The translations under genes and the position numbers were made by a program. The notes beneath the pieces are model-generated. The model was not told the DNA's origin and made no database searches. It saw only the letters and a program-made list of their open reading frames with translations. A stretch of DNA of 61,437 bases, the filler included, from Sphacelaria rigidula (Eukaryota), in assembly GCA_964200075.2 (NCBI GenBank). It is 10 parts of 10 records of this genome, joined end to end, with 100 filler letters (N's around TTAATTAATTAA, not from the genome) between each part and the next. Parts side by side here need not be neighbours in the genome. Positions count along the whole stretch, not along the records: positions 55,385 to 61,437 come from CAXNAA020022547.1; 9 more parts are not named here. One strand, written 5' to 3'. How positions within the stretch are numbered: the stretch's first letter is position 1; every line of letters starts with the position of its first letter. Shown piece after piece: positions 1 through 61,437 of this stretch.

Positions 1-33
1 CCTTGTCCCCTGGTCATCATCCAGGATCCTACA
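1..33 (-). mobile_element. 5' terminus (TGTAGGATCC...) of an LTR of the same family as the gypsy element at 24617-29773
   Basis: Bases 1-29 are identical to 29742-29770, and 30-33 (TACA) read TGTA on the minus strand, a canonical LTR start. Confidence 0.7.
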
Positions 34-3000
34 TGCTACATCCACTACGCCTTGGTGTATTTTGGCTACAGCGCTGTACAATTGTACTAGCCTCCGTCAC
101 ATTTTGAAAAACAACATGGATAGTACCATGTGTTCAAATGATTAAAAAACATCTTGCTGATCAGACCCGCAACAGAATAGGAACAAGAAACACGACCATG
201 GTGGATTTTGGGAGGATTGAAGCCTGAAGCCTATCTGCCTGTTTGGTGACGAGTCACGCCACATAGAGCACTCGCGGGCAGGTGGCTGCAGGAGGCCAAA
301 AGCAATTATCGCAACTCTATGCGCGTTATATACACGTTTCAAGCAGGTTGAGCTCGTTTCAAGCATATCAAGCAATTTATAAGCTTTGCGATGAAGAGGC
401 CTATATAAGCTAAAGAAACTCAAATCAAGCTAAAGTCTATGCGCGCATACGGAACTAAAGCCTACGTATCATCACCACTGGCCTTGTTTTCCATCTTATA
501 CTGTCTGCTGCTGAGCTACGACTTGTGCGCTGTATGTGTACGCTGTGCTACCATGCTGCAGACCATGCATCGTGTTTGTGGTCCCGTGGGGTGTCTTTTC
601 ATGAGAACGTTTTTCAGACCCGCGATTGATCTATACTGTCATCAGTGTCAGTGAATGACTACTTGCAGAAGATACATGTATTTCACCCCCGCGGTCAATG
701 TCGATGTTAGCAGAGTTTTCGCCCCAAATATTGCAGTAGGTCCGCATTTAGACCGGTGTACCAACCCCTAACGTGGAAATTTATGCGCGATGATGCTGCT
801 TGATAAACCCCATGCTGTTTATGCTACTTGATGACACGCTACAGTATGTTATTCACGGTACTCGTACTAGTAAATGATACCAGTACCAAGGTGGGATTAT
901 GCCCGTTCGTCATGACGCACTTCAACGTCTACAGCTCAAGACTGAAAGGGGTTTTTGTGCGCGCATACGGGAGCAGTAAAGCATGAAAGACTTGCGCGGT
1001 GGGCAGGTCGAGGCTAGGCGCTCCTTACTTGCTCCGAAAAAGCATGCACAACACGGGTGTGTGTCCAGCAGAGGGCCAGCTCCAAAGCTTATAACCGAGG
1101 TAGGCTACGAGTATGACTATGATGTGCGCTCATTCGCGTTTGTGCTACCCCCTGGCTGGGGTTCATACGATACAGCCCCCACTCATCAATCAATGTAATG
1201 TTCAACCCCCGCGCAGACGTCCAGCGTCTTTACTAGTGTTTGCCCTATACTCCCTCCGAACGGCCGCGCCCTGCTCAAAACAAAGAGTCTTGACCCCTTC
1301 CCTGTACACCCGGTGATGAAACATCGAACAGCCAGGAGCACAACCACCCCTCGAAACAGTGGGTGATGACGATACAAAGTACCGTACAGCACAGGACCGC
1401 GTAGAGGAGAGCAGAGACAGCAGTTGTTGGGCGCTTTGTGCGTATGTGATATGATGTGACTGCAGGACGCAGCTATGATCTTGGGCAAAGGTGACATTGA
1501 ATTATGGACATTTTCATGTTCAATTAGCGGAGACTTCGCTGCCCCTTGAGGTTGACGTTCTACGGAGAGCATGTATTTGAATTCGAAAAAAGGTGGTGAC
1601 CCAACCATGGCATGAATAGAGGAGTACGGCTTTTGGATTTTATGGTATGACCTTAGCTTATGTTGATTTAGGGGGCGGCGAAACACGTTCGAAATAGCAG
1701 CCCCTACGACCCCACGCTCGTTTCATTTCGGATTGGGCTGCGACTCAACAGGTCTCAATGGAGTATCTACAAACCGCGAGAAAGTGAGTCCCAGAGATAA
1801 GAGCAGTAGTCGGGCTGCTGTTTTGTCCGGTGTGTCTTGTTTATTTAGGCTTCGGCTTGTTTCGGTTTGTGTTGTATTTCCCTGTTCTTTAGATGAGGTT
1901 GGATGCAACCAATTGCGTGATAAAAGTGCTACTCTGGTCTGTAATATTTGCTTGTTGTCTCCTTGTGTGAAAGCAACACGCGACTGTGGTCAGCCCGCGC
2001 TGTTGAGCTGAGTAAACAAACAACGTACACAGAGGTCTGAACCTGGAACAATCGAGGTGAACACCATTACACCCTTCTCAAGGTGCCTTCACCTCTTTCA
2101 CATCACAGTTGGAGTTGGAGCTCCCGCACTGCCTCTGCTGTATTTTTTTCAGTTACGTTGTGTTCGGACTGCCGAGCCACTGTGTGCCTTGCCTGCGCAT
2201 CTCTTTGTTTGTTCATCGTCTAGCCGTCTGTAGCTGTTGCTCTGTCATCTATCCCTGGCGATATGAGTTTAAGGGCCTCTGATACACTAGACGCTCGCAC
2301 CCTGCGCCGACTCCGACGCGAACGTACGTGAGCAATAGCACTTGCCCCCCCAACCATCCTGACCTGCTCGTCCCAGCTGCCTATCTGTGGCAACCGCACC
2401 AGTAATGATACCCATCTACTCTTTAGCGGATGCGAGTCACCATGCAGAGTCCAATTTACACCGTGACTCCCCTGCCCCATTACATTTTTTCCCACATGAG
2501 CTGCCCCTACACTATCAGCTACCAACTCTTTTCTACCACCACCGGCACTGTATCAGCGTGCATCCTTTCGCTACACCCACCCCGCCGCATGTACGGTCGG
2601 CCTTTTATTCTTCAGTAGCTAATGTTGACCGTCTCTTGCTGTTTCAAGATATGCTCACCGTGCTGCACATTGTTTTTGTGCCCAACCTGGGTATTGACTG
2701 TACATCATCCGACCCCACCCTGTACTATGTATGTGAACCAAACATCCGTAATAACACTACAGTACCACCCTCTTCCCAAGATCCTCTGTGTGTGAGTTCC
2801 AAATGGTCTCGGCGGGCAATATGTTGCGGACGGCGAGGTACCGTGGTGTGCATACGTCGTTACTGCTGCACTATCTGAACGAAATAATCTATATTGCATT
2901 GTAGATATGAACACGGCGCGGATATAGCGGGTGTCGGGTGTTCTTCATGCAATCCGAACGAATTGACGTCGGTACAGCACCGTTGACCCGACCCTCCGCT

Positions 3001-4785
3001 ACCCCACGCGAAGATCACATGTACTGTAGTGTGCCACCGTGCATTTTGCTGTCTGGTGCTTTGCACGCTGCTGTTGTACTGCACTACATATTTGTATTAC
3101 GGTTGCGCTCGTACATTTATTGACTGTTTACCTGCACGATGATACGTCATCAATCCCCGACTCGGGGCGATCTTCAGCGAACTACGCGGTACTACAATCA
3201 GTATCGCCAGCCACGCTGGTATTGCCTCTAGACACGGCATCCGGCAGTTATTTTTTTTCTCAGCCTTAACGTGTTCTCAAAACAGAACTGAGCGGTTTGA
3301 CGTTGCTGTTCGCTGCATCCCACACGTCTATTCCTTCGTGACAAGCAGGTTTTTTACTGCGCTGTCACGCTGGTGACACTGTATGTCTCTTGATGGCGAC
3401 AACCTTCGTTTTCTTGTCTCTTGCTGTTACAATTTATTCCAACACACACACACACATACGGTTTGTTGTGTATCTTCGACATATATATATGTATATATAT
3501 ATTCTTTCGTCTGCACCCAATTCAAAAGGTGATAGACCGCTACATGTGCGGAGTGCGCGGACCTACATGTCGCTCGATAACTGTCGACAGTACCCTGCCA
3601 CTATGTTTATTTTATTTTCGTTCGCTCCGCCTCAGTCCTCAACAACTGTGCTGTCTCCCACGACGAAGCGTCACACTTCTACTTCGAACCCCATTGTCGA
3701 CCACAGGTCCACCCCAACAACCTTCAACAACAAACCCGCGGCAATATATTTTCTTTCACTCAGCCAGTGCACCATCACCACTTAACAAAATCCTCGTCGG
3801 CTAGCGTGGGTTCCCGCTTGTGGTGTGGGTACGCTAGCGTTGACCGTTCTGCCATGATGGGTTCCATGACAGCACAGTCCCGTGCAACATTGATGACTCC
3901 CAAATAAGCAATGACCAACCCCAGTGTTTTCATACTGGATCTGATCACCCAGTTGTATTTCCGAGTGGTAGGATTCGATGCCAGTTGGATCCGATCGCTC
4001 CGCGGAATCGGCAGTCATGTAGCGTAGCGCCTACCGCCTTAGAAGCAGGAACATCTTCTGATACGGTAGCTTTTACCCCTACGACAGTTCATCGTAGGAT
4101 GAAACGTTTACAAAGACTCCCCAGCCCCGAGAAGGACTCAGGAGTCCAGTCAAACCCGGTAACTCATGCGTGCAAAATTCCTAGTGTGCCCGGCCCCCTT
4201 GTATTTGGTGAGCGTAATGTCTCGTGCACTACACGCGCCAGTGTCGAACCCTTGCTTTCCGTAGCTCAGCGGGTTGGGAAGGAACCCCAAGCGACAGTGC
4301 CGACCAAGCGCCACACGTGTAGCCATGAACGGACTGACCTTGCCAACTTCCCAAAAGCCCCTGGAACAGCCGGCTCTAGAGTGCGCTATACGCGACACTA
4401 GGAGAAGGCTCTTCCGGATGAAACTGTAAATAAACCTGTAGTTGCCGCTGCATCCGCCCACCAAGAAGGTGCCCGGGTGCCGGGCACAGCGGATGAAGGC
4501 CTTGTCATAGAACAGGTCGGTGTTTCCCAGATCCCGAACAGATCAGCACCGCTTTCTGCCGACCCCTCGGAATCTATGTTGAATAATAAAGTAGCGTTGA
4601 CAACTGTTGGGACAGTAAAACCGCTACGCCCTGCATGTATGTCTCATGGTACCGGACAACCCCCGGCTGTACCGTCCTAACTGCAGTCTGATCAGGACTG
4701 TTTCTCCCCTGTTTCTCACAGCTCCGAGCAATTATCGCAAACATCCACATCCACTTCCTTTCCTAGGCGTCGTCCATCCCTGACT

Positions 4786-6030
4786 GTGTACGAAATCCAA
4801 CATTTGTCCACTGCACCACTCGCCATGCAAAACCCCCCGTGCCACGACGGCCCTCCGGAAAACACATTCGCTCCGGAGGATCAATCTCGAGTCTATTTTA
4901 GTACCATTTCCCAACAACACAAGAGCGATGTGGCTGCAGATCATTTGTCGAAATACGGACCCGACTTGGTTAGTGGAACTGCACTCATGGATGACGCCTG
5001 CTTCACAACCCGAATAGGTATACATAGTGGAGTGCATGCAACACGCCCTTTGATGGCCGTTGCCCTGCCCGACACTGGCTCGCCACAAACTTTCATCACC
5101 GCCAGCTACTGGCAACACATGATGAACGCTGGAGCAGTAGATAAACATTACCTTTCTAGTGTTCCGCCTCGTGTTTTTGGCGGGTTTGGTGCCTCCACTC
5201 CCCTTACGGTTGATCAATCAGCACGACTCAGTGTGCAATTCTTCGATGACAGGGGTCCCACTGCACGACTAGCTGTGTGGGCACTCATTGTGCCCGATGG
5301 TTCCATGTCGGTTGATGTTCTCTTGGGACGTGATAGCTGGCTACGTTTTTCCACACATACATACACGACAAACTAACCTGTTTCGAACCGACCACTGACA
5401 GGCAGATTGAAATTGGTACATCACGACGCGGATCCGGGGGCTCAGGCCTATGTCGATGACCCAACACAAACAGGTGATGCTTTTCGACTGTATTATGTTG
5501 GAGACCCGTGAACCTCAACACATTCGTGTGAACCTTGTGAGACGGAACGGATCCCCCGCCCTCACTGGACAGTACTTGGTCGACTTAACCAATCCCAACC
5601 AAACCCCAGACGGCATTGCCCCCTTTGATCAGACCGATGTATTTGTCCATGAGGGTCGGCAATTCATACCCCTCACATCCTCTGTATGTCTCGATGTCCT
5701 CCCTGGTCAGTTGTTGGGTTTTGCTCGAGCGCCCCTCCTACGGACAGCCCTGTCGAATATATGTCTGAAGGTGCCACCGCGAACATCATCAGACAGCTCG
5801 GAGACAAACGGTTCCACTTCGTTCGACAAGACTGACCCCATGGTTGTAGACGAATCGACTGATGCGCCTGACACAAACCCTCCGACTGTCTTACTAGATA
5901 TATTCTCGCCAGAACAACGTGTTAGTTTTCAACGATTATGGGATGACATTCCCCCCCATTTGAGACACATTGCGTTTGATTTATCTGGTGAGGGTTGGAC
6001 ACCCACGGTGATTGATCGATTTGCGCTCCA
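4786..6030 (+). mobile_element. Decayed Ty3/gypsy pol N-terminus: retropepsin-like aspartic protease and the linker towards RT
   Basis: ORF 4786-5376 has the catalytic motif VALPDTGSPQTFI and the downstream DVLLGRD motif. It continues after a stop/frameshift in 5450-6030 (LWDDIPPHLRHIAFDL) and is cut by another repeat and the contig end. Confidence 0.8.
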
Positions 6031-6054
6031 TGACACTTTCTACGATAGCCCCCC

Positions 6055-6154
6055 NNNNNNNNNNNNNNNNNNNNNNNNNNNNNNNNNNNNNNNNNNNNTT
6101 AATTAATTAANNNNNNNNNNNNNNNNNNNNNNNNNNNNNNNNNNNNNNNNNNNN
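6055..6154. other. Artificial contig spacer (44 N + TTAATTAATTAA + 44 N). The same spacer recurs at 12209-12308, 18363-18462, 24517-24616, 30671-30770, 36825-36924, 42979-43078, 49132-49231 and 55285-55384
   Basis: Identical 100-bp spacer with a six-frame stop 12-mer. The intervening segments are 6054 bp (x7) then 6053 bp (x3). Confidence 0.98.
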
Positions 6155-6849
6155 TGGTAGCGATGGTGGTTTAAGTTTTTTCTTTCTTTTCTGTATATCT
6201 CTTTTTCTCCCCCCCCCCCCCCCCCCCCTCCCCCCCCTTCCTCTCTCTCTCTCTCTCTCTCTCTTGTTCTCTCCCTCTCTCACACACACACCCATACATT
6301 CAGGCGGCGAAGGGGGACGGAGCCTGACTTATGAAACCCACTAGAAAAGTGATGGATAAACCTCCGAGGCGAGAAACACGCCAGGGTGGCATGGAGCCAG
6401 ACGGCAGAAAGCCCGCAGGATTCCAAGAACATTGATCCCGAAAGCTCTACATGACATGGGAAAGGAATGTGGACTCCGGCGTTAACAGGGCCACCATTAA
6501 GAGATTTGCCAAGGATCTACTAGACAATAAAAACAAGCAGCAAGGCAACATAGAATTAGAAAATGGCTCTGTGACGAACGGAGCCAAACGGAGACCGACA
6601 TTCTGGCGATCTTTTTGGAAATAGCTACTTCACGAACGCTTCAGACAGTCAGAGCAAAAGTAGTGCGGTACAGGATACAACAACTGGATCGCACTGAAAT
6701 GGGGGGAGTAAGATTCTCCACTCACCACTTGCGAACATCAAACAAACAAGAAAAACAAAACAAACAAACAAACAGGAGAGTCTCCTGAAAACAAGTGGGC
6801 ATAACCTTGAAGACCGACCGGGGACAGAAACTCTTGCCGGGGAATACGT

Positions 6850-7263
6850 TTACTTACTGGAACAGTCGGCAGCGATAAAGACATTCAGAAACCGCAGTAA
6901 CGCGTGCGTGCTGACGACTTCCCTGGTGTGTAATGGATAGCTCCAACTAGCGCCGATCACTGACGGCTGGTACGGCGTGCCCACAGCATTTCGGTGCGGT
7001 GGGGGCGAGCCCACTGGAGCCGACGGAACGGGCGGTATACCCATCACCTCTACAAACGAATTATTGTCTATCTCTATCTCCCCGCCACGGGGCGGAGGCC
7101 TCCGCTTATACTGCACGGGCCTTGTGTCGAGCGCATGGCCGCCTTTGGAACACCAGAGCGCTCGCCCAATCCATGCGACGAGACTGAACGAACAAACACC
7201 AGCGGCAGCTACGATCCCAATGCCCATCATCTCAGTGCCTTTATGTTTTGAATCTAAGCCCTC
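6850..7263 (-). CDS. Possible terminal exon of a single-pass membrane protein
   Basis: CAG acceptor at 7266-7264. A hydrophobic stretch (MMGIGIVAAAGVCSFSLVAWIG) is followed by basic residues and a Pro-rich tail (PPVPSAPVGSPPP), with a stop at 6850. No recognisable family. Confidence 0.35.
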   Translation of the reverse strand, partial: EGLDSKHKGTEMMGIGIVAAAGVCSFSLVAWIGRALWCSKGGHALDTRPVQYKRRPPPRGGEIEIDNNSFVEVMGIPPVPSAPVGSPPPHRNAVGTPYQPSVIGASWSYPLHTREVVSTHALLRFLNVFIAADCSSK

Positions 7264-8380
7264 CTGGTGCGCGTCCCGATGGGTTGTTCGACGATCGCAG
7301 GCGATGGAGGGGTGGGGATGACATGGGGGGGGGGGGGGGGGGGGAAGCGAAAAGCGACGTAAGGCCGCGTGTTGGCGACCCNNNNNNNNGGGTGGGGGGG
7401 GGAGGGGGGGGGGGGGGGGGGGGGGGGGGGTGGGGGGGGGGGGGGGGGGGGGGGAGCGGAAGGCAGAAAGGCTATTAGGACCTGTTGTTAGCACTTCCGC
7501 TTGTCGTCAGTACGTGCTTCATGGGTACTACAAACGCAATTGAGTATGCTGTTGTCGAGTATTGTCGTTGCTGCTTGCTGAAACACCCGGCAGATATTCC
7601 AACGACGAACGGGGGGAACGGCAGGGAGTTGCACATATGTAGGTTTGCAGCATTTTCCAGAAATTGAGCACTGAGGCTGTGATGTCCAGTGTGATATCGT
7701 CGTGGTATTGATTGAAACCTCGGTCGTCTACCTTTGACGATGTGGCACTATCTATGAGTTGGTGCAGGGGCACCTGAAGAGAGAGGATTCAACACAGCGT
7801 CTTCAGTTCTGCCATGGAATATGAGACTGTTTTACTGCGGATATCTGGAAGGTACGAGCTGTGCCCTTGTCATGACATAAATGGCGGAAACAAGTGGTGT
7901 TCCCGGGCTTAGAGCCGAAAAAGGTTTCACAGTGGTTCTACGGTAGGGGTGCACTTCCAGTCAAAAAGATTGCCGAGGCTGCACACCAAGACCCATTTGT
8001 TTTTTCCCTCGTCGAGAGACACGTAACGTGCAGTGCCTCAGAAACAATAGTCGATTTCCCTCACACTGGAATCGCCGAAATGCTCGTGTTTTCCTACTGA
8101 AACAACGAATACTAGAGAGGTTGAACACCGTCAACCTTGACGGAATATTTGAATCCCATGACTTGAACCCTCCGCCATGTGTGGGTGGAAGCAATTGGGA
8201 CGGGGCATGAGACGGGGCTCGCAATAAGAAGGTGGGGGGTACGCATCACACCCCAAAATTGGCCTGACTTGTTTTTCCCCAATTTGTCACAGAGCCATTC
8301 TACGATGGGGGAAGATGCCGGGGGGGGGGGGGGGGGGGCGTACTCATAATCATGCATGCCATAGTCATAAGACCATTGCC

Positions 8381-8675
8381 CCGGTGGCGTAAGGGTCCGA
8401 CTGCCGCCAATAGGGTTGAGGAAACGAGGATCCAATATTCCCGATGCGTTGGGCTTTTTCATCGTAATATCTTATCTCCACCGTGGAAAGCTAGGCAACG
8501 TGAGTGAACAAAGTAGTCGACTGGGTTTGTTTGACGTGAGTTGACTCAGTGCGGGAGTGCTGAACCAATCCGCGGAATCAAAATGGAAGGTGTGTACCGG
8601 GGAGAGTTGAGTTGATTCCTTGAGATCACGGTCTCACCCCGAGGAAGGGGAGGGGTTCAAAGTGTGACAAAAAAT
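8381..8675 (+). mobile_element. tRNA-derived SINE, family A
   Basis: Shares its body (GTGAGTGAACAAA...GTTTG...GAGTTGAC...GTGCGGGAGTGCTGA...CCGCG..A.CAAAATG) and tail (GAGA.CACGG...GAGGAAGGGG...AAAGTGTGACAAA) with the copies at 34615, 41553, 42176 and 45352. Confidence 0.75.
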
Positions 8676-9494
8676 ACAAAATGGCCTCGTATCCCTACAA
8701 AGCCGGGACGGAGCACGCGGGGTTTTCGCCGGACCAGGCTCGCAATCAACCACCGAGCGCCAAGCGCCGTGGTGTATTCCACGAGTCGCATGAAGGGTGG
8801 GCTGCATCCTGCTAAGCTTGTTCGGCCCGAAGCCTACCGATTATCTTGCATTCGGATGACAGCCTACAATGAGTTGCTTCATTTTCTGGTATCGCCACTT
8901 CCAGAGACAGCCCCGGCTCATGCACTGCCTCGTGGGTGTCTCACCATTTCAACACTACGTAGCACGATCATTCCCTTTGTGCGGAGTTGAAGTTCTCCTA
9001 CGCCGCACAACATGATCTAGCTCGACTACCATCATGGTTACCGGGAAAAACAAACGCAAACACGCAAAACAAAACGGTAATCTGGTTGCCTAGCTTACAC
9101 AGTGAGTGGCGTGTTTGACGGCGTTGTTGCCAACCGACGCCAACCCCATCGGGGGTCCGCCCCTACAAAGCCGGGACGAAGCACGTCGAGTTTTCGCCGG
9201 ACCAGGCTGAAGGGGAAGGAGGGGGGGGAAGGGGGGGTTGCCTCCACGAAACAAAAGGACTCACAGATGTGTCAGACGACCTGATACACTCGCGGTACGC
9301 TTGTATTTGGGTTCATACCATATCAGTCAGTATAAAACCAGCGCTATTTATCGGTAACAAGGGCGTTTGACCAACCGTTACTGCTGGCAAAGACGATTTG
9401 AAGTCGAATTTCGTGGGAGGAATAGCCGAATCTACCCCCCCCCCCCCCTCCCCCCCTCCCTCCCCATATCGTCGCATGACTCCACATTCTTCAC

Positions 9495-9800
9495 CACCCC
9501 TCTTCCTCGGGACGAACCCGTAGTCTCAGGGGATCAGCCAAGCCCAAACATTTCCCCACAGCACACGCCTCCCATTTTGGTCTCGCGGATTGGATCATGA
9601 CCATCAGCGCTCCCGCACGACGTCAATCTGATCAAACTAACTCAGCCCACTCCTTTTCGTCTGCTCACGTCCTCACGCTTTCGCCGATGGAAATCAGATA
9701 CTTCGAGGAAAAAACCCAACTCATTTGGCGGGAATCGAGCTTACCTTCACCCCCCACCGTGATGGTGTCAGTCGGACCATTAGGCCGCCGAGCCGCGGAG
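9495..9800 (-). mobile_element. SINE family A copy, reverse orientation
   Basis: Reverse complement of the family A body (CATTTTGGTCTCGCGGATTGG...CAGCGCTCCCGCAC...GTCAA...CAGTCGGACCAT). Confidence 0.75.
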
Positions 9801-10519
9801 ACACGGAATTTGATATTGTCACATATCGACCTACAGTATCACGATATATCTATCCAGAAGTGTCTCCTATCTCCCTATTTCCTGTGTAATAACCACCAAC
9901 ACTGTTGGCCCGATATGGCGAATGCTTTCGCGGTATATCGATGTGCTGAGTGGACTGGCTACTGGTGTACATACGCCCACTTGCGAGGGTTTCGGTTCAC
10001 CACATCCAACTCGGTTACTTCTCACCAAATTCTGGGTAAACTGGCTGTCACCCATCTTCTCCGCCCCCCATTTCTCCCCGGTATCTTACTATTTCCGTGG
10101 AGTAGGAAGAAAATAGCGCCACGTGTCATCTGTGTGTTCTCTACCGGACTAGTTCGAAGTCTTACAGTTCTCCTCTTCTCTGTTTTCTTCACAGCTGACG
10201 AGTATGGATGACAAAACGTCCAACCCGCGGCAATGTCGAGAAGGAATGCGAGGCTTCTCCCCGCCAGGAGTCATGGCCGAACACGTTTTCGGAGATTCCG
10301 GATGATTTCACCGCAAATACGTGCTTCGTAGCTATGAAGTCAACACAAGACAAGAGCATAAACGCCCACGCCGGGGTCGTACCGGTTAACTCCTTCCGTC
10401 ATTTCACTGGCGGTTGATGGAGTGGTTTGTTGAATTATTTAGCCGTGTAGTCCTTCCTGGCCAGATTTGTTTTCAAACGCGCTCTGACTTTTGCTCTGGA
10501 CAGAGGGTGAACTCTTCGA

Positions 10520-10886
10520 CTGTGTGTTAGGTTATCGTCCCATCTATTCTGGATGGCAATCTACACCTTTCGGTGTAAAATGTGGGCGCATCAGCAGGAG
10601 CCGCACAGCAGGAAGGCCAACACAGGAGGCGTTTTTCCTTCTTGTTTTAGTACGGCTCATTCCCCCTGAGGTGTTTGTCTTACTTTTTATCGCGAGAGGG
10701 GTTCAGCAGTCCCTTTCCCTCGTCGACCATCACGTCGATTGTTTTGTGTACCTACGATATAGTCGCTCTCCACTGTTGGGCATTGTGTGAGAAAATAATG
10801 CCAGATCGTGTGACTGTAGCGAAATTCGAACCCACGACCCAGCCGTCAGGGGGTCTCGAGGTTACCAGCTGAGCCACCGGGGCTAC
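10520..10886 (-). mobile_element. tRNA-derived SINE, family B
   Basis: The minus-strand head has a box A-like GTGGCTCAGCTGG and box B GGTTCGAATT. Body and tail (CCCATCTATTCTGGA on +) match 35247-35760 and 60952-61253. Confidence 0.8.
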
Positions 10887-11599
10887 CGGTATCGTACAAT
10901 CCTCGAACAAACATGCTCATTGATTAGAGTGGAATGGTGTATCTTTCCTTTTTCACACATACGGTCGACTATCGCTGAGACCCACGGCCGAAGAATGTAG
11001 CTGTTTACGCCAGGAAACAATCTATTGCCCATGTGACACGCAGCACAAGACGTCACCTCCTCATGCAAGACGGACAGCCGACGAATGGACACATTCGTGT
11101 TTATTTCGGATGTTTTCTGCTGTGTACTCGCGATGCTTAGCCACCCCGCTTTCTCCTCTGAGCAGTCTCAAACTGTCAAGGAATCAACAGACCCCCCCGC
11201 GGTACTTGCCCAGTCCTTGTCATCATCTAGGGTTGGATCGGCACCACTTCCGGATCCCCGACGGCTTTGACAGCGAGATATGTTTCTGCCAGATCTCAAA
11301 TCTGTTGAATGTGGACACTGCTTGCACAGCATTCATGCGCATCTAGTGCTCACTACAACCGGTGCCTTGTTATCCCATGTTACTTTTGACGTGAATGGAA
11401 AGTCGCGATATGTGAATTTATGAACCACAATTTGCTTGCGGGCAACCTTGATCATCTGAGAACACCTGATAAAAAATGGAGCGGATACAGTACCATAGCA
11501 CAGTGACCCTTCTCGGCCACAGAGATGATCCGGATTCGTCGTGTTGTTTTTAAACCTGTGCGTAAGTGTCTCGTATCATCACGTGGGACTCTGACTTTT

Positions 11600-12130
11600 T
11601 CGTCTGCTTACCGCCCGATCATACTCAGTGGTACTGTGGAGTCGGCATTCTTTCTAGCAGACTGGACACAGAAGAGCAAGGTGCTGGCCATAAAGCAGGA
11701 ATAGTGATGAAAATGATTTTCGTGTGCGGACCCCCGACCCTCCCAATCGGGATCAGGCCTCATTACGGCAATGTAGAGGGAACAATACATCTATCCCCGA
11801 CATCGTGTAGCATTGTGCTTGATGAGCGTAGTGTGTTCTCGTGCTCCCGTCGATGTGCGAGAAGAGTTGCAGCTCCTCCACTTGTGAGGTCGATGCGGGA
11901 GATCGGCATCTCGGTAGCCGGATATTCTATCACAGCTCGACCGTGGCTGCGTCGAGGCTTCGCTACTTCGTGTGCGGAGGTATCTTTTTCCAGGTGCCAT
12001 CATGACAACGAATCGATGGTCACAAATATCAGTTGTTTCTCTAAGTACAGGGGGTCGATACCGTGCAGTTGCGTACTTTGCAGCTGACACGAAGATGTTA
12101 GATAGAACATCTCGACTATGGTATACGTGT
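11600..12130 (-). mobile_element. Highly decayed LINE-like RT C-terminal fragment (tentative)
   Basis: Broken minus-strand peptides (PVLRETTDIC..., KRYLRTR..., AVIE..., REHTTLI...TRC) loosely resemble the post-RT region of non-LTR elements. Many frameshifts. Confidence 0.3.
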
Positions 12131-12793
12131 ATAACACTCGAGCATCTGAGTCACCGCTGAAAGGCGAGAGCACCCACCACCCCCCCCCCCCCCCCCGCAC
12201 CCCCCCCANNNNNNNNNNNNNNNNNNNNNNNNNNNNNNNNNNNNNNNNNNNNTTAATTAATTAANNNNNNNNNNNNNNNNNNNNNNNNNNNNNNNNNNNN
12301 NNNNNNNNATTTTAATCCTCCGGGTTCTCATCCCCAATCAAAAGCACCATCCTCAACATAGATGATTGGCTGTTTCCGGGAGAGGCGGGGGCGGGCCTAC
12401 GTGCCCGAAAAAATTCTCCGCGCTGCCCCCTGCCAGAGGGTTGAATGTTGATATATCGCTTTCCAAGGTAATCTCTCCACATGGACACTACACCATCGGT
12501 GAGATCATCCGATTGGCTTGAATATTCTCCGTGGAGCGCTTCTCATTTTGCGCCCTATCAAGAACGATTGTGTTGTCTGACACGCATGGGAAGGGCCCAT
12601 TTTATTGTCATCATGGTGAAATAATATTGTAGGTACGGTCGTGCCGGCACGCCGGCAGATATCTTTCGACCGCGGGTAGGTCGACAATGGAGCAAATTTA
12701 TTTCACTAAATCACAAATAAAGTGTCTCCAAATCAACCGGCATGTTTTGTCAAGACTGAACAGATACACGATGCCACGCTCCCTGCTGGCGTG

Positions 12794-13089
12794 ATGATTC
12801 TCGTCCTTAGCGTGCTGCTGGTGGGTGCACTACTGACTCGAGAGTCTCAGAGTTGGATTCTAGCAAATGGCGGTGGACAAGCATCCGTTCGTCGACACAC
12901 CGGGTCCCGACAACCTACGCAATCTTTAACAGAATCACGTGCTTTCTCAAGCGCATTAGGTCACCTGGAGAGGGCTAAATTGGGCTACGGTCGGCGACGG
13001 CTCCGCAACCAGGGGGGTTCATGGAGCACTGTCGGCATGAGCTTGGAGAAGGGAAGTGATGTGGGTGAAGAAGCCGTTGGTGCTCGGAG
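12794..13089 (+). CDS. NDC1: NDC1-type NAD(P)H dehydrogenase, exon 1 (signal peptide + plastid transit peptide)
   Basis: ATG at 12794 gives MILVLSVLLVGALLTRESQS-WILAN..., then a Ser/Arg-rich transit-like region. The GT donor at 13090 is phase 2, matching the acceptor at 16873. Confidence 0.65.
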
Positions 13090-14545
13090 GTAGGAGCATG
13101 TGGGGGTTTCACGGTCAACAAAGTCTACTGGGGCGGTTCTGTAGTAGTACCTTGGGTTCTCTGTTCGGCTCATATCTTGTTTCACACCGTCCGTCTTGTC
13201 CTCTGTACCGGGGGTAGTGCTGTCCAAAAAACTGATCTTGAACCGTACTGTGTCAGTTGATTTGCCGCGGGCAACAAAACAACATTGCGTTTTGCCTATG
13301 CGGGTATGCCTCTTGTATAATTTTGCACCCTCAGTGTCGCATGTTCGAGTTATAAAGGTGACGAAGCCTTGACGAATCTCCCCTCTGTTGCAGTTTATCG
13401 AGAGGTGCGGTACAGGGTACCGTGCACCGGGTCTCGGTACTGTTGTAGCACGTACTGGTACGGGTTCTGCGTTGGTCAGTGTCACGTTCTTTATCACCCC
13501 CTACGGTGAAACCGAGGCTTGGTGGAACCGACGGAGCTGATAATGTAAAAACCACGAAGCTGCGGGTATTCAGGTATGGGTATCTTTTGTACAGACGTCT
13601 GCCAAGAATTCCCGTACAGTTCGACTTTTACCAACTTCAGCGCGCATACTAACAAACTCACATAGGAGGTGCACTTGCCGTGCGAAGCTCGTGTTAATTG
13701 TGACCTTCCTTCTCAAACGCGGTCGCGCAGGGAACTGATACCATTAGTATGGGCCTTTTTCATATACTGCCAGTCAATCAGAAACTGTTCTCGTGAAGCC
13801 TCTGCATGTAGTCCCGACTCTTATATCCACGAAGGATCATGCCACCCTGAAGTTTGAGCAGAGTATCTTTTGCTGCACTTTTCCGTATCCTGGGTCCACT
13901 CGGTTTATTATGGTCCACACTGTGCCCTCACTGGTTCACAACGCAGCTGCAGGTGCTACTACTGTTGTAGCAGCAGCAGCAGCAGCAGCAGCAAGGACAG
14001 ATAGAAAGTGCATTATTAGCGCTAATATTTTTGTAAAACCCCGCCCCCTTCCGAGGCAGGACGTTTGTGGAAGGTCCCCTTCTTGTTTTCCTGGCTACCT
14101 GTACGTGAACGTACCGAGTACGACGGTTCGTTTTGCTGTGCGGATAATTGCTGCCTGCCCGTCTGACGGACGACCTCTACAGCCTCTGACATTGGGATTC
14201 CGAACATGCGTTCGTCCGCCTAGAGCCGGTTGTGCTCGGTGGTATTGGTGATTTTTAGCGCGACCAGCATAGAGGCTGTACAGCTGACCTCACAGGACCA
14301 GATTGTGTCCCGGAGTCATGTCCTCCGTGGAACTGACTTTCGGGGTGTACAAAATCTCAGTGAGGCTGTTCAACAATACCATCTTGGAAACGTTAGTCTT
14401 GTTATCTGAGCACACGTGAAAACACAAAGGACGGCGAGTCAGACCATGCGAGGTAGATGGTGCTGTGAGCGTATCACCTATTAATAGTACAGATAGTTTT
14501 TTTTCTTTTCTTCGAGCGTGGTTGAGTTTCGTTTTTCTTGGGTAC

Positions 14546-14620
14546 GTCTACTATGAGACCACGGCTGGACCCCGGGGGGGGGGTCAGTTAAAGTGCGACA
14601 ATCAAAATCATCAAATAAAA
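14546..14620 (+). mobile_element. Short retroposon 3' tail fragment (second copy at 45474-45537)
   Basis: GTCTAC.ATGAGACCACGGCTGGAC...GGGGGTCAGTTAAAGTGCGACAATCAA occurs at both sites and resembles the SINE A tail. Confidence 0.65.
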
Positions 14621-16873
14621 AAAATCAGATAGGCTCAAAGGGGCGCACGTCGGTACAGTACGGTACGGTACAGTACAGTACAGAATTCGCTTACTGGTGG
14701 GAAATAACTGAAATCAAATACATGAGCCCACATTATGGAAAATTGATTGTTTTTGTTTGATCTCTCCAGTCTTGGAGTATTTGACGCCGTTTTTCGCCCC
14801 CTATTCAGGACAAATTGTCATCAAGTACCTGAGTGACCATGCTTGACTTCACTGAGAGGAGCCTAGCCCACTGGTCCGATTGGCTAGGCTCCGAGGTTTC
14901 GAAAGCGGCCACACCACATCACTATGAGATCTGGCCTGGTACACGTTTGATCCTCCACTTGTTCGATATCCAACCCTCTGACTGCAAGTTTTGTCCTGTT
15001 GTCACCGGCATACTATCCCGGGCATGAAGAGGGAGAGAGTGTGCTTGATGAGGGTCGCGCGGGGCCGGGGGGCGTACTCATTCATGGCTGACCTTCGTCA
15101 TTTGACCATCAACCACGCATCCCTTCGAGACGGAGCACTTTTGAGGGGCGGCCGAGCAGGCCCGCAGATCAAGCATGCGTTTTCCAGGAATGTTTTAGGC
15201 CAAGCGGCAGGCCAAGGAGGCACAACACTTGTCGTTTCGATGGTTGGATTGATCAAGCGATACATCACGTTCTGTAGAGACCACCTTTTTTTCAGGCGAG
15301 CTGTATTCAACCGCTGGTGTCGCCAACACTGGAATGTTCAAGCACGCTCGAAAAAGAGGTTATTTCGGCTTTTTTGTGCCGTCTTCGCCACCTGCCTGCC
15401 GCCTCTCGAGTCAAAATGGCTGCCCAGCGTTGTTGGACGACTTTGCGGAGATGAAAACAGCGTAGACGCGCAGTGGAGAGCGATGTCACACTCATTGTCT
15501 TCTACTGTTGGATTTGGCCGCCGATGAAAACGTCTTTGTTTGTACGGGACAGCAGCAATCTAGTACATTTTTTGCAGTACAGGTGAAAAGGTATGACGTG
15601 AAGCGCAACGTCCAAACATGCACGCGATGTTTTGGCGCTGCCCCGAAAGTGCGAAGACTGTGTTAGCCCAGACAAACGATGTAGTGGTTACGCATATTGT
15701 ATCAGTAGCGGTTGGCAGTGTGCACCATTTGCACAGCATGTGCTGTACCCCCCACGAAAAATGTTTGCAGCGAAAATATACAACCGACTTGGCTCGATCG
15801 GCCAGGGGTTCTCCTGCACTAGTTTTTATACAAATCTTCAACGTCCACCTGTTGGTGCAAGGAGGCAAGGTACGTCATCGGAAAAAACAGTAGCTCCGAA
15901 GCCGAATTGACCATACGCGATACCTGGCGGTCAAGGGTGGGGGTTCACAGTTAAATAGTTGAGAATTCCCACTTTGAAGTCGTGCTCAAATGTTATCCGC
16001 GGAGTAAGAAATGAACGACCAAGAAGAGTGTTTATTCAGCCCTTCTGGATATGCAGCCCGAACATTCGACACGGGTGAGAAATGAAGAATCGAACCCGTC
16101 TGTTTTTCAAGTCACCGCGGGTCCAATTGACCATATCGGGGTTCCAATTTCGCTCCACTTCGTTTGAGTATTGTTACGCAACGCAGCGGTCTTGATCATT
16201 GTGGGTGTGCCTCATTTTCTGCGAACCCCGCCTCATTGAAAAATGGCGCTGTCACAGATATCAGGACACTTGACGAGGTTACAAGGCATAGCTGACAAGG
16301 GTTGGGTGACGAACACAGATCAAGTTCCACTTCTCCGTTATTCATCGGCAACATTGGAGATTCACCAGCTTCTAATCGAAACACGAGCCAGTCCAATGAA
16401 AATACACGGGTTCAAAAATGGCGGCAATTATAATAGTCATCCACGAAAATGCGCTCATGTCCATCGCCACAATGGGGTCCAGAGCCGTACCAGGAATTGA
16501 AATTTCTCTTCAGCGGGCCCGTACTGTACGGTATTGCCGTAGAGCTACATTGATATGTTTTCTGCTGTCTCTGCCGCACTCACGTCTCCCGGCACAGGCG
16601 AAGGGATCACTTGGCACGCGGTACCACGATCGTCTGTCGAGCGCAAAAATTACATATATCAGACAACATCCCCTGCTCTCACCATACAGCACAACTTATG
16701 TTGTGGGAGCTACGAAATTGCCTCATGTTGGATGAAAATGATTTCCCCCATCACAGTGACCATGTTGCGTGATAGTGGGTCAGTAGTGCGTTCAATGCGG
16801 TCAACGTTGAGATACTGTACTTGAACATGCAACAAAGTTGTGTTGTCTTACGATGGACTGCAATTCACCGCAG

Positions 16874-17046
16874 AGTATCGGTGGCTAGCGACGGGCAGCG
16901 CATTTGTATCCTCGGTGGTGGGTTTGGGGGACTGTATACCGCGCTTCGTCTGCACAAGCTTCCATGGCGAGGGAAAAGGCCGATCATCACGCTGGTTGAC
17001 AAGCGGGATAAATTTACTTTCTTGCCGCTGCTCTACGAATTTGCCG
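16874..17046 (+). CDS. NDC1: NDC1-type (type II NAD(P)H:quinone oxidoreductase) exon 2, FAD-binding Rossmann motif
   Basis: CAG acceptor and GTGAGT donor. Encodes RICILGGGFGGLYTALRLHKLPW...ITLVDKRDKFTFLPLLYE, typical of plant NDC1 and cyanobacterial NdbB. Confidence 0.88.
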
Positions 17047-17563
17047 GTGAGTCGGCAGAGATGTGACAGGTGTAAACTAATCGCACGTCTATTCAGCGAG
17101 CACACAACAATCTCCGCCTGCTACGCATAACTGTTGCTCCGCGAACATCGCAGGGAAACGCAGGATGTCCCGCAGAGCAGTGATACAACTGAATTGAATT
17201 CGATGCTACGTCGCCAGTAGTACGCAGGAATGACCTTCGTCACTGGTTGTGGCTGCGCGTGCTCCCAACACACTACACTCTCCATCGGCGATCGATGGGC
17301 ACTCACGGCGAGGCGTCCACGTTTTATGGCTTGGGCACACATCCACCCCTTATTACCTGTCGTATGCGTTTCGTGCATTCATGCATATGTAGGGTAGCAA
17401 TCTTGCAACGGTCAGTGTTATCGTATGGGCTGGCTTGTGCTCCTTTGACCTATCCATGTCCTGATACCACATAACGTTACTGTAGCAAGATCTAAGCGGC
17501 CACTCGTGTGAATTGCGCTACTTGTTTGTCACGTTGGTCGCGATTCCGCGCGCTCGATCCTAG

Positions 17564-17743
17564 TTGGCAACGCCGACCTGGACGAAGTGGCGCCCACGTT
17601 CCGAGAGCTGCTGAGGGGGACGGACGTGTCGTTCGTGCAAGCGTCGGTGTCTGACGTGGACCTGGAAGGTCGAGAAGTGTCGCTGATCGGTACTGTTGCG
17701 GACGATATCGACGGTTTCGTCATCTCTGACAACGAAGATGAAA
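17564..17743 (+). CDS. NDC1: NDC1-type dehydrogenase exon 3 (3' boundary uncertain: donor at 17744, alternatively 17690)
   Basis: TAG acceptor in phase 1 matches exon 2. Encodes VGNADLDEVAPTFRELLRGTDVSFVQASVSDVDLEGREV, which continues the NDC1 pattern (E(V/I)AP.F..LL..T.V.F.Q..V..(I/V)D). Confidence 0.82.
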
Positions 17744-18123
17744 GTGAGATGTTTGGATTTTGTGCTGTAAAAAAATCTTCGTTTTTCTTCGTTCAGGATG
17801 GCTCTTGGAAAAATAAGTCGGACGGAGAAAGTCTTGCTGGGTACCTGGTGATTTGAACATGAAATAGGACGTCCCTAAGCTGGTGTCATACAGACATTGT
17901 GGCTTCACATGTGGATAGATGCCGTGGGACGTGCTGCACAGGGGGCTTCACAGTCTTGGTGAAAACCCCTGTACAGGACTTTCAAAATCAAGTACCTTTA
18001 CCAGCATTTTGTATAGCGTTTTCTCGACACACTGTACTTGAAGCAGCACTGCGAAGGCACTCCCGATTTGAACATGTCAAATTATTTGTTACAAGATCCG
18101 TAGAATTCTTTATAAAGCCGAAG

Positions 18124-18274
18124 CTGCTCGAAATGAATCCTCATCTTGCCCAATTTTCAACATTGCGCAAAAAGAGGATTTATTTCGAACAGGTTCTGCT
18201 GTACAAATCCCATACACTGGCAGATTTGGATTTTGTACAGCAGAACCTGTTCGAAATAAATCCTCATCTTGCCC
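18124..18274. repeat. Inverted repeat / small foldback element
   Basis: GAGGATTTATTTCGAACAGGTTCTGCTGTACAAA (about 18173-18207) pairs with TTTGTACAGCAGAACCTGTTCGAAATAAATCCTC (about 18232-18265). A partial third arm lies near 18124. Confidence 0.85.
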
Positions 18275-18490
18275 GCCATTTCATCCTGCAATTGGGCATA
18301 AAGAGAACTTATTGCGCAGCTTCTGCTGTGCAAGTCCCCCATACTGTACTGTAATCGGCGTANNNNNNNNNNNNNNNNNNNNNNNNNNNNNNNNNNNNNN
18401 NNNNNNTTAATTAATTAANNNNNNNNNNNNNNNNNNNNNNNNNNNNNNNNNNNNNNNNNNNNGGCGGCGGGGGGGCGGGGCCGGGGGGGT

Positions 18491-18522
<32 letters not shown>

Positions 18523-21500
18523 GGGGGGAATATTACCACTTGGTGAATTGGAGAACTTTCTTTAAAATATATGGTCGACAAGTTCAACCTCCCAAGTGGT
18601 GATATCTTTGGCCGAATGATGAATAGTTCGCGGGCAATGTGTGACATGTGTGACTACTTACTGTAAATAGTTCGGCTCTATCGTACGGTGATTGTGAGCA
18701 ACAAGGTTCACAGTCGTTGCTGGAATATCTCGATTCGGACGATCCATCATCGTCGACTAAGCTTCACCAGGCAGTGTGCATGAGTCATGTGTGTGCGTAC
18801 ACTGTACGTGTATGTATTGTGCTTGTCTTGCCGCTGCGCCCATCCCTGAGAGCGCGTCCTACATACCAAGCTTGCAGTCGTTGCGGCCATGCACGCTGCA
18901 GGCTGCTACCAACTTTTCGTTTTGATGAAGATATACGGGAGATTGGGAGCGCACATAATATCTTGCAAGCTACGACGGCATAACAGTTGTCTTGCTGTAC
19001 CGATCCATCCAGCTGAGGACGAGGTGTACAGCAGCTCCGCTCTACCCCGTTATAGCACAACACGACAAATAAATAAGCCACCAGGTAACCACGGCGACAT
19101 TTCACAGAGCTCAATAAGAAAGAGTTAATCACGAAAGTATTACAATCTTTTGAGCCATCGGACCCTGACGGTCACCACTAACGGTACTGACGGGCACGAA
19201 CCATGCTACTAATAGTGTAGGGATTGAATGATACATATATATAGAGAGCGCAACAGATGTTGAGAAATATGATGCACCTGGTTAGATACTGTATGAACCC
19301 CACGTAATGTATACAGTACATTCAGCATTTTTCCAATCCATAGTTACGGCAGCAATGCTTTTTTGCACCATCTTAGCTTCCTCGCGAATACACGCGCGAT
19401 GCTGTATTATATATACTGCCATGCAACCACGTACGTGTGGGCGTTTCCGTATTGTTTATTTCCGTGTTGTTTATACGTTGGGTAGGTAATATTTTGTGAA
19501 TAATTGCCAAAAGCGAGGTCCCTCGTGTGTCAGTGAATGTGCGACAGGCATAACTCAATCAGCCAATCGATTTTATACAATCAAAGAAGAACGGAAACAT
19601 CGAACAAGCAGGACGGTCATGGGACCCAGCTCTCCCCTTTCCTTCCAGCACCTACCGCAAAAACCCATATTTCACTGCGCGGGCAACACAACATATTGGT
19701 TGTTTGGTGTTCGTGCCTCATACAGCATCATGGCGATGGCTGTTGAAGAAATCTCCTGCTTATTTAGGCTTCAAGCACATAATAATAAATATTGCGCGTT
19801 TTCATACTTCATGTGCGTTTAGTGGGAATCGGAGAGTCGACAGCCGCTTGGGCGGGGGTGGCGGGGAGGGGGTGGGGACGCACTTCTGTAGTCGCACTTT
19901 TCGTGCATGATGAACGAGTGCTTTGGCGAAACAATATTTTTCTTCCCAATGGTGGGACTCAAAAACACGAAAAAGAGAAGCAAATGGCAAGAAATATTAT
20001 CCACTGCACCTGTACCGCGTAAACTGTGCTCCGCAACATGTATATATATATACAGTATATGATGGCGACTGTTGCAGAGGGTGATACTCGGAAAATGACT
20101 TACATTACGCCACGAGCGAAGCATCAAATTTTCGCGTTATCTCATCGTCATGATTTAATACTTCGAGAACACACGCGTCTACGACTAGGGGCAAAATTCT
20201 GGAAGTTCGACACCTGTCCAGCACAAGGCTACTTACTGGGAAGATAACATCAAACGACAGGAGGTTGTTTCCATTCCTTCGCTATGGAGACAGACGCCGT
20301 TTTGTAGATGAGTTCCAATGAAAAAAGACAAGGAAGTGGAGACGAAGGAAATCAGAGCAATAGAGGAAGGAAAACAGAAGAAAAAACGCCGCATGTAATT
20401 ATCAAACACCAAAGTTTTCAGATCCTACATCATAGTGAAACCTACGACTTCTCAATATTCATCTATCCAATAGTTAATATTTGCCGAAAAGGAAAACTAC
20501 AGTACTGTACTGTACGAGTCCTCAATATTCTAATGTTCAAATATCCCTCGAGTACAAAGTACGGGGACATCTCTACTTGTCCAAAGGAAGGCGAACGCCC
20601 GTGGTCCGCACGAAGTCGCGCAGGGCCCGCCGCTTCTGTCTGCAGAACGCCTTGTCGAACTGTATCATGCGCTGCGCTCCCATTACCTGTGGTGGGTTTC
20701 GGTGTCAAAAAAAAAAAGTCAACATGAGAGGACGAAAATTAGTGGAATAAAAGCTAGCTCTTGAATCATCTCGACGTTGCAAGAGAAGCGTGGCTGACAG
20801 AAAAAAATGGCATTTAGATGGGACGGCAGTCCTCGACCATCTCCTCGTTCCTTCATGAAACAGCTAAAATGAAACACCGTATTGACCTAGGCCTGCGGAG
20901 AGAACGGACGCCTGTGTAGGAATTCAGACACGAGCGCTGCACCCTCATCAAGCATTCTCTTAGATTTGGTTCGCCAACAACTGATGTCACTACGAGAATG
21001 CTGCCACAGAAGGAGCTTGGCTACTGCATCGCGCATGATATGGCCATGCTTTAGGTAAGGGCTATAAGTTGACGGACGTGGTAGGCCCTGACTTCTACGG
21101 CACGCCTTACTTTTTGCCTTAGAGCCCCTTTTCAGAAAGGGGTTGCCTGAGAGGGGGTATGGCGCCTGAGATGCCTTGTTTGGGCGAGGCAAACACATAA
21201 ACTACAACAAAGAACAGAAGTAAGGCACACGAATGACGACGCCAACTCCAATTAGTCGAGATACCGGGGAGGCTGTCGAAGGCAATTCTAAGGCAAATCA
21301 AATCCAGAAACTAAGGCATCTCAGGCATGGATTTGACTTGTCAGGCATGGAATTGGGTGTCAGGCATGCCTTAGTTGTTGCCTGACCCCGAATGTTTCGC
21401 CTGCGGCGGGCCCTCATCCATTTGCCTTAGGCACGCCTTATCGGTTAAGGCCTAGGACGTAGTGTGGAGCACAGGTACGAAGGTACTCGTCGTTGACAAG

Positions 21501-22432
21501 GTCGTACAACCCCCGGAGGGCAACCACATAGCCGATATATTGCTCAGGGTTGCATACTGGTAGTCGCAATCATACGCGGCGGTGAAAGAACGACCATGGG
21601 CTGTTGCTGTTGTCGCGTGCATGACAGTGTATATCCGCTCTTTTCGGTGACGACACGAATCATGTTTCGTCGTAGACCACGTGTGGCGACGGGTCGTTGC
21701 GACACTGCGCTGAGGCTATGCAGCTACCGTGATTCATCTGGTGTGTCTTTGGCCATGGCTTTGTCGTCCGGTGGTGCCGCTGTACACCCGGCGTGTAGGA
21801 CTCGAAATGCGGCTCAAAATCAAATGTGATGGGATTTCATAGCACTCTGGACTCAAATAATTGATATTGCGCCGAACATTGCGAACCGTAACGTGGTTAT
21901 AGAAAAGACCCTTAAACCTCTGCCCGTCACGGGGTAGGTGTGTCAAATCTGTAGAGCACTCGCACCCAAATAGCCTACACATTCATGCTCCACCGCCGCG
22001 TCGAACCCACGCGCTAGGGTGCACACGACATGATCACCTGCCTGGCGTCGCATTTGCAGCCACAATAGTTGCATCAAACAGGTAGTTCGGTACAGCACAC
22101 CATCACATACAACAGTACAAGCATCATCATCGCTGGCGTACAGTTGGGTAAGATGGAAAGGGTGGCTTCGCAAGCATGATGCTTCCCCACGACTACCTCT
22201 CGCAATCTGCTCCTCCCTCTCTTTCCCCCACGAGCAGCGAAGCAAAAAACTCCGGGGTCTACATATAAATAAACTAAATATAAACGATTACATATTGAAT
22301 ACATAACAAACTAAGATATATCAATCGTTCAACCCATGACCGCCAGGGTCGGTGAGCCCGGTCCTACATTCGCTTTTCGAGAAACGAAGTCGATTCAACA
22401 GACGCACTCTGATAGCCATAACAGCTACAGAC

Positions 22433-22470
22433 TGTCAGGAGGTGTCAGGAGGTGTCAGGAGGTGTCAGGA
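22433..22470 (+). repeat. Tandem repeat (TGTCAGGAGG) x about 4
   Basis: Directly visible. Confidence 0.9.
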
Positions 22471-22517
22471 TTCTTGAGTGTACGCCTGCACGATCGCTAG
22501 TAGAGAGCAAAGGCTAG

Positions 22518-22770
22518 TAAGGGGCGTTATTCACGAGATTGTTTTTTTTCGATTTTTTCGACTTTTCAGAAAATTCTCCTACTTGAAGGAAAAAAAAAAT
22601 GATAAAAAAGCCGACTCTAGATTCTGCGAGTAACGTGTAGTCAGTCTTCAATTGTTCTGTTCTTTGACCTGGTTGAGAAATCTACTGTCACATTTTTCGG
22701 TGAGAAATTGTTCTTTTTAGAAAAACTCGGCAAAGTCGGAAAAAAAACAGACGCGTTTGAAATGACTCTA
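22518..22770. mobile_element. MITE family with three copies (also about 31505-31772 reversed and about 33410-33700)
   Basis: Shared core TAGTCAGTCTT.AATTGTT...TTT.ACCTGGTTGAGA.ATCTACTG.CACA.TTTTCGG, with imperfect T-rich/A-rich terminal arms. Confidence 0.7.
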
Positions 22771-24616
22771 CATCAGACGACATACCAAGACCGTTCACAG
22801 AATATAGTTCTACAGCGAGTATGAGTAGTGATAGGGAGGGAGCTCGTGTGACAACAAAAAAGAAGGAGCGCGAATTTTTGCTCCGACTGCCGAGGGGCAG
22901 GCACGCTACAGTACTGACTTGACGGTTGCCTCCGCGGCTGCTGTCCGCATGCGACCCAGTTCATCAAACACGGCGTCACGGCTTTCCGCTTCTATCTCGT
23001 ATTTCAAACCATACTTGTAGCACAGGGGAAGATACGTGTATTTGGAAGCCCTCATGATGACGATACTGTGCGTGTGTCCGTGCCGACAGCAGTCCGTACA
23101 GGACAGACTGTACAGCACTTAATATTGCACCCCCTCTTCTCCACTTCCTGGATGAAGCAATAGTGCAGCGACGAAGCAGCGCACCCCTGGACCTGACGTA
23201 ACATGCACGGCACGTTCATACAACCATCCTCCGCCACGGACATGTGCTGAATGAGAACGATCATCAAAGACTGCAGAATAGAGCATGCCGAATCGAGCGT
23301 GTACTGTACGCAGAATTGCTTGCATGTGATTTGCCGGGGGCCACACTACATATACTTGCACACATAGATAGAGATATAAATAGATAGATGGATACATACA
23401 TACTTCCTCTGTGCCATAAGTAAAGGTCCTTATGGGGTACAAATCATATCTCGCCAACCTAGTCACTCACGATACTACCGATAGGCTTGTTGAAAAGCTA
23501 CGGATTTGAGGATACCTCTTAAAAAGAAAAAAAGTTGAATCCGATTCGTAATTACTTAGAAATAGTGTGTCGAATATTGAGAATTTTGGCGGGTTTTCTG
23601 GGATATATTTGAGAACTATTATGAGAATTGCCTTGGTTTTAGTGTGGGGGTTCACTAGTATGCTGTTTTTAGTATAGGGGGCGCGTCATGGGTCGTTGAG
23701 TAGAGGGGGGGGGGGGCTAGGTTTGGGGTCAGGGATAATTCTTNNNNNAAATTGTGGTGGGGGGGGGTGTGGGGGGGGGGGGGGGGGTGGGGGGGGGGGG
23801 GGGGGGGGGGGGGGGGGGCTAGGTTTGGGGTCAGGGATAATTCTTGGTTTTTTCCTCTCGTTTTTGTCAGTGCCCCGCCCTGGAGGGGGGCAAAATACCT
23901 GCAAAATACGGCCTTTTTCAGGCCGACTGGTTTTTCCTCGGCCGCTCACGCACGCGGGGTGGTGCGTGCAACAAAAAAAAAAAACGGACTCTAACAAAAA
24001 AAGCTCCAAATATTTCAAAAAAATGGTCGCCGGCGGCATCGGACACCGCTAAAGGTCTGTGTAAACATAAGGACCTTTACTTATGGCACAGAGAAAGTAC
24101 ATACATACTTCGAAGTACATGGATACATGAGAACATACATGAATACATATTTGACATACACACATATACCTGCATACAGTATACGAAGTACATATCACCT
24201 GAGATTTGGGTTCTCAAACCCCAAACCCTGATAACCCAATATCATGACACTGGGAATCGCATTGCAAGCCGCCGCGAACCGCCGGTCTGACCGGTTACGG
24301 CGGAGTCGTGGGTTAGAATCCTAGCAGACACGCTATTAACCCTTTTGGGACCGGGCCTCCAGAACGACCAATGAGGCCGGTCAGGAATGACGTGTCTGGC
24401 GTCTAAACGAAACAGTCAAGTGTTGCTGAAAATCCCCGTATGTAACTGCAGGGTTATGACGAAGACCGAAAGTTTCATCTAGTCTGCTTTCAGGTGCAGG
24501 GTGCGCATTAGGTGGTNNNNNNNNNNNNNNNNNNNNNNNNNNNNNNNNNNNNNNNNNNNNTTAATTAATTAANNNNNNNNNNNNNNNNNNNNNNNNNNNN
24601 NNNNNNNNNNNNNNNN

Positions 24617-27600
24617 CGTGCATACAAAACGTAATCGTCTACTTTGAAATTTGGCAATTCCAGCCCCGACGAAGACCCCTCGCGTCTACGCGTACGTTCA
24701 GCTGCAACACGCTCCTGCACTTGAACGCGGAAACGTTCTTGCAAGTCCAAGACTCCTTTCAATGCACTCTCAATTTGAGCATCGTCCAGAACATCACACG
24801 TCCATTCCCCCACCGACGAGGGCGCCAGCACCGAGAAAGACGTCCGAGGGGCACGGCCAAACATCACGTGATATGGCGTACTATCGTACCGATGGCGATA
24901 TGCTATATTTAGCACCCATTGCACAGCGGGCAACACGTCGACCCACTCGGTCACCTCTGGACGCTGCTCGAGAAGATTAGAGCGAAGAGCACAAACTACT
25001 TCCTTTACCATGCGTTTGCACGTACCGTTAGACCACAGAGAATACGCTACCGCAAACCGGTGATCAACCCGCAAAGCCTCGCGTAACCGAGCCAAGATCG
25101 TATTCTTAGAATGCGTGGCGGTATCACTCACCCACACACGGGGCACCCCCAACGTTTTGCATCAATTCAGCAAAGACGTAGCAGTTGATTCAGCAGGACA
25201 CGCGGCTGCTGGTTCCAGAGCCACAAAATTGCTCGTATCATTCACTATGACCAAACTGTATCGGAACCCAGCATCCTCCGACAAACCTTGGGAAGCTAGT
25301 GGGCCACTCTCGCCCACGTGCAAGAAGTCGAAATGAACGACTTCATTCGGCGTGGTCCCATGGACCGTTTCACCGAGCGGGCGGGGAACAACATCGCCCG
25401 CCCTCGAGTCAGCACAGTGAAGACACTGGCGGACAAATTCGCGCACATTAGTTTATATCCCCTGCCAGACACAAAACTCTTGCAAGCGCACGAGCGTCGC
25501 AGCCACACCACAATGCCCGGCGTCGCGCATGTGCGCGCAAATCATGAGACGTACGTGCAACTGCGTGTCAGAACTCGGAATCCACAAAACGTTTCGGCCA
25601 CGCACATGCACACGAAACGGACCTTCATTGTCCAAGATAGCAGTGCCAACGCCCGACTCGAAAGATTGCACATACGCATCTTCAGTCCTGAAGTCTTTTC
25701 GTTGCGCTTGGCGGACAACAGATTTGGACGGCATCGAGTGATCAGGTTCGCACGGACCATACACAGCCACAGCGCGCGCAGGCAAAGTGGGAATATTTAC
25801 CCAGCGCGACCGCAAGTCACCCCACGCGTTACGCTCACTCGAAATATGACAAATCGTGTACCGAACTGTCCTAATACTCCTTTCCACCCCTCCAATCGCT
25901 ATCCCAACGCCTTCGACACAGACGTCACGCATGCCTCCGGGTTGAAAATGTACGCTAGATTTCGGTGATCCGTGAAAATGTGTACGCCATTCCACAATAG
26001 ATGCTCGAGACGACGAAAAATGCTCACGACAGCAAAACCTTCCTTGTCAATAGTTGCCCAACGCATCTGTGAACACTTGAACTACCACTCAGAAAAGCCA
26101 GCGGTTCAGGCGTCATGTCTTCAACCGGCAACCGTTGTTGCATTTTTGCATCATGCACCTGCATTACAAAACTCCCCCAATGACACTCGGATGCATCCGG
26201 AAAACATCAGCACCGGGCAACGGGGGGGGGGTGGGACAGCGCCACGGCGTGAGCCACCAGATCCTTCGCTGCGGCCCATGCCTGCAGCCTGTCCTCCGTC
26301 CACGAGGCGGGTGGAATAACACGATTTTTTGCCACCCGCTTCGTGCGCCTTGCAGCCCCCACCATGAGTTCCTCTAGAAAACCGCGTAAGGGCGCCACTA
26401 CTTCGGCCAAACGTGGCAATGAGGTACGCAACCAGTTCATTGTGTGCAGGAATTGCATTGACTCTGCGGCTGTTTCTGGACGCTGCATGTCAGACAAACA
26501 TTGCAAGCGGACCGGGTCATGCGAGATGCGGCCGCGTGAGTACACTTTCCCACACCACACTAGTTCACTAGCAAAAAAGGTACACTTGTGGGCAGCTGCA
26601 AACAGACCAACACTCTCTAAGCGAGCCAAGATTGCATCAAGCGTATCCAACAGTTCGTCTTCCGTATCCGCGAAGGAAAATATATCATCCACCCAAATCT
26701 TGCATTTCAAACCATCGAAAGGTCTACCATGACACCTTGAAAATAGGAAGTAGCATTCAACACGCCTTGCGGTACTCTTTGCGGGGTAAACATACCAAAC
26801 GGAGTCGTGATTGTGAATATTTCTTGCGCCTCGTTGGCCAACGGCATCTGCCAGTACCCCTGTAGGAGGTCCAACTTACCGAAGCATCGCGCACTCAACA
26901 GGTCTATCGTGTCGGATTCCTGATTGGGCATGACACCCGGCGACTTCTCCACCTGATCATTGACGGCTCCGTAATCGCTGGCAAGACAGAAAGAGTCCTT
27001 CTTCGGCACCGCCATCGCTGGACTGGACCACACCGCCTGCAGATTCCTGAACATCAATCCAAACGCCACAAGAGCTCCCATGCAAGAAGCTAGCCAACTG
27101 GACTGTACCGGATCATACCTCCTCGGTTTTGCCTTCACCGCGGCTGCCCCTGGCTTCAGGGTAACCCTCATGGGTTCCACGCGCGCAGGGGGATCACCCC
27201 TCAGCGCACGACGGAACGCGTTGACGTGGCGATACAATATACCACGCAAGCGCTTTTGATACGTCAAGGCCATTTCCACAGCATCCGTGCTTTCCTCAAG
27301 CGCAGCCTTTCGCGCGGACTCTTCTTCCGCCGGCTCCATAAACATACCGGGGCCACGCTCCACCAAGCGTTCCGCCGCCTCATCACGCTCCTCGGATACC
27401 TGCCCCCCCGCCTCCTGGAGCATCAGCCGACAAGCTCACTCTGCGACTGGCCAAAAAAGCAGGCGTCTCGACACCCGAACCGGGCGACGGCATTTGCGTT
27501 TTCAGGGACTCCAACAACCGATCATACGGATCGACTCCGAGTCCCCGAAGCGTGAGTAGGCCCAACAGAACGACACCATCCGTCCCCGGCATGATCGCAA

Positions 27601-28268
27601 ACGATATTGGGGGGAATTTCGCTGGTCCCCAGGTAGTCGGGAACGCCAACTGTAGGGGAATCGTACGCTCCGTCACATTTATACGCTGCCCCGATGCGGT
27701 GATGGTCTGCCGCGCCCCAAGCGAGAACGGAATCCGGATTGGCTCACCGGGGAGTAGACGCTCCAGCATCTCCACAATTAGCTCCGACACGCTCGTGAAG
27801 TGGGCGCCTGAATCCAACACCGCTTTGACTGATATAGCTCCCCGCGCCCGTTGATCGGGGAGATATAACTCGGCAGGGACATAATTGTCTTGGTCCTCGA
27901 CAGGCACCTGCTCCGTCGACTGATACGTCGTAATCCTCACTTGGCGCCACGGCTGCGCGCGCGGCGCAGGTAGAGACGCCCCCGCTGGCGTCACCGGCAC
28001 CGCCGGCGGGTACGAAGCCCCGCCCGCAGAACCAAATTGCAGCGGTACCCCGGCCGACGCAGCAGCGGATCCAAATTTCAGCTGAAAACCGGCCGGCTCC
28101 GCAGCCGGCTTCTCGCCTTACTCTGCTGCCGGCGGCGCCGGCACCGAGCCCGACACTATAGAAGTCGGGCCCACCGATACCGCCCGTTGTGGGGCAGCAG
28201 CTCCTGCGGCTGAGCCGGACCCAGAACCTGACCCCTGCGGACGCCGCTGCCCCTGCGGACGCCGCCGC

Positions 28269-28304
<36 letters not shown>

Positions 28305-29773
28305 GAACTCGACTGTGTACCTCCACCGCTGGATGATCCGCCGCCGCCGCCGCCACGACTACCCCGTATTTTGCGCTTGTGCTGAGGATGCTGATGGCGC
28401 GCGTCACTCGTCTGCCCAGACCCCCCCTCAGAAGACGTTGGGCACTTCCGGGCGATGTGACCTACCTGGCCACACTGATAGCAAGTATTATTGGAGGCGG
28501 CACTGCCTGCGGAGTTTGATCCGCGGTCACGCGAGCTCGAAGACTGCGGCGACGAAGTGGATGATTTTCCGAATACTTCGACCCGCCGCCATCCCTGAGC
28601 TTCAGCCAATCACGGTATCCATGACTAAATACAGGTCCGACTTCCAATTTGTTTCGTGCTGTAACTGTACAAGCACGGCCTGCTTAAATGCCGCCGGTGG
28701 CAGACCCTCTACCATCGCTTTGGTGACCACCGCAGCGGGCCCTCGGCGGAATTTTCCAACGGACGAACGATAAATCATCTCTACGTTGGGATTTTCCGAA
28801 AAATACGTTTCCAACTTACCCATTGTGGGCTCCACCCTCTCACGCATGGTCCTCCTCTGGTGGTTCATTGCGACAGCCTTTGCCACGGCCGCGGACGCCC
28901 GAGTAAGCTCTACCTACGCTCCTGGCGCATGCCCTGCGTGCTTCTTTATCGCTGCGGCCAACTGCAGCGGCGTTATGGTATGCTTTTCGTGGAACCTTCT
29001 CGCGAAGGCGCGTTGCAACGGGGTAGGCACTAGTTGTGCCATAGAAACCACCTGATGCCTCACCGCACCCCCTGCATTTGCATGCTCCACCCTCCTTTTG
29101 TATTCCATGTATTTTGTGTAAAACGATTGAGAGGCACCCTCAGAATACAAACTCCCGTAACTGAGAGGCCGCAACTCTTCCATTAGAACGACTGGGGTTA
29201 CGGTCGTTTCCACTGGCTCTATTACCGGTACCTCAGTAGTCGACATTCTCGAGCGGAAAATCGAAGATTTGTAAAACCTTCTCGAAATTCAGTTTACACC
29301 TGCTCTCTTCACCTTTCCACACAGCCCTGGGATCCTATAAACACCCGCTGTACGCAGCTCCGACAATTCTCCAGTCTGGATCAATCACGGGCCAGCCGCC
29401 TTTATACCTCAGCTTGAAGCCTCCTCACGCGTCCGTGAAGCTCTCTGCCTGAAGCTAATCACAAGCTGCTTCGAGACCTCTCCCTGCTGAAAAATGTTCA
29501 GCAGTCTCAAACAACAGCACCAACTAGCACGCCTAGCACTAGCACTAATATTGATATTGTGACGCTAGCAGGTTGCTACTACTGCAGCGTCTAAATGCTG
29601 TCGAGGGACTCCCCAGTTCCACTGGACTCAAAGGTCTTAGTTGTCAGCCTTCACAACACCTTATCATTACCGGAGTGAACATCTGCAACCCCGTACCATC
29701 AGGCCTGGGCTACACCGCAAAGGTCATCACCCACAGGATGCCCTTGTCCCCTGGTCATCATCCAGGATCCACT
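24617..29773 (-). mobile_element. Ty3/gypsy LTR retrotransposon, 5' LTR to integrase, decayed by stops and frameshifts and truncated by the contig end
   Basis: Gag from ATG 29246 with zinc knuckle CYQCGQVGHIARKC. Protease AVLDSGAHFTSV. RT LDLLQGYWQ, PQGVLNATSYFQ, WVDD. RNase H remnant. Integrase with H-H (AHMRDAGH), CLHC, VHFDF, VSDTATH and SNGTCKR. The domain order PR-RT-RH-IN is gypsy. Confidence 0.95.
29270..29773 (-). repeat. Predicted 5' LTR (about 500 bp) of the gypsy element
   Basis: Its 5' end matches window bases 1-33. It ends GGTTTTACA at 29270 and has TATAAA at 29406-29401. The gag ATG lies 23 nt beyond its end. Confidence 0.65.
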
Positions 29774-32555
29774 ATATACTTGACCGTGACGGGGTGATTT
29801 CGTCACAGATCGCGATGTGGGTAGCCCATGTGGATCACGCGTACTTGTCCCAGTGGAATTGATGACGATTCAGCAGGTGACCTACCCTTGCCGTCAAAAA
29901 AGGGTCGACCAGCCTCGTTCCGCGAGTATTTTCGTCAGGTGCACAGTACTCCGTACTATAGTGCTGAACGCTTTTACTATCTCTATATGCGTGACGACCA
30001 GTGCCGTATCCGTTGCGTGAACCAACCACCGATGATGCGACAACAGCCCGTTGGTGGTAGAAGAGCCTAGCTTGACCCTGACACCCCGAGATCGCAACAG
30101 TACAACAGTGTTCCACAACCCACCGGGATCACACAAGACCGACGCGCTGTGAGTTGTGCGTCCAGTTATTGTGTCGATGCGGAGAGACTCGGGAACCATT
30201 TCCGGCGAGAAAGGGGCGTGGTCATTGTAGCGTCCGTGAACGGTAAATGAGTGGGAAAAGAGCCAACTGTGTGTGGGCGCCAGGGTTGGAGTTGGCGCGT
30301 AGACTCCCTTGCGCGTGATGTGCCGCATCAGGTACAGTGTAGAGAGCTATGGCCTAGCACAGGTACAATCTCGGCCGATCGGTGGCCCAGATAAGGTACG
30401 ATTGAAAAAGAATTCCTACATCAGGTATCCCTGGGCGAAATTTTGCCTACAAAAGGTAAGCGGTTTCTGGAGGCGAGACGTGCGTATTTGCGTGACCATA
30501 TCTCTTGAGAAACATGGTTTTTCCCCGTTTTTGTTCGAGGCCCGGGTGCCAATGCCCCCCCCCCCCGCAAATGATGTGCGTGAAACACTCGGAGCGAAAA
30601 CGGTCAAAATGGCGTGTTTGGCTGTTTTCGCGTTTTTGGCCATTTTTCGTACCCTTCTTAGGCAAAAAACNNNNNNNNNNNNNNNNNNNNNNNNNNNNNN
30701 NNNNNNNNNNNNNNTTAATTAATTAANNNNNNNNNNNNNNNNNNNNNNNNNNNNNNNNNNNNNNNNNNNNTGCGAGGTCAATGGTCATATGACTATGACA
30801 TGCATGATCATGAGTACACCCCCCGGCCCCCCGTCGTAGTATGACTCTGCTATGGGAAACAGAATGAGTATGGGTCGGAGACGACAGGGACAATGTTGTA
30901 TGCCCACGTACATCACAGGTGCGAGCACGATTGGCTTCTTGGGTACAGGCAAATCAACTGTCACACGCATGTGAGTAAGTCACGTTCTCCGACGGGCTGA
31001 ATACACAGCCGAGCAGTTGGCAATAGTTTGCAGAATACACGGCCGATGACGTTTCTGCAGTCTCAGAGGATGTCCCTCTGGGCGAGTGGCGTTGCCTCCT
31101 TTCCCGGGAATCACCGATTCAAGCAATATGCGTCAAAGATTGGAAGAACGTCAACCATGTTGGCAAATGGCATGATGAGTCGAGTACAAGGCGCAGATCA
31201 CTTTGAAAAAACCGTTCAATACGCAAGGAGTCAGATTTTAGAGGCAATGCAACTCGAAGGGAAGGGGGGACGGGGGGGGGGAGCGGCCACGGTAATGTTT
31301 CGAGTTCTCGTATATCAAGGGTACATCATGCATGACTTAGGGTCATTATTGACCCTCTCGGAACCAGAGTCCCACAAGAGGCGACTCCCTGGTTTGCAGA
31401 CAGGGGCCAACTGTGAATCGGCATCATTTTCAGTCGCATTCTAGTGAAAAAAGATGCCGAGTCACAAAAGTCCGTCACCTTCTGTCAGTCCACTCCGGTC
31501 TCGAAAGGGTTATCGGGGGCTATTCTTTGTATACCTTCCGTTGTTTTCGGGAAACCTTCGTCCCTCAAAAACATCGCCCCCGAAACATGTGACAACAGGC
31601 TTCTCAATAAGGTCAAGAAGTACACCAGTAGCTTATGGCTGACTGAACATTTCTCGGAAAATCTAACGCTGTTTTTTGTTTTTCAGCAATTTGTTTTCAA
31701 GAAGTCGGAAAATTTCCCGAAAAAGTCGACAAAGTCTGGGGGAAAAAAGTCCCGTTGATGACGATCCTTATTCGAAGGCGGCACAAATTTAAATGGCACA
31801 AGCGAAGGCAGGGGCAAATCGACCCCGAATCCATCGGCGCCTCTCTGAATAGACTTGACTAGCGACCCCTGGAGCGAAGCGCGAGGACACAGGAATGTGT
31901 CAGACCTTACAATCATCTACCCACCCGCCCTTGTCAAGTAGATGAACAATGTCACCCTAGCTGCTCAAGGTAGAGGCGTGATAACATCCCCAGGGTCAAA
32001 CACTCTCTTAGTATGCTTGCTAGTCGATGTATTTTCAGGGATGGTGTTATCTAATAATATGCACGGGGGTAGATAACAGCCTTGTGGTCAACGAAGAATG
32101 CAATATTGTACACCCGCAACTTACTTAATAGTCTCGTTTCTGGAGGTTCAGGCACCGAACAAGGGAACATCTGAAGACGTATCAGACGCGTGAATCCCAA
32201 CGTGTGAAGTATCCTCTACTGTGCTTGTTGGGAATCCCTAGACCGGCGACCGAGTGACAAGCATGGGGTTTGTGCGAGAGACTCGGCATCCCCGACCGCA
32301 AGACATGCCTTCACTAGAAGTCATAACTCAAATCTACAGCTCTTCAAGCTCCTAATTACGTGTATATCGTATCATTCAACGCTTGTAAATCCACGTCATC
32401 CAACAGGATAGCGACCAGCGGCGTACTTGTTTTCCAAACGTTGGTGGTTGATCCAGATGTCGCTCAAATGTTCGCCCAAGATAAATATTGCTCGTACCCG
32501 TTGATCATACCAGAAACAATTCAGCATCTGCACCCCTTATCACATAACACCGTTC

Positions 32556-32979
32556 AACAGCCTGGATCCGTTTTTGAGGTTCAACATTTGGGTGAGGTTC
32601 AACTCGAATACAGTGTTTTCCCTGGTCTAAAGTCATGATCAATGAATTTCATGCGGACGACCTCATACCCCCCGATCTCCTTAAAACTATTTTTGGGAGT
32701 TGCCCGTCTTCCGTGCCCCCATAGCGTATGTGCGAAAGCACCTTTTTGCCTCGGTATCGGGGCGAAAAGGGGGACGTTCTTAGCCCGAAATTGGTGCTTT
32801 CGCATATACGCTTTGGGGGCACGGAAGATGGGCAACCCCCGAACATAGTTTTGAGGAGGTCGACGGGCATGAGGTCGTCCACATGAAATTCATTGGTCAT
32901 TACTTTAGGTTAGGGAAAGCACTGTTTCCGAGTTGGACCTCGCCTAAATGTTGAACCTCAAAAACGGATCCAGGCTGTT
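32556..32979. mobile_element. Foldback/MITE element, near full-length imperfect palindrome of about 424 bp, on the 3' side of the kinase exons (probably intronic)
   Basis: AACAGCCTGGATCCGTTTTTGAGGTTCAACATTT at the left end is the exact reverse complement of the right end, and pairing continues about 185 bp inward. Confidence 0.9.
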
Positions 32980-33120
32980 CTTACCCTCCCACCGCTCTCC
33001 CCCACCTCAACTGAATCGTCCCTCCTGGGTAGCTCTATCGTGGGTGATGCATACCGTAAACGTTGTTTGTGGATGAGGTCGGTGGTAAGTATCTGTTTTT
33101 TTTCGTTCTAACTCACGTAC

Positions 33121-33231
33121 CTTCTCGTTGTCGAGTTTTGACAGATTATGCGAAAAACACCGCAGCAGCTCCCTCTTGCTTTGGATCTTCATCGCGTAGT
33201 GAATCCCTGTGCTGGTCTTCACCACGTGCAC
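33121..33231 (-). CDS. Same kinase, next exon with subdomains II-III
   Basis: CAG acceptor and GTACGT donor, 111 nt, phase 0-0. Encodes VHVVKTSTGIHYAMKIQSKRELLRCFSHNLSKLDNEK (YAMK lysine and alphaC Glu). Confidence 0.88.
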
Positions 33232-34614
33232 CTGCACACCACGCACAAACGCAGTAGAAAGCACGGACGGGGCGTTATGTTGTTTTGGGGGCGAAAACCT
33301 GGTCGTTTTGTTCCAGCCTAACGCAGGGAAGCGCGGATGTGTTTCGCAGGATAAGAGGCTCAACACGTGCACAGTGGACGTTGGCATATTCGTATGTTTC
33401 ATAGTCTACTTAGGGCCCTTATTAACGGCATTTTGTTTTTCAGGTTTCTCCGACGCTTTCCGGAAAAATTCCGACTTTTCATGGAACAAAAAAAAATGCT
33501 GAAAAAACATCCAATGCCAAACTTTCCGAGTAAAATATAGTCAGTCTTGAATTGTTTACATTCCTTTACCTGGTTGAGAGATCTACTGCCACACTTTTCG
33601 GGGAGAGAGTTTGTTGTTTTTATTTCATTTTATTTTATTTTTCAAACAAAATCGGGAAAAGTGCGGGAAAAAAAACGGCTCCGTAAATATCGAACCTTAC
33701 ACGAAACTCCGCGGTCACTTATGTTGTGTTTGGACCAACGGGTCCGAGAGTGTTCTTCGAGTGGTGATTTCACACGGATCATGATCTGTCCGACGTGTGG
33801 TTGGTTGGTTGTCGCACATTAAGTGATCTGCTACGAATCCAGTCGCACTCCAAAAGATAGACATATCCCGAGATAGACATACAAACGGAAATACCCGCCG
33901 TGGGAAGACCCAGATCCTATATCCAAGGAGGTCGACGATCATTCTCACATACATCGCCTTCTCGGAAGATCGATATCTATTTCATGAACAACGACGAGGC
34001 AAAAATTTCATTTTGGCGTCAGGATGATGATACAGCAGTCGCATGAGGCATGCGCTTTTCTCCCGGAGCTTTTTTCCGGTCGCATGCACGAAAGAAAGCA
34101 CTAGCGTGCCCAGACTCCAGTGGACGTCATGCTCTTTTCGGTATCATAATAAGGTGTACAGGCCAGCGTGTTTGCGCGGAGTGCCTTGACCCTATGGCCG
34201 ACCACGGATGGGAAACTAATCACGTGCGGCATCCACAATAGTCAGTTGGAACACGAATCCAGTTCCACAAGTTGATTGAGTGATCACAATGGTTGATTTG
34301 AATCATATTATTGACTGATGCCTCTAACGTCAACGTTATCCCGAGGGATTCAGCAATGGTCGTTATCCACAAGATTTCGTAGACGCCCTTAAGGCGTCAA
34401 CCCGTGTCGAAACATCATCGTAGACGAGACCCCCAACTCGTTCGGCTCGTCCGTATCAAGCGAACATGATACAATCTCCAACGTGTGGAGTACTATCTGG
34501 GCGTTTCAGGAGTTCACGTGCGTAACACGCCACACCCCTCTGCTTTGGAGTCGAGCCGGGCACAAGTGAAACCGGCGACAGAAATCCTGGATCGAACACT
34601 CCTCGCTTTCGTTG

Positions 34615-35140
34615 TGCTCCGCTGCGCCTCAGTGGTCTGATGGTCCGACTGTCACCATTAGGGTGAAAAGATAACTTGGGTTCGATTCCCGGTGCGTTGG
34701 GTTTTTTATTTGAAGTGTCTGATTTCCACCGTCGAAAGCGTGGGCAGGTGAGTGAACAAAAAAGTAAATGAGTGCAAGGGCAGGTCGAGTAGAGTATACT
34801 CAAATGCGGGGTATCTTAAAAGACGTACTTGGGGGTACTCAAGTTAGGGTAGAGTGTTGGGAGTCGTACCCAAAAAATAGCTGGGATGCGATTCCTGAAA
34901 CCCTGCCACCAAGTGTGTACCTTACGTCCGACTTTCAAAATACCCCGCAATTAAGCATACTCTACTCGATCTACCCTTGGATGTCTGAGTTTGCTTGGCG
35001 AGAGTTGACGCGGTGCGGGAGTGCTGACCCCAATCCGCGAGACCAAAATGCAATGCGTGTACCAGGGGGAGATGGGTTGATCCCCTGAGACCACGGAATC
35101 GTCCCGAGGAGGGGGGGGGGGGGTTTAAAGTGCGACAAAT
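34615..35140 (+). mobile_element. SINE family A copy interrupted by a MITE
   Basis: Box A-like TGGTCTGATGG and box B GGTTCGATTCC (34679-34689). The family A body resumes after 34980. Confidence 0.8.
34775..34979. mobile_element. MITE (possibly hAT-type) inserted in SINE A
   Basis: TIRs CAAGGG.AG.TCGAGTAGAGTAT...TGCGGGGTAT and ATACCCCGCA...ATACTCTACTCGA.CT.CCCTTG. Flanks AATGAGTG and GATGTCTG only weakly resemble an 8-bp TSD. Confidence 0.75.
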
Positions 35141-35167
35141 GAAATATGGTGAAATGTTAACGCCTGC

Positions 35168-35760
35168 CCTGGAGTCGAGCCGGGCTCGCGCGAACCCGGT
35201 GACAAAAATCCATGATCGAAGCTACTTTGTTTTCGTCGTACTCTAGTCGGTCGCCCCGCAGGGGCTCAGTGGGCAACCTCGAAACCTTCTGACGGTTGGG
35301 TCGTGGGTTCGAATCCCGGAGCGACCTGGAGTCGAGCCGGGCTCGCGCGAACCCGGTGACAAAAATCCATGATCGAAGCTACTTTGTTTTCGTCGTACTC
35401 TAGTCGGTCGCCCCGCGGTGGCTCAGTGGGTAACCTCGAAACCTTCTGACGGTTGGGTCGTGGGTTCGAATCCCGGAGCAACCTGGGACTTTTTTCACAC
35501 AATGCCCAACAGTGGGAAGCGACTATGCCGTGGGTACACAAAATTCGACTTCATGGTCGACGAGGGAAAGGGATTGCTGAACCCCTCTCGCGATTAAAAA
35601 TAAAGGCAAGCACCGCAGAAGGAATTTGGAGAACTAAAACAAGGCAAAAAAAAAAGAAACTCCTGTGTTGCCCATCCTCCTGTGTGACCCCCGCTCGTGC
35701 GCCCACATATACCGAAAGGTGCAGACCCGCGTCCAGAAAAGATGGGACGACAACACTCAC
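35168..35760 (+). mobile_element. SINE family B with a tandemly duplicated 157-bp 5' unit
   Basis: Box A TGGCTCAGTGG and box B GGTTCGAATCC. Units 35168-35324 and 35325-35481 are near-identical. Confidence 0.85.
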
Positions 35761-35975
35761 TCTAGCGCCAACGCCAATACCAACCCCGACCCAAGTCATA
35801 CCGTGAACCCTCGATGAAGGTGTGTGCATACAGTGTCGTAGGCCAAGAGTGCGTTGGCAGAGCTGGGGCTGCAGCACCGATTTGAGCTAAAACGCGGACT
35901 GCATGCACAGGATGGGCGAGCGCTCGAGACTGTGAACCCTGCACATACATCCTGGACAATACATATATATATGGT

Positions 35976-36110
35976 CAATAGTTGCAACATACAAAAAAAA
36001 ACGTACTGCGTAAAGTATAGGTCTATCGCAAACTATTGTCGGCCAAACAACAATAGTTGCAATAGACCTATACTTCGCGCAGTATGTTTTGTTGTCTATT
36101 GCAACTATTA
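35976..36110. repeat. Small foldback/MITE
   Basis: AATAGTTGCAA...ACTGCG..AAGTATAGGTCTAT versus ATAGACCTATACTT..CGCAGT...TTGCAACTATT. Confidence 0.8.
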
Positions 36111-36265
36111 TTATATTCACCGTATATATATATATATATTGCCTAGGGTATGGAATCCTGTGAAGATCCGGATACGATCGTGCTGTGCAGTAATACCAAG
36201 TATTTTTCAACCACGTACTTTGGTCGCCGAGTTCGCGTGAAAATTACACCGTTGGAGTCTCTCAC

Positions 36266-36368
36266 CACTTTGCCGAACGCCCCTTCCCCGAGCTTTTCCA
36301 TGTACTCGAAATCATCCACGTCCACCCGATTGTACAGCTCCGCCGCATTTTCGAGGTAGGCACGATAT
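36266..36368 (-). CDS. Ser/Thr protein kinase (AGC-like) exon with subdomain I
   Basis: CAG acceptor and GTGAG donor. Encodes YRAYLENAAELYNRVDVDDFEYMEKLGEGAFGKV (GxGxFGxV) and ends in phase 0. Confidence 0.88.
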
Positions 36369-36924
36369 CTGCTCCGAGAGAGGGTGGTGTGCAAAACCGT
36401 ATGAATTCCCCCCCTTTTGTTTCGTCTCCTCCTAGAGATTCCAGTCGTACCACGCTTAGAAATTGCCATGAGTTGGAGTTAGAAGTTTTCCACGCTTCTC
36501 TTTCGTCGACGCGTGAAGAATACATTTAGTAAATATATAAAGAATATTTCGAACTCACGAGCGTGAAGCATTCTTTGCGACGAGGCGTCTACGAGATTTA
36601 TTGCTGATTTTAGTGTGCAAGTTCCTCCGCACCCGCCCCGGGAGATGACTGTTCGGGACGATGCCAATGATAGGGGCCCCGTTAGCGGATTCGTGCTTTA
36701 CTTTGTGAGGCGGTACACATGCGTTCGCGACCGTTCGAACGGACGCGCGATCGCGGTGGTCCTACAATATTTCCGGCGGGCATGAACATTTCGAGAGAGG
36801 ATCCATTCTCACGAGGGCTTGGCANNNNNNNNNNNNNNNNNNNNNNNNNNNNNNNNNNNNNNNNNNNNTTAATTAATTAANNNNNNNNNNNNNNNNNNNN
36901 NNNNNNNNNNNNNNNNNNNNNNNN

Positions 36925-37145
36925 AGGGAGAAAACGGTGGCTATACTAGGAGATGGATGGTGGCCAGAGACGGCGAAACAGGATGGGGATGAGATATGTA
37001 AAATGCTTTTTTGTAATGTATGGAAGAAACGTGATGAGCTGCAGAAGAAACGTGATGAGCGCCGGCGTGTTGGAGGTGTCTCTATCAGGAGTACGAACGG
37101 TACTTCGTCTCGAAAGGAATGCGTGGTCAATGGTCACAGAGGGAT
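36925..37145 (+). mobile_element. Probable 3' end of a LINE ORF2
   Basis: Peptide AILGDGWWPETAKQDGD...FCNVWKKRDE...VGGVSIRSTNG...KECVVNG resembles C-terminal tails of brown algal repeat-derived ORFs (recalled, not searched). It includes a small AAGAAACGTGATGAGC duplication. Confidence 0.5.
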
Positions 37146-37924
37146 GCTACGGTAGGGGTGCATAAATATTTTCTGAGGTTGGAATTGTTAGGAGCCCTTC
37201 ATCTCATGCCAAACACGACATATGAAATATGTGAGAGTACGCCAGGATTACTATTCCAATGTGCTAGGGACGTCCCTAATACATTTTCAAACGGGGGTGC
37301 CCTGACCTATGTTCTTGTGCATCTAGAATATTTACGAGCCCCTGAGCCAGACAAGATTTCGCGCAAAAAGTGCACCCCTACCGTAGCATTGCTCCACACT
37401 AATCGATTTTACTGACGATCCAGGATCTGCCTGGATATAGGGGAAATGAATATCAAGATTGGATCATGACATACAGGGGAAGTACGAATAAGAGACTAGT
37501 CCTGTTATTTGAGGTATACCCGATGTGGTACTTGCAGTACAAATCTACTGGGGGCACACGCCTTTTTGCGTGCCGAAAATATGGGATTATGAGATGTCAT
37601 GTTTGTATGAGCGTTTTCCCCAGGAATGGCTACCCCACTTCGTTCAGTGGTTTTCGGTTAGGTGTTCGTTCGGTGTGTTCTGATTCAGTGGCGGAATCAG
37701 TGTTTGTGTGAGTGGGCAAATATGGGTGAATTAATTACATAAATGATACCTGGTCTCAACTGGCCATGGCAGGCCTACAAGTTCCCGCGACAACGCACCC
37801 GGTGCATGAGGCTTTCTATTACACACGACTAAGACAAGCAACAAATGAGTACGCCCCCCCACCTCACAGAAAAAATGCAGGGACTATAGTGTAACATGCA
37901 AGAAACTGAACAACCTCACCCACA

Positions 37925-38190
37925 GACTACCATTTACTCCTCCTCCCGCGGGCAGCCGTTCCCCCGGCATCACCGTAGCACCTCCACATGCCCCCCCCTC
38001 GCTGCTGCACTGCATGTAGGTTCCAGCTGCACCCCATCACCCGCGTCCATTAAACAATGCACAAGTGACCTCTCTCCGCCGCCCAGTAGTACGTGTGAGA
38101 GCCCCTGGGACAGCCAGTTCGTCGTGCTCGCAGGAGTGAAGTGTGTGGTCTCGACGAACGAACCCAGCTTTGTCTCTGTACACACCTTAC
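37925..38190 (-). pseudogene. Decayed ankyrin-repeat segment of the CPW/TCxxAAxGGH type
   Basis: Spread over two frames: SLLRARRTGCPRGSHTYYWAAERGHLCIV*WTRVMGCSWN / TCSAAARGGHVEVLR*CRGNGCP. Contains stops and a frameshift. Confidence 0.75.
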
Positions 38191-39169
38191 ACTTTGGTAC
38201 CGTGGATTGCATCCGCACTCCCGCACCTCGTCGGCTCTCGTCGACTGAACTCTTGTCCTGCTCAAACCCTCGCGTTTTCGACAACGGAGACCAGACACTT
38301 ATCAGAGAAAAACGACCAAATGCATATGCGGGGAGTTGAACCCGTGTTCTTCTGACCCGATCGTTTCAGTTGTACCATTTTCATCAAGATCACCGGGGCG
38401 CGGCGGCCAAGAGAAGAAAGAAATGGCAAACCGCCAGACGAACATGAAAAGCATAGGCTGTGGATTCGGTCAACTTTGCAGACCTGAGTCAGTGTGCATT
38501 TTAGTTGAAGAGAGGGTAGAGGTGCAGGGCAAGAACGAAATTTTCTTCGAGACCATCAAATACCGGTTGCCATCACACCATCTACTACTGCGTACACTAT
38601 TATACCACTACTGGCTGGTCGGGATAGGGGGGTGTACTAGACGAAGCCATTGCTGGGTCAGTCGGTCCTCACGTGCTTGTCTAGCCTTTTTTTCTCGCCG
38701 GTATACGTGCAGTTTTGGATGTGCAGTGTGTTTGTATGTGGGCTGACCTGTTACCTGGCAGGTCTGAGCTGAGGCTGGGATTTGGTGTTCCCGCTCAGTA
38801 CTAAAATGAAATAACTCAGACAAAATCGTACTGGTCTGGCAGCGCGATCATATCCGTCAGTTGAGAACGGGCAATCCCCAGTCGCATCACCCGCACTCCA
38901 CAAAGCTCTTTGCTTATTTTTCGCCCAATGGCGCAATTGTTGTTGTCGATCCAAGTTGACTGATATGTCTTCCGCCCATCTGGTTAGTTTCACGGGGAAA
39001 ATGATCTGTCCCATCTTTACTCGCGTTCTTTGCGCATGGGTTACCGTTGGGTCAGGGGTCTTGTATGTGTATGTTTTGGACTAACATGTTTCGACATTTG
39101 ATACGGGTCTTATGCCCGAAACAAGAAAATATATTGCCACGACCTGCCTTGGGCACCTTGTATCACCTG

Positions 39170-41230
39170 ACTGAGAGATGACTTTGAACCATGGTGTGAC
39201 TAACTCTCTCGGTACCACCGTAACCAATAAGGTGACGAGCGCTTGAGGCAATCTTGCGAATGCCCAGGAGCTCGTACAATACGTCAGAGAGGTCAGAGTA
39301 AACTACGCACCATTGTCAGAAAGGAGCCGGTTCGGGCAGCCATAATGCTTGATGCAGTCGTGGAATCAAATGTCGGCTGCACCACCAATGGTGAACTTGC
39401 CGGCGGCCGCTGCGCACAAAGACAAACAGCGCGACTTAAACGGTAGGGGAAAAGAAAAATGAAGGTATTACTACGATCGGTAACCGGCAGAACCAACGTA
39501 ATCGAAAGACAGAGGGAAGGATCCCCGCGCCGTTGCAGAGTACCATGGAGATCACGGGTCGACATACTGTTCGTCATAAAGATTTTACCGGCTTGGCACT
39601 CGAAGCAGCGCCTGATCCAGAATCGAGTGGAAACTTTCGTACCAGCTCACCACTAAACACGTTCGAGTAGCGCCAAGGTGCGAGAAACACCAAGGTGGTA
39701 AAACAAATCAGCGCGACAATCTTCCATGACCCGCAGACGCAGTAACAGCGGGACAAAAATACGTCTTGATTCCTTGCCAGGCAGTAGGAAGTCACGGCCG
39801 GTGGCTGCACGGCGGAGCTTGTCTCAGCCGTTCCCGTGGTACAGCGAACTAGCAATCGTTCTCCATAATCTATGGTGAAAACGACGCCTTTGCGCACGAG
39901 TTCGTATATTTCCGACATGCGGGTGCGCAGTGTGGGTGCGAATAGGAGAATGCTCGTTAAAAACAATACTGGGCAATCAACAAGTAAGTGGTTGATTGCC
40001 GCACGGCGCAAAGGTTCCGCTTGTTGTTCATGAGCCGAACCGCGATGGGAATAGCTAGCGAGACACTCTCCGAGTCGGCCTTCCGCTGGCGAATGGACCG
40101 AACATAGTGGAGCAGGCAGCTATGGGATAGGCAATGGGGCAGGCGTGCCGACGTCGACATCCGCATCGGGATTAAAATCGAAGTTGTCTGTGCCGGGTTT
40201 GAAAGGGGTGAGGTTGGTGCCGCCGTAGTTGGTAGAAGTGCTGCTGTGGTAGCTTGGCCGTTTTGGTGTGCGGCACGATTCGTGTGCGGAGTGTTGGCGT
40301 TCGCGTTGCAGAACATGCGGTGCGAGTTTGTGGAACCGGTGTTGCAAAACGATCGACAGTCGCAGGGGGTGTTGGTGCCGGCAAAGCCCATGGCGGCCGC
40401 TCACGTGTCGTTGTTCGGGAGCGCGTGATTTCGAAAATCAGATGGGTGGATTTGCGGTGTCGGCGCGGAAACATCAGCGCGAGTGCCGAAGGTGTGGGAG
40501 TCGTCAAATTGGTGGCAATGGGTGCCAGCCCACCCAAGACAGCATCATACAGAAGGGGATGATGACCGCTCATGTGCATACCCGATGCTGGACACTAAAG
40601 GTCTAGAGTATCGACGGATGTTGCAAAACAACAAATTGGATAACCGCTGGCTTCGTCAGGCTTGATGACCCAACAAGCTGCACTGAGACCTGCTACCGTT
40701 GGAGGCAGGAAGAGTCGGGAAATATCAGCATTCTCGTTAACATCGCCCGGTTGGTGATTGATATTACAGGAAGCCAACGAAAGCAAATGGATGAGACAAC
40801 GAATTAAGACGTGAATTAAATTTACTACCGTAGGCTAAAACGGAAGGTTGGTGATTCGGTGCTTGTTTATGATTCTTCTGTACTCGCCGTGTGCAATAGC
40901 GGATAGTTTGATGAGAGTTCACGCAGTGCGGGAGTGTGTGGTCATGATCCAGTCCGCGATGAGACCAAAATTCAAGGCGTACGCAGAGGGTGCGACGGGT
41001 TCATCTCTTGAGACCACGGACTTCTGCCGACGAGGGGGGTGTTGTTGAAAACATGACCAAAGCCAATATCGTGGAGTACTAGATAGGAAGTCCAGTACAA
41101 GTAGACCGGTGAAATGCCCAGGTGTTTCATGTGTAGGACACGTCTTGTAAAGGAAACAACAGCGCATTTAGGTGGAGTAACGGGTGAACAGAAAGATATC
41201 ATGCCATTACTGTTGCCTGATTCCTTGAGA
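39170..41230 (-). mobile_element. Heavily decayed Ty3/gypsy pol (RNase H end, linker, integrase core)
   Basis: NHQPGDVNENADISRL (RNase H end). RIFVPLLLR...YHLGVSRTLALLER...RRCFECQ (zinc finger). YGCPNRLLSDNG, LLGIRKIASSA and GGTERVSHTMVQ (integrase core), the last matching GGTERVNHTMAQ at 55247-55212. Confidence 0.8.
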
Positions 41231-41552
41231 GCGGTGGATGTGGGGAAGCGTCACGTTAGTACTGGAAGCCATTGTGCGGGCAGCGGGTGGCTGGTGCGGT
41301 AGCTGCGGTTGAAGCCCCCTTGGTAAGGGCTCCCCTTGGTAAGGGGAGGTGGCAGCTGTATCTACCGGCTACTGCCATGTTCCGGGATAAGAACAGGGAA
41401 ACCGGTAGGCACCACCAGTGAATGAGGTCGGTATTGTCGGCTCTGTGCCATGAAGAATGACCTCAGGGAGGTTCGCCAACCGATAGTGAAAACCAAGAAC
41501 ATGGTCTAGCGCCATCGGGCACTCTTCATCCCCTTTTATTGTTTTTCTTCTG

Positions 41553-41857
41553 TTTGTGCCACTTTAAATCCCTCCCCTTCCCCGGGACGAGTCCGTGGTC
41601 TCAAGGGATCAACCCATCTCTCCCGGCACACATCTTGCATTTTGGTCTCGCGAAATGAGTCAGCGCACCCGCACCGCGTCAACTCCCGTCAAACAAACTA
41701 AGTCAACTACTTCTTGTTTACTCATATACTCACGCTTTCGACGGTAGAAATCAGACTTTGAAGAAAAGTCCAACGCATCGGGAACCGAATCCACGCTCTC
41801 TCCACTCTCGTTGTGACAGTCGGATCATTTAAGTTGGCACCACCGGGGCGCGGCGGC
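41553..41857 (-). mobile_element. SINE family A copy
   Basis: Full reverse-complement match to the family A head, body and tail. Confidence 0.8.
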
Positions 41858-41859
41858 TT

Positions 41860-42723
41860 ATCCTCTGGGGTGTAGATCTCCCAAATGGCTGGGCAGTTAG
41901 TCATCTAGGACTTGAATGTTCATCTGGGGTGTGAATGTCCATCTGGGGTGTCCATGTGGAGTACCGGATCCGTCTGGGATATCAGCTTGGAATATCAGAT
42001 TCATGTGGGATACTCATGTGGGATATCAGATCCATCTGGAATAAAGACATGTGATATGGACATCCCTGATGGATACACCGGATAAACATCCCAGAATAAC
42101 GTCTCAGATGGAAATCTCAGATGGACACTGATATGTCAGATGGATGTCGCAGATGAAACATGATATCCCAAATATCCGCTGTGCCCCGGTGGTCTGATCT
42201 TACAACTGGCACCACTAGGGTGAAAAGAACGCGAGTTTGATTCCCGCCAGATACGTCTGGACTTTCCTTCAGAGTATCTGACTTCCATTGTTAAAAGCGT
42301 GGGGACGTGAGTAGCAAAGATAGTTTAGGTGACTGATGTCATATAACGAGAGTGAACGCGGTGCGTGAATGCTGATCAAACCCGCGAGATCAAAATGCAA
42401 GGTAAGGCGTGTACCGGGGGAGAGATGGGTTGACTCCTTGAGACCATGAACCCGTCGTGAGGAAGAGGAGGGGTAACAAGTTTGACGATATTGTGCATCT
42501 GGATCGTCCACTTGGGATGTCCACCTGGGATATGTCCATCTTCAATATCCATCAGGGATACGGATATCCACCTGGGGGGGGTCCATCCGAGACACCGAGG
42601 CCATCGAAGATATCAGTCCATCGAAGGATATGTTCATCTCAAGCTGGGCTATCCCACATGAACATCGAAGATAGGCATCTGAAAAAGGGAATGTCTCAGA
42701 TGGTTATCCTACATGGATACCCC

Positions 42724-42726
<3 letters not shown>
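41860..42726. repeat. Element built of many CCATCTGG/CAGATGG-like motifs in both orientations, split by a SINE A copy
   Basis: Repeated GTCCATCTGG, GGATATC and CAGATGG motifs at 41860-42170 and 42490-42726. Confidence 0.65.
42176..42490 (+). mobile_element. SINE family A copy
   Basis: Head CCCCGGTGGTCTGAT...TTTGATTCCCG, body and GAGACCA...GAGGAAGAGG tail. Confidence 0.75.
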
Positions 42727-42760
<34 letters not shown>

Positions 42761-42810
42761 GTTATCCCATCTATTCTGGACGCCAGTCTACACCTTGCGG
42801 TGTTTGTGGG
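42727..42810 (-). mobile_element. SINE family B 3' tail fragment ending in (CA)n
   Basis: (TG)n followed by TTATCCCATCTATTCTGGACGCCAGTCTACACCTT, as in the other family B tails. Confidence 0.75.
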
Positions 42811-44059
42811 TGTTCCTTGACACATGATCCATAAAGAGGGACAGCTGGACGCGACTAATGAAATCGATCAAAGGACACGGCTGAGCCGATCATGTTGATG
42901 TAGAAGAGTAGTGTCGTGGTCTGATCACGAGGTGATACTGGCTTCACTCTCGAAGGACATGCCAGGCCAGGGGTGACANNNNNNNNNNNNNNNNNNNNNN
43001 NNNNNNNNNNNNNNNNNNNNNNTTAATTAATTAANNNNNNNNNNNNNNNNNNNNNNNNNNNNNNNNNNNNNNNNNNNNGGGGAGTACCGTAGAAAGTGTC
43101 TGATATTTTTGTGAGTATAACGATCGTGGGAAACAGCACTCGCGCTTTCCACGACAGTCGGACACGGGCCCGATCCAATTCGCCGTGGGACCTGTTTTTC
43201 GGTCTTTCGCAGCTGTGTTGCCCCGAGGAAGCCATCAGGAGTAGTGTCTGAGGACGGAAGGGGGCCCTACAAACCCGGTGTAAACGGAGCGTAGTGCCAA
43301 AACTGGTGACCTTATGCTTGTCTTGATTGGACCACGCTGTTGATGAACCTAGAGAAACCAGTGAAACGGAATAAAACTTGATCAGTACCGACACTCCCGA
43401 CCTCGGGCTTGCCTCGAGGAATACGCGTGTGAAATGTCGCCTCTCAACTCTTGGAAACACGAGGAGTAAAGAAAACGTGAAATTGTTCGGAAAATGTGTG
43501 GTCCCCTGGTGCTTCCAGCGAATGATGACCCAACGAAATTCGTTCCTCTGATGTAATTTCGGAAGACCCAACCCTTGAAAGAACTCGGAACTTCCTGCAG
43601 GGACACGTTCGTGTGAGATCAATTTGGTTTTTGTTCCGAGAATGCCGGGCATGCAATGGTCGGGAACCTCAGAAAACCGTCGAAGGCGAGTAGAGAGAGA
43701 AATACGCAGGTGCCGGTAAACTGGGGGGCTTTGTTCGGATATACGTGTGCGAAGAATGCTTTTTTTTTCCATCTTGGAGACTGGTCCAAGCAGTGGAACA
43801 ATCGTGAAGTTGTCGCGAAAATATGGAGGCGTGCGTATTGCTGGGGACCCCAGGAAACTGGTGGAACCCAGTAAAACTCGATTGACACAGCCCTGGCGAC
43901 CTCAAGCTTCGTTCATTATTATTCATCTCTGCAGATTTCTTTTTTAAGCTTCCGCATCGCATGGGCAATAGAACCAGCTATAAAATGTTCCAAAATTGTG
44001 GGACTTGAAGGGCTGCCGCGAGGAAACAGCTCTCCTCCGGCTATACCTGAATCTCCTTG

Positions 44060-44527
44060 TCGCATGATATTTTTCAGGGATATACGCGTTACACACGTGG
44101 TGCATTTGAAAAAAACCGGGAAAAACGTTACTTTGGACCAATTAACGCTTCGCCAGGTTTGATTTTATGGACGGGGCAAATGTGACGTAACGTGATGTAA
44201 CGTGTGGACCTTGAAGCAGTGTCTCTTGAGATTTTCCACAAGTAAAAAAAACACTCTTTTTGTGAATTTATGACGTGACACGTGACGCGTTACGAAATGA
44301 CGCGTTACAAATTCACGAAGGAACGCGGAGTTTTCGCCACATTGGGAAAGTAAAACGCTATGTTACGGTTCATGCGAAGGACCACACGTGACATCACGTT
44401 ACGTTACATTTGTCCCATCGAGAAAATCACACCTCTCGTAGCGTTCAATGACCCATAGCTACGTTTTTTCGAATGTGTCACGTAAAAGCGTCACGTATAA
44501 CGTGTATACCCTTGATATTTTTCACGA
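44060..44527. mobile_element. Foldback/MITE with long imperfect inverted arms rich in GTGACGT/ACGTTAC
   Basis: CAAATGTGACGTAACGTGATGTAACGTGTGG (about 44177) versus CCACACGTGACATCACGTTACGTTACATTTG (about 44382). The outer arms also pair. Confidence 0.75.
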
Positions 44528-44888
44528 CTTTTTGTGGGGGGTCACGAACCGCGTCCCGCCCTCACCATGGCTTGGAGTTACGATAGACAATGATTGTTAT
44601 CGCGGTTCACACGATGTGTAACAAAATGCGGCGCATCTACTTCAGCACAAGCCAAGAAGAGCGACGTGAAGAGTTTTTCGGAGATTTTGTCCACACTAGA
44701 TTCTGCCCAGTCGCAGGCAGCCCTCTGTTTTGTACGCTTCTAGCGCCCCATCATGACCTCACCTCTCGAAGCAGCCGAGTTCCGTTCTCCTTGAGATACC
44801 GAGGAGCATTGTACACCCTTTCCACAAGATGAAGGGGAAAAAAATCGTTAGTTTACATTTTTTTCTTCATTTGTTTTTGCTTCCGCAG

Positions 44889-45032
44889 GTAATCTGCCGC
44901 CGGAGATGTGTCGAATGACTCAGCTGGCGTTGCTCGACCTTAGGCACAACAAGATCGCGGGACAGATCCCGCCGCTGTTCGGCCGCCTCACCAATCTGCA
45001 GCAGCTTTGGCTCCAGGACAACCAGCTCACGG
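44889..45032 (+). CDS. Leucine-rich repeat exon, two 24-aa plant-specific-type LRRs
   Basis: Polypyrimidine tract + CAG, GTGAG donor, exactly 144 nt, phase 1-1. Encodes GNLPPEMCRMTQLALLDLRHNKIAGQIPPLFGRLTNLQQLWLQDNQLT. Confidence 0.92.
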
Positions 45033-45184
45033 GTGAGCTTTCTGTTGACTCGTTTGTTTTATCGCCAGGACGAGACATGCCACGTTTAATTTTTTGGCGT
45101 TTTGAGGCTGTGATCAACGATTCGTTGTTTTTTGGGGGGGGGGGGGGGGGGGGGTCAAAGAGTTAGTTTTTGTCTTGACCCTTG

Positions 45185-45810
45185 GACCGCTATGGCAGTC
45201 CGCCTGGACCATACATACTTTTTTTCAAGTGAAATTGATGACGATTCAACAGATGACCTACTCTCGCCGTCTTGAGGTTGAGCTCTACAATGGACTGAAT
45301 AAGTGTGGTGTATTTTGATGTGTCATTTTTATTTCTCATTTAGTATAAATTTGTCTCACTTTGAACCCCTTCATTTGCTCGGGGCGAGTCCGTGGTCTCA
45401 AGGAGCCGACTAATCTCTGTCCAGTTTTTTTTTTCCCCTTAGAGCGTGTTAAAATTCCGTTTTTTTTTAGAACGTCTACCATGAGACCACGGCTGGACTC
45501 CTAGGGGGTCAGTTAAAGTGCGACAATCAATCAATCAAGTACACGCCTCGCATTTTGGTCGCAAGGATTGGGTAAGCGCTCCCGCACCTCGTCAAGTCTC
45601 GTCAAACTCAGGCTATTACATTTTGTTTACTCACGTACGCAGCCTTTCGGGGTTGGAAATCAGATTCTTCGAAGAGAGGCCCCAACGCGTCGGGATTCGA
45701 ACCCTCATTTTCTCCACGCTTTTAAACCCGCGGATAGCCAGGGTAGGTCATCTGTTGAATCGGCTTCAATTTCACTTGAAAAATGTATGCTTACCACGTT
45801 CGCGGTCTAT
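45185..45810. mobile_element. Nested insertion in the LRR intron: inverted-repeat element enclosing a SINE A copy, itself split by a short retroposon tail
   Basis: Arms CAAGTGAAATTGATGACGATTCAACAGATGACCTAC (about 45226) and GTAGGTCATCTGTTGAATCG.CTTCAATTTCACTTG (about 45743). The same arm occurs at about 29850. SINE A pieces lie at 45352-45421 and 45541-45720. Confidence 0.7.
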
Positions 45811-45857
45811 GGCTTGATCAACCCATGTGGGACCCTCTACCCCACAATCGTGTGTTG

Positions 45858-45966
45858 ACGGCAGGTGTCCATTTTGTCTTGTTTTCAAGTCAAAATAATG
45901 CTAAAGTGTCCTTTGTGGATCGGCACCATTTTGACTTCAAAACAACACAAAATGGACACCTGCCGT
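45858..45966. mobile_element. Miniature inverted-repeat element of about 109 bp
   Basis: ACGGCAGGTGTCCATTTTGT / ACAAAATGGACACCTGCCGT are perfect 20-bp arms with further internal pairing. Confidence 0.85.
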
Positions 45967-47986
45967 GAACGCTTTGACGGCGAGCGTCGCCTCGGAACAG
46001 TTTCACAAGCTGACCGTCCGGAGACATTCGAGGGTTTCCAGTGGCCGGGGGTTGTGGTTTTTTGAGGAAAAAGGGTGTCTGTTAGCAGAGGAGCCGAAAA
46101 GCTCACGGAGTCAACCATGTGTGTTTTGAAGTTTCCAACGAAAAATTATGAGCTGTGTACGAGGCCTGAGAGGCGCGGGATGCCCATTCTGACCAATCAC
46201 TGTCATCAAAATGAGCACGTTCTTCCAGTTCGGGTGGACACATTACACGAATTCGCTGTCTACGCCCACACCTCATTTTGTTCTTGGGAACTCAACCGTA
46301 TATTACATTGGTACCAACAGCTTGTTTTGTAATGTGCTCATGGTCTACGCCGCCTGCCTGACCCCCCATGCTAGCATGGCTTCACACTGTAGAGTTGTTG
46401 ATGAGCACTAGGCAGAGGCATCAGCAGCATGCAGTAAATTCTGTTCAGTGGAGAGAGATGGCACACTTGGACTGCCTCTTGCCACTGTATCCAGTGAAGA
46501 CATACATACGGCACACATACCGACTCTGCTCGCAAATGACTGCAGGGTTAAAGTTGGTCAGGCATTCTCCAAGACTATTTTCCATATAGGTGACAAATAT
46601 CCAATGTTGATGAAGAAGGCGTTTTGTATACAGGGGGGAAAAAGCAGTTCTGAATCCCAAATGTGGCATGGTCCAACTCAGTCCACTTGCGGGGGGGTCG
46701 CTGTCTAAGGATTAACACACGTTTGTGGGGGGGAAAGGTGTCACATACCGTTGCGGAGAGTCCAATCCATTTTAATTTAAACCACCGGGGTGCTGCGTAG
46801 CTGCGTGTGTGTTCATTTGTAGGCGTACGAATCACGAACCCAAAGCATGTACAAATCAAAGGCTGTGTACGAATCAATTATTGTTTAAAATGAGTTGAAT
46901 CACGATTTTATTCGTCCGAACCGTGTATTTATCGTAGAATAGCATCGACCGCCCAGAAACTTGACAGTTCAGGAGTTGATTCTATGAATATACTGTACGG
47001 GGAAAATTGTTCAGTTGGAATACATTTTCGAGTTTTTCCGCCCTTCTCTAGCTCCCGATCGTCCCGGCACGATGACCCCCGGAAACCGGTACAGAATTCC
47101 TTCGAACATGGAACTGTACGCGTCCAGGGGTATAATTTTCCATCAGTATTTTCGTCATATCAGCTCCATATCTCGGACCCGTGGTCACAGAGTGCAAGGA
47201 GCATACCATCCATCCATGAATCAAACAGCCAACATAGGAATGCGAGTAGCGAAACATTTGCACGAAAAAATGACGACTGCAGTACGAAAGAGTTTTGAAA
47301 TATCGATGAAAGTACAGGGGACCTAATGGAGGCTGAAGAGTCCCGCCGTGCGACCTCTCCGATTTGAATGAGAAATGGAGAAATATTTGTACATCGTCTT
47401 GTTCTGTCAATCGAATTGAATCTGATGCGATGAGGCTGGTTCAACTTTCGAAGTACCCGGAATATCGGCATGAATACTAGAATAAAGTAGTTGGTAGTTT
47501 GTACCTTTTGAGTCCACTCTACAGCGTAAAAGCGAAAAACGTGACGCCGTTGTTTGAAGTTACACTCAATTTTTTTCGCTCGTGTACTGCGGTTCATAAC
47601 GAAACTTTTCAAGATTGTGGTCTTCCTAAACTTTTCGCCGGTTATTCAGGGTCCAAGGAGCGCAAAACCATAATGACTTACAGTATTGAGCAGTTTTGTA
47701 GAGTGTTTGACTCTCGAGAACGACAAGTTTTGCGGGTGGGTGATTTCTGGGTGATTGACGTACAGGAAGCTTTTACCCATGTAGTGTACAGGATGATTGA
47801 GCACGAGTACTCAGAGTCCACGGTGTCTGCATTTGGCGCAAGATATTGTCGCTGCTCTTCTTTTTTTTGTCGTCATCGTCTAGCCCACCTTTCCCTGTAA
47901 CTCGTAGTGTACCTCACGAAAAACACAGCAGGTGGAACTCATTGTTATGTACTATGTGTCTCCCTTTGATGTTGTGTTTTCCACAG

Positions 47987-48058
47987 GCGACATTCCTGCG
48001 GAGCTGGCTCGCCTGCCGAGGCTGCAGATGCTGCACCTGGGCAACAATCAGCTGTCAG
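47987..48058 (+). CDS. Leucine-rich repeat exon, one 24-aa LRR
   Basis: CAG acceptor, GTGAG donor, exactly 72 nt, phase 1-1. Encodes GDIPAELARLPRLQMLHLGNNQLS. Confidence 0.92.
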
Positions 48059-48647
48059 GTGAGGGCGTAAAGCTACAGTGAAAAGCCGTAGCACACGACT
48101 GTTGTTTGGCTTGACTCAAATTTCTGTCATCCCAATTTTGTGGCGCACTGGAGTTGAGGGCGCCGCGCATCGGTAAAGAGTCGCTGTACGCCGCCATAAT
48201 GTGATTATCCGTCTATCAGTGCTTATCTTCGCTGGTGTAGCAAAACATGCCATGCCCGACCCATTCTATAGAGTACGGCGATACTATGGAGATGGGAAAG
48301 ACTATTGAAGTGGCGGAATATCCCCTCACAAGGAGCATTTCGAAAGGATATCCCGGAAGGAAGAAAAATCATATTCCGACGTGTGGACGACCGAGTTTTT
48401 CCCGGTCATCGTCACTGTATACCCTGATATTCGCGCGGTGGTCATGCCTAGGGGGAAATTCAAGACGTGGGTGGGTTCACGGTCAATCGGATAATTCTCG
48501 TAGGTTGGGAAACCGTAGAAATCCTGTACCGCATGATTTAATATCGTGAGCATCAGAACTTATCGCGGTATGTGTTTATATGTACACTTATTTTTTCCTG
48601 TGCAGGCTCGGCCGCCCAAGAAGCCACGCGGAATGTTGGACCGAATT

Positions 48648-48913
48648 CACTTCGCTCAATTTTGGATCGTTTTCGATTAAATTTTGACACGATGTACAGG
48701 ACGTATGTGCGAAATATTAAACCTCTCCCCCTTTGTTTATTTTCTTCGTGAGTTATTGGCAATTTTGTTCCAAATAACTGTTTTAAACTATTCCGTCGCC
48801 AATGACGAACTCAGAAGAAAACAAGAACATAGGGAGAAAGGTTTGGTACTCGCACATACGTCCTGGACATGGTGCCAAAATTTAATCGAAAACGATCCAA
48901 AATTTAGCGAAGT
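48648..48913. mobile_element. MITE-like inverted repeat (third partial arm at about 49018-49049)
   Basis: ACTTCGCT.AATTTTGGATCGTTTTCGATTAAATTTTG.CAC.ATGT.CAGGACGTATGTGCGA and its reverse complement at about 48850-48913. Confidence 0.8.
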
Positions 48914-49532
48914 AATTGCGTCATTCCGTCGACGACCGGTCTATAGTATATGAAGGTGGACGAGTTACGAATAATTCAAATGCATCTATGCCGTTCAATT
49001 TCAAGCAGTTTTTTAGTAAATTTTGACACGACGTACAGGACGTACGTGCCACGTCCCATTTTTAACCACACACCTATTCGACCCCCGCCCGTTGCCGACC
49101 TCTCTTCGTTCTTTTGTTTTTTTTCTTCTCTNNNNNNNNNNNNNNNNNNNNNNNNNNNNNNNNNNNNNNNNNNNNTTAATTAATTAANNNNNNNNNNNNN
49201 NNNNNNNNNNNNNNNNNNNNNNNNNNNNNNNTTGAGTACGCCCCCCCCCCCCTATCCTCCCGGACGGAATTTTTTCGAAAATTGTCAAGATTCTTCATAT
49301 TTTTTTATTATTTCTTTTCTGTGTTTTTTTCAATTTTTTCTTGAAATTTTTGGAAGAAATTGATCAACACTGCCAAAATCCGAAAAGTCTGGCGGGCTTT
49401 GCGAGGTTCGTATATTTGCTTCTGTTCATTGCCCGCCCTGTCCCGATTACCTCGGATGCTGGCAACGCTCATACACATTTGTGTACAATACACAAGCCCA
49501 CGATACAGGCTGGGCCGGTTTGTACTTAGCAG

Positions 49533-49797
49533 GCGAATTCGAATTTTTTTCTTGGAGTTGGAAAGTGAAATTTGGTATGGACAATCAACAGGGCATGAAG
49601 AAAATCTGTCTGTGAGGTCCCGAAGTTTTTTTTTTTTCAGGAGTTTAGGGCATTTACTAAACCCTCAAAACTGATTACTGCTCTTGACTCATGAAAAAGA
49701 AAGTTCGGGACCTCACAGACAGCTTTTCTTCATGCCCTCTTGATTTTCCACACCAAACTTCACTGTCCAACTCCAAGAAAATAAAAGCGAATTCAGC
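49533..49797. mobile_element. Foldback/MITE
   Basis: TTCTTGGAGTTGGA.AGTGAA.TTTGGT...GGGCATGAAGAAAA.CTGTCTGTGAGGTCCCGAA and its reverse complement at about 49700-49797. Confidence 0.85.
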
Positions 49798-50804
49798 TTT
49801 GGAGCAGCATTTTGTAGGCCGTTTCTTGGCCCACGTTTGTTGTTTGTGGGTTGAAACTTTGTGCGGGACCTCGCTAGGTCATGATGAACCAAGAAAAATG
49901 GGCGAGGTTGGTTTTATTTCTATTTTTCACTGATTGAGGGTGTTTTAGTATGGTAACGACCATCTCTTCACGAGAACGCCCGAACCTCTCATGAAATATA
50001 AAAAGGAAGGCCCACTTTTATTCACTCAGCATACCTCTGTCGTTCTCCGTGTCGAATTTCAAATCATAGTTCTAAACTCGAGCTGAAAAATTGAGATAAG
50101 GCCCAAGAGGAATGTCCATTTCTACTCAAACCTCCCCTAAATACACGAAAATATATGAAAAAAACGGAAAAAAGAACGAAAAGGCTAAGTTTTTATTTCA
50201 TTATGAACTAGCGATTCTCCGTACCAAATATCATAGCTCAAATCTCAAAAGCTGAGACGCGATATCCAGATTTAGGTCATCTAGTGTCTCTGGTTGTAAT
50301 ATACTGATTGTAATATGGAAATTTATGCGCGCTATATCTCCAAGAGATAACGAATAAGGTGAAGGTGAGGGTATATATCGTCTCCCCTTGCTTCAGATAA
50401 TGTAATTTTTATCCACGCTGGCATATTATGTTCCACCAAATGCGGGTCTTGCAAAAACCACTGCTACCTTTCCCGAATTTTCAACAGATTCATGTCGTAT
50501 GCTGTGGAGTCGAGTTTACGACAGGATGTTGTTCCCACGAATGATAAAAGAGACTCGAACGTAGCATACACAACCCTACCACCTGCCGTGCAACCGCAGC
50601 ATACACATGTGGCGGTATAGGCAATACCGCAAGTAGTAAAACCGTATACGCCGAACGGAAGCAAGCCACACCTTTGCTAGGTGTCTTCAAGCGATCCTGG
50701 ATTGACTTGCTACCCTCTAACTGTTGTTTCAATCTCTCAATCCAATAGCCCAGCTGTCAAAGGAGAAAACCACACAGCCTCAAAGCCAGGAAACAACTAA
50801 TAAT

Positions 50805-51272
50805 TGTGGATGACGGTAGAAGTACAGCACAGCTTAGACTCACGTCAATACCGTGGCTCGCGACCGTGGAGGCGGAGAGACCGAGGATGGTAGGTGATGG
50901 GAAAAAAGCTCTCCTTTATCCAATAGGCGCTTGTAGGCTGTGGTCGGTGTGTTCGAGTGAAGACAGGTGGGTAGAACAGCTGGGGGCAGCTGTTCTATCG
51001 GTACGTCCGTGTGGCCCGCTTATAACCTCATCATGATACAAAATCACCGTGACGTGCTGTGCCTTTTGCCAAACAACGCTGTAGTAGCGACAGGTACACG
51101 CGGCTAATCGGGTACAATCCGGTATCCACCTTCAAGCCGCTGTGTCAACAATACAAATCCTCCCTTACCACAACAAATATTCGACTAGAATGTTTCCATA
51201 CCCGTCGGTCGTTTCTGGGGATCCGCAAATCCCAAACTACTTTTAATTCAGACACAGTCATTTACCGTCACA
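50805..51272 (-). repeat. Predicted 3' LTR (468 bp) of the chromodomain-bearing gypsy element
   Basis: The minus strand begins TGTGACGGTA and ends TACCGTCATCCACA (imperfect terminal inverted repeat). It is preceded by purine-rich AGGGTGGG and has TATAAG at 51024-51019. No second LTR is present on the contig to confirm it. Confidence 0.55.
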
Positions 51273-53876
51273 TTAGCCCACCCTGGATCGTTCAAGTGCA
51301 GTCACTTTTCAGAAGGGACGAACTTGGATCGAGCCACACCTCTCCCACACCACAGAAAATTGAGACTCCATGTGAAGATCGAGTCCGCTTTGGTACGGAG
51401 AACGGGAAGGGGCGATCAACACAAAAAAACAAGAAACACAAGCACAAGCATAAAGCAAAGAGAAAAAAAACCGAACCGATACAATGGTTCGGTGTCCTCA
51501 TGTTCCGTGAGTTCTTCAGACGGGGTCATGGGAAATAAAAATATATTGAAAAAAAAATAAGACCCAAATCAACAATGAAACCATATCCATAAAAGGCGGT
51601 GTCTCCAGAATGTCGTAAGCATTTCCATGAAAGACACAGGAAATCAGAGACCAATCATTGGAACGATTATCCTACCCTGCCATAACTATATCATGAATAA
51701 ATAGTTCGCTCTTTTCCGAATGTCCGATTTGTTTTTGGTCATTGGTAGGAAAACAAGCAAGCCCGCCAAGGCATTATATCACTTCGATAACCAAGTTCAT
51801 GCTAATCACTCGTGCCAGTCAATCAGCAAAAGCAAACAACGTAGAGCCGAGTTCGTCGCGGAAATGGTAGTTTCCCGCGAAAACCATACGTTGATAAAAA
51901 GAAACCTAAATAGGATGATACGGACAAATCAACCCGTTTGACGTGAGTTAATTGTCGGTACATGTTTGGGAGAACAACGACCTGCTTGGGACGTTGGACG
52001 TCTGGTTGATCATCCAGTCGTACAGCATTTTTTTTTCTCACTCGACGATACGAAAACATTTGACCGGTTTGTGAGGTCAGGTGTCTGTACACGTCAAAAG
52101 AAATGTGGTGGAGAGTACACGACCTTCGGGCCTACTTCGTAGTCCGGAGGCGGATCACCTAACACATTTCTTAACCACGACAAATACACTGGACAGAGAG
52201 GACCGACGCAGCCCGCTCCTCACAGTATTTGCCCGTTCGGACTAAAACGAGACTGGCCGAACACAAACTGGAGTAAAACCCACAGTCAGTCGTACCGTCA
52301 CGTTACTTCGTCCAATAATCCCTGATGAAAACAAAACACCACCGACCAATTTCAGGGGCGGGTGATTGTACGCAAAAACTGGCAAAAGTGACAGAAAAAA
52401 TAGCGAGTGGCGGACTCTGAGCCTGTAGGCTGTACCAAAGGTCGAATATCGACATGGCGGAACGGACAGTTCCACAAGAGCGATCTACCTCATCATGATA
52501 CGAGATGGTCCTGTATGAGGAGACGTTTGCAACCGATCTTACCGCGACTTCAATTACAATTCTTCAACACCGCTATGTACGACGCGGCCAGTGGTAGCCT
52601 CGTTGTAAGTTATCAATCACCAAAGTATAGATCATCGCGTCGCATTACCCGTGACCCTCTCATGAAAGAGGTCGGTCACATGCGGCAGGACTCGCAAAAA
52701 AAAGTAGGCCAAGTGTTCTAGACTCGAGGGTCAGGAACATCGGAACACTCGTGGCGAAATTCCCGACATAGACGCAGAAACCGAAACAAAAAACAAAACA
52801 AAACAAGGGGCACGCTGGGCAACAGCGAAAACGAAAATGCGCAACACAAGGCAGAAAAACAACACGTGGCAACCGTCCTTGTGAACGGGAGCGGTCATCG
52901 TGTGTGTACGAAGCAAGCAGGGTCAAAAGTTCCAGCCAAGAAGGTCAAAACATGTCAGGCAAACCCATGTTAATATAAAACTCAACGTAGGCGCACACAA
53001 AAATGGAACACGTCACGACCGATCCCGAAGTGAGAGGGGGTATGTGTGTACGGAGCGGTTGGGCAAGAGCGCAATTTTACCACACGGGGAGGTCGGGTAT
53101 GTGCAGCGCTTGTTCCTAAAAATCTCAACCGAAAAGACAAAAACAAAAAATAAGGAAATACCGACAGCATATGACACAAACAGGCACGTCATGACCGGTC
53201 CCGAAGAGGGAGGCGGCATTCGCGTGGGGAGCGATTGAACAAGAGCGCACGTATTCCAGACGTAGGCGTCACGTATGGCTAGCGCTTGCTCCGTTAAGTC
53301 TTCCATAAAGAAAATGCAAATTTACAAATGAAGACCAGGTAATAAGAAGGCAAAACAAGGTTTACGTACAACGAAAAGAAAATGAAGACATAAAGAACTC
53401 GTGGCAACTGTTCCGGTGGACGAAATGGTTGTGGATGTACGGCGCGGAGGACGGAGGTTCAAGGTTCCAGACTCGGGGTCAGGAATAGAACGTTCGTCAC
53501 TTGTACTTAGCCAGATGAACCCAGAAGTACCCAAGAAAAGTACCCCTTGAACACAAACAATCGAGCACAAAGCACGAGGCTAAAAGAAAAGAAGACAAAA
53601 GCAAAACAAAAAAAACACAACAACAAGTCAAGACAATTGGCTCAAAGGCAAAGAAAATCAAACCAAAAAACCAGGGTCCAACGCAACAAAGAACAAAATA
53701 CAACACAAAAAACAAATACAAAAAAACGAAAGATGATATACCAATTACGAAACACTACAATCAGGAGGGGAAGATGGGGGAACACATCGTTTTCCAACGA
53801 CGCTACAGTGCAAGACAAGCGACTCGAACGCGGTACACTACCCAAGGTGAATGGGGAAGCAGACTCGGATACGGCA

Positions 53877-55284
53877 TCATGAGTCATCTGCATCCCAAGC
53901 GGTGTCCGTGTTCCGTAGAACGGCTGTTTCGACTTCGCCTTGGGCGTGTCGTTGGAGGCACCAGGATCCCCTCCGAGCGGTCGGCTCCTCGGTGTAATAC
54001 CCATCATCCAAGCGAATCCGGAGGGGGCTCGGGTCATCGAGGAAACGGATAAAGTAGGAGTGGTCCGACGCGGGATCGATCAAATGAATGTTTCCCAACC
54101 ACCACAGTGAATTCAAGGCATTATACCAAAAATACGTCCCTTTCGGCAATCGTTTTCCCTGAATACACTGCAGGTATTGTGAACGCGAAACAAGACTATA
54201 GCCTGTCACAACATACCGCGCTGAATGTTCACGTGCCAGTTCCCGAGCGGCAGCTCCCTTGCGCATCGACCGATATCTCTTATTCAACGGGCGGTGTTGG
54301 ACGGTATCTCCTACACAGTACAGCAATATTTCCCGACGAAAATGACGCAAATCAACTTCACGCTCCCATGTAACAGGCATGATACCCTTCCAATGTGTTT
54401 GATACATTACCGCTATCTTACCTCCACGACCGCGAACCAGTTGATGGCCCGAAATCCTATTTACCTCAACGCGTTCCAGGGGTGCGTCCGCATCCTCGAC
54501 CGTCATCTGATGCGGCGGAGGTTCGATCGAATACTTGGTCAACACATACTGGCTAAGCCCTACCGGCGGTTGTTTGGGCATGTCAGAGGAGTCATGACGG
54601 GGGATACACGGTTTGCCTCGTAGCATCGAGACGCGACTTTTCGGTTTCAAACCAGGTTCATCCGTGGGAAAATCTAAATACAAAAATTTCGCTCCCACCG
54701 GACTCTTGTCGGGTGCGGTAGCGCTTGGATCAACAGCTGAAACTTCCCAAGGACCGGTCCAATTCAAGGATAGTTTCGCCTTCAACACCTTGTCCAAAGA
54801 TGATGATTTCGAGCTAGCCCCTTGATTAATGGTCTTCACATCGTTGTATACCCATGCCCATTGGCCTACCTTCCACACCGGGCAGCTACGCACCACATCA
54901 TTCAACATCGAGTTTGCCCTGGCCACCGTGGCCAAATTGATTTGGATCTGTTCTCGTACCACTTCATATGCAAGACGAAGACGATTGCTAACCGACAAAT
55001 GATACTCTGCAACATCACGATGCAGACTCTGATGTCCAAATGTATTTTTGCGTTCGAATGCCGTTGAAGGTAACCTAGGCATGCGTCCAATATGAATTCC
55101 ATTCGGCGACAATCCCGTAACGGCATTGACTGAATTGTTGTAGTTCATCTGGACAAGGGGGAGGTGCAGATCCCAGTCCATCTGTCTCTCATTCGCTACA
55201 GCAGCAAGCATCTGTGCCATCGTATGGTTCACTCGTTCCGTTCCACCATTGGTGGAAGGGTGATATGAACAAGGAAGAATGTGA
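53877..55284 (-). mobile_element. Ty3/gypsy integrase C-terminal half with GPY/F-like motif, chromodomain-like module and an additional C-terminal domain
   Basis: YHPSTNGGTERVNHTMAQML, WDLHLP...YNNSVNAVTGLSP, KLSLNWTGPWEV, then VNRISGHQLVRG...MYQTHWKG...TWEREVDL (chromodomain-like). The ORF is open for more than 450 aa. Confidence 0.9.
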
Positions 55285-55803
55285 NNNNNNNNNNNNNNNN
55301 NNNNNNNNNNNNNNNNNNNNNNNNNNNNTTAATTAATTAANNNNNNNNNNNNNNNNNNNNNNNNNNNNNNNNNNNNNNNNNNNNCAATGGTCTTATGACT
55401 ATGGCAAGCATGATCATGAGTACACCCCCCCCCCAGGAAACCGCGTTCGCCCTCCTACTACTAGGATCGCATGCATCACTGACGCTTGTTTGGTATGCTC
55501 TCTCCGTTGAATTCAACGCAGGAACTTACCTCTCGGGTCTCATTAGTGTTCCCATGGCCTTCGTTTGCCATGACCATCCAATTATGCTAGAACATGTGGG
55601 GGGCACTTGAGCGGATATTTGGTGGATGCTGGGAAAGCGTTCGACCTTTGGTGTCTGACAGGGTGAATGGAGGATGTTGATCGGCAGTGTGATTCCTCGA
55701 CGTTGACCTAAATATGACGATATGGTGACGGTCGCTTGTGCTGCCCAGGTCGCAAGTGTCATTCTGCGATCGTCTGTTGCTTCTCATCCGGTTGCCCGCG
55801 CAG

Positions 55804-55971
55804 GGAGGTACCGAGGAGGCAGATGTTTTTGAAGCAGCCGTAACGGGACCAGATGGGTCGGTCATTTTCGCTGGCTGGACCTCGGGTGACTGGAATAGAA
55901 CAAACATCGGTGCCGCAGACTTCGCGGCTGCGAAGTTTGACACAGAAGGGAATCTTTTGTGGAAATGGCAG
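55804..55971 (+). CDS. Beta-propeller-repeat protein, repeat exon (56 aa)
   Basis: CAG acceptor, GTGGG donor, 168 nt, phase 0-0. Encodes GGTEEADVFEAAVTGPDGSVIFAGWTSGDWNRTNIGAADFAAAKFDTEGNLLWKWQ. Confidence 0.88.
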
Positions 55972-56481
55972 GTGGGGTGAGACGGCACGTGTCTCTTTCG
56001 TGGGGTAATTTCAGCAAACTTCAGTCTTTTTACCGTAGAGCAGGGGAACGTGCGATCATGACATGCTCGTGGCAGCGTCAATATCCAGTGCAGCGGGAAG
56101 CGATGTCTTGTTCGCTTGTCTCCTTGTTTCCTAGTCCAGTTTGTCGTGCTCGGTCGGCTAGCCCGCCGGAACTGTGGGCTGACGAAGTGAACCGCACAGT
56201 TTTAATAATGCAGTGCTACATGTGAAGAAAGGGCGCCGACGCCAGAGTGTTGCTATCAGACCTGGCGTCCCACTAGCACTAATTGCTCCCGTTCACGGGC
56301 GGCTGGCCGCTGAGAAAGTTGTGTCATCATCAATACCTTCGAGAAGAGGTCGCTGATGGCGCACTGCGCAGGTTGGGTTTACTCTGAACCGTCCATCCTA
56401 TTGAAGGCACCTCAAAGGTGTTGTAGATGATTAATCGTACAACGCGGGTCCATCGCGTGTCCCTTTTTGTGCATCCATCAG

Positions 56482-56649
56482 GACGGGACAGCAGCGCAGG
56501 ATTACTTGTACGCAGCTTCAGCGCTAGAAAATGGCTCTGTACTGCTAGTCGGGAGCACGGGGGGTAAATGGGACGGTCTTAACGCTGGCGGTAGCGACTT
56601 TGCCGCGGTGACTCTGGATGCTGACGGCACTGAACTCTGGCGTTGGCAG
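56482..56649 (+). CDS. Beta-propeller-repeat protein, repeat exon (56 aa)
   Basis: CAG acceptor, GTGGG donor, 168 nt, phase 0-0. Encodes DGTAAQDYLYAASALENGSVLLVGSTGGKWDGLNAGGSDFAAVTLDADGTELWRWQ. Confidence 0.88.
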
Positions 56650-57210
56650 GTGGGCTACCGGTGCTCACCACAACAGTCAGGACCCCCTCATCTTTCACGA
56701 AAATGCGTTGCTGCCCACACGGCTTCCCTGTCCTGCGACACGTGTAAGCGCGTAATGTTTCTGGGGAATCTCACATCCTCTCGCAGCATGGTGAAGGATA
56801 CGTTGGGTAGAAGCACGAAGATCTAAAGTGGGGCATATCCTAGTGACAGGATTGCTGAAACACACCTGCTTGTACTGCACCGTGCAAGGCTCATGTGGAG
56901 GAAGGTCGTATGGTAGTTTATTTTGTTCCACCTCTTCCCTTGACGTGCGCTGGATTGTTTGTGTGCAGCAGCCTAGGGCAGTTAGGGCTAGTTGTTTTTC
57001 GGGGCCGCACCACGGGGGTTATGTTCTCTCCTAGGCCATGGCAGACAGGCGTGGGGTTCACACCGCAGGCAACGGCCGGTGCAGATACTAATAGCTGCGG
57101 TAGGAAACGAGGTTGCTTCGGGTGTACATCAACGTATCAACGACGCTGTGACTCGTTCACCACAAAATATGATATTTCCCGTTTCAAACACCTTGCCCGC
57201 CTATTCGCAG

Positions 57211-57495
57211 AACGGCTCGGGGAACGCCGACGTGCTCAACGCAGCCACAGCGGGATCCGACGGAGCAATGATCTTGGCAGGATCTACACTCGGACTCTGG
57301 GATGGTGCAAGCGCGGGAGGCGTTGCTTCCGATTTTGCTGCTGTCATGCTAAACGTTAGCGACATTGCCACACCCGCACCCTCGCCAATTCCGGTCGACA
57401 CAACGTCGTCTGCTGGAAGGACGAGCCCAGCACTGCTCATTTGGGGAGTTTCCTCAGTACTAGTAGCTCTTCTCTTCTCTACGGGAAAACACTAA
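57211..57495 (+). CDS. Beta-propeller-repeat protein, last repeat + Pro/Ser/Thr stalk + transmembrane segment
   Basis: CAG acceptor in phase 0. Encodes NGSGNADVLNAATAGSDGAMILAGSTLGLWDGASAGGVASDFAAVML, then TPAPSPIPVDTTSS and LLIWGVSSVLVALLF, with a stop at 57493-57495 (3' end uncertain). Confidence 0.8.
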   Translation, partial: NGSGNADVLNAATAGSDGAMILAGSTLGLWDGASAGGVASDFAAVMLNVSDIATPAPSPIPVDTTSSAGRTSPALLIWGVSSVLVALLFSTGKH

Positions 57496-60400
57496 ATAGA
57501 ATACTTTCCTTCAGAAGTCGCAAGTTGCCTCCTCAGGTTGCTTTATTGACTGTTCGTGTGGATAGCATATGGTATGGTTGTCACATAGCTTTTACGGTCC
57601 CGGCGTGATCCACCCGCGACGTTCAGCGGCGCTCACTTTATGGTCTTGTGTTCTGCCATCTCACACCCCACTAGCCGCCAGATTTTCTTTCAGTTCCTTT
57701 CAAGACTGCTACCACGAGCAGGCTTTTCTTTACTCGTCGTGTTGGAACACCAACGATTGGGTGCTAGAAGCGACGTTCGCAAACTCACGTGCGCGCTTCC
57801 AGCAATTCACCCTTTTGGGAGGACGGCCGGTGCTTCATGGTTCGCAGCCTGCCTATTATTGAGTTTCGGGTTAGTATTATTATCATCTTGACCACGATCA
57901 AAGACTGCCTGTAACAAGTCGGCAGACGCGGCGGGGTGTAGCATACGCCAATGTAACGTACATGGATATGGGGGGGTGATGAGATCACGCGTAGTTTCAC
58001 AGCTTGGACATGTGACCCATAGTTGCAACAGCCCTATACTTTTTTTCTGTTGCAGCTGTTGACCACATAACGTCCAGGGTGAGGGTAATTTACACGGCCT
58101 GATTTTACGCTACTTGTGCTCGATTAAAGCAAAATCAAGAGGAGATCTGACCAGGGGGTCAACGGCAGAAGAATGTAAGCAGGCCTGGTGGACAAAATGC
58201 ACAGAAATGTCGAGGGAAAGAAACGTTGGTTCTTTGTTCCCCGGGTTGTAAAGATGATTTTTTTCGCGCCTAAGTTTGTTGAGGGTACGGAGGCGGGGTT
58301 GTATTTTTGGCGTCCCCGAGTTCGTTTGCTCCACCACCACCTCATGGTGGGGAACGAGTAAGGCGATTGATACCACTAGTGCAGGTGATGACGTCTCACC
58401 CGCAAGTGGAATATAGGTGGAACCGCTTCATGGTGTGCTACCCTGCCTGTCTTCTGATGTTCTTGAGTGAAGTGTGGCAGTTCCCAACACTTTCTCCAGT
58501 AGATTTGTATCGGGCGAACGGCTCATCGGACATTTTCGGTCATGTTTGAGCGCAGTGAAGCATCGAGGTCGAGGAGGGTGGGTCGCATCTCGGCAACACC
58601 AGGTCGGGAAATGTTTGGTATGTGGTGGTTTACTTCCTGTTCGTCTGCTTACTTATTACCTGATTTGTCTGCCGCAAGAAGATATGACTGTTTGATCGAG
58701 TCGGAACATGCACACAATGAACGGGTTCGGGTATCCCGCTCACCATGTATTGTTACGGGATTCGCCTTTCGGGGGATGACACTCATTTGTTCGATCACGG
58801 GTCCTTGGAAAACTTATTGTGTGCGTGTGTTATTCGGGTAGCAGTGCAGTTACTGACCAATGCTGTTCTATCGTGTAATCTACGGTCCTGACTGTATTGC
58901 TGGTCCTAGCTATCGTGTGAAGAACTTCAGCTGGGGCCGCGTTGAAACGTTGTGTTGAAGCTTTGTTGCAGTAGCGATGTTGTTGGGTGTTTTTGTTGTC
59001 ATATACGCAGTGGTGCAATCTCCTGGAAGAGGGAAAAGGGCTGTATAATGTCGCTGGTCACTGTGTAACACGGCGTGGAGCTGCTCAATGTACATGACCT
59101 ACTGTTGTTATTGTATTGCCACCCGTATCGACGATATCGCTGTACATCACAACGATGTCTTCGAAGATTGAGAGTGAAAAGCGGTCACTTAGTGAATGAA
59201 TAGTTTCAGTTCCGAAATGCCCCTCCACGAGGCCCGATATTCTTTCTGTACTAGCTTGCCATTGAGGCCCTTGATATCCCCTAGTAGGGTGTCGACGTGT
59301 AGCTGTAGCACGCGGCAGTGATGGAGGCAAAAAAAAAGCACACACGGAATGAAAAATTGGCAAAGATCAAGCGAATAATCAAAGCCACTTTCATTCTGTG
59401 CTCTACTCTCAATCTCACGCAAATGCCATCAGCTGCCTTCTTCGCCACGATACTAGATTCGCCGAAAAGCACGTCTACGGTACCTCCAAGCCTAGATCGA
59501 ACTCGTCGTTACGTTGATGCTGACTTCGCTCGTCGTGCTCAGCACTCCGCGGGCGAAAGCATCGCTGGCCGTGGTAATACATCCGTGTGGTTTCATCGAC
59601 GGGTCGGACGAGTAATCGCTGGTTCGGATAACCAAACCTACGAATTCTCAGACCTGATTGCTCGAAAGAGGAGGAATTCGACAGTGGGTCTGAAACGTCT
59701 GTACGCAAATTCTTGCTCTGTCCCACGTGCCCGGGTGCGCAAACCTGGTGTGCTACGCAGAAAATCAACGCCCAACGATTGATTTGTGCGGATTTGTGCA
59801 GGACCGATCAATTACGCTAGAAGCGAATGGTTTTTAGACGAATCGTTAAATTCGTCCGACCCATGCTTTGTTGCTTTCACTTGGTGTCGATCAACTTACT
59901 CGAACGCATTCCTCATCTGGATGAAACTGCGGGCGTTAGTATCGTACTTCCTCTGTCCCATAAGTCTGCGCAGACTGCTGCCGAGATAGCCCGCCCCCCC
60001 CGAACCGGCCAAAAAAGTGCACGGAGGCGATGATCATAAATGCCGTTAGAGCTGGTTTCGTGCTGCACGATACGACTCATTCGGGCGTTAACGCTGATTT
60101 CGGACTGCTACGCGCCCCTCATACGGGCAAAATTGGTGCAAACGAGCCTAATAGCGGGATCGCAGCCGGCTTGTCGGACGGTCTCCGGTGCACTTTTTGT
60201 GGGGAGGCCATCTCGGCATTAGTCCGCAGTTATGTTTATACGAACCCTTAACGGTGTCTGATTCGATTTTCGATTTTTTTATTGCATTCGTTGGCGTTTT
60301 TTGGGCTGAAAACAACACTCCTTCTACGACGCGGGTGCTCAACGCGTGCAGTCCCGCGGTCGAGAAAAAGTAGGTCGGCCAAAAAGCGGCAATTTTTCGC

Positions 60401-60951
60401 TCTTTTTCCCAGTAAGCATAGGGGATCCGGGAACACGAAAAATCGCGAAAAAACGTGAAAAAAGCGTGAAAATCGCAAAAGAATCAGTGGTTTTGGGTAT
60501 CTCCGTGACGTTCACCTACGCACGCCCCATCAAATATATTTTCAGCATGTAATCTCTAGTGTTTGACGTAGAAACATCCAAAATTGGTCAGTATTGGGGT
60601 ATACGTGGACCAAAAATGGGCCAAGAGGGGCATATTTGGACATCCTTTTAGTATAGACGAACAACTTTTTTATTGTATTTTTCTGCGTCAGCTTCGTTGG
60701 CGTTTCATCTTTCAAACGAAACCGGCTGAAGGATGATCGAGTATGTTTGAATGCGCGAACAATTAAAAGCCCATAGATGCGTAGACTTATGCGACAGAGG
60801 AAAACGATAAACGACTTGGAGCCTCTAAGTGAGCCACTTGGATTGAAACATGATGAGTTAATGTGTCCTCACAAACTTCGATTCCACGTGCGACGAGGGA
60901 AGGGGACTGCTGAACCCCTCGTGATGAAAATAAGGGAAGCAACGGAAGGTG

Positions 60952-61253
60952 GTGTGTGTGTTTGTGTGAGTGTATTGTCATCCCATCTATTCTGGAGGCC
61001 AGTCTACACCTTTCGATATATGTGGGCGCACCAGCCGGGGTCACACAGGAGAAAGGCCATCGCAGGAGTTTTCCCTTGTTCATCTGTTTAAGTTCTCCAC
61101 CTTACTTGTTCATCTGTCCCCACGACCGAGTCGCTCTCCACTGCTGGGCATTGTGGAAAGAAAACCCCAGATTGCGTGGCTGCACCGCGCTTCGAACCCG
61201 CGATCCAACCGTCAAAAGGTTTCGAGGTTACCAACTGAGCCACCGGAGCGACC
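60952..61253 (-). mobile_element. SINE family B copy, abutting a plus-strand family B internal fragment at about 60865-60950
   Basis: Minus-strand head GTGGCTCAGTTGGTAACCTCGAAACC...GGTTCGAAGC, and tail CCCATCTATTCTGGA plus (TG)n on the + strand. Confidence 0.8.
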
Positions 61254-61437
61254 AAATTACTAAAACAAAGAAAAGAAACGAGAAAAAAGAATCCTGTAAT
61301 GGGTTTCCTTCTTCTGTTGTAACAGTTATTTCGTGAGATTGAGAGTAGATGATACGATTGAGAGTGGAAAGCGGTCAATCAGTGAATGAATCGTTTCAGT
61401 CCCGAAATGCATTTCCACGAGGCCCAACATGCTTTCT

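What the first reader, a model, noticed from the sequence alone, without database searches (positions are those of the whole stretch)
55804..57495. Exon-per-blade beta-propeller cell-surface protein (symmetric 168-nt phase-0 exons)
Seen: two exons of exactly 168 nt each encode one 56-aa repeat (G-T-x3-D...DGSV..(A/V)G.T.G.W...N.G..DFAA..LD..G..LW.WQ). Both end at identical positions (TGGCAG|GTGGG). A third exon carries a final repeat, a Pro/Ser/Thr stalk and a transmembrane helix. Knowledge: this pattern resembles SBBP-type (seven-bladed beta-propeller) repeats of bacterial surface proteins, and one-repeat-per-exon organisation is known for brown algal LRR and TPR candidate immune genes. Inference: this may be a third class of exon-modular receptor or adhesin, possibly of bacterial origin, whose blades could be duplicated, skipped or shuffled without frameshift to diversify ligand recognition.
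Basis: partly seen in the sequence, partly recalled or inferred. Interest (0 to 1): 0.72.

Follow-up and report, generated by a model that had tools for sequence, protein, structure and literature searches.

The report
One-blade-per-exon brown algal propeller protein
This is the back half of an expressed brown-algal gene for a membrane-anchored, seven-bladed propeller protein in which each blade sits on its own exon; it belongs to a family that includes receptor kinases, but the blades show no sign of the ongoing shuffling seen in the alga's candidate immune genes.

Summary
Two 168-nt phase-0 exons (55804-55971, 56482-56649) and a last exon from 57211 are spliced exactly as read in three RNA-like runs and not in a DNA-like run. 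They encode blades 5-7 (numbering inferred) of a seven-bladed beta-propeller, a short stalk and a hydrophobic tail, with no kinase. The 5' half lies off this contig. The genome holds at least 12 such genes; 40 of 40 spliced blade exons are multiples of 3. A model of a full-length relative puts the intron exactly at the blade boundary. The same propeller is the ectodomain of brown-algal receptor kinases; its closest solved structure is cyanobacterial CylK, which has Ca2+ at each blade junction. Ongoing shuffling is not supported: blade number never exceeds seven, no inverted exons were found, blades within a gene are at most 63% identical, and close paralogues keep blade order. The layout is best read as ancient amplification of one blade exon, now frozen. 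Unexpected: most relatives lack a signal peptide, the kinase relatives have an MLKL-like segment, and intronless relatives lie on phaeovirus-like contigs.

The parts
55285..55384 (.). N spacer between unrelated contigs; the retrotransposon-like ORF upstream is not a neighbour of this gene
55385..55803 (+). 3' part of the intron before blade 5; contig starts in a repeat; ends in a pyrimidine-rich tract and CAG
   Evidence: transcript contigs enter at this acceptor
55804..55971 (+). 168-nt phase-0 exon, one whole blade (strands a-d); blade 5 by inference
55972..56481 (+). 510-nt GT..AG intron at the blade boundary
56482..56649 (+). 168-nt phase-0 exon, one whole blade; blade 6 by inference (nearest blades are blade 6 of C18756 and C1897)
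56650..57210 (+). 561-nt GT..AG intron at the blade boundary
57211..57363 (+). Blade 7, strands a-c only; its fourth strand is supplied by the N-terminus in full-length relatives
57364..57429 (+). Short Pro/Ser/Thr-rich stalk (about 22 aa), ending in small residues that fit a GPI attachment region
   Evidence: GPI pattern recalled
57430..57486 (+). 19-aa hydrophobic C-terminal anchor (mean hydropathy 1.98), followed by KH and the stop
57493..57495 (+). Stop codon; no kinase or cytoplasmic domain follows
   Evidence: exon runs on unspliced
57496..59228 (+). 3' untranslated region, about 1.7 kb
   Evidence: contigs of X5, X6 end at 59228, X7 at 59186

Best explanation
The locus is the 3' half of an expressed gene for a kinase-less, membrane-anchored member of a brown-algal family of seven-bladed, CylK-type beta-propeller proteins. 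Shown: splicing, one blade per exon, the stop, family size, fold of a relative, homology to CylK and to receptor-kinase ectodomains. Inferred mechanism: the acidic G-T-x3-D/E loop that opens each exon binds Ca2+ between blades, as the matching loop does in CylK, and stiffens the ring; the variable top-face loops bind a protein or wall-glycan ligand; the stalk and tail hold the propeller on the outer face of the membrane, so it works as an adhesin or as a co-receptor/decoy beside the propeller receptor kinases. Inferred history: one blade flanked by phase-0 introns was amplified in tandem to rebuild the propeller; ring closure (seven blades, N-terminal strand completing blade 7) then fixed number and order, and the family diversified by whole-gene duplication, loop substitution, some intron loss and swapping of C-terminal modules, not by ongoing blade shuffling.
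For: Splicing and stop. Exon = blade: model of P0046 has 28 strands (7x4), mean pLDDT 84, W.WQ at the end of strand d. CylK: Foldseek E 3e-29, rmsd 1.6-1.9 for the top four hits; exon profile hits it at E 3e-38 with seven stretches, the last truncated like ours; Ca2+ at each blade junction (PMC8916777). Loop conserved: G 40/40, T/S 38/40, D/E 39/40. Same repeat in kinases, XK-linked, CBM6-fused and stalk-only proteins. Fixed number: none of 58 algal-type proteins has more than 7 blades. No live shuffling: 0 of 25 contigs with hits on both strands, 1 of 85 hits with a stop, within-contig identity at most 63% (mean 51.5% vs 51.3% between contigs), 28 of the 30 closest pairs in the same register, the other 2 on single-exon contigs. 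Cross-species order: C22720 vs P0046 ranks 1 of 5040 placements, C26789 vs P0053 and C10672 vs P0047 1 of 210. Same exon layout elsewhere: Ectocarpus family 6336 genes with exon lengths nearly all multiples of 3 (PMC3341825 supplement); single-blade frames bounded by Q|xGT and WQ|V, one 95% identical to a blade of an Undaria kinase. One-blade origin: algal blades share W before the final Q (36/40), absent from the eight commonest residues of CylK-type blades, and the two sets barely mix on a tree. Outward face: strong basic charge after the helix in the kinase relatives; 4 N-glycosylation sequons in the 3 blades here. dN/dS 0.19 against C18756 on two exons.
Against: The 5' half was not linked, so seven blades and the N-terminus of this very protein are inferred. 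The structure is of a relative. Ca2+ ligands were not mapped residue by residue. No ligand, location or phenotype is known. 37 of 40 relatives with a visible start lack a signal peptide, which makes the outward orientation of a tail-anchored member uncertain. 48 of 132 blades have their best match at another position, the collinear placement ranked first in only 6 of 20 contigs, and this gene has no clear cross-species counterpart. The blade tree has only 3 of 155 strongly supported branches. dS is near saturation in the dN/dS figure.
Confidence: 0.62

Rival explanations
1. Live exon-shuffling or exon-skipping receptor, a third class beside LRR-ROCO and NB-ARC-TPR.
For: All 40 spliced blade exons are symmetric phase 0, so swaps would keep the frame. 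Frameshifted or stop-bearing blades in C2922 and C6508 and dN/dS near 1 in that group suggest birth and death. In C1640, C2922 and C6508 blades 1 and 3 match P0046 blades 3 and 1 best, at low scores.
Against: The hallmarks named in PMC3341825 (variable repeat number, inverted intronic exons, lost order between recent paralogues) are absent. [quoted passage not shown] One unbranched transcript contig per run, no skipping joint among those listed.
Confidence: 0.1
2. Tail-anchored protein with a cytosolic propeller that scaffolds protein contacts on an organelle or the inner face of the plasma membrane.
For: Single C-terminal hydrophobic stretch followed by only KH; most relatives have no signal peptide; relatives P0053-P0055 with a similar tail have 0-1 sequons.
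Against: Acidic blades (23 D/E vs 6 K/R in P0074) with a putative Ca2+ loop, 4 sequons, a mucin-like stalk; kinase relatives must put the same propeller outside. This gene's own N-terminus is unseen.
Confidence: 0.15
3. PKN orthologue or PKN-like gamete recognition protein.
For: PKN has a seven-bladed propeller with long loops and an acidic outer face, a mucin region and one helix (bioRxiv 10.64898/2026.02.20.706836).
Against: PKN has a signal peptide and an acidic cytoplasmic tail; this protein has a 2-residue tail and a short stalk.
Confidence: 0.07
4. Same protein, other history: an intact seven-blade gene arrived by transfer and gained introns independently at the repeated CAG|G site of each blade.
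For: 34 of 40 exons end TGGCAG and 33 of 40 begin with G, a favoured insertion context (recalled). Intronless propellers exist in this genome (C4019, C4292, C5793) and on virus-like contigs.
Against: No intron was seen inside any of the 40 spliced blade exons; six gains at one repeat position and none elsewhere is hard to get by chance. Algal blades share one signature, and in 25 of 33 cases are closer to a sister blade than to any of 280 CylK-type blades.
Confidence: 0.25

Closest known systems
Brown-algal beta-propeller (QAD) receptor kinases (Denoeud et al., bioRxiv 10.1101/2024.02.19.579948; passages seen)
   Same: Same repeat forms the seven-blade ectodomain of kinases from Ascophyllum, Undaria, Pylaiella and Ectocarpus; followed by stalk and hydrophobic segment. 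Equating these with the paper's class is inferred from names (QAD; IPR011047); its Table S10 was not seen.
   Different: No kinase or cytoplasmic domain here. The passages seen do not mention exon layout, CylK kinship or kinase-less members.
CylK C-terminal propeller (PDB 7RON, 7FH6; PMC8916777, passages and section 5 read)
   Same: Seven blades of about 56 aa, same G-T-x3-D junction loop, long b-c loop, truncated last blade; 28% identity, rmsd under 2 A.
   Different: CylK is a cyanobacterial enzyme that needs an N-terminal RTX-like domain; full-length algal relatives mostly start at the propeller and carry stalks and membrane anchors.
LRR-ROCO and NB-ARC-TPR exon-shuffling genes of Ectocarpus (PMC3341825; passages and supplement table 2 rows seen)
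   Same: One repeat per phase-0 exon; multigene family with some broken members.
   Different: Closed ring with fixed number and order, no inverted or spare exons. It resembles the type II LRR kinases of that paper, which are modular but do not shuffle.
PKN gamete recognition protein (bioRxiv 10.64898/2026.02.20.706836; parts 1-5 of 6 read, supplements closed)
   Same: Seven-bladed propeller, mucin-like stalk, single hydrophobic segment, brown algae.
   Different: PKN has a signal peptide and an acidic tail; sequence relation untested.
SBBP (PF06739) and DUF5122 (PF17164) propeller repeats
   Same: Atlas neighbours at 0.96-0.97 carry SBBP; some homologues carry these labels.
   Different: The window's exons reach neither Pfam cut-off.

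Membership tests
Brown-algal beta-propeller receptor kinases | Beta-propeller ectodomain of this repeat type | tested here: met
   Exon profile hits kinase proteins at E 1e-107 to 1e-72; 7 blades each, 6 in the N-truncated P0070
Brown-algal beta-propeller receptor kinases | Cytoplasmic kinase domain after the helix | tested here: not met
   Stop at 57493-57495 followed by an unspliced 1.7-kb tail
Exon-shuffling LRR/TPR class | One repeat per symmetric phase-0 exon | tested here: met
   40 of 40 multiples of 3; 24 of 168 nt; two introns confirmed
Exon-shuffling LRR/TPR class | Variable repeat number | tested here: not met
   None of 58 algal-type proteins above 7; 19 of 19 chosen full-length references have 7
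Exon-shuffling LRR/TPR class | Inverted or spare repeat exons in introns | tested here: not met
   0 of 25 contigs (259,816 bases, some contigs in part) with hits on both strands; none with more than 7 hits
Exon-shuffling LRR/TPR class | Exon order scrambled between recent paralogues | tested here: not met
   28 of the 30 closest blade pairs in register, 2 not checkable
Exon-shuffling LRR/TPR class | Alternative splicing of repeat exons | tested here: inconclusive
   No skipping joint listed, but 28 joints not shown and contigs drop rare forms
Exon-shuffling LRR/TPR class | Gene birth and death, pseudogenes | tested here: inconclusive
   Broken blades in C2922 and C6508, dN/dS 0.89-1.0 in that group only; could be assembly errors
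SBBP PF06739 | Score above the Pfam gathering cut-off | tested here: not met
   No SBBP hit for the exons or P0074; paralogue P0004 17.1 bits vs 20.5
CylK-type propeller | Blade-for-blade sequence and fold match | tested here: met
CylK-type propeller | Ca2+ bound at each blade junction | not testable with these tools
   Loop motif conserved; ligands not mapped
CylK alkylating enzymes | N-terminal RTX-like domain that completes the active site | tested here: inconclusive
   5' half unseen; 880-920 nt upstream leaves room for four blades and little else; relatives lack it
PKN | Short acidic cytoplasmic tail | tested here: not met
   Tail is KH
PKN | Sequence orthology and female-gamete-specific expression | not testable with these tools
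   Sequence not in the parts read; preprint supplements closed
GPI-anchored proteins | Small-residue attachment site, spacer, hydrophobic C-terminus | tested here: inconclusive
   Pattern fits by eye (rules recalled) but ends in KH; no predictor available
GPI-anchored proteins | N-terminal signal peptide | not testable with these tools
   5' half not linked; absent in 37 of 40 relatives

The most novel reading that the evidence does not exclude
Brown algae rebuilt a prokaryote-type, Ca2+-clamped propeller from a single blade exon and use it as a general recognition module that crosses the membrane without a signal peptide (staying unfolded in the low-Ca2+ cytosol and folding in the lumen). Kinase-less anchored forms such as this one pair with receptor kinases that carry an MLKL-like domain in a defence or cell-death pathway, and phaeovirus-like viruses carry secreted copies as donors or decoys. 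Blade swaps between genes happened early and may still occur rarely.
Probability: 0.17. Interest if true: 0.82.

Novelty: new variant of a known kind. Interest (0 to 1): 0.52.

Why it matters
It gives a clean natural record of a propeller whose introns mark every blade boundary, which makes the idea that propellers arise by amplification of one blade (recalled) testable from gene structure. It ties the ectodomain of a recently described receptor-kinase class to a solved structure with Ca2+ sites, so ligand faces can be predicted, and shows the class has kinase-less anchored partners. It also sharpens what exon shuffling needs in brown algae: symmetric exons suffice in open solenoids (LRR, TPR) but apparently not in a closed ring. 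The missing signal peptides, the MLKL-like segment and the virus-like relatives are separate leads.

Tried and rejected
Pfam on single exons: only DUF5122 at E 0.045; P0074 none. Linking the 5' half by contig-end overlap failed; C105 (four blades, 693 nt, plus a leader exon) fits the 880-920 nt upstream but so could others. No run is on record as RNA; RNA status rests on the spliced joints. No relative found in genome contigs with P0074 (0 of 162 candidate stretches), viral contigs with P0183 or P0216 or the phage collection; these word-based searches are insensitive, so this is no evidence on origin. Most top hits of the wide HMMER search are unnamed, so 'prokaryote-type' for them rests on the CylK-like junction motif. 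Earlier findings: none. Literature searches for the exon layout and for MLKL in brown algae listed no paper describing it; I judged most from listings only, and subscription journals and preprint supplements are not covered. Rejected: link to the upstream retrotransposon-like ORF (other contig); downstream kinase exons (transcript unspliced after the stop); CylK-like enzyme (no room for the partner domain); recent tandem blade duplication (identity at most 63%). No complex was predicted.

Full report
Observation. The window is a string of about 6-kb contig starts joined by N spacers; the finding lies on G000:C22547, which begins at 55385. The exons are 55804-55971 and 56482-56649, 168 nt each, both ending TGGCAG|GTGGG, and a last exon starts at 57211. 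Contigs of three runs join the exons across GT..AG introns of 510 and 561 nt and leave the introns almost uncovered, while a fourth run covers the introns and has no joint. Two of the three may be one data set. The transcript contigs are 3.2-3.3 kb, hold 880-920 nt upstream of 55804 and continue unspliced to about 59228, so the stop at 57493 is real and no kinase follows. A database protein identical to the joined exons (P0074, partial) carries the label Sphacelaria rigidula.

Family in this genome. Single-exon searches gave 44 matches each; a profile built from them found 85 blade hits on 25 contigs, including 12 distinct last blades, so at least 12 genes. Of 40 exons with both splice signals at the model ends, all are multiples of 3, 24 are 168 nt, 9 are 171 nt and 34 end in TGGCAG. 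C1897 holds a full set: six whole blade exons and a truncated seventh. A few junctions have no intron (C10672, C22720, the C1640 group), and three paralogues carry the whole propeller in one frame (C4019, C4292, C5793).

What the repeat is. An AlphaFold2 model of the full-length relative P0046 has 28 strands, seven blades of four, mean pLDDT 84; the W.WQ motif ends strand d and the first strand of the protein completes blade 7. So each exon is exactly one blade and the truncated last repeat is expected. The best structural match is the C-terminal propeller of cyanobacterial CylK (E 3e-29), and the exon profile matches all seven CylK blades (E 3e-38). The CylK paper reports a Ca2+ site in the loop at each blade junction and long internal loops (PMC8916777). 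That loop is the G-T-x3-D/E at the start of each exon, conserved in 38-40 of 40 exons at the three positions; Ca2+ binding here is an inference. Pfam gives no SBBP hit above cut-off, though Atlas neighbours carry SBBP. The wider family is large: 41,392 cluster representatives at E up to 0.001; of 145 new top hits 94 have CylK-type junctions, 9 algal-type, 42 neither.

Relatives in brown algae. The repeat forms the ectodomain of receptor kinases and of kinase-less proteins with stalk and helix, with an XK-related domain, with CBM6, or with only a hydrophobic tail. Denoeud et al. describe a class of beta-propeller (QAD) receptor kinases; the link to these proteins is by name and by the IPR011047 label in Zambounis et al.'s table, which lists four family-6336 genes and one transmembrane kinase with exon lengths nearly all multiples of 3. 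Gene calls on other genomic contigs give single blades bounded by Q|xGT and WQ|V, one 95% identical to blade 4 of an Undaria kinase. The layout is therefore old and shared across orders.

Is it shuffled? I tested the hallmarks given in PMC3341825. Number: none of 58 algal-type proteins has more than seven blades. Inverted exons: 0 of 25 contigs. Recent duplication: within-contig identity at most 63%, mean equal to between-contig. Order: 28 of the 30 closest pairs lie in register between paralogues, and three contigs match proteins of other algae in perfect order. The window's blade 6 and 7 are nearest to blades 6 and 7 of C18756. Against a clean verdict: 48 of 132 blades have a best match at another position and 3 in their own gene, the collinear placement ranked first in only 6 of 20 contigs, and the C1640 group shows an apparent swap of blades 1 and 3 relative to P0046 at low scores. 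Deep comparisons are saturated, so old swaps are not excluded. No skipping joint was listed, but contigs hide rare forms. dN/dS is 0.19-0.57 in five comparisons and 0.89-1.0 in the group with broken blades. The most variable positions are blade residues 4-6, 8, 10, 27, 37 and 38, mostly in or beside the top-face loops.

Origin. Algal blades share a Trp before the final Gln (36 of 40), not among the common residues of CylK-type blades; 25 of 33 are closer to a sister blade than to any of 280 CylK-type blades; on a weak tree the two sets hardly mix. With an intron at every boundary and none inside a blade, amplification of one blade exon is the simplest history; repeated intron gain at CAG|G is the rival. 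Intronless, signal-peptide-bearing propellers with algal-type junctions lie on gene-dense, 33-41% GC metagenome contigs with a hybrid histidine kinase, Thg1 and an EsV-1-7 protein, which looks like a phaeovirus relative (inferred). Direction of transfer is unknown. An ultimate prokaryotic source is likely, not shown.

Topology and mechanism. 37 of 40 relatives with a visible start have Met within 15 residues of the first strand and no signal peptide (chance about 0.19 each; rows are not independent). Kinase relatives have a strong basic cluster after the helix, so their propeller should face out (rule recalled). For this protein the tail fits a GPI signal or a tail anchor. Acidity, four sequons and the stalk favour the outer face. 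I put about 0.62 on an outward, Ca2+-stabilised adhesin or co-receptor, 0.15 on a cytosolic scaffold, 0.10 on a live shuffling receptor and 0.07 on a PKN-like gamete factor; PKN shows that such an architecture can mediate recognition but differs in signal peptide and tail, and its sequence was not seen.

Verdict. A real and precise exon-per-blade gene of a partly known family. The family's kinase members are in print; the exon layout, CylK kinship, kinase-less anchored members and missing signal peptides were not found in my searches. New variant of a known kind, interest 0.52.

Noticed in passing
P0005-P0028, P0047-P0071, P0186, P0197; G000:C105 leader exon (L033): 37 of 40 algal-type members with a visible start begin 5-15 residues before the first strand, with no signal peptide, although the kinase members must place the propeller outside. 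Unexplained.
   Followed up: partly
P0050 residues 555-715; similar segment after the helix in L039 (C4694) and L056 (C1602): The segment between helix and kinase resembles the MLKL N-terminal domain (Atlas 0.93, 196 of 256 features, PF22215 on 36% of that cluster), but Pfam gave no such hit on P0050. A literature search listed nothing on it.
   Followed up: partly
L070:456-2252, L068:1774-3384, L069:522-1583: Virus-like metagenome contigs (hybrid histidine kinase, Thg1, GNAT, EsV-1-7 protein) encode intronless secreted propellers with algal-type junctions.
   Followed up: partly
L043:4171-5877 (-), L044:592-2262 (+), L052: Three paralogues carry propeller, stalk and helix in one open frame; their subfamily is widespread in brown algae. 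Possibly retrocopies or the ancestral state.
   Followed up: partly
L045:6159-6314 and 11921-12037 of C2922; L042 (C6508 first blade): Small deletions shift the frame near the end of a blade in C2922 and C6508, and C2922 has a stop in its last blade; dN/dS near 1 in this four-gene group.
   Followed up: partly
L031:6660-6820 (C1897): The last blade exon reaches a stop right after the blade, with no stalk in that frame: a soluble form or a further splice.
   Followed up: no
window 53877-55284 (-): Open frame of about 467 aa that reads like the integrase end of a Ty3/Gypsy element (recalled); no Pfam hit; on another contig than the finding.
   Followed up: no
window 52960-53320: Two copies of a 117-nt repeat, 72% alike, beside the retrotransposon-like frame.
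   Followed up: no
window 55405-55781: Low-depth contigs of the RNA-like runs cover the intron upstream of blade 5: unspliced RNA or a minor form.
   Followed up: no
P0058, P0047/P0048: The propeller is fused to a CBM6 carbohydrate-binding module in one protein and to an XK-related multi-pass domain in others.
   Followed up: no
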